The notes below the pieces were generated by a model. The model ran no database searches and was not told the origin of the DNA. It saw only the letters and a list, made by a program, of their open reading frames with translations. A DNA stretch of 64,000 nt from Balanoglossus misakiensis (Eukaryota > Animalia > Hemichordata). Every line of letters begins with the position of its first letter. Positions within the stretch are counted from its first letter, which is position 1. The stretch is taken from the NCBI GenBank assembly GCA_040954595.2, contig CM082577.2:16189903-16253902 (forward strand), written 5' to 3'. Position numbers and translations under genes: made by a program. Shown here piece after piece: positions 1-64,000 of the stretch.

Positions 1-1
1 G

Positions 2-971
2 GATATAAGGAGAGGTTTTGGAGGTGGGTTATTCACTTTTAGGGTGAATAAAGCCTCCTTCAACCAGTATTATTCACAGCTCGTTGATGAATTCCATGAA
101 GGAGATGAACAGACACTTCACTACAGCAATGTAATTGGCCGACAAGATAGTACAAGTTATGTGGTAGTAGGCAAAAATGTAAGTATTCCAAACAAATTCA
201 ATATAAATATTGATAATTTCATGAATATGGAAAGCAAAAAAATAGTTTTAAAAGTGTATAATTTATAGTGAGCATAATGGTTCAGGGAGTTTTCACATTT
301 TATTTTTCACTGGAATTTAATAAATATTACTTGATAATCAAAAATAATAATCTTGACAATAATAGGGTTGCAGTACCCGTATTTTTTTGTAGTCAAATGA
401 AATGATTAAAATATAAAACTTTATGTAAGTAGAGATATTAATACCTATTGTATAATATTGACTTACATCAATCTATTGGGTGTGGGTATAGTCACCACAA
501 GTCCATCTGAGGAAAACATAAAATGCATCCAAAGTAAATAAATCATTCAACATTTTCATGATCACAGTAATTATTTATGGTAAACAGTAATTGTTTATGG
601 TAAGAATACATGTATTATTTGACTTTGAAAAACAAGTTTGTGTCTTCAAAAAAGAACTGCCAAGATTAAAGGTCTACTTGCAAAGAGCAAGTGAGCCATC
701 TTTCTATATTTAATTAAACTACATTTTATATGCTTATAATATTTATCAAATTATTAACATTATAATTTTTAGGTCCACTTTGATGCCGGGAAAGTACTAA
801 CACCAAACAAGTACCAATGGTATGTATGTGAAGAGGCCCAGAAATTTGGGTTATGTGTCCCAGCACAGGTTAACATACCAAAAATGGCTGGTATAATGGA
901 AATGGCCAACACAGCCTTCCTACGAAATGCATTTGCATTCCATATGGCAATGGCCTTTACAGTTGCTGCTG
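2..971 (+). CDS. Fragment of a spliced gene of unknown function (exons <2-178 and 773-971)
   Basis: Open frame to ...VVGKN|GTAAGT (donor at 179). Acceptor TTTTTAG|GTC at 773 continues in phase 0 (VHFDAGKVLTPNKYQW...AFHMAMAFTVAA) to a G|GTATG donor at 972. No further exons recognised. Confidence 0.5.
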
Positions 972-1408
972 GTATGAACACTTTCTTCGAAAATGGGAAG
1001 ATTTTATATACAATGTAGGAAAGGTTTTTAACTGTAGTTTACTAGTACTTCAATTTGTAATTATGCACAGAAAAAATTTAACAGAGAAATGTACCAAGGC
1101 AATATAAAATTCTAAGAGTGTTTAAGGGTGAGATGCAGTTTTGCTGGTGATTTTTATTGACCTTGATTCAAATTAGTACTTCTAAAAAACAAATAAACAC
1201 AGATAATATATATTTTTTGATTGCTCTTTATCACAGCTTTATGTTCATTTTACTGTACGACCGAAAATAAGTGTAGTATTGATGTGAAAATGTGAATTAT
1301 TTTATAATCTGTATTTTTCTTCCTACGTCTTAATATTGTTGTTTGTGATTACACTGTTGTTTTTTAAAATTGCTTCATTTTCTGTTTTACACCCAAGATG
1401 CTGTTTAA

Positions 1409-1545
1409 CCCTCTGCGCCCCAGAACCCCAGAAAGGCCTGAAACGGCCTAACTAATCACATTCCAGAATGCCCAATTAGGCCTGATACGGCCACGTACGT
1501 ACACAGTGCGGTAATCCCAATAAGGCCTGAAAAGGCCTGCACGTC
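1409..1545 (+). mobile_element. 5' end of a piggyBac-like non-autonomous element
   Basis: TTAA|CCCTCTGCGCCCC start followed by repeated AGGCCTGAWAMGGCC motifs. No matching right end found. Confidence 0.4.
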
Positions 1546-1871
1546 ATAAGGGTACACACAAAGTGATTACATCACTATTTCTAGCCGTGACAGCTATACA
1601 TAAATCACTGACACTTGTGAACATGTTGCCTACAAATGCATTTTCCCGCCCCTCTAATGAATAATCAATTGAATCATTGAACACTAGACTACTAAGTAAT
1701 CAAAAATCTGCTGATTATATGAAGAAGCGGGTGTATGGTGAAGAAAGTGTCAGGGCAATTCCAAAAAATAGGCAGCCTGCTCTATTAAGGTGATGAGAAT
1801 GCATAGGCCTGGATACCGGGGTGGGGGTGGGAGGGGGTTGCATTTTGTCTTTATTTATAGTGTGCATTTAA

Positions 1872-2301
1872 GGCTGCCGCACACAAGAGAAGTTAGCTGA
1901 GCAAAAAGTCATTCGAGGAATTTTGCTCAGCAATTTCCTTCCGTGTGCGGGCGATTTTTCCTGATCTTTTTACTTTTGCGCCGCGGATCACGATATTCAA
2001 CATGTTTGATATTTTTTCCTCGCGAGGAAAATTACTCACCGTGTGCGCCGAACAAAGTAATTTTACTCACGTATCTAGCCTAATTGCACATGCGCTGGCA
2101 TCACTTGACGACGATATAAGATGGCCGCCTCCACTGAAAGTGAGCATTGTAACTACATAAACGAAGCCGTCCTTGAAGACAAGTTGGTAGAACTATGGGC
2201 AGAGTTTCCGGTCCTCTTTAACGTAACATCGCCCGACTTTAAAAAACGTGACAAAAATGAGCATGCGCTCAAATAAATTGGAGCGCAACTTGGGAAAAAA
2301 G
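1872..2301 (+). pseudogene. Harbinger/PIF-like 5' end with a MADF (Myb/SANT-like) first exon carrying a premature stop
   Basis: TAA|GGCTGCCGCACAC terminus. ATG at 2121 reads MAASTESEH...LEDKLVELWAEFPVLFNVTSPDFKKRDKNEHALK*IGAQLG, matching the MADF pattern; TAA at 2274; G|GTAAG donor at 2302. Confidence 0.6.
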
Positions 2302-2940
2302 GTAAGAGTTAAAACTTTACGTGAAAATACATTTCCATTAATGTGCAACAAAATAACAACTCTCTACTGGCATTGTTACAATAAATGTAACTTGTACGTT
2401 CAAACACGTGACGTACACAAAGCACCAGTGAATGAATGCCGTTAACAGTCTACTCCAGACGTCCTGCAATTGTCTGCCTGTTTCTTAATGGCATATTACG
2501 TGAATAAATTACAAGCTCGTGCCGGTTTCGGGATATAAATTGCACATCGATTCATACAACCTTAAAAACTGGTATTTCCTACACTTTCATGCATGTAATT
2601 ACTAAGTTCTTTGACAACAAGAAGTACTTGCTTCTTTCAAAAAACACGCAGATACAACAAATCAGTGATCTCGGACAAGTTCAGCAACAAATACAGCAAC
2701 AAACCCAAACCACAACAGGTTATGTACAGTCAGTCAATGTCATCTTTAACTACCACTGTAAAAAATAATACCACATGTCCCTCCTACCGCCACACTTATC
2801 AGATGCAACACATGCAAAATGAAGCAAACTACCTCCAGTCTATTACCATATATGGTACTTAAACTGCTGTTGAGTAGCTCAGAACTAAAGTTTCATGTTC
2901 CTCATTCAGTTGTTCAAGATTTTCTCGACAGTGCATCGTG

Positions 2941-3242
2941 AGTGGTGACATCCGCCAACTCCCACCTGTACCCAATGCACTGTACAGTGATTTCGGCCAT
3001 TACGCATTTGAGACTGATGTGTGGAAAGTTGGCATACCACATGTCATCATCTTGTCAACAGTTATAGGCAGAAAGACTAAGATCTAATTCAAGCTGTCAA
3101 TGAAATAGCAGATGGGATGATGTCAGATTGTACAAACAATTTAATTCAAGACCACTACCATCAGGATGTCGACCAACTTATTTATATGCGTTAAATTATG
3201 ATGCGGATAAAGTCAATTCAGATTATTTACTTGAGTTACCTG
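2941..3242 (+). pseudogene. PIF1-family helicase fragment
   Basis: SGDIRQLPPVPN (GDxxQLPPV motif III) followed by a frameshifted RQKD*DLIQAVNEIADG (motif IV). Its 3' end is locally duplicated at ~3341-3437. Confidence 0.7.
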
Positions 3243-3842
3243 GTAAGTATTTTATTGGATGCAATAATTGTAACCTTGCGATGAAGGCACATATCACTGT
3301 ACTCTTCACAAAGAAAATTATTTAGGTAAAACATCAATTTTAGATTATTTACTTGAATTATCCGGTAAGTATTTTATTGGATGCAATAAAACTTGCATTG
3401 TTGAAACCTTGCAATGAAGGCGCATATCACTGTACTCCACAACAAACAGGACATTGACTCATGCATAATACTTACCTATCTAACTACGCTAAAAAAATAT
3501 GAAGACATGGGGTCCATAGAGTCCTGGAAAATCCTGGAAAGTCCTTGAATTTGATAGTGTTCCTGGAAGGATGCAATTTACCCCAGAAATACCTGGAAAA
3601 TAATCAATAAATAACAATGATTATTCATCGTGTTTATACAGATAATAGTATATGTAGGTCGTGTTAACTATATGATCTTACCGGTCAACACTTCTAAAAA
3701 ATCCAGATGTTTGTTTAAATACTCCTGGAAAACTAGTTGGAAACTCCTGAAATTTTATTTGATACCAGATCTAAGAACCTGGTGATGAGTAAGTGAATTA
3801 TGACATGTTCAATACTGAATGGTTTCCTGGTTTATTTTGTAG

Positions 3843-4332
3843 ACTAAACAACCTGACATGGCATCATAACAAAATCCCAGCTGAAGAAATCTGGCTGAAT
3901 ATCGGTGGTGACAAGGGAGGAGGAAGTTTCAAAGGAATGTTCCAGCTTGCAAATGTGAATCGTCCAAACAATAAACAGAATACAGTAGTCTACTGTCTTT
4001 TTGAAAGTGAGGACAGCTATTCTAATTTGTCCACAGCTTTGGGAAGGTTTAAGGAGCAAATCAATCAACTGAAATCATTAACCTGGAAGTAAGTTTATTT
4101 CTTAACATCGAACAAGTTTTGTGTAGAACTTCAATTATTTAAAGATATGTTATCAATACAATTTTGGAGTACATTGAAGTATGAGACAAAACACATATTT
4201 CTCACTAATGATGTTTTCTTTTATTTTGATTGGAATAGAGACAAAACATTCCGAGTATTTGCATTTGGAGACTATGAGTATCTTTGTAAAATGTATGGAC
4301 TCAGTGGTCCTAGTGGAAGGCATTTCTGCAAA
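3843..4332 (+). pseudogene. Chapaev/Transib(RAG1)-like DDE transposase fragment, two exons (3843-4088, 4239-~4332)
   Basis: IPAEEIWLNIGGDKGGGSFK...NTVVYCLFESEDSYSNL splices in phase 2 to FAFGDYEYLCKMYGLSGPSGRHFC, resembling the RAG1-core GYDEK...G..ASGS..C pattern. Truncated afterwards. Confidence 0.6.
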
Positions 4333-5694
4333 ATACAGAAACAGGGCACTGCTAAATTGTGCCAAACAAATGCAGTATGAGCTCATCAGTATGCCATCAG
4401 TGAGAGGAGACTTGCAAGATTTTCTTGCATTGCTAACACAATCAATAACTCCATAAGAAAGTGACAACACATGGATAGGATGGTTTATCCCCAAAGGATA
4501 TGGTTTATCCTGGAAAACACATTGGTGCGACATAAGGGTAAGAGTTGCAGTTTGCTGAACCACCAAATGAATGAAGGAGCACTTCAAAAAAATGACAAAA
4601 TATCAGCCCGTGAAGTCATCAAGCTTACAGATAAAAACACAAGACATAAACTCGTACGTGCCATAGCCACAAAATTGCAGGGATACTTCCCGTCAACCAC
4701 AGAAGTAATTTCAGCCAGAAGAAGATTCAGCAAAGAGTTTGCCTTCTACAGAAGACAGCAACTGGATATACTAAGGCTTGATATGGATTGTGTTACAACA
4801 CTCCTAGCCTGGCCTGTTATTTTATGTGTGAAAGTCACGACCGCCGTACCACGTTCAAATCAAGTTTACTTTACACTCCAATCTCCGAAAAAGTATGGCC
4901 GGATCAAAAGACCCCCTATATAGAACTGGCAGCAATTACTCAAAGGTGCGAATTTGATTGCTGAACACCCTACCCCCCTGGTGGACAGGATTTGGTGAGT
5001 GACACATCCTTGTCAAAGTCTACCTGCACAGGTACTTATTTAGAACATCATTTGGTAGAACAGGAGAATGTGCATCAAGTCGGAGGTAACACTTAACCGA
5101 CAACCGTCCCTATTCCCTCGACTTCGGGGTTCAAATTAACTGCCATTCATCATTGCCCATACATCCGAGTTCCTCGACCTCAACAGATTATGTCCATTCA
5201 GAACATTGGCCTCCAGGCTGTTGGTGTAACACGTAAAGAAACAAGTGATGAGTCAGAGAAGTTTTTGTAGAAGTGTAACTCTATGAAACGTGAGGGAAAT
5301 GGCAAAGTAAAGTCCACAGCTGAAGGAAGACTTAACCCTTTGCTGCCCAGGGCACCCTCATGCGCCCGACATGCGCTGCTGTCCACAGCACCCGTATCCG
5401 CCCGAGATTTCCTTCTTCCGGGTTTGGGAAATTCCATCCGGGATAGCACGCAAAGTACCCGCCTTTTGATTATGATAATGTGGTGACGTCTGGTTTATAT
5501 CCGGGACCTTACTTTGACGTCAATGAATATGTATGTTCCCATTGGATAAATTTGAATTACAATCGTTTGAAGTTGTTTGCCGCCTACGCGTCACGGAAAA
5601 TTATCATAACCGCTGACCTCTGTAGTGTAAAAATATTCACGTCGTGTACACTTTCCACTTTAACCTTTTACACGACCTATATTAAACAACAACA

Positions 5695-7404
5695 ATGGAT
5701 CCCGGCCGTGCTAATGCGGAAGTAATGAGGTTTCTTTTGGACGACGACGACGATGAAGAATTTCTCGGTTTTCCAGCGGAGGATACGGCCAGCGACATCG
5801 AAATCCGCGAAATCAACGATGCGCTGCGACAAGTTCTCGAGCTGGAGAATGAGAACGACTTAGAAGTCCCGGAAGATCTGCGTAACATCCCGTGGTCGGC
5901 CGATCTAGAAAATTTTGATTTACCAACGTTTCTCGTAGGCGAATCAGGGCCAAACCACAACCTGGCGGCAGGTTCTCAGCCTCTTGATTATTTTTTTTTA
6001 CTGATTCCGCCGTATTTTATACGACGCTTGGCAGAGGAGACCAACCGTTACGCCGATCAAAAACAGCGCGCGACGGGCATCGACCGCTATTGGTATGACA
6101 CAAAACCCGACGAAATCAAGGCGTTCATCGCGATCAATATTTTGATGGGAATACACCAGCTTCCCAACATCAACTTGTACTGGTCGACTGATGACAGGCT
6201 TCAGGTCCCGGGCATAACCAAAATTATGACCAAAAACCGTTATAAGAAGTTGTGTCAATACTTTCACGTCAACGATAACGAAGCCGACCAGCCAGCTGAA
6301 AACCCTCACCGAGATCGCATGCATAAGATCCGCCCGCTCCTCGACGTCATCCAGCTCACATTCCCGGCAAACTATGTCCCCTTTCGCGAGATTTCCATCG
6401 ATGAGGGAATGGTAAAATTTAAGGGGCATAGCTACATGATTCAGTATCTGCCAGCGAAACCAATCAAATGGGGGTTCAAGCTTTGGATCATCGCTTGCCC
6501 CCGTACCGGGTACTGCCTCAACATCGATCCGTACACCGGGAAGAAAGGTGGTCAAGTCGCCCAGAAAGGTCTGGGATATTCGGTTATTTGGCAACTGTCG
6601 CACATGTACCACAACATGGGGCACGTTTTATTTTATGATAATTTTTTTAGTTCAGTCGGGTTAGCCCTCGATCTGCTAAAATCGGGTACGCTTTGCTGCA
6701 GTACAGTTCGGCCAAACCGAGTTGGATTTCCCGTCGATCTCCGGAATGTAAAACTCGATAGCAACGCGTCAAAAACTCGCCAGTTTGGGAAGCTGACGGC
6801 AACTGTGTGGCAGGATAAAAGACAAGTTACCACACTTTCAACATCATCCCAGCCTGAGTGTGTAACAACAAGACGGCGAGCCGGAGAAGTGTCCTGTCCC
6901 AAGAGTATTGTTGACTACAACAAATATATGGGCGGTGTCGACCTTTCAGACCAACTCGCGACCTACTATCCTTTGGGCGGAAAGCACTTCAAGTACTGGA
7001 AGTACCTGTTTTGGTCCATTCTAAACAGGGCAATCTGCAACGCCTGGATTTTGTACAAGATTGCCAATATTCCAGCTCCAAGACGAAGATACCGCCAGCT
7101 GGATTTCCGCCTAGATCTGTGTACACAGTTGACAGCTGGATTCAGTGGTAGAAAGCGACCAGGGCCATCACCAGCTCCTGTCCTACTTCCAGCGTCGCTG
7201 AGTGCGGATAATTTTCCCGGCCACCAGTGCACAAAATTGGACACTTCCCGGCAAAAAAAGGGCTGTGTTCTTTGTGCTAAGCAAAAGAGGAAGACGCAGT
7301 CTGGCAGAGCTGTCCAAACAACGTGGATGTGCTGCAATTGCAGAGTAGCCCTTTGCAAAGTCGACTGCTTTGCAAAGTACCATGCCATCCAGTACCAGGC
7401 ATAA
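5695..7404 (+). CDS. piggyBac transposase (PGBD4-like), 569 aa, intact
   Basis: DDD triad SIDEGM / FYDNFF / GGVDLSDQ; KPIKWGFKLW and YNKYMGGVD motifs; acidic N-terminus; C-terminal Cys-rich domain CVLC...CCNC...LC...CF..YH. Confidence 0.95.
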   Translation: MDPGRANAEVMRFLLDDDDDEEFLGFPAEDTASDIEIREINDALRQVLELENENDLEVPEDLRNIPWSADLENFDLPTFLVGESGPNHNLAAGSQPLDYFFLLIPPYFIRRLAEETNRYADQKQRATGIDRYWYDTKPDEIKAFIAINILMGIHQLPNINLYWSTDDRLQVPGITKIMTKNRYKKLCQYFHVNDNEADQPAENPHRDRMHKIRPLLDVIQLTFPANYVPFREISIDEGMVKFKGHSYMIQYLPAKPIKWGFKLWIIACPRTGYCLNIDPYTGKKGGQVAQKGLGYSVIWQLSHMYHNMGHVLFYDNFFSSVGLALDLLKSGTLCCSTVRPNRVGFPVDLRNVKLDSNASKTRQFGKLTATVWQDKRQVTTLSTSSQPECVTTRRRAGEVSCPKSIVDYNKYMGGVDLSDQLATYYPLGGKHFKYWKYLFWSILNRAICNAWILYKIANIPAPRRRYRQLDFRLDLCTQLTAGFSGRKRPGPSPAPVLLPASLSADNFPGHQCTKLDTSRQKKGCVLCAKQKRKTQSGRAVQTTWMCCNCRVALCKVDCFAKYHAIQYQA

Positions 7405-7600
7405 AATGGCCCTTTGCTTTTCACGGCCAACAAACGGCCCTTTTCAGGGCCATCACTAGAAGTCACACTACTGTAAAAAAAATGTGACCCAAGCCAAACG
7501 GCCCTTTTCAGGGCCAACAAATCCTCCAAAAAGAGAATACCGAAAAATAAAAATGTAAGCACCCACTCTCAACAACACAAACACACACAAACGTATACAG

Positions 7601-7601
<1 letters not shown>

Positions 7602-7634
<33 letters not shown>
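7602..7634. repeat. (CA)n microsatellite in the piggyBac 3' region
   Basis: Direct reading. Confidence 0.9.
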
Positions 7635-7637
<3 letters not shown>

Positions 7638-8439
7638 GACAGAAAGAAGGAAAGGAAACCTTTAACTTAATAGTAAAAGGAAAGAAATTACTGTCAATAA
7701 TGTGAAAAACTGACAAAGAGACCTGTAATTTAGTTTTATTTATTCTCATTCAAAACTAATTTCCTCTTCACCTGAAACAGAAAGTGTAAAATGCACAAAA
7801 CCTGCTTTCCATGAACTATAGTTGAATGGAAACTTTCTGGACACATCACATGCCACACATCATTGAAACGGGAATTTTCAGAACTGTAAAATAAATTTTA
7901 CCTGCTACAGTCAATTCCCAACCATTTTTGAGCAAATTCTGGTAAAAACACACACCTAATTTTGATTGCACAATCTCACTAATTCAGTGAAAAGTTCTGG
8001 GCTCCACTATGCATTGTTATGCAAATGAGCTGTGCTGCAAAGGGTTAAAGGATAGTAATCAGCAACCAGTATCATTGTTCTCATCTATTGTACAGAACTT
8101 GCGACTCAAAGAAGAAAAGTTTACTGTCTTCACAAGTGCCAATGATGAAGAAATAGATCAACTGTAGGACCACCTTCACCAAATAGATGACAGTATACAA
8201 GAATCAAGTTCATCAAAGTGAGAATTGTTTGGCAACATCTTATTTGTTAGGCATGTTCCTAGAGGGAACCCAAAGTGCAAAGCAATTTGACATGCAGTTT
8301 TGCAACAATTTAAACAAAAATATTGTAACTCAAACAACTATAAGAAGCTTCATACTAAATTTCAAAGAAGTAAGCTATCACTTCAGAAATGAAGGTTTTT
8401 ACTAGTCATGTACCAATGTTCAAATCAATCTGACCAGTG

Positions 8440-8900
8440 TTGGTTGAGATTCTGAATTTTGACCAATTTCACATTTCCAAGTTAATTTGCATATTTTGGC
8501 AATGACAACTTTATTTGAACAAACTCCCATCTACAGCCTGATCGGCATCTACACGCCAAACATCGAGCTGATACGCGCAGCAGTTTTTAATTTTTTATGT
8601 GGACGGGCATCCATACATACATACAGGCGCAACTGATTCCACAAGGTGCCATGCTATATATACATACACCAAGTGGGACCTAAAATGGATGTTTTACCCC
8701 ATTTTAAGTCCCATTTGGTTTATATGTATATATGTACCATATATGATATTTGGTGTGCAGATGTATTACGGGCTGTAGATGTAAGTTTGTTCAAATGAAA
8801 TTGTCATTGCCAAAATATGCAAATTAGCTGGAAAAATCTGAATTTGGTCAAAACTCAGTAACTACTAGTCAGATTGACTTGCAAATTGGTGTGTATTTAT
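8440..8900. mobile_element. Two back-to-back fragments of a second HINE-like repeat family
   Basis: CATA microsatellite and ...GGGACCTAAAA head on the minus strand, then TAAGTCCCATTTGG on the plus strand. Same family as 30704-31100. Confidence 0.5.
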
Positions 8901-10122
8901 TGCTCAGACTTAAGGCTGGAAGAAAAAATAAATTGTTCATAGAAACTGCTGCTTCTACTTTGGCTGATTTGGAATTTTTTTATTTTTTTTGGATTGTGGC
9001 AAATTCTTACTTCTGCATTACAGGGATACCATGTGCAAATAAAACCGTCATTTCACCCCAACTATGCGCTCCAAAACTGATTTGGCATTAACACCAGAGG
9101 ACGTGTAGACCCTGAGCCAGTAGGGGTTTACCTCCCCCACCCCCCCCCCCCCCCCCCACCCCCAGGGAATTTTTGAGACAATGTTTTTCTGAAAGCCTAT
9201 CATATACTTAGTAAAATTCACTTTGTTTGCCATCTGGGCACCGGGGCGTTTTCGAGTTATTGGCTTCTAAATTATATTGGGTAACGTATGTAGAAATGCC
9301 TAAAAGTGCATATAAATTGACGTAGGGGGGTAATTTAGTCTTGTAAAATACTGTCTCTCTGAATGTATACCTAGAACAACAGGGAAGTATTTGGTATCAA
9401 AAGAAAGCTTAATAAACAAGCTTTCCATTAATTACAAAATAAAAGTGATATGGCAAATCATGACATCATAGTGACGTCCTAAGTCAAAATACCCTTACGA
9501 AAATGGTGTTCTGTTCACCTATAAATGTGAGGTTTTGCAAAACACGTCTCTGAGCAATTGTACTGATGAAAACTGTGATGTGTTTGGTATCAACAGAAAG
9601 CTGATTGAGTAAAGTATCTAATTATTGCAAAAAATTGATATAATAATCAATTACGTCATCATTACATCATACTTCCAAGTACCCTTACCAATTAGTGACT
9701 ATGATGACAAGTTATTACCTTCGGAGATAGGTGCCTTTAAATAAAAAAAATTGGTAAGGAAGGTTTGTGAGGTCCATTCTATGTAAAAAATGGTGCTGAT
9801 TCCAAAAAAGTCAGTCTTATTGACCCCACCCAAGACAAAATTGCCATTTTGGCACTTTTTAACCCAAAAAAGGTCATTTTTAGAAAACACTAAAAACACA
9901 CTGTTTTCATCACATTCGAAGATCTGATGACATATGATATGCCTATTCTATGTAAAAGTTGGTTGATATTACGACAAAAGCAGTCTGACTGACCCCAAAC
10001 GAGACAGAATTGCCTTTTTGACCATTTTTGCCCCAAAACGTCATTTTTAGACAAAACTTAAAACACACTCTTCTATTCATATTGATTGATTTGCGTGACC
10101 TTTACATCCTGGCACGATTTAA

Positions 10123-10419
10123 AGGGACAAAGTCATTCTCTCGCTGCCCTTTTCCATTAATTATGTTTGATACAAGACGCCGTTTATGTTATTCTACATG
10201 TGGATATATGGTGAATCAAGACTCGCCCAAAATGAATAAATGGTAAAGACTGATTATTCATTTTGGAGAGTTTTTCTTTTCGTGACTACTAGTGGGATGG
10301 AAGTGGTGTGTGGTTGAACGTTGATTCACTATTATCCATATGTACATTAACATAAACGGTGTCTTGTATATAAAACATAATTAATGGAAAAAGGGCAGCG
10401 AGAGAGAGACTTTGTCCCT
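10123..10419. mobile_element. MITE with ~100-bp TIRs and TTAA TSD (Kolobok-type ends)
   Basis: TTAA|AGGGACAAAGTC...GACTTTGTCCCT|TTAA; arms ~10123-10219 and ~10321-10419 are reverse complements. Confidence 0.8.
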
Positions 10420-10669
10420 TTAAACTCTGGATCAATCAAGGATCAATCAACCTTACTTACTGCATCTGTGCATTGTAAATCATCCCAAAACAACATTTTT
10501 GAATATTGTCTTTTACACAAAAGGGAACATGTTGTGTGTAAGGTTGAATTATGTATAAAGCCATACCAACAAAACACGGGTGTTTCTAAAACTTGTAATG
10601 AGCAGAACCTACAGTAATGACCATGAAATAGATCAAATAATTAATAATAAGCAATAACGACCAAAAAAT

Positions 10670-11010
10670 ATAGCTGCAAGCAGCAATAGCGGGCCCAAGT
10701 CAAAATAGCACATAGCAACATACGAGTAACCAGTACAGGTGAGTGCTTATTCTCACAAAATATGAAGTCTCAACGTCCTTAAGTTAGGAGCCAAAAAAAT
10801 GAACACTACACTAGTCTAGGTATAACATAAACTGTACCCCTATCCCTATTGGTTCACCTATAATTAGGTATGCATCATATAATTAATGAGATAAGCAGGT
10901 GACACAGGTGACCCCGAAATTTGGATTTTTATTTTAGTCCCATTCCTCCAAATGCCAAGGCTGTATCTGCTGTTGATGCCTAGATATGGTAAAGTAGGTC
11001 AAAGGTAACC
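10670..11010 (-). mobile_element. HINE-like element 3' fragment
   Basis: TATAGCTGCAAGCAGCAATAGCGGGCCCAAG tail plus one AAGTAGGTCAAAGGT-type internal unit. Confidence 0.6.
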
Positions 11011-12270
11011 TGTACAACATCTGATTGCTTTTTTAGATCCCCGAGAAACTAGATGCTGAGAGATGTCAATCAATTGGACACTCAGCAGCTGCATCAACAA
11101 GAGCTCGGTAGACATTGCATGGATTGATTCCTGGCTTCATTTAAGAGTTATGGGGTCAGCACTGACATGTCGGTACATTTGTATATATTTCTTGTAAATT
11201 TAGTTATTTTAAGTGTACACATCTGTATTTGAACATTTTATTTGTAAGTGTATATGAAGTTATTTTGTAGGTTGTAGTTATAGTTAATTATAGTATAGTA
11301 TAGTTAAAGGTTATTTCTGTTTGTTTGGTGTGTGTGTGTCATTCAATCAAAGTGTAGGGTACCTATATATAATATCACGGCCATACTGGTAAAAATTTCA
11401 AATGTTTCACAGACACTATTAGCGTTTTGTAAACACAGAGAATTAAAGGTTTATGAGCTGCAACTGGTTAAAAAAATTAAAGTTTTAAATAATCTCATAT
11501 ATGCTTTCAATTATGTCTAATATAACAAGCTCAACATATATTTATGACAAAATGGCCAAAAATTAAAGAAAAACAAAGATTCCTGCAATTTTTCAAACAG
11601 TGCAATATTGTCATGAAAAAAGAAAATATAATCCCTTACAAAAATGCCAACAAAGCAGCAGCTCTGCAGCAGTTCTGCTGTGAAGACATTCTGGTGCTCT
11701 TGCAGACACGCTGTGGTGTTCTCGCAGGGAGTGTCTCTGCAGCAGAGGCAATGCGGCAGGTCGCAACTAAATGTGGCTCTGCAGTAGAGGTGGTAATCCT
11801 TGCATTAAGGACACAAGAGCTTGCCGCAAAGTAGCCGCAAAGATGCAAGGCTTTTCTCTATGCAGAAATGATGCAAGAATAATTCTCAAAGGTACAAATC
11901 CATGCAGCAGGGACACAAGAATTGACCTTTTTATGATCTCCAACTTTGGTTGAACTTAATTGATATCAGGTGATGTGAAACAAAGCTAGTAATTGACCAA
12001 AGTCATTTTGCCGCCATTTTCTAAACTTGCAAGCATCAAACACAGACAAAGAGAAAAAACAGACTAGCAACACGGCATGTCCCTTTCATGTTATGTGCGC
12101 CTCGGTAAACAATGGCTGAGATAAGCTTCAAATGTGTCAGACTCCGCGGAGACCCGGGTTGGTCTCACGTATGTGTCATTATTGTACGATATTATGCGAC
12201 AATTGTGGCGAGATTTCCCAGAATACTTTGCGGTAGCGTCATTTTATCAACAGCAACCTGCAGCGTCAAC

Positions 12271-15200
12271 ATGGCTTCCAACAATGCGAACGATGACATT
12301 GAGTTTGAAGAAGACGACAATTTTTCAGAGAGCGATTTTGAATTGTCGTTATCGGACGATGACGAACAATTAACGGTTGAGGGCATGCCTGGTTCTGTTC
12401 CTGTTCATCAGCGTATGGCTGAATACCACTACAAATGTCCAATCTGCGACAAAGTGCTGAAGTCCGCTGCCGGGTTTTCCAACCATGTAAAAGTCCACAA
12501 GGTCTCCGAAAAATACAATGGTGAGTAGTCAATGATATTTGGACGGTAATAGTCAGGTGGAAATTTCAGAAAATGAGCATTTTAAAAGCATGTCAGGCAT
12601 TTTTTGGTACAAGCTGGGAACAAGTTGTTTTTGGATATTTCGAATACGCTGATTTCGAATTTGCCTGTTCCCAAAAATTCTTTTCACGTTTTCATGTCGA
12701 AAATGGCAAATTAATTTGTGACGTCATAATTTCAAAATACCTAAAAGAAAATGCTGTTTGTAGCCATTATGGTGCAATATCACAGGTCAACACCATAATA
12801 GTCTATTGAAATCATATTCTTATAATCATTTAAATATTTTAAAACAGTTTTTTTAATTTAGAAACATTTTGTGAATTGGTAAAATGCTAATTTATGTTAA
12901 TTAGGTCCAGGTGGAAATTTCAGAAAATGAGCATTTTAAAAGCATGTCATTCATTTTTTTTGGTACAAGCTGGGAACAAGTTGTTTTTGGATATTTCGAA
13001 TACGCTGATTTCGAATTTGCCTGTTCCCAAAAATTCTTTTCACGTTTTCATGTCGAAAATGGCAAATTAATTTGTGACGTCATAATTTCAAAATACCTAA
13101 AAGAATAAAAGAAAACGCTGTTTGTAGCCATTATGGTGCAATATCACAGGTAAACACCATAATAGTCTATTGAAATCATATTCTTATATTCATTTAAATA
13201 TTTTTAAACAATTTTTTTAATTTAGAAACATTTTGTGAATTGGTAAAATGCTAATTTATGTTAATTAGGTCCAGGTGGAAATTTCAGAAAATGAGCATTT
13301 TAAAAGCATGTCATTCATTTTTTTGGTACAAGCTGGGAACAAGTTGTTTTTGGATATTTAGAATACGCTGATTTCGAATTTGCCTGTTCCCAAAAATTCT
13401 TTTCACGTTTTCATGTCGAAAATGGCAAATTAATTTGTGACGTCATAATTTCAAAATACCTAAAAGAAAACGCTGTTTGTAGCCATTATGGTGCAATATC
13501 ACAGGTCAACACCATAATAGTCTATTGAAATCATATTCTTATATTCATTTAAATATTTTTAAGCATTTTTTTAAATTTAGAAACGTTTGGTGAATTGGTA
13601 AAAATGCTAATTTATGTTAATTAGGTGACACACCCATCTAAAATCAATGGTCTACAAAAGAGAGCCAACAGTGTTAAGTGAGGTGTCTATTCCAATGTTT
13701 TCAGGGTCAAGGAATTCAAATATGCAATCGATTACCTTGTCAGACAAGGTGCAGCATGGAAAATATGCAAAATTAGCTTAATTACTCATGATGTCATGCT
13801 AAAATTGACAATTGAAAGCTAATGATACGACTATGGCCAGTGAGGTGTCTATTCACATGTTTTTGGCAAATGTTTGCATTTTAATGAATAACTGAAATGA
13901 AACTTTTCATATTTGTATGTAATAGCATGTAAAAACAACAAAAACAAACAAATAAACATACACAACGAGGATTTAGTTTAGACTGTACATGCTCGTTGGT
14001 AACATCGTGACCGATCGCTCCGTTAAAAAACACCAGAACATTGAACGTATGAACGTTTAGGTCCACAATTCACAAGTTATTGAACTATGAATGTATGTTC
14101 AATGTTGTGAAAAGCCAAAAACATACTTTTTGCAAACAAAACTGGCATTTGTTAACGTACAAGTTGTTCATTAATAGCGAAAGCATCGTATGGCCACACT
14201 TACATTATGCCAGCACCGTATATTCATGCTTAGTTATAAGACGTTGAATGCACACTGATGGCCCGACGTCCTCGGTGTTTTTTTGAAACCCGGTCTCTAA
14301 CAACAATTTATCTTCATAAGTAAAGAGTAATGTGTATTTTTATTACGTTTTTATATATGATACTGTGTGCAAAGTGAAGATTGTGTCAGTGAGGCAACAT
14401 ATATACATGTATGTTTAATCCACTTGGGTGTCATACTTGGCTCAGATGTGCGTTAATGTGTACTAAACAAATTCAGATAGCGAGCCACAATATCTGTTGA
14501 TGAGTTTCCATGGCAACCATTTTTTTTCATTTTTTCAAAATGGCCGCCAATACAGATAATCTCACCCACAAAATAACAATTATAAAACACCACAATAAAT
14601 TCATATTACAATATTTGAAACAAGAAACTGCTCAAAGAGTAATTTTCAAAATATATATCATCACTAAACTAGTTATAGGGGTAAATACAGGATCGAGATT
14701 CAGTCGCTAAAGAAATTCAAGTTTGGTAATAACCCCGGATACAACAAACTTAGTTAAAACACTGTATAACCATATATATATATTATAATAGTGGCCTGGC
14801 ATAAACACAATTTTCGTAACATTTCGGCATTTTGTGATAAAAGTTTAACAAGTAAAGCTCAGTTGATTCGTTATTTTCCCCATAAAAATATCTTTGATGA
14901 ACAAAATTCCACATTTAGTGAACCCAGGAAAAAAACGGCATCTTGTTTCTCAACCTTATAAATTGATCTGACCAGTTTGAATCAGTGCAGAATCCAGCTT
15001 TTCTATTTTATCTTCATCAAATGATTCATGCAAATAAAGAATCACTTCCCCATAAAATGGTGGCAGAAAGCCAGTATCATGACAGTCGATTGGTTTGTTA
15101 AAGTTACTATAGAAACAAACTATGTCTAGGGTGCGTGTACATAGATAGATGTTAGGAATCAAAATCAAAATCTGTTTCAAACTTTTCATCCAATACTTGT

Positions 15201-18200
15201 CCTTCGGAAAGCGTTTTGATGAAGTCGCTTGAAGTGCTTTGTATTGCTCATGTTATCGATAATTTTAATCGCACCTTGATGATAGTCAGCAGTTCTTTTT
15301 TGACATGTTATTTTGTGTATTTTTGAACCCCCAAAATCAAAGAATAAAATGATAAAGTGAAAATAAGCTTCAAAACACCAAAAGTCTTCAGGATCACAGC
15401 TTTTCTGTAAAGAGTAAGATTTCGCTTACTTCATGCTATTAAATGAAATGAAGTTTTCCGTAATATCTCTTGCAAAGTCACATCTTTACACATTGAGATA
15501 TTAGAATGGAAGTACATTCCAAGTGACTTGTTGGGAGCCTTGGGGCACCTAATCCCAGAAAATTGCAATAAGACCTGTTTTTCCATTTACCAATCTAAAG
15601 GCCAACTGCTTGTATATTTAGTTGGGTTTCTATAATTAACACACATTTTTGACAATATTTATGGCATGATGGACACTATTCTCGACAAATAAAATAATGT
15701 TGTGTCCTCCGGTGTAATTTTTATGAGTTTGGAATCATATACACCATTTATCTTTTGGTCAACTCTGTTAACAGTCGCCAAAATTGCTGGAGTGGAACTG
15801 ATACATGATCTAAAGTATCAAGACATGTCTGTCGACCAATAAACGTGACGACCGCGGACTCAGTTTGGATCAACGTCTATTTCAGGCAGTGGACTCTCCT
15901 ATTAAGTTGATAAGGAAATTTTACCAGTCACGAGTAAGCCAAGCCCACATCCGTGTGCAATTCGAATATATCGGTGATCTGTTTATATGATTATCATTAG
16001 CTAAGGTGGTAAACTGTTGTGATTCATATGTGTAATTTACGCACTGCAAGTTAAATATCGCAATTAGCCTAATGTTTGACCATAGACAGTATGGTTTGAC
16101 TTCAAGAGGAGCACCTATTAATCCGAAAGGGATTAAAAGTTGTGCCTTTAGATTGTGTTTTGATAACTTACTTACCCCTATAAGTAGTTTAGTAACCATA
16201 ATATCTTTGTAAATTATTCTTTCCACAGTTCCTTGTATCAAATATAGTAATCTAAATTTATCTTGGTGTTTACAGATGTTATTTGGTGGGTGAAATTATC
16301 TGTATTGGTGGCCATTTTGAAAAATTGGTTGCCATGGAAACTCATCAACATATATTTAGTGGCTCCCTATCTGAATTTGTTTAGTACACATTAACACACA
16401 TCTGAGCCAAGTTTGGTGCTTTTATCACAAAATGCACAATCACTATGAAAATTAGGGTTTGGCCGCTCCACTACAGGGCTTTAGACGGCCATATTGAATT
16501 GCCACATCGAGGCTCTTATCTCAAAATGAACTTCACACTTGAAGTATTGTTTTGAACAAGGTTTAAGTCCTTTATTAAAATAAAGAAAAGGTAATTTTTT
16601 CCAATGCTTGTGAGTTTTCAGTACATGTACTGTTACACCTAGCTTTATTATCATTTGGTAGCCAAAAATCAACGAATTATTCATATAATATGCAAATTTT
16701 TGCATAATTATTGTTTTATTGTTGCTATTTTGTGTTTATACAACCAAAAAAAGTTGTTGATGTAAACATGTAGTTTAGTTTCATTATTTAAGGAGGTACG
16801 TGAACATTTCTTTGATGCTATTCATGTGAGAATTGCGATCCTTGGCGGCCATATTTGATTTGCCAAAACGAGGCTCTTATCTCAAAAAGATCTTTTGGGA
16901 ACAGGCATTTTCGAAATCAGCGTAGTCGAATTGACCAAAAAACATATTTGGTTTGCTTGTACCAAAAAATGCCAGAGGGGGTCACAATTTCTCAAATCTC
17001 CACCTGACTATAAAGGCGACAATATATATTCAGTTACATCCATTTCTACAGTTATTGATACTAGTCATGGGTCATGGGAACACGACGCGTCAACCTTATC
17101 GATCACCGAGCGACGCGTCGCAGGTCTGTAATAGTGTAGCCGCACTCACAGACTGTCTGTGCTGCACTGTAGCATACCCAATCTTGAATCACAGTGCCCC
17201 AATCAAACAGCTATTACTACAGGTTTTCAATTTCTTTGAACGTAGGAGTATTTTTTAGTTTTCTCAAATGAGTTATATTAAAGACCAGGGCTGTGCATAC
17301 AAGTGTAGCAAAGACACATCAGTGTAGTCTCACCCCTTACTGGAGAAATCCTCAGAAATATAATGATTGTCAATTGCGAAAGTGATCTCAAATTTTGAAT
17401 ATTTAAAGGCGTATGACAGGAGGAGCACCAATAAAATAGTAATTTCTCTGTGCAGAGGCCCCTGATGTTTATTATGCAAATACTTGTTTTGAAAAAAACA
17501 GCCACCCTTCGTTGTGTTACCATCATTCAATAATTTTCTTCTTTATACCGCAGCCAAGGACCATATTCGCAAGGTTTACTCACCTGGACCAAACACTGAT
17601 GAAATGTGTGATATGACTAAACATGACAGAATATCGAGTACCAACACGGATACAAGATCAAAGACTTCTCAAAGTTCACGTGAGTTAAAATGTTTTTTTT
17701 TATTGCAAAACAGATGACATTCTATTATAGACTGAAGGCTGTCAAGGACATAGGATAAGATTTGAAATTATCATATATATATTACAGCATCACTGTCATG
17801 TTTTGTAGTATGCAAATCAATGGATACATGCTGCATCATCGATAATGCTGAAGATGTAAAATAATTGACATCAGTGCAGGCATGTAGATATCTGCCTTAT
17901 AAATGTAAGAAACATATACAAATAAGTTCAGTGCATACAGCTTTTTCATAAAACAACACCAAATATCTAGCATTGCATTGAGGTCTGGTATCGTAATGAT
18001 TCTCATGCTCATCTGCAACTTCTTACAGGATTGCAATCATTTCCACAAGAATGTGCACAGAAAATAGTGACTGATGGGGTCCAAGTAATCCTGGATGATA
18101 TCATCAACTGTCCATTCCTTGCCATACCAGAGTCTGAACATGGAAAAGACATCCTACAAGTTGCCAACCAAGCTATGAATGCTTATCAACACCATAAAGA

Positions 18201-18708
18201 TGACATGAAGATAAAGGAAGATGTCCAGAGAATCACAACAATTTTTCATTCTGCTTGTAAGTTTACTATTCCAACAACCCAAAGAGAGGAAATGTGGTGC
18301 CACTTTCACACTGTGCGATTCAACACAGACTTAAGAGATTCAGTCTACCACATTTTTTCTCTGAATCAGCAAGATGAACACGCAGTGACACTATTTTATC
18401 AGACATTCGTACAAAGATTATTCTTTCATCTTGTAAGAAAGCGTACAGCTCTAGATATAGAGGCACACAACAGCAGCCATGGTTCTGTTACAACTTCCAG
18501 GTTGTCAGCCACAGAACAACAAGCAATCAGATACATCACAAGGTATTTGATCAGGTCTGCCATTACGAAATTCAACAAGCAGAAAACACAAAAAGCAAAA
18601 GCCTTTATTGCAGTAATGAAACAGATGATCTGTAAGGGAAACTCAGGTTTTTATCTCTTGGAATCACGAAAATGGATTGATGCTCAGTGGTCTGATCCAG
18701 CCATCTGA
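12271..18708 (+). CDS. Three-exon, probably TE-associated gene (12271-12520, 17554-17679, 18029-18708): acidic N-terminus, C2H2 zinc finger and a YIxGY/GL..PS-type helical domain; 3' end degenerate
   Basis: YKCPICDKVLKSAAGFSNHVKVH finger. Both introns are GT-AG and phase 1 (G|CC, C|GA), giving a continuous frame. EQQAIRYITRYLI...SRKWID / GLIQPSD motif is interrupted by a frameshift. Confidence 0.6.
12554..13625. repeat. Tandem repeat, 3 x ~355-365 bp
   Basis: Near-identical units start CAGGTGGAAATTTCAG at 12554, 12908 and 13272. Confidence 0.95.
14435..16473. mobile_element. Foldback element with ~150-bp inverted arms enclosing a LINE fragment; right end ...GCCGCTCCACTA
   Basis: 14435-14578 is the reverse complement of ~16277-16412. 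The CACTA-3' end resembles the element at 43304-44468. The left terminus is missing. Confidence 0.6.
14650..15780 (-). pseudogene. Decayed L1/Tx1-clade ORF2 fragment (RT C-terminal part and downstream region)
   Basis: Minus strand reads EDTTLF (YADDTT-like), *SKRNLTLYRKAVILKTFGVLKLIF and LPPFYGEVI, with many stops and frameshifts. Confidence 0.65.
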
Positions 18709-19361
18709 CCAATCATTTCTGCTTGTTCGTACTATGGACAGGCTTATAGAGGATTGTTATATTTATAGTGCTACAGGTCATGTGATGTGCAGTGATAGCA
18801 TACATTTTATCTGCCTGCACTTGATCATTTTTATTACAGAGCTTTCCTCCCTGAAGTTTTAACATGTCGTGTGAAGAGAGGAGTCACACTGTATTAACAT
18901 GGGGGGTGGAAGTGCCAAATGGATCAATTTTAAGTTATCAGACATGCCACACAGAGTGTAGTTGTTCTGTCTATTGCGAAATACCATTAGTACTAAGAAT
19001 GCCAGTTTATGATATGTTAATAGATTTAAATTCTCTTCCTGATTTGCCATACAAAGAAACCCCTATATATGACATTAAAATTAACAATGTACAGGAACAT
19101 GCGTGGTTTCAATCTATCAAATGTAACAAAGAAGAGTAATTATATGATTGAAGCAAGACAAGAAAGCAGTCTGTCAGTGATAAGTCGTTGCTTTACAGAA
19201 AACCCAGGCTGACTGCATCAAATTTCTACGATACCTGTATAAGAAAAACATCACGATGCCCTGTGTTGTAGGTTATTAATGCCGAATGTTTCACAAGCAG
19301 ATACACTGAACATGGCAAAATATACAAGTGAGGGGTTCATGAAGAATGCCAAATACATGAA

Positions 19362-22300
19362 TTAAAGCTGCAAGCAGCATTGTCCGGGCCCAAGCTCTGT
19401 TATCTGATCTGATTATTAGATATGCACATAATTAATGAGTTGAAACATAATGCTGTGTTTTATCCCCATGAAATATCAAGGTTATATGTATGTTTGTTGT
19501 TGATATAGTGTTAAGTAGGTCAAAGGTCACCCAGAGGTCACCCACAATTTGGGCAGAAAATTTTGACCAACAGTGGTCCATGTCCAACAAAAACCAGACC
19601 TCTAGCCCTTTTGGTTAGCCCGGAATTAGGTATGCACATAAATAATGCGTAAAGCAGGTGTCACAGGTGACCCAAAACTTTGGCTTTTCATTATGGTCCC
19701 ATACCTCCAAATGTCAAGGCTGTACCTGCTTTGGATGCCGATATATGCAAAAGTAGGTCAAAGGTCATCTGAGGTCATCCAAAATTTGGGCAGAAAATTT
19801 TGACCCATAGTGGTCCATGTCAAACAAAAACCGGACATCTAGCCCTTTTGGTTAGCCCGGAATTAGGTATGCACATAAATAATGAGTAAAGCAGGTGTCA
19901 CAGGTGACTCAAAACTTTGGCTTTTCATTATGGCCCCATACCTCCAAACACCAAGGCTGTATCTGGTGTGGATGTCGAGATATGCAAAAGTAGGTCAAAG
20001 GTCACCCGAGGTCACCCAACATTTGGGCAAAATATTTTGACCCCATACTGGTCCATGTATAACAAAAACAAAACCTCTAGGTCTATTGGTTCATCATTAA
20101 TTAGGTATGCGCATATTTAATGAGGTCACCAGAGGTCAAAGGGGTCATGAAAAGTAGCAAAATTTTTTGATCACATACAAATCCACATACATCAAAAACC
20201 AAACTTATAGCCCCATTGGTTAGCCAGGAATTAGATATGCAGAAAAATGATTCGTCAAAAGTAGGTCAAAGGTCATTGCCAAAATTACCAAAATATTTAT
20301 AGCTTATTCTTGTCATATGATGATTCATATCCATAAAAAGAATTTCTGTGCTATCAATGTTTAGGCTAGAAAAGGAATTTTTACTTTTTAATCGTTTTTC
20401 ACAAAATCCAATATGGCCGCCATAATCTTCGACCAATCACATTCCACTTCGCAAACTTGATAGACATCTGTTTAATGACCACACACACCAAATCTTGTGA
20501 CTCGGTTATCGCCGGTTCTTGAGAAGAAGATTTTTGAAGTTTTACTATGGTTTTTCGAAAATCCAATATGGCCGCCATAATCTTCAACCAATCACAATGA
20601 TCTTCGCAAACTTGATAGACATCAGTTAGGTGACCACATACCCCAAACGGCGTGACTCGGTTATCGCCGGTTCTGGAGAAGAAGATTTTTGAAATTTTGA
20701 CCAGATTTCAGAAAAACAACTGCAGCCAAAAAACTGCAACATTGACAGCAAAATATCCAATTACAAAAATGATGGGCAGAGGGTATACTACCAGCACACC
20801 AAATCTGAAGTCGATCTGACTTGTAGTTTCTGAGATCTGAGATTTGCATTTTTTCAGAAAATCCAATATGGCCGCCATGTCACGTGACTAATTAAGTATT
20901 CACAAGTCACTGCACATCTACTCATTGACGTTGACCACTGTAGCAAGTTTGAGAACTGTACCTGCAGCAGTGTCTGAGATCTAGAGCGCGAAAGAAATGA
21001 ACCAAGAATAAAGAAAGAAAGAAAGAATTAAAGCTGCAAGCAGCATTGTCCGGGCCCAAGCTCTATTATCTGATCTGATTATTAGATATGCACATAATTA
21101 ATGAGTAGAAACATCAAAGGTCACCCAGGGGTCATCCACAATTTGGGCAGAACATTTTGACCCATAGTGGTCCATGTCCAACAAAAACCAGGCCTCTAGC
21201 CATTTTGGTTAGCCCGGAATTAGGTATGCACATAAATAATGAGTAAAGCAGGTGTCACAGGTGACCCAAAACTTTGGCTTTTCATTATGGCCCCATACCT
21301 CCAAATGCCAAGGCTGTATCTGCTGTGGATGTCGAGATATGCAAAAGTAGGTCAAAGGTCACCCGAGGTCACCCAACATTTGGGCAAAATATTTTGACCC
21401 CATACTGGTCCATGTATAACAAAAACAAAATCTCTAGGTCTATCGGTTCATCTGTAATTAGGTATGTGCATATTTAATGAGGTCAGCAGAGGTCAAAGGG
21501 GTCATGAAAAGTAGCAAAATTTTTTGATCACATACAAATCCACATACATCAAAAACCAAACTTATAGCCCTATTGGTTAGCCTGGAATTAGATATGCAGA
21601 AAAATGATGCGTCAAAAGTAGGTCAAAGGTCATTGCCAAAATTACCAAAATATTTATAGCTTATTCTTGTCATATGATGATTCATATCCATAAAAAGAAT
21701 TTCTGTGCTATCAATTTTTAGGCTAGAAAGGGAATTTTTACTTTTTAATCGTTTTTCACAAAATCCAATATGGCCGCCATAATCTTCGACCAATCACATT
21801 CCCCTTCGCAAACTTGATAGACATCTGTTTAATGACCACACACACCAAATCTTGTGACTCGGTTATCGCCCGTTCTGGAGAAGAAGATTTTTGAAGTTTT
21901 ACTATGGTTTTTCGAAAATCCAATATGGCCGCCATAATCTTCGACCAATCACAATGATCTTCGCAAACTTGATAGACATCAGTTAGGTGACCACATACCT
22001 CAAATGGCGTGACTCGGTTATCGCCGGTTCTGGAGAAGAAGATTTTTGAAAATTTGACCAGATTTCAGAAAAACAACTGTAGCAAAAAAACTGCAACATT
22101 GACAGCATAATATCCAATTACAAAAATGATGGGCATAAGGTATACTAGCTGCACACCAAATTTGAAGTCAATCTGACTTGTAGTTTCTGAGATCTGAGAT
22201 TTGCATTTTTTCAGAAAATCCAATATGGCCGCCAGGTCACGTGACTAATTAAATATTCACGAGCCACTGCACATCTACTCATTGGCCCCTATCTGCCTAC

Positions 22301-22495
22301 CAAGTTTCAGCCTGGTTGGTGCTGCAGTTTTTGAGATTTAGGTGGCCGAAAAATGGAACCAAGAATAAAGAAGGAAAGAAAGACTGAAAAACCCCAACGA
22401 AACCAATAGGGCCCAAGCGCTGGTATGCGCTTGGGCCCTAAAAACCCCAACGAAACCAATACGGGCCCAAGCCTGGCTTGGCTTGGGCCCGTAAT
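19362..22495 (-). mobile_element. HINE-like (Helentron-associated) element, outer copy
   Basis: Head hairpin GGGCCCAAGCC...GGCTTGGGCCC at 22463-22490, TTTC microsatellite, internal ~155-bp and ~237-bp tandem units, tail CTTGGGCCC + GCTGCTTGCAGC stem + TTTAA. Confidence 0.75.
21028..22441 (-). mobile_element. HINE-like element, inner copy nested in the outer copy's microsatellite
   Basis: Has its own tail at 21028 and its own head hairpin GGGCCCAAGCGCTGGTATGCGCTTGGGCCC ending at ~22438. Confidence 0.75.
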
Positions 22496-25015
22496 GACAC
22501 TGGTAATTATGTGTCTCTACATAAATGTGGTCTAGTCATTAAAACCCCTTGTAATGTTTTCTTGGAGGCACACCTGATTCGAAAGTGGTTGATAGAAAAT
22601 CATCTGAGCCATATGGTATTGTAGAGGTTAAATGCCCAGAAACAAAGTAAAATGTAACTCCATTGGATGCATGCAATTTTATTGTTATGATGACAATGGG
22701 CAGCCTAGGTTAAAAGTTAGTCACAGAGGCCATGTCTACAGAGATATGTGCATTGCCTTGTGGGCACAGCTGTCATCAAGAGTGCCTCCCTTTTGCAGGT
22801 GAGAAGTGTTTGGTGTGCACCCCTTTACTATTAAAATCAGACCATAAACTCAGTGAAAATTTAAACCAAGGTCTTCTGTAACCAACAAAACATCAAAAGT
22901 CTTATAGTGAAACGCAAATGAAACCATTACCCAATCCCCAGTAGTATCCATGGTGATGCATCTGTTTTGAGCACAGCGCCCATCAGTATATTCCACTCTT
23001 TGTGCAATTTACTTGAAAAAATGTGATATGAATGAATACAGGATGGCAAAAACACGAATCATAATTAAAAAAAAGAAATTGAGCTATATTTGTTCAGGAA
23101 TAGCTTGTACCAAGGTATTCTGACTATAAAGGGCGCAGTTGCCAGAAAGTTTGTTGGCCATCTTGGTTTACCGCCAGATATCTCAGTAGATTCCATGGTG
23201 ACCCCTCATTTATTTACCTAACCCAATCTATTAGTATCTGTGATTTTCAAAAAACAAGTTTGATCTTGGAAATGGTTAAAAATGGCAAAAACCTGAATTT
23301 CTACTTGAAAAACATAAGCTATATATTATTTCAAAATGGTCACAAATTTATTTTAAAACAGCAATACCAAGTTTTATGGTTAGATAATTATCCAATGTAG
23401 AGTAATAATTGTACAATTAAAAAAAAAACCACATTACTTTTACATTCAAGAATAATATAAAAAATGGTGATTTTCTTGAGATACCAATATATGAAATTTA
23501 CCACTGTTTCTGGACCATAGAAGGCGCTACCACTTGATAATTTGATGATTGACCCCAATTTATTTTCCCACCTATAACATTCTGGTATAATGTTCTATCA
23601 TCTCTGAAAATTTTAGAGCAATCCGACAAAATTTAAAAGTGAGGTGCGTATCACCTTAACTGATCAAAGCAGGATATTATGTGGCCATACAGTTTTATTA
23701 TTTTGTATGTCACATTCAATGTCACCAGAACATCAATGCTAAATTTCAGATTAAGGGCATTCTAGATATTGAGTCTGGAGCATTAAATCACAATGTTGAA
23801 GCTTCATTTTGTATATTGTTTAACTAGAGAAGTCCACAAAATGTGCCCCTATGTTAAAATTCCGATAACTTCACCATTTCACACAATTCAGAATAACTGC
23901 AATAATTGTAACTTCGGCCATATTCACTATGGCTTCTTGTCAAAAAGGCCAGGTGTACAACCTTTGCTTGTCCGTAAAAGACAATGGGCAAGCCAGAGTG
24001 CTGGAGGCATTTGCTGCTGAATGTCCGGAAATCAACCTGCCTTCCAACCCAAAATCTTCATATAACAAAATACACAGCGTGAACAGAAAAGCAACTGAAC
24101 TAAAAAGATAATCTTCTTTTGAGTGGGGGTTCCTGCATGCTACAGGTAATTTTGAATGTACCACCGGTTAAGGTACATTTATCGAATAATGAAGAAGGGA
24201 TGGCAATGTGAGAACTTGAGGACTTCTGTGTACATAATGTGGACATCCCGCATGAACGGTATTATTGAAGAGTCATGTAGGGTAATGTTGACGACGAGGG
24301 CTGAACTACGCTGCTTGGAGGTTCACAATGATATGTGTCTGTCCAAATATGTGACATGGCATATTTAGAGGTTATAAACAGCTAGCGAGGGTATTTGGTT
24401 GGGGATATAAGACCTCTCAGGTGAAAATTAGCATATTTGGCGGGAAATAATCACCAAGCATTGTCATATGTGGCCTTTCTCTCTCACGACTGGATGGGTC
24501 ATGCTGATAATATCTTCTGCCACGACCGGTTTTTGGTCCTAGCTATGCCAAGTTTTTTATTTTCATGTTGTCACTAAAGTGTTTAACCGACATATCAGCA
24601 ACATGTAAGGCACCAAAGAAATAAACATTCCTGGTGTGAAAGTCAAGTGCGCGGCGATGATCTTGATGATGGTGCCTTAATTCCCAAAATTCGCCAATAC
24701 TGCGCAATAGCTGCAGTATAATGTGAACTTGCAAGCTTTTTTGTTGTTACTTGTCTTGAAGATCAGATTGGGATTGCCATGATTGTGGAAGACGTCGAAG
24801 TACCAAAAGATTTCCTGAACCATGGCAAGGAAATTAGTATACACCGAAAGAACAATTTCATTTCTCGAGCAAATTTTTGCCTGAAAGTTCAGTGTTCGAC
24901 GAACACGTCAAGATGCGGGGTGCTATAAATGAGTTCCCGTAAAGATATAAACTGTCTGTAATTGTGACAGATAATTGCTTTTGAAATTAATTGCATAAAT
25001 AATGATTTCTTGCAG

Positions 25016-25267
25016 GTTATCAATCATGTATATCTCCATGAGACCATCTTGGCGATATCAAGGGCTTACCGTAATGATAATGATGACGACAATTTCAACA
25101 GATCCAATCAACATGCTGCCTATCGGCAGTTTATCTTACGTCAGCATGGTCTATTGGATGTTGGTGATAGGCATGTTATACCCAGCTGTTGTGTGTGGAG
25201 GATCAGGGACAGATATCATGATCCATTTAGTAATTACACAGGATTTATTCCCAATCGATTTGCATAG
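25016..25267 (+). pseudogene. P2X7 cytoplasmic-domain-like (KolX-type, Kolobok accessory) terminal exon
   Basis: NRSNQHAAYRQFI..HGLL..GDRHVIPSCCVWRIRDRY.DP..NYTGF is the typical motif; TTGCAG acceptor at 25015. Confidence 0.8.
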
Positions 25268-26201
25268 AAAACTGTAATATTTATTTTTGACAATGTTTTT
25301 CTTGTATTTACACGTCTTACTTGACTTAAAGGAATATAAATGTTGAAAGCAAAACTTCAGATTTGTTATTGTATTCATTACTGCTTAAACAACATTATCC
25401 ATAGTTAATGATAATGTAGCATTTGAACACTTAACTGACATAAGTTTGTCACACTGAATCTGAGAAATATAAACCCTCTAAACTTAGATACAAGCCTCAA
25501 AAGGTCATTGATGAGGATCCAGGTTTTTGTAACTTTTGGAGAGAAAAAAAAAGATTCATAGAGACAATTAATGTAAAATGTGATCTCTGTGAGCATCCTA
25601 TGATGCATTAATTAGAGAAAGTGTTTCTACCCAGACAATCAGTGATAAATCAAAATCTTTATTAGGGTAGAAAACATTGATACCACAATGAGACATGATA
25701 ATATATGACCTTAGATTGAAAGAATACAATAAACCAGAATTTCTAGAGGTAACTTAGAATTAACACTTGTACTCTTAATTTTATCCCAATATTTTTGCCG
25801 TATTTATATCTCCAGAAACTGTTTGTGTCGATGTTTTTAGTGAAAACCCCTTTTAGCAGGTATGTGAGAGGTTCAAAACTGATACTATGCGCCCCCTACC
25901 TGCGCCGGCGCTTCGATCAAAAACAGCACTAATTGTGCCGTCCTTTGCGCCATCACGCCGCACCATCTTTCAAGCCGCAACAAATCTATGATCATGGCGG
26001 TGATTTAATATAAAAATGTGACATTGTTTTATTTAGAGTAATAGCAGCATCTATTACCGAATATATGAAATTAGCCGGCCTTGTAAACATGTTTGACAAC
26101 TGTGACAGAATTGTATCGTCCAGAGATGCACTTGATTGGTGCATATAGTTTAGATATTCTATTTAAGCAGTTGATATCAACAACTAAACCACCATTCCTA
26201 G

Positions 26202-26763
26202 ATATATATCTCTATCGTGCAACATCGAGCAATCGTCTATCCAGAGTCACGGCTGCTGCTGAGATGAAAGTTAAAGATGCCAAATGTTTGGAGAGCTTGT
26301 ACAAGGCCGTAGAGAAATTCTCCCGCTTGACTGGCTATGAGGCTTCAGTGACAGTGATATACACCAGCGAGATAACCAAGATGAAGAAATCCGTGGTTCA
26401 TGGATCTCAGCACCTCACCGCAGCAATAAGTCAGCACATTCCAAAGATACTATCACACCCTCTATTTACCGATCTGGACGCATCACAAGAAGAAACCCCC
26501 ATCACCTACCGAACTTCCTGACCTCAGGCGACCTGAATACGGGGTGGGTCACTTATGCGCATCAACCTGCACACGCTCCGATCATTGGTTCCCTTTTTAC
26601 AGGGAGACAAATGCAAGTGGTGTGTGGTGGCCCATGAACATTTTATATGCCAATCCGAAGATGGATCCTAGAGATATCGCCGACAGGACTGAAGACTGGG
26701 CGTGCTGCCTAAGAAAGGTCGTCCGTTCATGTTACGTGCACCATGGCCAAGAACATTTATTAG
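26202..26763 (+). pseudogene. NRF1/Ewg/P3A2-like DNA-binding domain exon, frameshifted
   Basis: WWPMNILYAN...DWACCLRKVVRSCYVHHGQEHLL resembles NRF1 WWPEDIPWAN...SWTQALRTIVKNCYKQHGREDLL. Upstream LESLYKAVEKFSRLTGYEASV...VHGS resembles LRKLRATLDEYTTRVGQQAIV...VFG. Confidence 0.7.
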
Positions 26764-27589
26764 GTAAGAGCAGTTATACTTTCAGTCATCATTTTAATAT
26801 GGGCTGTATGTAGTATATCGATCACACACACACACACAAAAAAAAACACTTTTCGTCAACTATTCTTTTGTTTCATTTATTGGGGATCAAGATATGTACA
26901 TGCACTAGTGTAAGTTTTTTTTGTCTTTTTTTTTTCCACTGGGAAATGGAAACCTAATGGGAGATTTGAATTCTTTCTTCAATGGTGTCTTTGTGGCAAT
27001 ATGAATAACTTTAATTGGTTAAATATAATGTTCCAAAATCACTCATCAATTGCCCAAGTGTTCTAAGAGGTTTTGACAGAAATTACAATATTAGCGTACA
27101 ATATTCAAATATTCATCACGTCTTTGTTTTTATTGCAGGTGAACTTACTGATGCTACCGAATCTGATGCTACTGCTGGTGATGGTAAAAGTACACACGAC
27201 GAAGTAGAACCGATGGACACTGCTGAAGACTCAACACCTGGGTCTATTACTTTAGGTATTGAATATTAGAAAGTATGGGTGCAGATGAGCCGATGACGAA
27301 TCTAGCAGTGTTTTCACTGCATACATTGTCACATCTAAATACTTTAGATCCAACATTTTTTTTTTCATTCTTCATTTTTGAAGAAGTGACAACTACGTGG
27401 GTACTTTAACGTTTGCAAACATGTAATAAAAAGCGAAGATTTAAAATATATGTAAGATGTGTACGTTCACGTTCGCAAATGTGTAATAAAAAACAAAGAA
27501 ATATGACTTTCAGTAGCATTTGCAATACGATTTAATCTGAGCAAACATGTCTTCTCCAAGTGTTACGAAGGTCAGGCGCAGTTACATCA

Positions 27590-27700
27590 TTGAGCAGAAA
27601 CTTCATACTGTCGACTCTACCGGGTATTCGTGAGCAGGGTCTTCATAGTCTGCTCCTCGCAGCTAAGCAGTTCAACATCGACCGCAAACGTCTTCGAGAG
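27590..27700 (+). pseudogene. Brinker-type HTH fragment (pogo-like transposase N-terminus)
   Basis: SRNFILSTL...AAKQFNIDRKRLRE; short match only. Confidence 0.35.
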
Positions 27701-28269
27701 AGGAGGCTCTTCAGTGCAGCGGCGGTCCAGATAAGAAACGACGCAAGCTTCACCAGGGTGCAGTTCAGTATCGACAGGGTTCAGTTCGGACAGGTTTCTA
27801 TGTAACATATTTCAGTGAGATGTTTAATTTGTTAAATGTTCTCAAGCAAATATAATTTGTGGTCAATTACACAACACAGGACTGGATTACTTCAGCTATG
27901 TTGATATTAATCAGTGAACTTTATGGCATTCCATATTGGAAAGCAGAAACCACTTTGTATTGGAGATACGCTAGATTTATCATATGCTCATGCTGATATC
28001 ACCTCCTCCTAGTGGCTTTTAACGAGAATATCACCACGTTTAGTGTGAAATATCACCCGGTGATATTTCACTCTAAACGTCATCACTTCTTGCGCTGATA
28101 CCCGGAACTATGTTCATGAAAATGGCGACCTTAAATGTAAACGAACATTTCATATACCGATAGTCAACATTGAAAGTCATGGGGTTCCGATGGCCACGGA
28201 CATGTGTTATAAAGAAAATATTTATCTTGTGTGATTGATTTAAAAAAAAAACACGATTGTTAGTTACAC

Positions 28270-28480
28270 CTGCAAAAAATTCCACCGCCTCGCTGAGACA
28301 GCAGGAAGAGATGTCAAACATCCTTGCTCCATCTTCATCCAAACACGTCGAAAATCGAGCATTTTCACGTGTGAAATCTGGTTCGATCAGTTCAAGTACG
28401 TGTCAGATGGAAACGGCGACAACGGGTGGTATATTTAGCAATGCAGTGATACATGGCGGCTCGTTCAATATGTTTCCAAT
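28270..28480 (+). pseudogene. C-terminal remnant of a Crypton-type tyrosine recombinase (DUF3504-like)
   Basis: ASLRQQEEMSNILA...GGIFSNAVIHGGSFN tail pattern; hairpin at ~28036-28080 nearby. No catalytic residues visible. Confidence 0.45.
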
Positions 28481-28685
28481 GCGACGTCGACGGGATCATC
28501 CTCCATGACACAGCCCCCGCCACCGTACAAACAACGCCGTCATGCAGTCAGATATGACTCTCCATGCTCATCAGAAAATTCACAAAAAATGAAAGCTGCA
28601 AACAGCATTGTCGGGGCCCAAGCTCTATTTTCTGATCTGATATTAGATATGCACATAAGTAATGAGTAGAAACATAATGCTACAC

Positions 28686-28825
28686 ATAATCCCATGATAT
28701 CTTTCTTTGTTTGACGTCATCGTATCGAGCAGTACAACTTCGAGCCGCAGGCGAGAAGTTGTACGCTTCCGAGAAAACCACGAGTATACGGTGACGTTAA
28801 ACAAAGAAAGAAATCATGGGATTAT
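28686..28825. repeat. Palindromic mini-element
   Basis: ATAATCCCATGAT..CTTTCTTTGTTT ... AAACAAAGAAAG..ATCATGGGATTAT arms around a central CGAGCCGCAGGCGAG. Confidence 0.7.
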
Positions 28826-29504
28826 ATATTTATCACATGAACAGTCTTCTTATTTTTCGTTAGAAGAGGCAGGACTAAAAAAATTCAGTATCTTGCAACA
28901 ATTTTGGAGCGGCGTCGTATTTTACTGAGCGGGATTATTTTCCCCCACGAGATATATGTTAGAAGATTTTATGAATGATTAGTGATATGTCATCATTTGC
29001 ATATATGCAAATGATGAACTATCGCTGTTCATTCAAATAATCTCCCAACAAGTCGTCCCGTTGAGTTCCGTTCGCCCTCGAAGTTCGGCCTTACACAAAT
29101 GTAATCGATTCTCCAACAAACAGCAGGAAAAATGCATTTTGTCATATTTTGGCTTTAAACTCAAATTAAAATTAATCTGTGAAAAAACCGAGTCTTCTTC
29201 AAAGCCACGTACATGACAGTCCTTTTGATTTTTTTCTTATTAAATTTTGTCTCCATGTTTATCATGAGTAATATTTCTATTGAAAATTTGCAAGTGTGTG
29301 AATTGTTTGTAAAATTTCGCCAGAAAAAACAATAGCATCAAAAAGTAAATCTGAAACCCAATATTTATTACAAGAATTGTTAGATTAATATCTGTATCAC
29401 ACAAATCCGTTGGATTTCGTATGAATTTTAGGAAATAAGCACTGCTCATTCACAAATCCATATTTGGCAGCTGAAATACTTGGAAAAGAGTCAGTGGAAT
29501 GCAA

Positions 29505-29663
29505 GAGCTTGGAAATTTCCAAGCACTGACAAGGGTCAGTGGTCGGAAATTTCCAGACACTCAGGGAATGTGAGAGCTTAGAAATTTCCAAGCACTGACA
29601 AGGGTCAGTGGTCGGAAATTTCCAGACACTCAGGGAATGTGAGAGCCTGGAAATTTCCAAGCA
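29505..29663. repeat. Minisatellite, ~69 bp x 2.3
   Basis: GAGCTTGGAAATTTCCAAGCACTGACAAGGGTCAGTGGTCGGAAATTTCCAGACACTCAGGGAATGTGA repeated. Confidence 0.9.
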
Positions 29664-30703
29664 TGAATGGCTAGAAACTGCATTTTTGTGGGTTCAAAAG
29701 CAAAAGTTGTCGGGCAAAAGTGTGATATCCACCCCTAAATGTATCTAAAAAAGATGAACACCGCTTTTGCACTTTAAAATGCAAGTGCCCCCCCCCCCCT
29801 GCCACCAGCCGTTAAAAATGAACGGTCCCTAAACAATGCAGCTGGAACCTTTATCTGACCAGTCAGCGGCTATTTTGTTTTTACAAATCGTTCTATAGTA
29901 TTTCCCCAGACCCTTTTCTGGAGCACAGCGTAAGACACAGAGAGGGCTGGGTAACCTAGATTTGCAACAGAGCTTCCAACGCGGAAAAATGACATTCACC
30001 AGCAGTAATTTCTTACAGATAGAAACACTTTTCATGCTCCGCAACAGCAATACTGTTGGGAGTCTGTCTTTTCTATTTGTCAGTAAATAACCTAACATGT
30101 ACACGAAAAAAAGTATCTTTATGTCATGATTTTTGTATATTGGCATATAACTTTCATAGCTAGGTCTATCATTTGGAAATTATGTACATAATTTTCTTTT
30201 CTCTCCACTTCCCACCATCAATTATAAACCGCAATACTTCTTGCAAGATGTTTTACAGTGTCAGAACATGGATTGTGTCGGTTTGTGTATTCTTGGACCA
30301 TTCTCACGCTCCCATTCTCTTCTTCGAACTTTTCAGCCTGCTAGCCTTAGGCATGCCCATGTTTAAAAGTAGTGTCTCGTCTGCTTCCTTACAATTAAAA
30401 GAAATGAAATAGTCCTGGCCACCGTTGTCTCGCCAACCTTTGACCTTATAAAGCAGAACCATGTTGGTCCTCTTCTGGTTGTTTCTAAGATTTTCACAAT
30501 TGTCTTATGATAGACTACGCTGTTTATGTCAATTGTAAAAGGTGTCAACTAGGACCAGAGTCGGACAAAACGTGTCGACACACACCAGGTTGAGACCAGG
30601 GTCGGACAAGAATCAACCACAAGCCACCCCATTCGACCACGACAAAAATTGTCAGGACAAGGTTCTGCTCGGCCACGGACCTTGCTAGGACAAGGGCCTA
30701 GCC

Positions 30704-31100
30704 TTTATAGGTCCCATTGGTATAGGCATATATACCATGGGACCTTATGGGATCGGTTGCGTCTGTATGTATGTATGGATGGATGGGTGGATGTATGTAT
30801 GGATGTATGTCTGTATGTCCGTCCACATCAAAAACTTGAAAACCGCTGCGCGTATCACCTCAATATTTGGTGTGTAGGTGCAGGCTGGGCTGTAGATGGG
30901 AGTTTGTCCCAACGAAGTTGCCAGGCCCAAAAATATGCAAATTAGCTGGAAAAATGTGAAATTTATCAAAACTCTGAAAGTCAACAACTACTCGTCAGAT
31001 TGCTTTAAAAATTGGTATGCATGTACCATATGTCAACCTCACATCGACCTGTAAGTGTTAAGTTAATATCATGGATGTTTTATTTTTTATGAATTTTTTA
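30704..31100 (+). mobile_element. HINE-like element family 2, 5' part
   Basis: TTTATAGGTCCCATTGGTAT...ATACCATGGGACCT head hairpin followed by GTAT/GGAT microsatellite. Confidence 0.6.
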
Positions 31101-31229
31101 GTCTTTTTATTAAATTTATACCTTTACTTATACCTCTATGGTTAAGCTATGTCCACGTCTTAATGTGGAATTCTGGTCTGTGCAATAGTCCTGTACAGTG
31201 ACTGTCTATTGGTCAGTGAGCACAATGGG

Positions 31230-31741
31230 GCCAAAATAAAAGGCAAAATTTTGGGCTCACCTGTAACACCTGCTTAACACATTAATTATGTGCATACCTA
31301 ATTCCGGGCTAACTTATAGGGCTAGAGGTTTCGTTCTTGTGGGACATGGACCAGTATAGGGTCAAAATTTCTTGCCCAAATTTTGGGTGACCTCAGGTGA
31401 CCTTTGACCTACTTTCCTATATCTTGGCATCCAGAGCAGGTACAGACTTGGCGTTTGGAGGGTTGGGACTAAAATTGAAAAGCCAAAATTTGGGGTCATC
31501 TGTGACACCTGCATATCTCATTAATTATGTACATACCTAATTCCAGGCTAACCAATAGAGCTATAGGTTTGGTTTTTGTTGAACATGGACCAGTATATGG
31601 TCAAAATTTCTTGCCCAAATTTTGCATGACCTCAGGTGACCTTTGACCTACTTTTCCATATCTTGGCATCCAGAGCAGATATGCTTATTGCTATGTTGCT
31701 ATGTTGCTATGTTGGCTTGGGCCCGCTATTGCTGCTTGCAG
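31230..31741 (+). mobile_element. HINE-like element 3' part with two ~240-bp units
   Basis: GTGACCTTTGACCTACTT units; ends CTTGGGCCCGCTATTGCTGCTTGCAG. Confidence 0.65.
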
Positions 31742-32511
31742 ATCTGCTTGCAATGTCACCTGTAATTTTTATTCTGGTGTGTCACTGTTTCCGCATAATC
31801 CTCAAATGGGACCACAGTGTCCTTGACGCTATTTTTTGAGTAATGGATTTCATCGTCTGTCAAGGTTTCACTAGAGCAAGAAATCTTAGTTTCTGCTGTC
31901 TTTTGCTATCTGATCAGACCGTTTTGCTTTAATTGATTATTTTATCGAAATACTCAATTTTGTACCTGTCGCTCGTTTGATGACGCAGTGACATTGTCTC
32001 AGCACTGCTAACCTTGTGACAGTTTTGGTCCCGGTTGTTGCGATAAGAATGTACACAGGTAAAACTAACCGTCCGTCATCCATATTTATACATGTGAAAA
32101 ATTGTTTTAAATATCTATGTAAATAAAACCAACAATTGCACTGAATTTTGCCGCCCGAAGGGGACTTTGTTTACAAGTGTAAAATAGTTACGGTTGGTGA
32201 CGTCAGAGGGATGGTAATAACAATAATGCTTGGTCCATATTTACCTACTTCTGACGTCATACTATGGTAATATGCGAAGCTATGTATGTGATAACTATTC
32301 TTACCAGACTGAACATGACATTCCAGAAGGATAACATTGACATTGCTGGTTTGAATCCCACTGTGTCTATGGCCATTCAGCAACTACAGGGAGTTCAGAG
32401 ATGGCAACTTGAATGGCTACTATGAAGACATGCTGGCCAAGGACTTGAACTCTGATTCTGACTCTGTAAGTTTCAATTATTGACACCCAGGAAACTAAAC
32501 ATGAGTGGTCA

Positions 32512-32690
32512 TTGGCCAAGAATTTGGTGTTGCAACAAGCTTATCCCACGGATAATTTCACTATCCTGTGGAAATTGATGATCAATAATCACAAACACAC
32601 TGTTCCCAATTTGATCAAATTGGCAAAAATAGCTGCAGTTTTGCCTGTAAACACATCAATTTGTGAACAAGGTTTCTCAGCACAAGAACA
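32512..32690 (+). pseudogene. hAT transposase C-terminal dimerisation domain fragment
   Basis: PNLIKLAKIAAVLPVNTSICEQGFS matches PNL..LA.I...LP.ST..CERGFS. Confidence 0.75.
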
Positions 32691-35343
32691 GTCCTCCCGC
32701 AGTTGTTCTTTTTTGTGTAAATACTATAATTTATTTATAACATGAAGTATGCCATTTTTGCTTTCATTGAAGAAGACACTGCTGATATTGGCAAGATAAA
32801 GTGGATTGAGGGGTATGAAAAACATACTGTTAAATTTTTTAAGACCAAACCCGAAGTTATTGTACAGTGGCCAAGAAGGTTTTTTTGCAATGTGTAGCGA
32901 AAGTAATTGAATTTGGAGGCGAGTTTCTTTTTTTCTTCTTCTGCAACTCTTTTCCCTTGTTAAACATTTTGAGGTCATGGTTTACCAGCAAATGCTCTAT
33001 AGTAATTATATAAAAAAACTAAGCGGTGGTTTGTTGACTTGTTTCATATGGCAACCAAACAGGGAGAGGGAGAGCAACATTCTTGTCTATGACTTCAATA
33101 CAGTTGATACTAGCTACTGAAGCCTTACGAATGTTACAGATTCATGTTTATGTGCTGTACCTTGAAAATCCATTTGTTTTTTCTTTTGTTGTGTAATTAT
33201 GGCAATAGCTTTATTAAAAAGCAACAACTTGTTTTTTTTATATTGTGTGCTCTCCATATATGGTGTGAAAATTCTTTGTTTTAAATGATAAAAATAAGTT
33301 GCAGAGGCACCTGGAACATTTTTTATGGAACTGGGAACAAGAACCCACCGGACATCCCAATACTTGGAAAAGGAAAACCTGGAAGAGTTCTGAACAGAAT
33401 GTACATTTTGAGTGATGACGAGGAACATGATGCAGTATCTCAATAAATTAAGGTAAGATGATAACATCTGAAGAATTAATGTAGTTTGAGATAATGATGA
33501 GACTGTCCTAAAGTTAAGACGTATTTCGGCCGATTTCCCGAACTACTACCCACTACATGTGACTACCATGCTAATGAAACCTCCCACAACATTAGCGGCT
33601 GAGGGTCACAGTCCTATGCCGCATTACATTGAATGTTAACCAGTGTAGCCGGGTCTGGATAGAAACATTTGAACAGCAGCTGCAGAAGTCATAGTGCCAC
33701 TGCAGACAGCCAGATAATGGTAATATGGGATGCTGCAGCCAGTGTAGGGAATGGTACCATGGTGTATGTGACAGTGTGACAGAGACTGTGTGGACTAAAT
33801 AACAATCTGTGTTGTCACAGATGGAGTTTGTGTTGTCACAGATGGAGTTTGTAAGTGTATGAAGCTTTCCCCTTCTGGCTCCTTGCCTTCCTTATCATCT
33901 TGCCTTTGTTTTCCTTCCCCTGTCTTTTGCACTCATCACCTGGCGTCCCCCCCTCTAGGCATTTGCATATCTTTTGTCTTATCATCTAATTGCTCACGGA
34001 ATCTCTTCAGTCAGCAGGAGTGCGACATCTCAGCTGTTCTCTCTCTTCATATTCCCTTGTTTTGTTTCACTCAACTTTTCAATGCAGTACAGCGACACGG
34101 AATGTCACAACGCGGGACGCGGTGATCACGCCAGCTCAAATATGGCGACTGAGGTGAACCAGCTGGTGCGTCAGCCATATGAAGAGTTGAATCGTCAGGT
34201 CCCTTACGAAACAGGACAAGCGGGACGTCAGGATGTGACATGAATGGCGGTCCAGCACAGGAGACCCGTGGAAGCACAGCTGCAGTGACCACTCCATCGT
34301 CACAGCTGCGACCCGACCAACCCACCATTACCGCATCAAGCTCAAACGTGGGGTCAGTGTCGGCGGAGTCGTTTGTGTAACTTTACATTATAGAGACTCT
34401 GCAACCCAAGCTTTCTTAAAGGTCACATTTGCCTGTACATAGTAGCGGTGTTGGATGTTTATTTCAGAGAGAAATGAAATGTAATCATTAACTAGCTGTA
34501 CATTCAAATTATGTTAACTTGGACGTTCTAGAATATATACCGCAACCGTGCTGCAACAGGCTCCACTGATCACCAGATAATACCAAACCCCCTGTTTACT
34601 TAACTTTTGCGACATATGCGCTGCAAAAGGCTCCACTGATCACCAGTAGTACAAGACACACTGTGTTAACCTAAATGTTGTGTAATACGTGCCGCAAATG
34701 GCTTGACTGATCGCCAGAAGTGTGCCTGTACTGGCGACCCTGCATCATTTGGACGGTTGTGGCAGCAAGAAAGGGGGAGAAATCTGTTGCAGGGAAGACT
34801 GTGATAAGCGGTGTCAAGGCGGTGCAAAGACGAGCTCAACAAGAATGGTCAGCGAACTCCAAGAACTCCAACAAAGAACAAAGCTTGCAGGCAACAACAA
34901 AGCTCGAGGAAGAACCACGACTCTACATATCAGTGTTTTCCTTTGAAAGACTACACCAAATGTTTTTGGCGAACCACCACCAGATGCTGGGTTTTTTGAC
35001 AAACTTTCTAGACTATACGAGTTCCTAGCCGCAAACAGAGCAGGTAGGTCACAGCTAGACAGAAACCCTTTCTTAAGTTTGTACAACAGGTACGGTACAC
35101 GGCACATTATATTTTACATGATGCACTACGATTCATACTCGCCAGGGAAGGGCCTGCACAAATAAGATACATTTCACGGATACACTGCGTAGCTAACGAC
35201 GCCATGCTCGAACGCGGAACTACTTCGAACCAATCAACCGAAGTCTCGTGTGAAGGTGATTTACGTACTTTTCTCATAGTTGCTTTCGAAAGCAAAGGGT
35301 GCGGACGTGTATATACGTACGTACGTGTAAGACATAGCTAACC

Positions 35344-36579
35344 ATGCCAAAGTTATCAAAGCGAAGGAGGCAGTCGCGTGAAGCCAGTAGTGCGTCCGCA
35401 AAATGTTCAGTTTCGGACACGCCCGCCACGTGTCCGGTTGCTACTGCTATACTCGATCTTTCCTCAGAAGTTTTGATGAAAATTTTTGGTTATCTTTGTT
35501 ATTTTAATGCCGATAAAAGTAAAAAGTTATGTTCGTTACGTATGGTTTGTTCACGTTTTTACGCTGTTAGTTGTTGTGATATTTTTTTATTGAGTATGAT
35601 TAAATGCATTGATTTCAATACATGTAAGAGTGGTAACATCTCAAAACATTTATTTCGTAAGTTTAAACTGATGAAGGTGAGGGCTGAGGCAGGCAATGAA
35701 CTCGGTAGTCATATCAACGCTATAATTTCTATGGGGCAAAGTCAAGTTCGAGCAGGGTTGAGAAAGTTGCTCAACACACAAAGGGGAGGTCCCGATCATA
35801 GTTACGTTGATGCTGCTATTTCCGTTTTATTTAGTTCAAACCGGTTGCCATTGTCTCAAACAAAAAGTAAATGAAATATGTACAAAATTTTAAGTACACC
35901 GGGTAATAGGAAATAAGATATCTGAAAATGACAAAGTGGGGTTGTGGAGGGCTCGTCTGAAAAATGACAGGGACTTTGCCAAAAGCCTTTTTACTGTAGC
36001 TTTTTTCAAGGAGGCTACAACCAGCGATTTCGATGTGCTCCCCCTTCCTATCAAACTGGCCATTTTGAGGGGTACGGATGTGGAGACTTCTCAAAATATA
36101 ACATATGGACAGAGAGAGAAGCTGGACATATGTCTATTCGTCTGGGGGGTGGATTGTCTGAAAGTGATTACCACTGCTTGGAAAAATCACTAAGATCAAA
36201 TGATAATGTTTCAAGGATATCAAGGCTTTCCCAACTGAAATTAAATCTGGGGCGTTTTTATGAAGTGGTGGAAACAACAAGTGAAAATAAAAAGGGGTGG
36301 AGGGTAAAATCAATTGAGAAACAAATAATAGACCAATTAGGGGGGATTTCAAATAATTACAATTTAAATATTGATGTAAATAATAAGACTGATTGCCACA
36401 ACTTAGAAATTGTAGTGGGGAAGGGAGGGGACACTTTCCAAGATAGTAAAGGCATAACCTCGAAGACTAGGCGTATTTTCATAGCTATTGTGTTTTCTTT
36501 GCATCAGTTGATAAACTATCATCCGCAAAGTCGAAAAATTTGTCATCTATTGACAGTTTTCATGAGCTATAACCCATGA
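35344..36579 (+). pseudogene. F-box-containing gene, frameshifted; probable further exons at ~36954-37208, 37977-38178 and 38527-38800
   Basis: Basic N-terminus MPKLSKRRRQ, then ILDLSSEVLMKIFGYL...LCSLRMVCSRFYAV (F-box consensus). Continues through overlapping ORFs 35936-36193 and 36130-36579. Confidence 0.55.
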
Positions 36580-39500
36580 AAAACATGCAAAAACGCTTAG
36601 TTTGTGACGCTGTGACACCAATCGGAAAATGGTATCACCCACACCAAGGTAGGCGGAAGTTGGTCCTGGCGCTTTTTTTCCCATGATTCAAATTACAGTA
36701 AACGCCATATTGGAAATTCTGCCAACTTTCCCTCGATTTTTTTTTTTAAATTGCGCGTCTTATACATGGCGAACATGTTTTTTCTGAAAGAGTGACCTCA
36801 AAGCTACCAAATTATGTAGAAATCAGCTACGCCGGATTTCCCCTTTAACTATATTATATAAAGACATCTGATAGAAGAGCACTTACCTGGCCTGGATGAA
36901 ATGCACATATTCTTGACAATTAATATAATTCTATATTTGTCTACTATTCACAGATAACATTCTCCTCATCCAAAGTGCTTGAATATAACATCATGGAGTA
37001 CCATGAAGGGGATGGGGAGAACCCTTTCAATGAATTGGCATTTATCGATAATGCCACTTTGTTTGTGGACAGATACAATGCCATAGTAACCTCCATGGAT
37101 AAGTCTGTAGACTTGTTTTCAGACAGCGAGGATTAAGTCTGTAGACTTGTTTTCAGACAGCGAGGATTCCATGGAGGTTGATGAGATTGCTCCTGTGCCA
37201 TGTGGAAGGTAAACATTTTCTGAAGACAGTGTTTCTTGATGTCAAATTTACATATGAAAATGACAATCAAGACTATGTGTTGTAAATTTGACATCAAGAA
37301 ACACTCTCTTCAGAAAATGTTTACCTTCCACATAGTCTTGATTGTCATTTTCATATAAAAGGAGTGTACTCTGCAGTGAAGTTTAATTGTGGTGGAAGAC
37401 AATGTGAAAATTACTGTGAAACAAATGATTTACATAAGAATGGTCAGTTGCAGCATAATGTTGTTGCTGTTGCACAAATCAGTACCACTAGACAAATTCA
37501 ATTTCTAGTTCAATTAGAGCAGTTCATCGTTTTGCATTTCCGTTTTATTATTTTAATTTGAAACAAGACATGTACTGGTTTAAACACTATTGTGCTTATC
37601 ACCCTAATGGGAATTTGTCATTGATCATGTGTGGATACTGGATCAGTATATGTTGGATACATTTATTTATAATTACATAGTTGCAACTGAAATTGTTATT
37701 AAGACTATCCTTAAGACCATACCAACAAAGTTTACATATTAAGTCTTAAGGAGGGTTAAAAACAGTTCCATATGGCAACTTATGTGCTGATTCTCTGACC
37801 ACAAGAGTACAATGATAGGATACTACATATCAATAACACTCATATAATACACTTTGTGTTTCAAACTAAAATCATCAAAATTGCCCACAGATGCAAAGCT
37901 TATGCTTGTAAGAATATAATTATATTTGTCACGATATCACATACTGCACCTTTAACAAGTGATTCACCTTTTTTAGCTCAACACCTGTCACCATGGACGG
38001 GGAGGAAGAGGAGAACTTAGGGAGGTTTTGGGAAATTGTGGAAATTTTCCGGAAATCCCTTCTTGAGAAATATGGCAGCCATGATCCTCCAAAGAAGGAC
38101 AGAACACGGACGGAGGATGCCAGAAGATTACTACAAGAGTTTCCAGAGAACAAAAACAAATTGTATAAATCAAAAAAGGTAAGCATGAAGCATTCTTCTC
38201 TCACTTACATGTAGGTATGGTTCTCTGTGTCAGTACACTGCTCCATAGGGAGGACCGAACCATCATAGCTTTGTGTAGCAAACTCTCGCCAGGCAAAGAG
38301 GTTGTGAGAGAATCTAAGTTTTTATTTTGGGGGAAGGTAAGACAACTTTGCTGGCCCACCCCTGGTTATAATAACCGTACACTCCCTAACTTTGATGCAT
38401 GGTTGAAGTTGTAAAGTGAGCTTCAACAATGGATACTGATTTTCAATGTTATGGACAGCCTGTTCAACTTTTTAAATGCTATCTGATACAATTTTAACAG
38501 AGTTCCCTTTCACGTTCCTTTTGCAGGAAAAAGCATGTGGTATTCCCAATGAAAATTACTACAACCATATGGCTGTGGCCCAGTTTTCTAACCAGTTATT
38601 TTCTTTATCTAAATGGTTAAGTTGTACAATGAGGGTGTACTGAAGGGACTAAGAAATGCGTCAAACATTTGCAAACAAACTATGTTTCAAAATGCTAAGT
38701 ATGTCCCTGAAGGCACCCTCATTGGTTTTTTAACCAACTGATAGACAAGAAAATAACTGTACAACAGTTTAAAGAACTTTGTAAAGAAAACAAACCTCAG
38801 GTAAGTTTCTTTCAAATTTACTTATATTCATCAGAAGATTATTTATTGGTAATCATGTCCTTTGGGAGCCAATTATCTATAGATGTGTAAAGGCCATGAA
38901 GAATCTTCTCTATAATACCATATGACTAATGTAGTAATGATTAATGGAAGCAACTGTTGCCAACTATGTGAGTGAGTGCTGCCAGTGTCATGAACAATCT
39001 AATCAACCATCTAGTTTTCTTGAGAAAACACTGATATGACCAAGAAATATCCCTTATGATTGGCATCTTTCTAAAAAGCCTATGTGACATCATCACATCC
39101 TTCTCCCATACTTACCATCCTATGTACTTGCAGTGACTTTCTCTCTTGTGCTCAACTGTACTTGTCACTAAATTATGAGAAATCCAGCTAACTCACAATT
39201 CTTTTGAAAACGGGGTACCATATCAACATATACATGTTTATGTGGACCTCATACAGTTGTTTTGGGCTAATATTGTTTATTTTTATAATTTTTCTTGTCA
39301 TTTTCCTAATTTGGTCACAAATCTTCTTCTCTGAAATCGTTTACCAATGGTGCATGCAGTAAAATGTTGGATGGTGAATCCCCATTTGTACATCTCACTG
39401 AGTTATGTTGAAAGTCCAGTATGACATAAAACATAACCACCATTTGAACATTTTGCTCAACTTAAGCTGGAAAAAGTACCCAACTTATATTTCTCTATAT

Positions 39501-42500
39501 TATTTCTGCCATGCAAGACTCAACCTTCCGGTAACCTGAGAGCACAGGTGCAAGAGAAAGAAGAAGAAATCAATGTTTTGAAAGATAACATCAAAAATAA
39601 TGATGCAGAGAAGGTGAGTGTGCAAATTATTGTTGGCGTCTTTGCCATTTTTATGCAAAATTGTATTTATCTATTCATAAACAGACAATTTCACTTATAA
39701 CCAGGTGGTGTAGGTCACTCCGCAAAGCACAGTGGGTAATTTTCTACCACAGTTGTGCACTTCAAACTAAGCAGGTGAACAGCACACTTCCGGTGTCTAG
39801 GCAATGTGTTACTTGTCTAGTATATTATTGCATGTGAGCACTGAGTTATACATGTATATATATATATAAATCAAAAAGCTGTTCATTTCCTTAATGCCGC
39901 ACTCTAATAGGTCAATTTAGTAGCCACTACTAGAGGGAAGCATTCATGACCCACACCGCCTGATTTGAAAACTGTAATTACTGTCAATCAAATAATTGAC
40001 TTACTATCACTGACAATACTTGGGAATTTGACTTTTTGGCTTGTTAATTTTAACGAAACGCTTGTTTTCCAAAATTATTAGTTGGTTAAAAGGCAAACAG
40101 TAAATAATTAATTTGAGATTTAGAGGCTCAATGTTGCCTTACATGTTTATATTAACAGCAGTCACAGCGTTGTTGCTTTTACCTTTTGTAATTTTGCTAC
40201 AAGTAAAAGACATGTATTGAACTGGCCAAAGTATGTAAATCTTGTTACAGTGAGGCATGGAGCATGTAAAAACTAGTAAGGAAATCATAGTAAGACTGAA
40301 TGCGATGAAATATCTCAGATTTTAGTTCAGTTTTAGAGGTCATGCCCAGGAAACAATCTCTACATGCTTATTTCCCCTAGAAAGGTCTTATATCTGCAAC
40401 CAAATACCTGAGCACATCATTTATAACCTCATTAATTTTCTTTTGGACACCCACCCCTGTACCATGTACAAATGTAAACACAAATACACTGTTGAAAAAT
40501 TTTCAAGTAACCCTCTTGTAAAAAAAGGAATCAAATGCTGAAAAAATAGCCCATAGATACAATTACACTAGCTTTGACAAGAAAAGACAAACTGAGTGTC
40601 AAAAGGTGAATGAGCATTCTGATAGTCAAAATGAAACATCTCCCCTTCCAACCCCCCAACAAAGTACCCCTAAAATATTTCCATATCAATCCTCCAACAT
40701 CTTCCTTAGTATTTCATAACAGGTTAACGCAAGTTTCTATCATGATCAATTGATTTAGAGCTGGTGCAGTGTACGAACATAAATTAATGAGTAGGTGGCA
40801 CCTGAAGACAGGGATACATTTTGTGTCATTCTATTATCACCATAATGCAGTTAGTAGAATGATACATAATTATTGCTTATCTTATAATTCTTATTCAAAG
40901 GAACCCGCAGAAGTGCAACTGACAAGAAAGAAAACAGAGGGCGTTGATTTTCAGCTTCGGATGTGGTTTTGAGTAACTGAAAGTAGTTATGCTCTAGCTA
41001 GCAATTAATTTTCTACTTAAAGTAATGTCAGCATTAAATTCAATGTGCATCACAAATGTTCAAATGTAATGTGCATTTCAATTCTTAACTTAATCTTGAG
41101 GTACGTATGATAAAAAGACAAATTTTCAAATAATTTTCCACATCTGTTGACAATTTGACAGTGCTAAATGTTATTCATTGCATGGATGTCAATTGTATTT
41201 GTCTTTTAGCAGAGTATTTTCATACAACTAAAAAAATTGAGTTGTCTGAAAATGAACTTTTTCCAGTTTAATACTTGAACCCAAAACTGAATGTGAAACA
41301 GAACCAGAGTCTCACTTCAGAACCGTCTTTTTTATACTCTATAACAACATAAAAAACTAAATTACCATTCTTTTTTCAAATAAAAATATTTTTGAGTTTA
41401 CCTAATTATTTGAATTTTTCTAGTGGGCATGTCTTTCCAAATGAAAAAAAAAAATAAATGTCTCAGCAATAGTTCAAAGGCTCGATCCTACAAACTGTTT
41501 GAATGGGTACCTACATTCTTACATGGTACGTGTACACAAGTTGACACATAAGTTTCACATTTGATCACTTAGGATATAACCACTACAATGTACTTACTTG
41601 GTCTAATCACTAGGGCAGACAAAAACATGCTTACTCAAAAGACTTCTGATAACTAATATTGGTAACTTCCACAATTTCCCTGCATAACTACCTGAACTGT
41701 AAGTTAGTAAATTAAAAATTAATGACATTAACTTTACAGTCAGACTTGTGTATCTGTATTTAGCAGAAATAAAATTATAAATCACATGACTCAATAATTA
41801 GGAGGTGATAATTTAAAATGTACTTAACTTTCATCATTCTCAGTGAAAATTACATGGGATGGTCATTTTAAGAATTATATCCAAACATTTGCGAATCAGT
41901 TGATGTATGCTTAGTAAAATCCTTAATTTCAGTACAGCTTTGTTTGCGTTGAACATCTCTTTATTCTACCCGTTTGAGATGACCCGTTTGGTCCCATCTA
42001 CTCCATCGGGATGTTTGGATGAGTTGTTTGACCGCCAATAGACAAATTTCCCCCAAGGTGCCGAACACAACATCAAATTTCTAGTTACCTACGGTTTGGA
42101 TGAATTCCATGCTACAAAGGTTATGCAGAGCCATTTGATGCCCGCATACTCAACAGCTGGAAATCACCGAAATAGGTAGTATTGTTTCATACATTATTCA
42201 TGACCTGTTTAGGAAGAAAACAAAATGGGAAACTATGTATGTCTCCTCTGTGGCCAAGGCAAAATGAATTCATGCAAACCTGATTTAAGTCAGATATGGC
42301 ATTTCTTCTCTCAGTTAATTATTACATTATTGCTAGTTCTTCGCTGTTCCGGTTTCTTGGTAGTCAGCAGCTGCTTCTCTACATCCAACCAATGAACAAT
42401 CCAGTATGCAAATTATATGCCTGTTAATTTGGATACCTAAGGATGATCAATTTTAGTTTCCAAACTAAAGATGCCCAAAGTATTTACTTGCAAGAAAACA

Positions 42501-42702
42501 AGTTTAGTTTGGAAATCCAAAGATACTCACTTGGGTTTCCATGGAAACCTTAGGATGGCTTATTTTAGAAAAATTGGCTACTGTATAGCTTATGAACAAC
42601 TAAAAAGCTGTATATTTTGGTGTGAGATACTCCAAACTTTTTTTCCAAGTGATACCATTTGGGCAGAAAGTGATGGATATATCTCTCAACAATTTCTAAC
42701 AG

Positions 42703-44880
42703 ACTTTTATCATCCACCGCAAATAACTATACCTGAAGTGGACATTTCTCCACAAAAGAAGAGGCTTTCCATTGTTGGAAACATCCATGATGTGAGTACT
42801 GTAAAATGTTGCGCAAATAGCATGACTTGTTTCTCCCATTTATACAATACAACCATGTCTTGTCAAACTGACCTCAGCTCAAAATTACTGCCATTGATTC
42901 ATCATTTTGCAGTACAATTTTTAAAAAGCAACTGACGCAAATAACAACTACCCTTGCACTATTTCTCCACAACATTTATTAGTCGTAATTATTAACAATC
43001 AATGTTTTGCATTTTCTTTCCACCACAGTATGAATCGGTGACATACATCGAATTCCACGAAGACGGAAACTATAACCATAACTGATGGCATTCAAGATGC
43101 CCAAGTCAACCTCTGGGGAGAGAAAATAACCCTGCCATTGGACATAGGTGCCAAAGTTAAACTTGGCCCGTTGGTTGTCCACAGATATAAAACCTCTACG
43201 TTAAATACGACAGCGACAACTGAAGTGAAGGTGAGACCTTATATAAAACTCTTACATCTCAAAATTGAAATCCTACGTGTGATTTATTTCAGATGTTTAC
43301 AAATAGTGGGGCAGTTAACCCAAAAATCGTGCACTTTGGGTTAAAAGCATGAAACTTGGTACACTTATGTATTGACCCATGGCGGCCATTTTCTGATATG
43401 GATCCAAAATGACAGCGCCCTCTAGTGGCCAGAAACATACATTCATACTTAAAAACCGTGCACTTTGGGTTAAAAGCCTGAAACTTTGTACACTTATGCA
43501 TTGACCCATGGCGGCCATTTTCTAATATGGATCCAAAATGACAGCGCCCTCTTGTGGCCAGAAACTAACATTCAAACTTCCCCCCCATGAATGGCACTTT
43601 TTGGTCATTTGTAACACTCAGAAACAGGAATATGGGTTGTAAAACATGGTTGGTATCATACATTCATGTGTATATTATTCTAATCCTGATATACATGTAT
43701 CAGATCAATCTTGATGACATCTTCCTTCACAGTAACAATGACCACTGCTGCAAGACTAGATCTAAAGCACCTACAGAAACATGTGCATGACTTTTTGCAA
43801 CTGATTTCCTGAGGTTGACTCTTTTCTTGGGCTTGACTAAGAGTTGTCCAACTTGATTTCCACTGGGATTCTGTTGGTTTGATATAGCCTTGCTAGGTTT
43901 CTCATAGCACATGTTCTTTAGGAGCTGCCTGTATTCTCGAGAACCCATAACTTTCTGGAGAAGAGGTGTTGTCTTACCCCTTTGCATAACTTTGTGAATT
44001 CAACTGGTCTGTTTTTCGAAGAACAAATCGTTCAATTAGTAACATAAAAGATTGATCTGATACATGTACATCAGGATTATGATAATATTCAAAGGAATGG
44101 ATGGCAGCAAGCATGTTTTACAACCCATATTCCTGTGTCTGAGTGTTAAATTTACCCAAAATGTGTCATTAATGGGGGGAAAAGTGTAAATGTCAGTTTC
44201 TAGCCACTAGAGGGCGCTGTCTTTTGGGATCCATATTGGAAAATGTCCGCCATTGGTCAATGAATAATTGTACCAAATTTCATGCTTTTAACCCGAAGTG
44301 CACAATTTTAAAGTATGAATGTCTGTTTCTGGCCACTAGAGGGCGCTGTCATTTTGGATCCATATCAGAAAATGGCCGCCATGGGTCAATGCATAAGTGT
44401 ACCAAGTTTCATGCTTTTAACCCAAAGTGCACAATTATGCCAAAATTTGGGGTTTAGCTCCTGCACTAAAATGTTCATCAAAAAACCCTGCTCTCTGCAA
44501 ACATTACCCCTCCTCTTGTCAGTGCTTCTAATGTAACTCTGTTTTCCCTAAGGTGTTAGAAGAACGTACTGGTGAGGACATGGTAGATGGGTTGTTGAAG
44601 GGAATAGACATAGATGAGTAAGTATTAACCAATATCCTATCATTTTGTGTACATCAAGAAATGCCATGTTCATTTCTGTGTGCCTTACCATTAATACTCT
44701 GTCAACTATTCCTTTTAATTTTTTCTAGAAGTGGCATCTTCTGTGTTAGAGACGGCAAATACTTGCAGTGTCCCACATTATGCCAGACCTTGGGGACGGA
44801 GGAGGACATACTGCAAAAACCTGCCAATCCATGTACACTATCAAGCAAGACATGGAAAAGTTACAAAGATTGAGGAAGTA
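42703..44880 (+). pseudogene. Multi-exon OB-fold (RPA/SSB-like) gene remnant (exons ~42703-42791, 43029-43230, 44553-44617, 44729-44880)
   Basis: RLSIVGNIHD|...ITITDGIQDAQVNLWGEK...LDIGAKVKL..LVVHRYK.STLNTTATTEVK follows the OB-fold strand pattern. GT-AG junctions are phase compatible; internal frameshifts present. Confidence 0.55.
43304..44468. mobile_element. Academ-like foldback MITE (1.17 kb) with long TIRs built of ~120-bp subunits
   Basis: TAGTG...CACTA termini; 3-bp TSD AAA (43301-43303, 44469-44471); arms ~43304-43710 and ~44050-44468 are inverted. Confidence 0.75.
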
Positions 44881-45464
44881 AACTAAACAAAACCAATCTC
44901 CATCTTGCAACTTCCCCAACACTACTATCTGCATCCAAAATGTGAACTTTTAATTTAGTATTCATTACAGAAACATTTTAGTCCTGCATTCTGCCATTCA
45001 CATGCATCTTATTTTTGGCCAACACCAACTTATACAAAATATATTTTAAGCATATTGTTCTCATTTCTCTCCAATGTACAGAAAGCAGTAGCCTTGGGTG
45101 TATATGAAAGTGGAGTACATTGGCGGGTACTCAGCAAACTGCTGCAGTTGGTACCCCAGTCATAGAGGGACGAGTTTCGAGAGATCTAACCCCGAAAGAG
45201 ATCATCATCGTACAGGAGGGAGGAGAGTCCGAGTTACCCGCGGGAGACAACCCAGGAACGGCGCCCAGAGAGGATAGAAGAGGGGGAAGTCGTCCGACCT
45301 CCATTGACACAGGAGAGATGAGGGGACACACCAGGGGGATTTGACGCCTTCTTCAACCTTCAGTCATGTGCTGAAGAATGTCGAGTTGAGGAGGCCCCAA
45401 CTTCCATAGACGACCTCGCCAACTATGATGTTGGCACCCCCCCCCCCCCCCCCCCGATAGAATA

Positions 45465-45860
45465 GGCCTACATTGCTCAGTACCGTTCATATACAGTGAT
45501 GGAGAATGAATCCAAAGACATCTTGTCAATAATTACAATGGACAAAAGAATGACCGACAGAAAGTCAACAAACCTGGAGAAGGCTTGCTTTCAGCAAAGT
45601 ATGACTGTGTTGCAAGATAAAGGAATGAAGATTGAGGAAGTTGTCACAGATGCTCACCTGCAAATTGGTGCAGTGATGAGTAAGTTTGTTTTACATTGTA
45701 AATAGCAAATATCTTGTGCCTTGCAGATGTCTATAAAACTTGATGCATGCTATTAATAAGCACAAAGCACCAGATTGTAACAGCTACCCTTCATTTTAAT
45801 TTGCCGAGCGAGAATACCCTGACATTAAACGCTCTCGTGATATATGACATGCTGCGTGGA
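45465..45860 (+). pseudogene. Kolobok-type DDE transposase fragment
   Basis: AQYRSYTVME...KSTNLEKACF...VVTDAHLQI, then EYPDIKRSRDI*HAA (degenerate H..D.WH). Confidence 0.7.
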
Positions 45861-47631
45861 AAGAAAATCTTTAGGGGTTATTACACGAAGTTTGGTGAAT
45901 AACGAATAATTTCTCCAGGAACATGTTATTGTTAATTATGTCATGCTTTCTCAATCATGTATCAGGTCATCACCACTTAAAAAATGGGAAATGACGACCA
46001 TCATGGAAGCTTTCATCGATAATTGTCCAGGAAACTATACAATGTAAGTTTTCTAGCTAAAATGGAGACTTTATGCTCGAGAATACTTAGGGGTTATTAC
46101 ACGTAGTCATGCTTTCTCAATCATGTACAGTAAAACCTGTCAAAACCGGACCCTGGTAAAACCGGACCACTGTCCATACCAAACGATTTTTTCAGTCCCT
46201 GCCCACTCCCATAGACGCCCTGTGTTAAAAAACCTCTGCAGTCCGGCCACTGTCTACTGTAAAAACCGGACTGGATTTCGAGCGAAAACCGGACGGAACG
46301 TATCAGGTCATCACCACTTAAAATTAACTGGCGACCATAATGGAGTCATTTATAGAAAAATGTCCTAGAAGATACAGAATGTATGTTTTTCAGCTAAAAT
46401 GGAGACATTAGGAACATGTTATAGTTAATTATGTCATCCTTTCTCAATCATGTATCAGGTCATCACCACTTTAAAAAATACTGTCAAGGACACTGTGGTC
46501 CCGTTTGCGGATTATGCAGAAATAGGGAAACACCAGAATAAAAATTACAGGTGACATTGCAAGCAGATATGATCTAATCACATACAAATATGGAATGTAA
46601 ACAAAATAACAAGGAGCATGCCCAATAAGCTGTCATGTGTCATGGCAGTCTTACAAGTGGTGCTCGAAAAATTTATTTTTGATCAAAAATTGTCTGTACA
46701 AACACATATGACAAGCAACTTCTTTCAGTCAGCCCTGGAACAGACATACAGACACACACAGACGCTCACTGACCTGCCACTGGTAATTAAAAATTTAATA
46801 GCTGGTGGTCTCTGGAACAGCTGGCCTATTAAAGTTGTGTAAACATGTCTAAGTTGGGGGTAACAACTCTGTTTAAACAGTAACTTTCAGAACAACTGGT
46901 TTAAGAGAAGATTTGCTAACCAAAAACAAAGAAACTTACAAAAAATCGCTGAATATTGAATATTTCTGATATCATAATTGAATAAAAGTTGCACATAAAC
47001 ATGTATGTGTTATGAAATTGTATCCTAAATTTCAAAGCAATCAGAGAAAAAAAAATGTCAAAGCAATCCAACAAGCAGTTTCACAGACAATATTTGTTTC
47101 AAAAGTGGCAAAAACACAAATATGCAAATATCACCACAATTGTATAATATCTTACTTCAATCACTACAAGGAACATGTTGCCAAAGTTCAATGCAATATG
47201 ACAAGCAGTTTCAGAGAAAACAATTTTTGACAAAAATTGCAGAAGTTTCACTGATAACACATTTATGCAAATATCACATTTGTTTTACAACATATTACTT
47301 AGGTTACCCCTACAAACATGCCTACCAAATTGCAAAGCCATCTGGCATGCGGTTTTAAAGAAAAAATATGTGGACCAAAAATGGCAAATATTGCTCAAAA
47401 TTATAAATATGCAAATTTTGCAACAATTTGAACAAAACTATGGTTACTCAGACAACCATTAGGAAGCTTCCAGAATGTTCAAAACTGCACAAAGATAAAT
47501 ATTCGCTCTGTCTGAATAAACGTGATGTAACAATAAACGCAAATCAAAAATGCCATAGACGTGTTTTCCTACTCAATAATTAACTTCCTTCCTTTTACTC
47601 CTATACAGTAAACAAATAAACCCAACGTACC

Positions 47632-47859
47632 ATGGCTGATATATCAATAAAGTTCAAGATACTGGAGGAAACAGAACCCAGAATGTCAGTAACGGGAACA
47701 TTCCACAACGTAATGGCCCTCGACAACTACGGAGCTATACGCGAAATCAAAATTTGGAAGGAGTCATGCGTACTGAAAATCAAAAAAGGAGTTTACATCG
47801 AACTACGCCACTTTGGCACATGCCATGATGGTGGGATATCCATCAACAGAAACACAAAG
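47632..47859 (+). CDS. Isolated first exon, possible OB-fold
   Basis: CCATGG start; IKFKILEETEPR...MALD..G.IREIKIW......IKKGVYIELRHF......ISINRNTK|GTGAG. Confidence 0.4.
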
Positions 47860-48285
47860 GTGAGTAGATGAGGATTGTGCGGAAACAGTGACACACCAGA
47901 ATAAAAATTACAGGTGACATTGCAAGCAGATATGATCTTACGATATAGAAATATGGAATGTAAAAAAATTAACAAAGAACATGCGCAAAAACTGTCATGT
48001 GTCATGGCAGTCTTACAAGTGGTGCGAGAAATTTGTCACATACCAGAGGTGTTCAAAAAATACCAGGGCTACAATGCATGGAAACAAAACCGCCATCCAC
48101 AACCCATCCTGAAAAGTTGGGAGAATTACGGCTGGGAGAATTATGCCAAGATATAGTGCATGTGTTGGACTTGCCACCAAATTGCACGGATTGAAATAAG
48201 AAGCTCATGGCTGTACTACAGGAGTTTTTAGATTGTATGATGAAATATAAGCAATATCTTGACCAAAATCTGGTGGTGAAGAAAC

Positions 48286-48791
48286 TACGGTGGCCCTCTC
48301 ATGTCAGGCCTAAAATATTATTTTGAAAGTTAAACTTTCAAAATTATAGACAATATCTTCTCCCAAAAGTAAACTTAAGTTTTGGTGAAGGCAACTATAA
48401 TTTTGACGTACACAATTTCAATTTCAGTGGAGTAAACTTTTTAATTTTGACAGTAAAACTTTAATTTTACTTTACACAACTCTTATTTTAGAGAACAAAA
48501 GTTTAATTTCCGAAAGCCAATTTTATTTTTTCCGAGAGTAAAATTTTAAGATTTTTTTCCAAAATAAACTTCTAACACTTGAGATAAAATATTATCTATA
48601 CTACATAGAATTTTTTTATTTTCAGAAAGAAATAGTTAATTTTGTAAAACTTTTTTTAAGTAACATTACTTTTCGCGGGTGAAAATTTTATTTTACAGAT
48701 GTAAATATATTTTTATCTAATTTCTAGTTACACAACTTATGGGGGCGCTCTTTCTATTGCTACTGACAAACTTTTTCATGGGGGCGCTATT
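48286..48791 (+). repeat. Left terminal inverted repeat
   Basis: Reverse complement of 55836-56342 with only a handful of mismatches. Confidence 0.95.
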
Positions 48792-48865
48792 CAGGTTTCG
48801 GTGTACAAATTTTTTAGATAGATGCACAAAATATTTTTCTGAGAAAGCAAAATACTTTTTTAGTC

Positions 48866-48897
48866 GCGGCGGAAGTGAAGGTATCCCACAATTCCCA
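48866..48897 (+). promoter_or_regulatory. Putative promoter motif for the transposase (ETS-like CGGAAGT + TCCCACAAT)
   Basis: GCGGCGGAAGTGAAGGTATCCCACAATTCC lies 50-80 bp before ATG 48948 and is mirrored at 55732-55756. Confidence 0.5.
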
Positions 48898-48947
48898 CCT
48901 TTCAGGACGTTACAGGAGTATACATTCCCAACAAACAGACGGGAATA

Positions 48948-50159
48948 ATGGCGTCTCCGTCTCACCAAGAGAGTTTATCACCGACACCACACCTTTCTGA
49001 TGTCGATACTGATGACGGGGCGATGTGCGGAGACGACGAAGAAAGCTTGATACGACATTTTTTCTTTAGAGGATTCACGTATGACGAAATCCTTCTATTT
49101 TTAAGAAAATACCATGATATTCGTATTAGTAAGCGAACATTGGATCGTCGTATAAACTCGTATGGTTTGAAAAGACGACGAGTAGAATATGACATCGAAG
49201 CAGTGAGAGACAAAATCAAGGAAATGCTGGATGGACCAGAGTGCACCGGTGGCTATCGGACAGTATGGCACAGTCTCAAAATGGAAGGTATCAATGTTCC
49301 CAGAATTGTTGTTCAGCAGCTATTGAGGGAATTGGACCCAGAAGGCAGTTTTTTGAGAAGAGCACATCGACTCAAGAAAAGAGTATATTTGAATCCTGGA
49401 CCTAATTTTGCATGGCATGTTGACGGCTATGATAAACTGAAACCATTCGGCTTTCCCATACATGGAGCCATAGATGGATACAGTAGAAAGATATTGTGGC
49501 TTAATGTGACAAAGTCAAACAATCTCCCAGATAATATTGCAGCATATTACCTTGAAGCAGTAAACAGATTTGATGGCTGTCCCATTGAGCTGATCACTGA
49601 TCTTGGTACAGAAAATGGCACCATGGCTGCTACACAGGCATTTTTTCGGAACGACATTGATGCACATAGATATGTAGCATCTCCACGGAATCAGAGAATT
49701 GAAGCATGGTGGTCATTTCTGAGAAAAAACCGCTCAACATGGTGGATAAATTTCTTCAAGGATATGGAGTCACAGGGTATATTTGATTCCACTAATGATT
49801 TACATAAGGAATGCCTGTGGTTTTGTTTCGCGTGTTTACTCCAGAATGATCTTGATCATGTTCGTGAACATTGGAACACTCATTACATTCGGCGGTCAAG
49901 ACATGATACTGTACCAGGCAGACCGGACTCCCTATATTATCTCCCAGAACTCCACGGAGGTGCTGACAACTTAATCCAGCCTGTTGCGCAGGATGAAATG
50001 AACTATGTATATCATGAACTCATTGATAGAGACAATGATAATGACTATCAACAATATTTCCAATATGTTTTGCAAACATGTGCTATAAGCAAACCACTTC
50101 ACTGGAGAGATGCAATACAATTGTATGATGGATTAATACACGTGGCAGGAGAATATTAA
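48948..50159 (+). CDS. IS3/IS481-like (integrase-core) DDE transposase, 403 aa, intact
   Basis: N-terminal HTH (FTYDEIL...ISKRTLDRR). Catalytic motifs WHVDGYDKLK, IDGYSRK, ITDLGTEN and NQRIEAWW; also WNTHYIR. AATAAA twice at ~50265-50278. Confidence 0.92.
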   Translation: MASPSHQESLSPTPHLSDVDTDDGAMCGDDEESLIRHFFFRGFTYDEILLFLRKYHDIRISKRTLDRRINSYGLKRRRVEYDIEAVRDKIKEMLDGPECTGGYRTVWHSLKMEGINVPRIVVQQLLRELDPEGSFLRRAHRLKKRVYLNPGPNFAWHVDGYDKLKPFGFPIHGAIDGYSRKILWLNVTKSNNLPDNIAAYYLEAVNRFDGCPIELITDLGTENGTMAATQAFFRNDIDAHRYVASPRNQRIEAWWSFLRKNRSTWWINFFKDMESQGIFDSTNDLHKECLWFCFACLLQNDLDHVREHWNTHYIRRSRHDTVPGRPDSLYYLPELHGGADNLIQPVAQDEMNYVYHELIDRDNDNDYQQYFQYVLQTCAISKPLHWRDAIQLYDGLIHVAGEY

Positions 50160-50510
50160 CACACTATTTATTCATTTTGTTTAATGTGACTGTGATCTAG
50201 CCAGAATGGTATCAGATTTCAAGACAACACCCAGTAAAAGACAATCTTTATTCCTGTGTATTGCAATAAAGCAATAAACCAGGCCAGTAAATATTGGCAT
50301 ATTGAAATGAAATAAAGATTTGTCAATTGTCATTATTCCAAAATGCTACAAATCGCCACTGAGTTCTTTAGCTTCTGTTTTTCATATTTATGTGCCAGTT
50401 AGTTGTAGGCTAGAAGTGATATGTTTTTATAAGTGTGTGTGTGGATGTATGTATCATGAATGTATGCGCGAGTGCCTGTCTGGCTGTCTCAGTATGCATG
50501 CATGCACACA

Positions 50511-50858
50511 TACTGTATGGCAATGTGTGTGTGTGTTTACATACCCAGATGTACTTATGTATTTATTTATGTATGGATGGATGGATTGCTTGGCTTTGGG
50601 TGTGAGAATGGGTGGTTTAATAGATGGCTGGAAACATTCACCCATCTATTAAACCACCCATTCTCACACCCAAAGCCAAGCCAGCCATGCATACATACAT
50701 ACATACATACATACATACATGCATGCATGCATGCATGCATGCATGCATGCATACATACATACATACATACATACATACATACATACATACATACATACAT
50801 ACATACATACATACATACATACTGGTATGTAAATACACACACATTATCATACAGTATA
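50511..50858. repeat. Palindromic element with (CATA)n/(CATG)n microsatellite arms between the two IS3EU genes
   Basis: Stem GGCTTTGGGTGTGAGAATGGGTGGTTTAATAGATGG / CCATCTATTAAACCACCCATTCTCACACCCAAAGCC; outer arms ATACTGTATG / CATACAGTAT. Confidence 0.85.
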
Positions 50859-52313
50859 CACAAAATATCATGACTGCTCACATCCTTGTGGTACATCCAT
50901 CAGCCAGCACACACAACAGCCATACATATCTTCATGGCTGTAGGATTGAAAAAAAACACCCACAAAAATATTTAAGTCGGAACCATTTAATGCAGCGATA
51001 TAAAAGCACACAATAGTTGAATACAACTTTAGTGAAACATTTCTTGTAAAACATGCACAATGTCCTAGGTAAACAGTGGTAACGCCTCCCATTGCCTAAT
51101 TTTCATGCAAACTAGTAGACTGTTCACTATCTAATACACTGTAAAATGTTATTGCCTCTAGTGATCCTCCTCATTCTATAATACTCATCATGACATACAA
51201 TATAAAAAGTACACAGTGTTGTTTCAGTCTGATTATCAATACATGTACTGGTATAGTTTATACTGTTCTTTGTTGTGTCATCTTTCTCTGTCAATGGCAA
51301 AACATTGATACCCCCACTGAACAGTAGGTTGTTATGAATGTTCACATCACACACAATTGTCCAGACACTGTCCGATGTGAAAAATGTCTGACTATTATAG
51401 TGATTACAGACCCTCAACTCCGAATGATTGTTCGCTACCACTCTGGCTTGGCCTCCAGCAGTGAGTCCAGCTATGAATGGAGGTCCTCTGATTGTGGGAG
51501 AAATTGTTGAACCCAGCTAGGGCTGGGTATAGTTAAGTGCAGTCAAGATTCCTGATCAAACAAATAAACCTCATTAAAATTGGCCACATTTGTTAACAGC
51601 ACTGTGTATAGAACTACATGTATTAGCAGTCAAGTCAGGCATGATAGTAACATCACTACAAAATCTACAAACAGTTGCATGCTCTAAAAATACAGTAACA
51701 ATGGTAAACAGTTTTAAAGGTTAAAGACTAGAGCCAATAGCCACTGTGGCACTTGTGATGATTTCAAGTAATTATGCAGGAAAAGTATAAGAAAAGTAAA
51801 TTCCATACACCCTTTTCATAAGTCTAGTGCCCAGGCCCTCATGCAGCAATTATGAATTTGAACCTCGAAGTGATTGGTCAACTTTTCCCCATTGGCCTCA
51901 CTTTGAGTTCAAATACATGATGGCTGCGTGATGGTACCAGACTTATGAAAGGGGTGCATTGTTAATGACATAGTCCCCACAATTTGTAACTGTAGTCATA
52001 AAATTTAACAAAAACAATCCATGTGTATATGTATAACACAAGCAATTTGTATGAAATCACTTCTGAGGCGTTTGAGTTCCAGATATAACAAATCCAATAA
52101 AAAATAACTCTCCAGTGGCCATAACACCACACATTACCAGTATAACAGTAACTTCAAACTTTAAAAAAAGGAATGTCAACTCTTGAGGGAAAAACGGGGT
52201 ACACAATTCTGTAAAAATAGAACAGTAAAACCTGTCTAAACTGAACCCTGTTTTGTCAGTCTGGAAACCTGTCTATTCTGAACATATTTTCCAGTACACT
52301 GTCTGTAACAGAC

Positions 52314-54244
52314 TTATGCATAACCAAAACCCTTGGAATTGGTTATGGCAAAAGCCATAGCATGTTTAAATGCATCATATGTTTTGTGTAATACTGGAAG
52401 GTGGAGCACACCAGCACAAGTGTTGGCTTTGGGGAATTTAGATTGAGCTTCACTTCCATGAAGGAACATAATTCTTGGAGTTAGTCCTTGGACAAGCTCT
52501 GTACACCCAATGGTAAACATCATTATCTCGGCCAGTGTCACATTGTCTATTTCTTGATCTTGGACATCTTGCAAGAAATCTGCCCAGTATGACAGGAGAA
52601 GACTTTCAGCGTTGAACATATTGGATCCTTCCTCACTCCGTGTAACATCAGATAAAAACATATCAGTAGTTAGTGGAGCAGGCTCACAGAAGACAGGCTG
52701 GAAGCTTGTTGGGTACTGCCGCATAGCCTCAAGTACACCAAGTGAAGACAACCCATCAGTAAACTGATCAAAGGCTTCTCTATTTCTGCCATACATGTTC
52801 CATTTCACTGTGGACCCAATGACTGCTGACTTGTCAATTTCAGTACGTATCAGTCTCCATGTACCAGCAATCTCAGTGATACTTTCTAAGTTATCAGTCA
52901 GCACTTGGTTGGCTTCATCAATGGGCGCATTTTGCAATGCAGTGAGGTCAGCTTTTACTGGGTTGTTCTGAGGGAGATCATCAATAGTAGGCTTGATTGA
53001 GTCACATCCATGTACAATAGCTTGGCAGAAATGGTCTGCAAAGCAGTGGGGAGCAGGACCTCCATGGACAAGAGACATGGCAATTAGCTGACCTGCCATG
53101 TAATACTCATTTTCATCAGCGCATCTACTAACACATGATAAGTATTTCTGGTTGTGTTCACCATCAAAGAGCTCACTATTGGTTATATAGTTCATGGTTA
53201 ATGTCAAGAGCTCCCTCATAGGGCCCCCTGCATCCACAGCTCCTTCTGATGAGCCATCATCATCTGTGAATTTCACAGAAATCTTATTTTTTGGATGGAA
53301 TGACTTGCGTTTTAGGCCTCTCTTGACACCATCAAAAAGATGATTTCTGGAAATATTGAACTGTGATGTCTTGCTGTGATCAATCTGCTCGGCAAGGTTG
53401 GCCAAAATCTCTGCAAGTGGTACTGTGGTGGTTGCATCGGGAGGTACTTGTTGGATATCATCACCAGAATCTGATATGTACACAGTTTCATTTTCATCAG
53501 AAAATAAAGTGGCATACACATCATCAATCTCCAACCTACTTTTCTTGATTTCTGTCGGATCTTCATTGACCACTGATGTAGTGGCCTTGGGTGTGGTCAT
53601 TACACATGGATGCTTCTCACGAGTTTTGTCATCTCCAACATCATGCACTTCTTCATTTGTGACTTTTCTTTTTTGTCTCTCTTTATTGTGCTCTCTTGCA
53701 TTTGAACAGCCATGATTCTCAGAAACCTCACCACCATCACTTTCTTCAGGGTTTGACAGAGTGTCATATCCCATGGATGTATCAAAGTCACGTTCGGAAC
53801 AGAGGAACAGCTTTATTCTCTTGTAGTCAACTCCAAGTTCATCTTTGTATCGAGATAACATGAAAAATTCTTTCTTCTCTGATCCTGGGATGAAAAGTGC
53901 TTGCGATCCATCTTCATACACAAGTATATAGTTTTGTTGTTCATCAATGAAATTCTTCTTGAAAGACTTCCATTTTTGAAGTCCTGTCTCTAATATTGTT
54001 GCATAAGTTGCATTAGTTTTGGCCTGGATTGGTAGGCGTTTTCCCCAGTGTGGCTTCAGCTGTTGCAGCTTCTCATCGAAATACATGACACCTATTGAGA
54101 TCTGGACATCATCTTCATGGCTTGTCTTTCCTACTCCTTTCCTTCTGCTCCCTTTTGGTGTGAATTTACGATATGAATTCTTTTCCTCTTTGAATGCACT
54201 GAATGACTTTACTCGACCAAACATCTTTTCTGCATATGTTGAAA
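52314..54244 (-). CDS. HECT E3 ubiquitin ligase (G2E3-like), main exon
   Basis: VKFTDDDGSSEGAVDAGGPMRE, YYMAGQLIAMSLVHGGPAP, QFTDGLSSLGVL, FPKANTC (catalytic Cys) and C-terminal GFGYA*. Acceptor TTTTTCAG at 54252-54245, 20 nt before ATG 54224. Confidence 0.92.
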
Positions 54245-54372
54245 CTGAAAAATATGGATAATAACATAAAATTGTTATAACCAGAGATAAACTGAGGTTT
54301 AAAGAATAGGTTCCATATCTAAGTAGATAGAAAAAAGTACAGTAAGTCAGAAAGCTTCAGCATATCACTCAG

Positions 54373-54520
54373 TGATTAAAATCAGATGTAGGGAACAGCG
54401 ACGTCCTTTACTTAAGTGGTACGATATTCTTATGCTGTCGCCTCACACTAGGCGAGAGCATAAGAATACCGCACCGCATAATTAAAAGACGTCGCCGTTC
54501 CCTACATCTGATTTTAATCA
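54373..54520. repeat. ~150-bp hairpin mini-element in the intron
   Basis: TGATTAAAATCAGATGTAGGGAAC...GTTCCCTACATCTGATTTTAATCA, centred on CGCCT...AGGCG. Confidence 0.85.
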
Positions 54521-55374
54521 GATTGATAAATCGTGTATGAAAAACAGACAAAAATGTTTCAACACATAAGACAATTTGGAGAAGCAGCCAAAAGCCTATG
54601 CTGTGATCAATACTGTTTATTGCTTTATTGGCTTGCAGTTAAAAAGCAAATATCTAATTGAATCAAATCGTTTCGAAGCACACCCACACTCATGCCCCCC
54701 TGTCCCTAAAAATAATGGTATCATACAGGGGCTAAGGGACTGGTCAGTTTCTTCAGTCGGGGGGGGGGGGGGGGCAGTGGATTATAGGGGGTCACCTTGA
54801 TTTGGAAATGCTGAATGAGGGACTAAAATTGCTTTTGAGTACACAAAAATTCAGTTTCAAGCTCTTTATACTACAAGATTTTCTAACGTGGAAGGGGACA
54901 ACCCTCCCACCCCCTTCACTTCTCTTGATTACTATGTCTGCCAATTATTGTAATGACTTGCATATTTTGTTTATTCATGTTATATTTAATTATTTAAATT
55001 AATGCATAAATGCAAATTGTTATGTTATTCATTCCCTAAGTTTTTGAAAGTTGGTATGGGAGGTGTCACCAACTTTTAAATGTTCAATGAGGGGGGGGGG
55101 GTGGGGTTAGCCACATTTTGATATCAACAAAATAGAATCCACCCCGGCTGAAGAAATGTCCCTAAAGACGTGCACTATTAAATTGACCTGATCTGCATAT
55201 CACTTCGTACACGCTCTGTGTTTCTGGCGTTACACGTCTCGGACGGGCATGCGGGGCTAGGCTAGATCCGCATCAGCTGTACGCTGGAAGCGATTCGTGA
55301 ATAATCCAGGTTTTGTAAATCTCTCAGATTACAAAATAAAGAAACACACGTAGACGGTAGAACAGACAACTTAC

Positions 55375-55690
55375 CGGGAGTAACTTTACCGGCACTGGCA
55401 TCACCCCCTTTACCACTAGATGCAGGAGAATTGGCATATACAACCTCAAGTTGATTACCATGTACCCGGGCCCATCCATTATTTGGTGGATAAATGACAC
55501 CATTCACACATCTGAGGCCACGAATTGTGAGGCATCCATCGATGACATTGACAGTTCGGTACCTTACACCACAGGCTCCGGAAAATTGGCACTGAACAGT
55601 GCTTAACAATAAAGTTTCGTCTCGTTCGAGCGGCAACTCGACGGTTTGGCCGCTCTGCTTGTCCGTAACGACGATGTACTCTTCGGTCAT
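55375..55690 (-). CDS. TDP-43 N-terminal-domain-like first exon, predicted to splice to the HECT exon
   Basis: MTEEYIVVTDKQSGQTVELPLERDETLLLSTVQCQFSGACGVRYR...RGLRCVNGVIYPPNNGW resembles TDP-43 [44 protein letters not shown]...RGVRLVEGILHAPDAGW. Donor CCG|GTAAG at 55374 (phase 1). Confidence 0.85.
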
Positions 55691-55731
55691 GGCAGAGGTT
55701 TAGGAGAAAAACGTTGCTGTGGCATGGCATG

Positions 55732-55756
55732 GTGGGATACTTCAACTTCCGCCGCC
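55732..55756 (-). promoter_or_regulatory. Putative promoter motif for the TDP43N-HECT gene
   Basis: Minus strand GGCGGCGGAAGTTGAAGTATCCCAC lies 40-65 bp before ATG 55690. Confidence 0.5.
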
Positions 55757-55835
55757 GTTAAAAAAATTTTTGTGCTTGTCGAAAAAAAAGTTTCACTGTT
55801 CCCTAAAAAGTTACAAAGTAGCACTTGAAAAAAAT

Positions 55836-56342
55836 AATAGCGCCCCCATGAAAAAGTTTGTCAGTAGCAATAGAAAGAGCGCCCCCATAAGTTGTGTAAC
55901 TAGAAATTAGATAAAAATATATTTACATCTGTAAAATACAATTTTCACCCGCGAAAAGTAATGTTACTTAAAAAAAGTTTTACAAAATTAAATATTTCTT
56001 TCCGAAAATAAAAAAAATTCTATGTAGTGTAGATAATATTTTATCTCAAGTGTTAGAAGTTTATTTTGGAAAAAAATCTTAAAATTTTACTCTCGGAAAA
56101 AATAAAATTGGCTTTCGGAAATTAAACTTTTTTTCTCTAAAATAAGAGTTGTGTAAAGTAAATATAAAGTTTTACTGTCAAAATTAAAAAGTTTACTCCA
56201 CTGAAATTGAAATTGTGTGCGTCAAAATTATAGTTGCCTTCACCAAAACTTAAGTTTACTTTTGGGAGAAGATATTGTCTATAATTTTGAAAGTTTAACT
56301 TTCAAAATAATATTTTAGGCCTGACATGAGAGGGCCACCGTA
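55836..56342 (-). repeat. Right terminal inverted repeat
   Basis: Reverse complement of 48286-48791. Confidence 0.95.
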
Positions 56343-58402
56343 AGAAACAGTCTCAGTGTAGTATTGAACCACTGCGTGCACCAACGTTTGATTCTGTCAT
56401 GAAGTATATTGCTGCTACAGATGTAATCAAGCCCGTGTATCAGCCATTGAACAATGCACTAAAAGAGAAAGGTGATTTCAGCCCATTGCTTTTGGATGAA
56501 TTTGCAAGTGATGACCGCTATGAAAGACGCAAGTATATACAGGATTTGACATTGTCTGTCCTCACAATGCTGTATAGAATGTCGTATGGTGGCAGGATTG
56601 GTACACTTTCGTTTATTTGGTCTGTTCCCCCTGGAAGTACTGGTACACAAGATGTAGAAACCAGAAATGCTCAACTGGTTGCTGGTATCATCGAAAAACT
56701 TCCAGTATACTCAACACGTGCTATGCATCGTGACTTTATAAACAAATACAGCAACCACCTGAAGGGGTCAACAGCAGTTCTACGTCAGATGTACCATGAG
56801 TTGACAGGGGACAGCACAGCATCAGAGACAAGTGAACAAACTGAGATTGACTTAAGAGCAGCTGAGATACTCCTTGGGTCTGATGACCCAAACTTGCTAT
56901 TGGATTACAGGAAATCAAATGGCAAACCAGGATCAACTAACTTTCAAGTCTTTTACGATGAATGTGAGAAGTATTTTGAAGAGCATCTGAATCCAGCTGT
57001 CAATGACAGAAGGCATGGTGATGAGCTTTACATACCTATTGCTACACCTATTGAAGACCTTCGATCTGAAGTAGCCATACGTCTACCACCAGATACTCCT
57101 GTTCCAAGCACTTCCACACTACGGCTTCAGTTTCATCCAATGAATGAATACGCAAATACTGCATTACGCTATACTGGCAGATTTAACATCAAATTCTAAG
57201 TGCAGTCAAGAATTTCCAGAATGGATCATCCACATTCAAAATATGTGTTCACACAGTACAGATATCTAAAGGAAATGTTGGTGAAATTCCGCAGCAGTGC
57301 CACATTTTGTTGCTTGGATGACAAATCAATCATCCCACTTGGTGAACCTAACCTATCCATTGCAACTGGTGTCCGTGGTCATAACCGTGTACTTGCACCA
57401 ATGTTTGGTCCAAGACTTGCTGCTGCAGATCATGATTTTCATGTTGCTGGACTTGTACCATCAGTAGCACTGGTGACAAATATTCCAGAGAATGCTAGTG
57501 ATAGCTTTTTCACAGGGAATATTCATGTAACAACAAAGGATAAAGTGTTTCAACCATCTACACCTCTCAGGCAAGCAACTGAACTTTGCAAGATATTCCG
57601 TGGTGCCAAATCAGCAGATGGTACAAAACTGAGTGATGAAATTCTAGCCATTTTTACAGATGGCGGTCCTTATCACCGTGTAACCTATGAGAGTGTCATA
57701 TTGGCTCTTATTGCCCTGTTTATGTGCACTGATGTTGACATGCTGACAGCTCTACGCACAGCACCTCACCATAGCTGGGTTAATCCTGCAGAGAGATGTA
57801 TGTCAATACTGAATTTGGCTATTCAGCATGTAGCTCTAGCTCGGCGCAGCATGGATGAACAGTTTGAAACTATGGTCAGAAATAAATCCCGTCTTACTGC
57901 AGTAAGAAATGTTGCTGAAAGACGTCCAGCCTTCAAAGAAGCATTCAGCGAGTCAGTTGAGCCAGTAATAGCCACAGTAGCTCAGCGTTTCAGTCGGATG
58001 AAACTCAAAGACCAGCCTCTGTCTGTACATGATGCTGCAACTGATGATGAAATAGATGCCATGATGGATCCTGCCCACCTGTATTTGGATGACTCACTGT
58101 CAAGAAAGTCAACTAGCAATGAAATAAAAAAGTCTACTGGTTTCCAGGACTTCATTGCTAGTCATGGAAAAAGTACACACTATGCTTTTCAGCTGAAGAA
58201 ATGTTCCAGTACCTACAGCAAATCCAGTACGCATGGATGCAGAAGCATTTGCCACATTACACTTCCTACCAGATCCAATGCCAGATGACACTGGGGCCCA
58301 CTACAAGCCTTTTTCTGAGGTGTGTGACATCTATTGTTTATTGGGGGCACAAGCGCCCTCAGGCGGCTTGTGCCCCCATTGTTATTGTTGGAATATTTCT
58401 TC

Positions 58403-61400
58403 TTTATTAGGGCCCAAGCGCATACCAGCGCTTGGGCCCTATTGATTTCGTTGGGGTTTTTCAGTCTTTCTTTCTTTAGGGCCCAAGCGCACGCAAGCGC
58501 TTGGGCCCTATTGGTTTCGTTGGAATTTTTCTTTCTTTCCGGCTTTCTTTCTTTCTTTATTCTTGTGTCAATTCTTTGGGCAACGAGATCTCAGACACCG
58601 CTGCAGGTACACTTCTCAAACTTGCTACAGTGGTCAAGGTCAATGAGTAGATGTGCAGTGACTTGTGAATACTTAATTAGTCACGTGACCTGGCGGCCAT
58701 ATTGGATTTTCTGAAAAAAATCAAATCTCAGATCTCAGAAACTACAAGTCAGATCGACTTCAAATTTGGCATGCAGGTAGACTACCTTCTACCCATCATT
58801 TTTGTAATTGGAAATTTTGCTGTCAATGTTGCAGTTTTTTTGCTACAATTTTTTTTCTGAAATCTAGCTTAAATTTCAAAAATCTTCTTCTCCAGAACCG
58901 GTGATAAGCGAGACACAAGGTTTGGGGTATGTGGTCACCTAACTGATGTCTATCAAGTTTGCGAAGATCATTGTGATTGGTCGGAGATTATGGCGGCCAT
59001 ATTGGATTTTCGAAAAACCATAATTAAACTCCAAAAATCTTCTTCTCCAGAACGGGCGATGACTGAGTCGCAAGATTCGGGGAGTATGGTCACTACACTG
59101 ATGTCTATCAAGTTTGCAAAGAGCATTGTGATTGGTCGAAGATTATGGCGGCCATATTGGATTTTGTAAAAAGCAGTGAAAAATTAAAATTCCTTTTTCT
59201 AGTATAAAAATTGATAGCATACAAATTCTTTTAATGGATATCATTCGTCATATGACTACAATATGTTACAAATTTTTGGCGATTTTTCACATGACCTTTG
59301 ACCTACTTTTCACACATTATTATTTCTGCATATCTAATTCCAGGCTAACCTATAGGGCTAGACGTTTGGTTTTTGATGCATGTGGATTAGTGTGTGATCA
59401 AAATATTTTGCTACTTTTCATGACCCCTTTGACCTCTGCCGACCTCATTAATTATGTGCATAGCTAATTACAGGCGAACCAATACAGCTAGAGGTTTGGT
59501 TTTTGTTGAACATGGACCAGTATGGGGTCAAAATTTTTTGCCCAAATGTTGGGTGACCTCTGGTGACCTTTGACCTACTTTCGCATATCTCAACGTCCAG
59601 AGCAGATACAGCCTTGGCATTTGGCAGGATGGGACCTAAATGTAAAGCCAAATTTTTGGATCACCTGTGACACCTGCTGACCTCATTAAATATGCACATA
59701 CCTAATTACACGCGAACCAATAGAGCTAGAGTTTTGGCTTTTGTTGGACATGGCCCAGCATGGGTCAAAAATTTTTGCCCAAATGTTGGTGATCTCAGGT
59801 GACCTTTGACCTACTTTACCCTATTTCAGCCGCAAAAATACACACGTCCTTGTTATGTCATGAGATAATACACCCGATAGAAAATTCTGTTTCTTCTCAT
59901 TCATACTGCGCATATATAATTCAAGATCAGCGCTTGGGCCCGACAATGCTGCTCGCAGCTTTAATTCTTTCTTTCTTTCTTTATTCTTGGTTCCATTTTT
60001 CGGCCACCTAAATCTCAAAAACTGCAGCACCAACCAGGCTGAAACTTGGTAGGCAGATAGGGGCCAATGAGTAGATGTGCAGTGGCTCGTGAATATTTAA
60101 TTAGTCACGTGACCTGGCGGCCATATTGGATTTTCTGAAAAAATGCAAATCTCAGATCTCAGAAACTACAAGTCAGATTGACTTCAAATTTGGTGTGCAG
60201 CTAGTATACCTTATGCCCATCATTTTTGTAATTGGATATTATGTTGTCAATGTTGCAGTTTTTTTGCTACAGTTGTTTTTCTGAAATCTGGTCAAATTTT
60301 CAAAAATCTTCTTCTCCAGAACCGGCGATAACCGAGTCACGCCATTTGGGGTATGTGGTCACCTAACTGATGTCTATCAAGTTTGCGAAGATCATTGTGA
60401 TTGGTCGAAGATTATGGCGGCCATATTGGATTTTCGAAAAACCATAGTAAAACTTCAAAAATCTTCTTCTCCAGAACGGGCGATAACCGAGTCACAAGAT
60501 TTGGTGTGTGTGGTCATTAAACAGATGTCTATCAAGTTTGCGAAGGGGAATGTGATTGGTCGAAGATTATGGCGGCCATATTGGATTTTGTGAAAATCGA
60601 TTAAAAAGTAAAAATTCCCTTTCTAGCCTAAACATTGATAGCACAGAAATTCTTTTTATGGATATGAATCATCATATGACAAGAATTAGCTATAAATATT
60701 TTGGTAATTTTGGCAATGACCTTTGACCTACTTTTGACGTATCATTTTTCTGCATATCTAATTCCAGGCTAACCAATAGGGCTATAAGTTTGGTTTTTGA
60801 TGTATGTGGATTTGTATGTGATCATAAAATTTTGCTACTTTTCATGACCCCTTTGACCTCTGCTGACCTCATTAAATATGCACATACCTAATTAATGATG
60901 AACAAATAGACCTAGAGGTTTGGTTTTTATTATACATGGACCAGTATGGGGTCAAAATATTTTGCCCAAATGTTGGGTGACCTCGGATGACCTTTGACCT
61001 ACTTTTGCATATCTCGACATCCACAGCAGATACAGCCTTGGCGTTTGGAGGTATGGGGCCATAATGAAAAGCCAAAGTTTTGGGTCATCTGTGACACCTG
61101 CTTTACTCATTATTTATGTGCATACCTAATTCCGGGCTAACCAAAATGGCTAGAGGTCTGGTTTTTGTTGGGACATGGACCACTATGGGTCAAAATTTTC
61201 TGCCCAAATTTTGGATGACCTCAGATGACCTTTGACCTACTTTTGCATATCTCAGCATCCAAAGCAGGTACAGCCTTGGCATTTGGCGGTATGGGGCCAT
61301 AATGAAAAGCCAAAGTTTTGGGTCACCTGTGACACCTGCTTTACTCATTATTTATGTGCATACCTAATTCCGGGCTAACCAAAAGGGCTAGAGGTCTGGT

Positions 61401-61631
61401 TTTTGTTGGGACATGGACCACTATGGGTCAAAATTTTCTGCCCAAATTTTGGATGACCTCTGGGTGACTTTTGACCTACTTAACACTATATCAACACCAA
61501 ACATAGATATAACCTTGATATTTCATGGGATAAAACACAGCATTATGTTTCTACTCATTAATTATGTGCATATCTAATAATCAGATCAGATAATAGAGCT
61601 TGGGCCCGGACAATGCTGCTTGCAGCTTTAA
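58403..61631 (+). mobile_element. HINE-like element B (middle)
   Basis: Head hairpin at 58409-58440; tail CTTGGGCCCGGACAATGCTGCTTGCAGCTTTAA; near-identical to the reverse complement of 21028-22441. Confidence 0.75.
58475..59964 (+). mobile_element. HINE-like element C (inner)
   Basis: Head hairpin at 58478-58510; tail GCGCTTGGGCCCGACAATGCTGCTCGCAGCTTTAA. Confidence 0.75.
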
Positions 61632-62848
61632 TTCTTCTTCTTCTTCTTCTTCCGAGAAATTCGGCCAGGTAGATCTGGAAAACCGCTGCACCTAGGGGGC
61701 TGAAACTTGGTAGGGTGATAGGGGCCAATGAGTAGACGTGCAGTGGCTCGTAAATATTTTAATTAGTCACGTGACCTGGCGGCCATATTGGATTTCCTGA
61801 AAATCGTCAAACGAGTCCTTCTCAAAAACTGCTGGGCCGATCGAGTTCAAATTTGGTGTGCAGGTAGCCTACCTTCTGTCCATCATTTTACTCCATTGAA
61901 ATCATGACGTCACACATAAAGTTTTTTTGCTACAATTGTTTTTCTGAAAAACTACTTAAAACTTTAAAAATCTTCTTCTCCAGAACCAGCGATTGCCGAG
62001 TCACGGGATTCGGGGTATGTGGTCACCTAACCTATGTCTATCAAGTTTGCGAAGTGCACTGCGATTGGTCGATCATTATGGCGGCCATGTTGGATTATCG
62101 GAAAACCATTGAAAAATGAAAATTCCGTTTTGTAGCCAAAATGTTGACAGCACGGAAATTCTTTTTTTGGATATGAGTCATCATATGACCGGAAGTTGTC
62201 ACAATTTTTCAGGGCAATTTTCACATGACCTTTGACCCAGTTTTAAAACAACTAATTATATATGCATATTCCCCATACCTCCTCTTGTCAAAGCACCACA
62301 CTCATGAATTTTGTGGACATGGGTACCAATGCTGCCAGGACATGACACAAATATTTTGGTAATTTTGGCAATGACCCTTGACCTTTTTCTGAAACATCAT
62401 TTTTCTGCATATCTAATTCCAGGCTAACCAATAGGGCTAGAGGTCTGGTTTTAGTTGGACATGCCCACTCTGTGGTCAAAATTTTATGCCCAAATTTTGG
62501 GTGACCTTGGATGACCTTTGATGTACATTGCCATATCTCAGCATCCACAGCAATTAGAGTCCTGGCTTTTGGGGGGGGGCGGTGGAGCACATACATGTAT
62601 GGAGTCTTACACAAGACCTCATTAATTATGCACATACCTAATTCTAGGCGAACCAATAGAGCTAGGGGTCTGGTTTTTGTTGGATCTAGGCTAGTATGGG
62701 GTCCATTTTTTGCCCAATTTTGGGGTGACCTCAGGTGACCTTTGACCTACTTTCCCATATCTTGGTATCCCCAGCATATACAGCCATGGCGTTTGCTGGT
62801 CACCATGGGAACCTGCTTGTGCCCCGCCAACGCTGCTTGCAGCTTTAA

Positions 62849-64000
62849 CCCTTAGAATGCCATAGACTTTTATGCACTGCTACTCCCCATTGCCAAGATA
62901 TTTTCAGAACATACCAAAGATATGTTTCATCTATTTGAACTGACTATAGTTCTCTGTCTGTTTGAAAAAACTCTGTAAACCCTATATGAATTTCCATCTA
63001 CATAAAACGGAGAAGCCAACAGTTATATTGATGTCAATGTTATGTCACCTAAAATCTGTAAAAATGGGCTAAAACATCCATTTTTGGTCAAAAAATTTAT
63101 GAAAATATTTATTAGGCTGTAAAATTTAAACAAATTGTCGAATTGCTGTCAAACTTGCAGAACATTTTAAGAATGTGCATCTTCATATTTTGAAGTCATC
63201 ATTTTGTTTATTTTATTTTGGTAAACATAAACAAACAATAAACAAACGTACATTTGCATATGTAAATAAAAATATTTTACTATTGACCTTTACTGAAATG
63301 ATTCAATACATGTAGATCAAAAACAAAAGTTATCAACAAAATAATAAAAAAAAAATGGCAAAACAACATCATTGCAATACTCAGGGAAAAAAACAGATAT
63401 ACCACATCTTTGCTTCATTTCAAATAAATTGTGTGTCAACTTACAAATAACAACTAAGTCTAACCACTGTCACTACCCCATATCGCATGCGGGTAAATGC
63501 ATGTGCAACTATATCAATTTGTACTGAAGAGTATTTTCAACAGAAGAATATCTTAGCAGAGTTTTTTGTAAGTGTTTTTGAGAAAGCGGACAGTGAAATT
63601 CATGATACTCTCATCCACAAGAATAAAAATGAGATCAGCGATATGCCGTGAAATTTGTTTACCGTAACCGTCAAAATCATGTATCGGCCGACATACAAAC
63701 TTACATGCAAAAAGGCCGGCCTCGATCGTCTGGATAAGAGATCAAACATTAAAAAAACACACCAAATTTTACTTTCAGTAGGTGATATCATGTGCCATTT
63801 GACCATTTTGGTGTAGTTGGCAAAAATTACGTAGCTTTTTGAACTCTTATGACAGTTTCTGCTGCTCCGATCTGCACTGTCTCTTGACCTCGTCTCGTGA
63901 CCTTATGACCTACTTCAAAACTTACACTCGATCTATATTTACATCATATTTTTCACAAAACTTTTGTCAAAAAATCACCAAATCTTTTCTTTTATCATTA
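62849..64000 (+). mobile_element. Probable piggyBac-like non-autonomous element starting at the TTAA of the HINE A tail
   Basis: TTAA|CCCTTAGAATGCC start; right end not seen in the window. Confidence 0.4.

Follow-up and report, generated by a model that had tools for sequence, protein, structure and literature searches.

A predicted TDP-43 N-terminal domain/HECT ligase gene within an intact hemichordate IS3EU transposon

The element and its setting

The stretch of DNA analysed here (the window: 64,000 nucleotides of Balanoglossus misakiensis contig CM082577.2) contains one copy of an intact IS3EU element of 8,057 bp, at 48286-56342. The element holds an intact transposase gene and, convergent to it, a two-exon gene for a putative HECT ubiquitin ligase whose predicted first exon encodes a TDP-43 N-terminal domain (NTD). 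TDP-43 is an ALS-linked RNA-binding protein and the NTD is its self-assembly domain. The features, in window coordinates, are:

48280..48285, no strand: left target-site duplication, AGAAAC
48286..48895, plus strand: left terminal inverted repeat (TIR), starting TACGG, with the motif GCGGAAGT at 48869, 79 nt before the transposase ATG
48948..50159, plus strand: intact IS3EU/GingerRoot transposase, 403 aa (Pfam rva_4, E 1.9e-31)
52314..54244, minus strand: exon 2 of the ligase gene, with a basic stretch, a ubiquitin-like domain, an acidic linker and a HECT domain
52317..53363, minus strand: HECT domain, G2E3-like by the annotation of its relatives (Pfam E 1.1e-11, 45.4 bits against a cutoff of 23.9)
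53796..54107, minus strand: ubiquitin-like (beta-grasp) domain, assigned from a structure model and its fold matches
54245..55374, minus strand: predicted phase-1 intron, 1130 nt
54363-54528: 166-bp palindrome within the predicted ligase intron
55375..55690, minus strand: predicted exon 1, 316 nt beginning with ATG, encoding the NTD and a short Gly/Ser linker
55726..56342, minus strand: right TIR, with GCGGAAGT at 55752, 62 nt before the exon-1 ATG
56343..56348, no strand: right target-site duplication, AGAAAC

IS3EU elements are defined, in the family descriptions of PMC10045372 and PMC12730594, by TA..TA ends and 6-bp target-site duplications. Here the ends run from TACGG at 48286 to its complement CCGTA ending at 56342, which is the TAYGG..CCRTA pattern of IS3EU/GingerRoot TIRs, and the 6-bp duplication is identical on both sides (expected by chance at 1 in 4096 for a single site). 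Over their outermost 506 bp the two TIRs match at 498/506 positions (98%), and homology extends to 48895/55726. At their inner end sits the motif GCGGAAGT, present four times in the window, which we take to be an ETS-type promoter site. The transposase retains a catalytic triad (D159/D218/E252) and shares the motifs WHxDxYDKLKP, IDGxSR, DxGTEN and NQRIE with IS3EU-1_CGi (the IS3EU row in the supplement of PMC10045372); on its Pfam match and these shared motifs we assign it to the IS3EU lineage of DDE transposases. A search of viral contigs for the transposase gave no loci. An earlier reading made from the sequence alone had described an intact IS3EU-type element with TIRs, and the ends, duplication, repeats and transposase all bear this out; its coordinates were correct throughout.

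The element lies within another, broken transposase-like frame (56349-58288, plus strand, and 48190-48285), and the empty site is open over 31 codons on the upstream side and 283 on the downstream side, with a 362-codon frame after that. The interrupted frame at 56349-58288 had no match in a Pfam search; its motifs look Zator-like. The element also has three internal palindromes, at 54363-54528, 51805-51959 and 50549-50720, with arms matching at 83%, 70% and 86%, respectively; the last adjoins a (CATA)n/(CATG)n microsatellite, and all three are possibly MITE-like insertions. Elsewhere in the window, a repeat family with 238-bp and 155-bp subunits occupies 19500-22400, 31150-31700 and 58500-62760, with two blocks that lie 37 kb from each other in inverted orientation (matching at up to 98% over 1212 nt), and a pair of 262-bp inverted arms (43325-43586 and 44175-44436), 91% complementary and 588 nt apart, looks like a non-autonomous element.

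A predicted two-exon ligase

Our analysis of exon 2 predicts a ligase of the HECT type: the domain clears its Pfam cutoff, Cys715 (codon 52416-52418) aligns with the catalytic Cys of WWP1, and Phe745 is the fourth residue from the C-terminal end. The linker ahead of it is acidic, with 10 D/E and 1 K/R in residues 351-400. The catalytic Cys, terminal Phe and acidic linker had all been recognised in the sequence-only reading, as had a conserved "spacer" domain. That domain is indeed present, in relatives too, and what was a spacer can now be identified from a structure model as ubiquitin-like (Ubl). The model has pLDDT 81-92 over residues 41-149 and its top structural matches are all ubiquitin-like folds (best Z 9.1, rmsd 3.4, 89 aligned), with Z values of 7-9 among which no single family stands out; these matches rule out an uncharacterised new fold. 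In the Atlas, the domain neighbours unnamed clusters from cnidarians and sponges. Since the spacer models as ubiquitin-like, the order of the predicted protein is NTD, Ubl, acidic linker, HECT. A complex prediction of the transposase against HECT plus Ubl, run without alignments, scored 0.00 and returned "no answer", which speaks neither for nor against an interaction.

Exon 1 matches TDP-43_N (PF18694) in Pfam at E 1.4e-17 (63.8 bits against a cutoff of 27.1) and the TDP-43 NTD in the PDB at E 4e-17, and its Atlas score for this domain is 0.95; agreement at about E 1e-17 across three libraries rules out chance similarity. The Pfam search found no RRM in either ligase exon, so that the full TDP-43 architecture, with two RRMs after the NTD, does not apply here. 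The lack of an RRM and the position inside the TIRs also rule out a host TARDBP pseudogene. Thus the 316-nt, RRM-free NTD exon proposed earlier stands, and the profile searches that had been suggested as a check place both TDP-43_N and HECT above their Pfam cutoffs.

The two exons would be joined from a donor CCG/GTAAGT at 55374 to an acceptor TTTTTCAG at 54245, giving 748 aa in frame with the terminal stop as the only stop, in agreement with the phase-1 join and the length of about 748 aa first proposed. The nearest AATAAA lies 1.7 kb beyond the ligase stop, which counts against the join. Could exon 1 instead be a gene fragment that is neither joined to nor needed by the ligase, which would then start at an in-frame Met at 54224, just 20 nt inside exon 2? 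Capture of host gene fragments by GingerRoot elements is described in PMC6839031, and a Saccoglossus relative of exon 1, described below, is annotated as a free 106-aa protein. However, the exon-1 ATG lies directly behind the right TIR, its distance from GCGGAAGT mirroring that of the transposase start on the left; phase 1 is shared by the best donor and the two GTAAAG sites near it (55389 and 55413), and the frame is kept with either of two acceptors, 54245 or 54230. Moreover, the same join is annotated in Ptychodera, and copies 39-51% identical retain the conserved positions of the domain. We therefore regard an unjoined fragment as very unlikely, and the predicted splice as, with high probability, genuine. 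An unspliced exon call on an ENA contig (P0103) continues into G where the Ptychodera protein shows D, as expected from a phase-1 intron.

Relatives of the two exons

The Ptychodera flava protein (RefSeq XP_070570922, P0002) has the same NTD-Ubl-HECT order and the same junction as the window ligase, with identities of 39% in the NTD, 58% in the middle domain and 75% in the HECT N-lobe. It is a gene model with a truncated HECT, and in it the fusion sits unrecognised in RefSeq as an "uncharacterized protein". Its HECT groups with that of the window at SH-aLRT 99 in a tree of 34 rows picked from 81 proteins, P0082, P0238 and 4 loci. In Saccoglossus kowalevskii, the 106-aa protein XP_077861864 (P0090), annotated "TAR DNA-binding protein 43-like", carries the same NTD variant and is probably the first exon of such a ligase gene, known here from the protein annotation. 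The NTDs of the window, P0002, P0103 and P0090 share an insertion in the beta3-beta4 loop. A quick-method tree from a short alignment (177 rows, 84 columns) places them loosely together with two long-branch rows, in an unstarred group at SH-aLRT 89, and names no donor lineage. That the variant is held by two hemichordate genera, Ptychodera and Saccoglossus, suggests age or transfer. The split between these genera is deep.

Taking conserved positions as those defined across 150 other NTD rows, the window and P0002 are identical at 17/21 conserved positions against 17/53 variable ones (p 2e-4), and the same contrast gives p 0.011 or lower for all six pairs of the four related NTDs; this agreement indicates that the exon-1 domain has stayed under constraint from the time the copies diverged. 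Head-to-tail chaining of TDP-43 uses, in the interface residues given in PMC5491494, a tail of E14, E17, E21, Q34, I16 and P19 and a head of N45, S48, M51, R52, G53, R55 and N76. Of these, the seven that are at least 80% conserved (E17, P19, E21, Q34, R52, G53 and R55) are retained without exception in the window, P0002 and P0103 (7/7 each), and P0090 keeps 5/7. Having both faces, the domain is likely still able to form head-to-tail chains. The interface is not more conserved than other conserved positions (7/7 against 11/14, p 0.52), so that fold maintenance alone could explain part of the pattern. The window has changes at E14, N45 and S48, and none of the four related domains retains N45. 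The beta3-beta4 loop, on the head side, has 11-16 residues in the four NTDs and 7 in 137/172 other rows, a lengthening of 4-9, and the beta1-beta2 loop has a charge of 0 to -2 against a mean of -4.2 in the 150 others. Such remodelling beside both faces would favour self over host pairing. The join in Ptychodera, the constraint between copies and the retention of both faces lend support to the earlier proposal that the element captured a host oligomerisation module.

Where could the exon have come from? Among TDP-43 matches, the residue after the PK motif that ends the domain is G in 67/84 single-frame calls and D/E in 20/26 TDP-43 proteins that continue towards the RRM, from which we infer that host TARDBP has a phase-1 intron right after the NTD. 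Its first coding exon would thus fit, as it stands, in front of a phase-1 acceptor. Compared with the host donor, that of the related copies is shifted about 4 to 20 codons downstream, so that phase but not exact position is shared. Of 48 scanned among the 150 best NTD homologs, 30 have RRMs, 16 are NTD-only calls and none has a HECT domain. Three proteins (P0083, P0084, P0168) carry two tandem TDP-43 N-terminal domains with no RRM match; P0167 proved a false match, a bacterial adhesin. In metagenome contigs 0/427 pattern matches to exon 1 were confirmed, and a word-seeded search among longer proteins, weak enough to have missed P0002 too, scored 0/169 candidates.

A second group comes from the scallop Argopecten irradians, where multi-copy HECT genes with a divergent TDP-43_N-like front (P0237, P0238, P0240, P0242 and P0077) lie on at least three contigs and have several RefSeq isoforms. 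The proteins are full-length; their match to TDP-43_N is borderline (26.9-29.5 bits against a cutoff of 27.1), their middle region is a different one and their HECT is intact. Their NTD-like part is without the interface, P0238 keeping 2/9 scored positions, and the HECT tree sets P0238 apart from the window HECT, in a way compatible with one origin. We treat the scallop fusion as a weaker example, perhaps of independent capture.

The HECT gene itself is a long-standing partner of the IS3EU lineage. A metagenome scan covering 25/64 parts yielded 51 loci with a HECT alignment, some of them near-duplicates; an IS3EU-type transposase lies downstream on the opposite strand in 10/51, and in 9 of the 19 loci with at least 2 kb of downstream sequence. 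This fits the earlier belief that related elements carry HECT cargo. One locus, L006, represents a sister element that has a TACGG end and TIRs and whose transposase is 57% identical to the window's; in its ligase a CxxC..CxxC zinc ribbon, with zinc-ribbon matches below Pfam cutoffs, stands ahead of the same Ubl and in the same exon. The fish relatives P0047 and P0050 begin with a zinc ribbon too. In other relatives (L002:386-1621, L003:5905-7141 and L004:786-2024) a different front exon with a weak UBX match (E 0.03-0.05) lies upstream of the HECT exon; its start is presumably SAM-like. A further group has yet another front end. The TDP-43 NTD occurs in 0/51 related HECT loci (16 with at least 2 kb upstream), and PF18694 in 2/81 HECT protein relatives. 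Together, the varied front modules of the sisters and the rarity of the NTD point to a variable front slot of which the NTD is a rare occupant. Viral contigs and prokaryote genomes searched for HECT gave no loci.

Possible roles and known systems

We propose, with slightly less than even confidence, that the captured domain makes the element's HECT ligase self-assemble head to tail. The front module of the lineage's own ligase would have been replaced, through exon capture, by the NTD from the first coding exon of host TARDBP, which likewise seems to end at a phase-1 intron. A promoter in each TIR would drive one of the two convergent genes, and the two exons would be spliced into one ligase. 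The NTD would then polymerise the ligase into oligomers with raised activity, or raised avidity for a substrate common to the lineage; candidates are the transposase and a host restriction factor. As a by-product, the ligase may also co-assemble with host TDP-43 to some extent. Since the ligase predates the capture and persists without the NTD, TDP-43 is unlikely to be its core substrate, and the altered loops beside both faces are what one would expect of an interface diverging from the host's. On the other hand, host-like interface residues fit hetero-assembly equally well. We know of no polymerising role for a zinc ribbon, and thus the front slot need not serve oligomerisation.

Alternatively, the domain could be a substrate adaptor: it would co-polymerise with host TDP-43 and expose it to ubiquitination by the HECT domain, or cap TDP-43 chains, and so loosen the host's hold on transposons. 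The contact residues kept on both faces would allow this, N-terminal modules are established determinants of HECT substrate choice, complementary NTD faces on separate molecules pair with each other both in vitro and in cells (PMC12905282), loss of TDP-43 deregulates transposable elements (PMC10857847, PMC12758826) and another cargo proposed to counter silencing, TET/JBP, is found in IS3EU elements (PMC12730594). However, the evidence linking TDP-43 to transposable elements in the passages cited is mammalian, concerns retroelements where a class is named, and includes none on DNA transposons in invertebrates. The remodelling at both faces and the loss of N45 also speak against it, as do the relatives that persist without the domain, and degrading an essential host protein would presumably be costly. 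We consider this role unlikely. Quite unlikely, in our estimate, is that the domain serves as a localisation tag, bringing the ligase to TDP-43 assembled on nascent RNA or chromatin, where the ligase would act on another protein. The same interface conservation supports this, basic stretches after the junction could be nuclear signals, and a swappable slot fits a targeting role, but the same loop remodelling counts against it. Both roles still deserve consideration, given that the residues of the key salt bridges match the host's and that complementary faces of separate molecules pair. Self-assembly, TDP-43 targeting and docking are not fully exclusive modes. Because sister elements fill the slot with unrelated modules and the loops at both faces differ from those of TDP-43, the sequences do not favour the adaptor, which the sequence-only reading put first, over its second option, polymerisation of the ligase.

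Read most boldly, a hemichordate IS3EU lineage threads its HECT ligase into TDP-43 chains as a natural TDP-43 degrader that disarms silencing, with a possible second, independent capture in scallops; we regard this as improbable. If the ligase did bind and ubiquitinate oligomeric TDP-43, it would offer the TDP-43 field a natural NTD-directed degrader and an orthogonal interface variant. More generally, the NTD is normally tied to RNA-binding proteins and is here reused in an intact transposon, a case of exon capture into a swappable slot of the transposon's own ligase. This accounts for some of the stray gene names, "TDP-43-like" and "G2E3-like", in the annotation of invertebrate genomes, and provides a direct test of transposon counter-attack on TDP-43.

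In a search of openly accessible literature by title and abstract, we found no report of a TDP-43 NTD/HECT/transposon fusion, in keeping with the sequence-only reading, which knew of none. Nor did we find literature on IS3EU or GingerRoot together with HECT, though Repbase entries or subscription journals may describe such cargo; "HECT" and "ubiquitin" are absent from the main texts of PMC10045372, PMC6839031 and PMC12730594, and the main text of PMC12062965 has neither HECT nor TDP. IS3EU itself is already known, as is the anti-silencing cargo of fungal IS3EU described in PMC12730594.

How, then, does the locus compare with known systems? The window domain is about 49% identical over 73 residues to the NTD of TDP-43 (TARDBP; PF18694, PDB 5MDI/6B1G), keeps E17, E21, Q34, R52 and R55, and likewise ends its exon in phase 1. 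It differs in a 4-residue beta3-beta4 insertion, in the changed N45 and S48 and in a neutralised acidic beta1-beta2 loop, and the protein, unlike TDP-43, has no RRM and no low-complexity tail, its NTD being fused to Ubl and HECT instead. The HECT domain is 31-73% identical to the relatives compared among the multi-copy genes annotated "G2/M phase-specific E3 ubiquitin-protein ligase-like", which share its catalytic Cys and C-terminal Phe and are often transposon-linked. True G2E3 carries PHD/RING fingers, whereas the front end here is a TDP-43 NTD plus Ubl. G2E3-like matches among unclassified repeats are mentioned once in PMC5638112. With IS3EU/GingerRoot elements, as characterised in PMC10045372, PMC6839031 and PMC12730594, the element shares its TA..TA (TAYGG..CCRTA) ends, 6-bp duplication, integrase-like DDE transposase with the same motifs and a second gene in opposite orientation. 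That gene is an alpha-kinase in fungal families and here a HECT ligase with a TDP-43 NTD, unlike those described, and its TIRs, at 500-600 bp, exceed the 100-150 bp described in plant GingerRoot elements. The fungal TET/JBP-carrying elements (PMC12730594) come close in that their IS3EU cargo is proposed to counter host silencing; as described there, however, it acts on DNA methylation rather than ubiquitin and is without a captured host oligomerisation domain.
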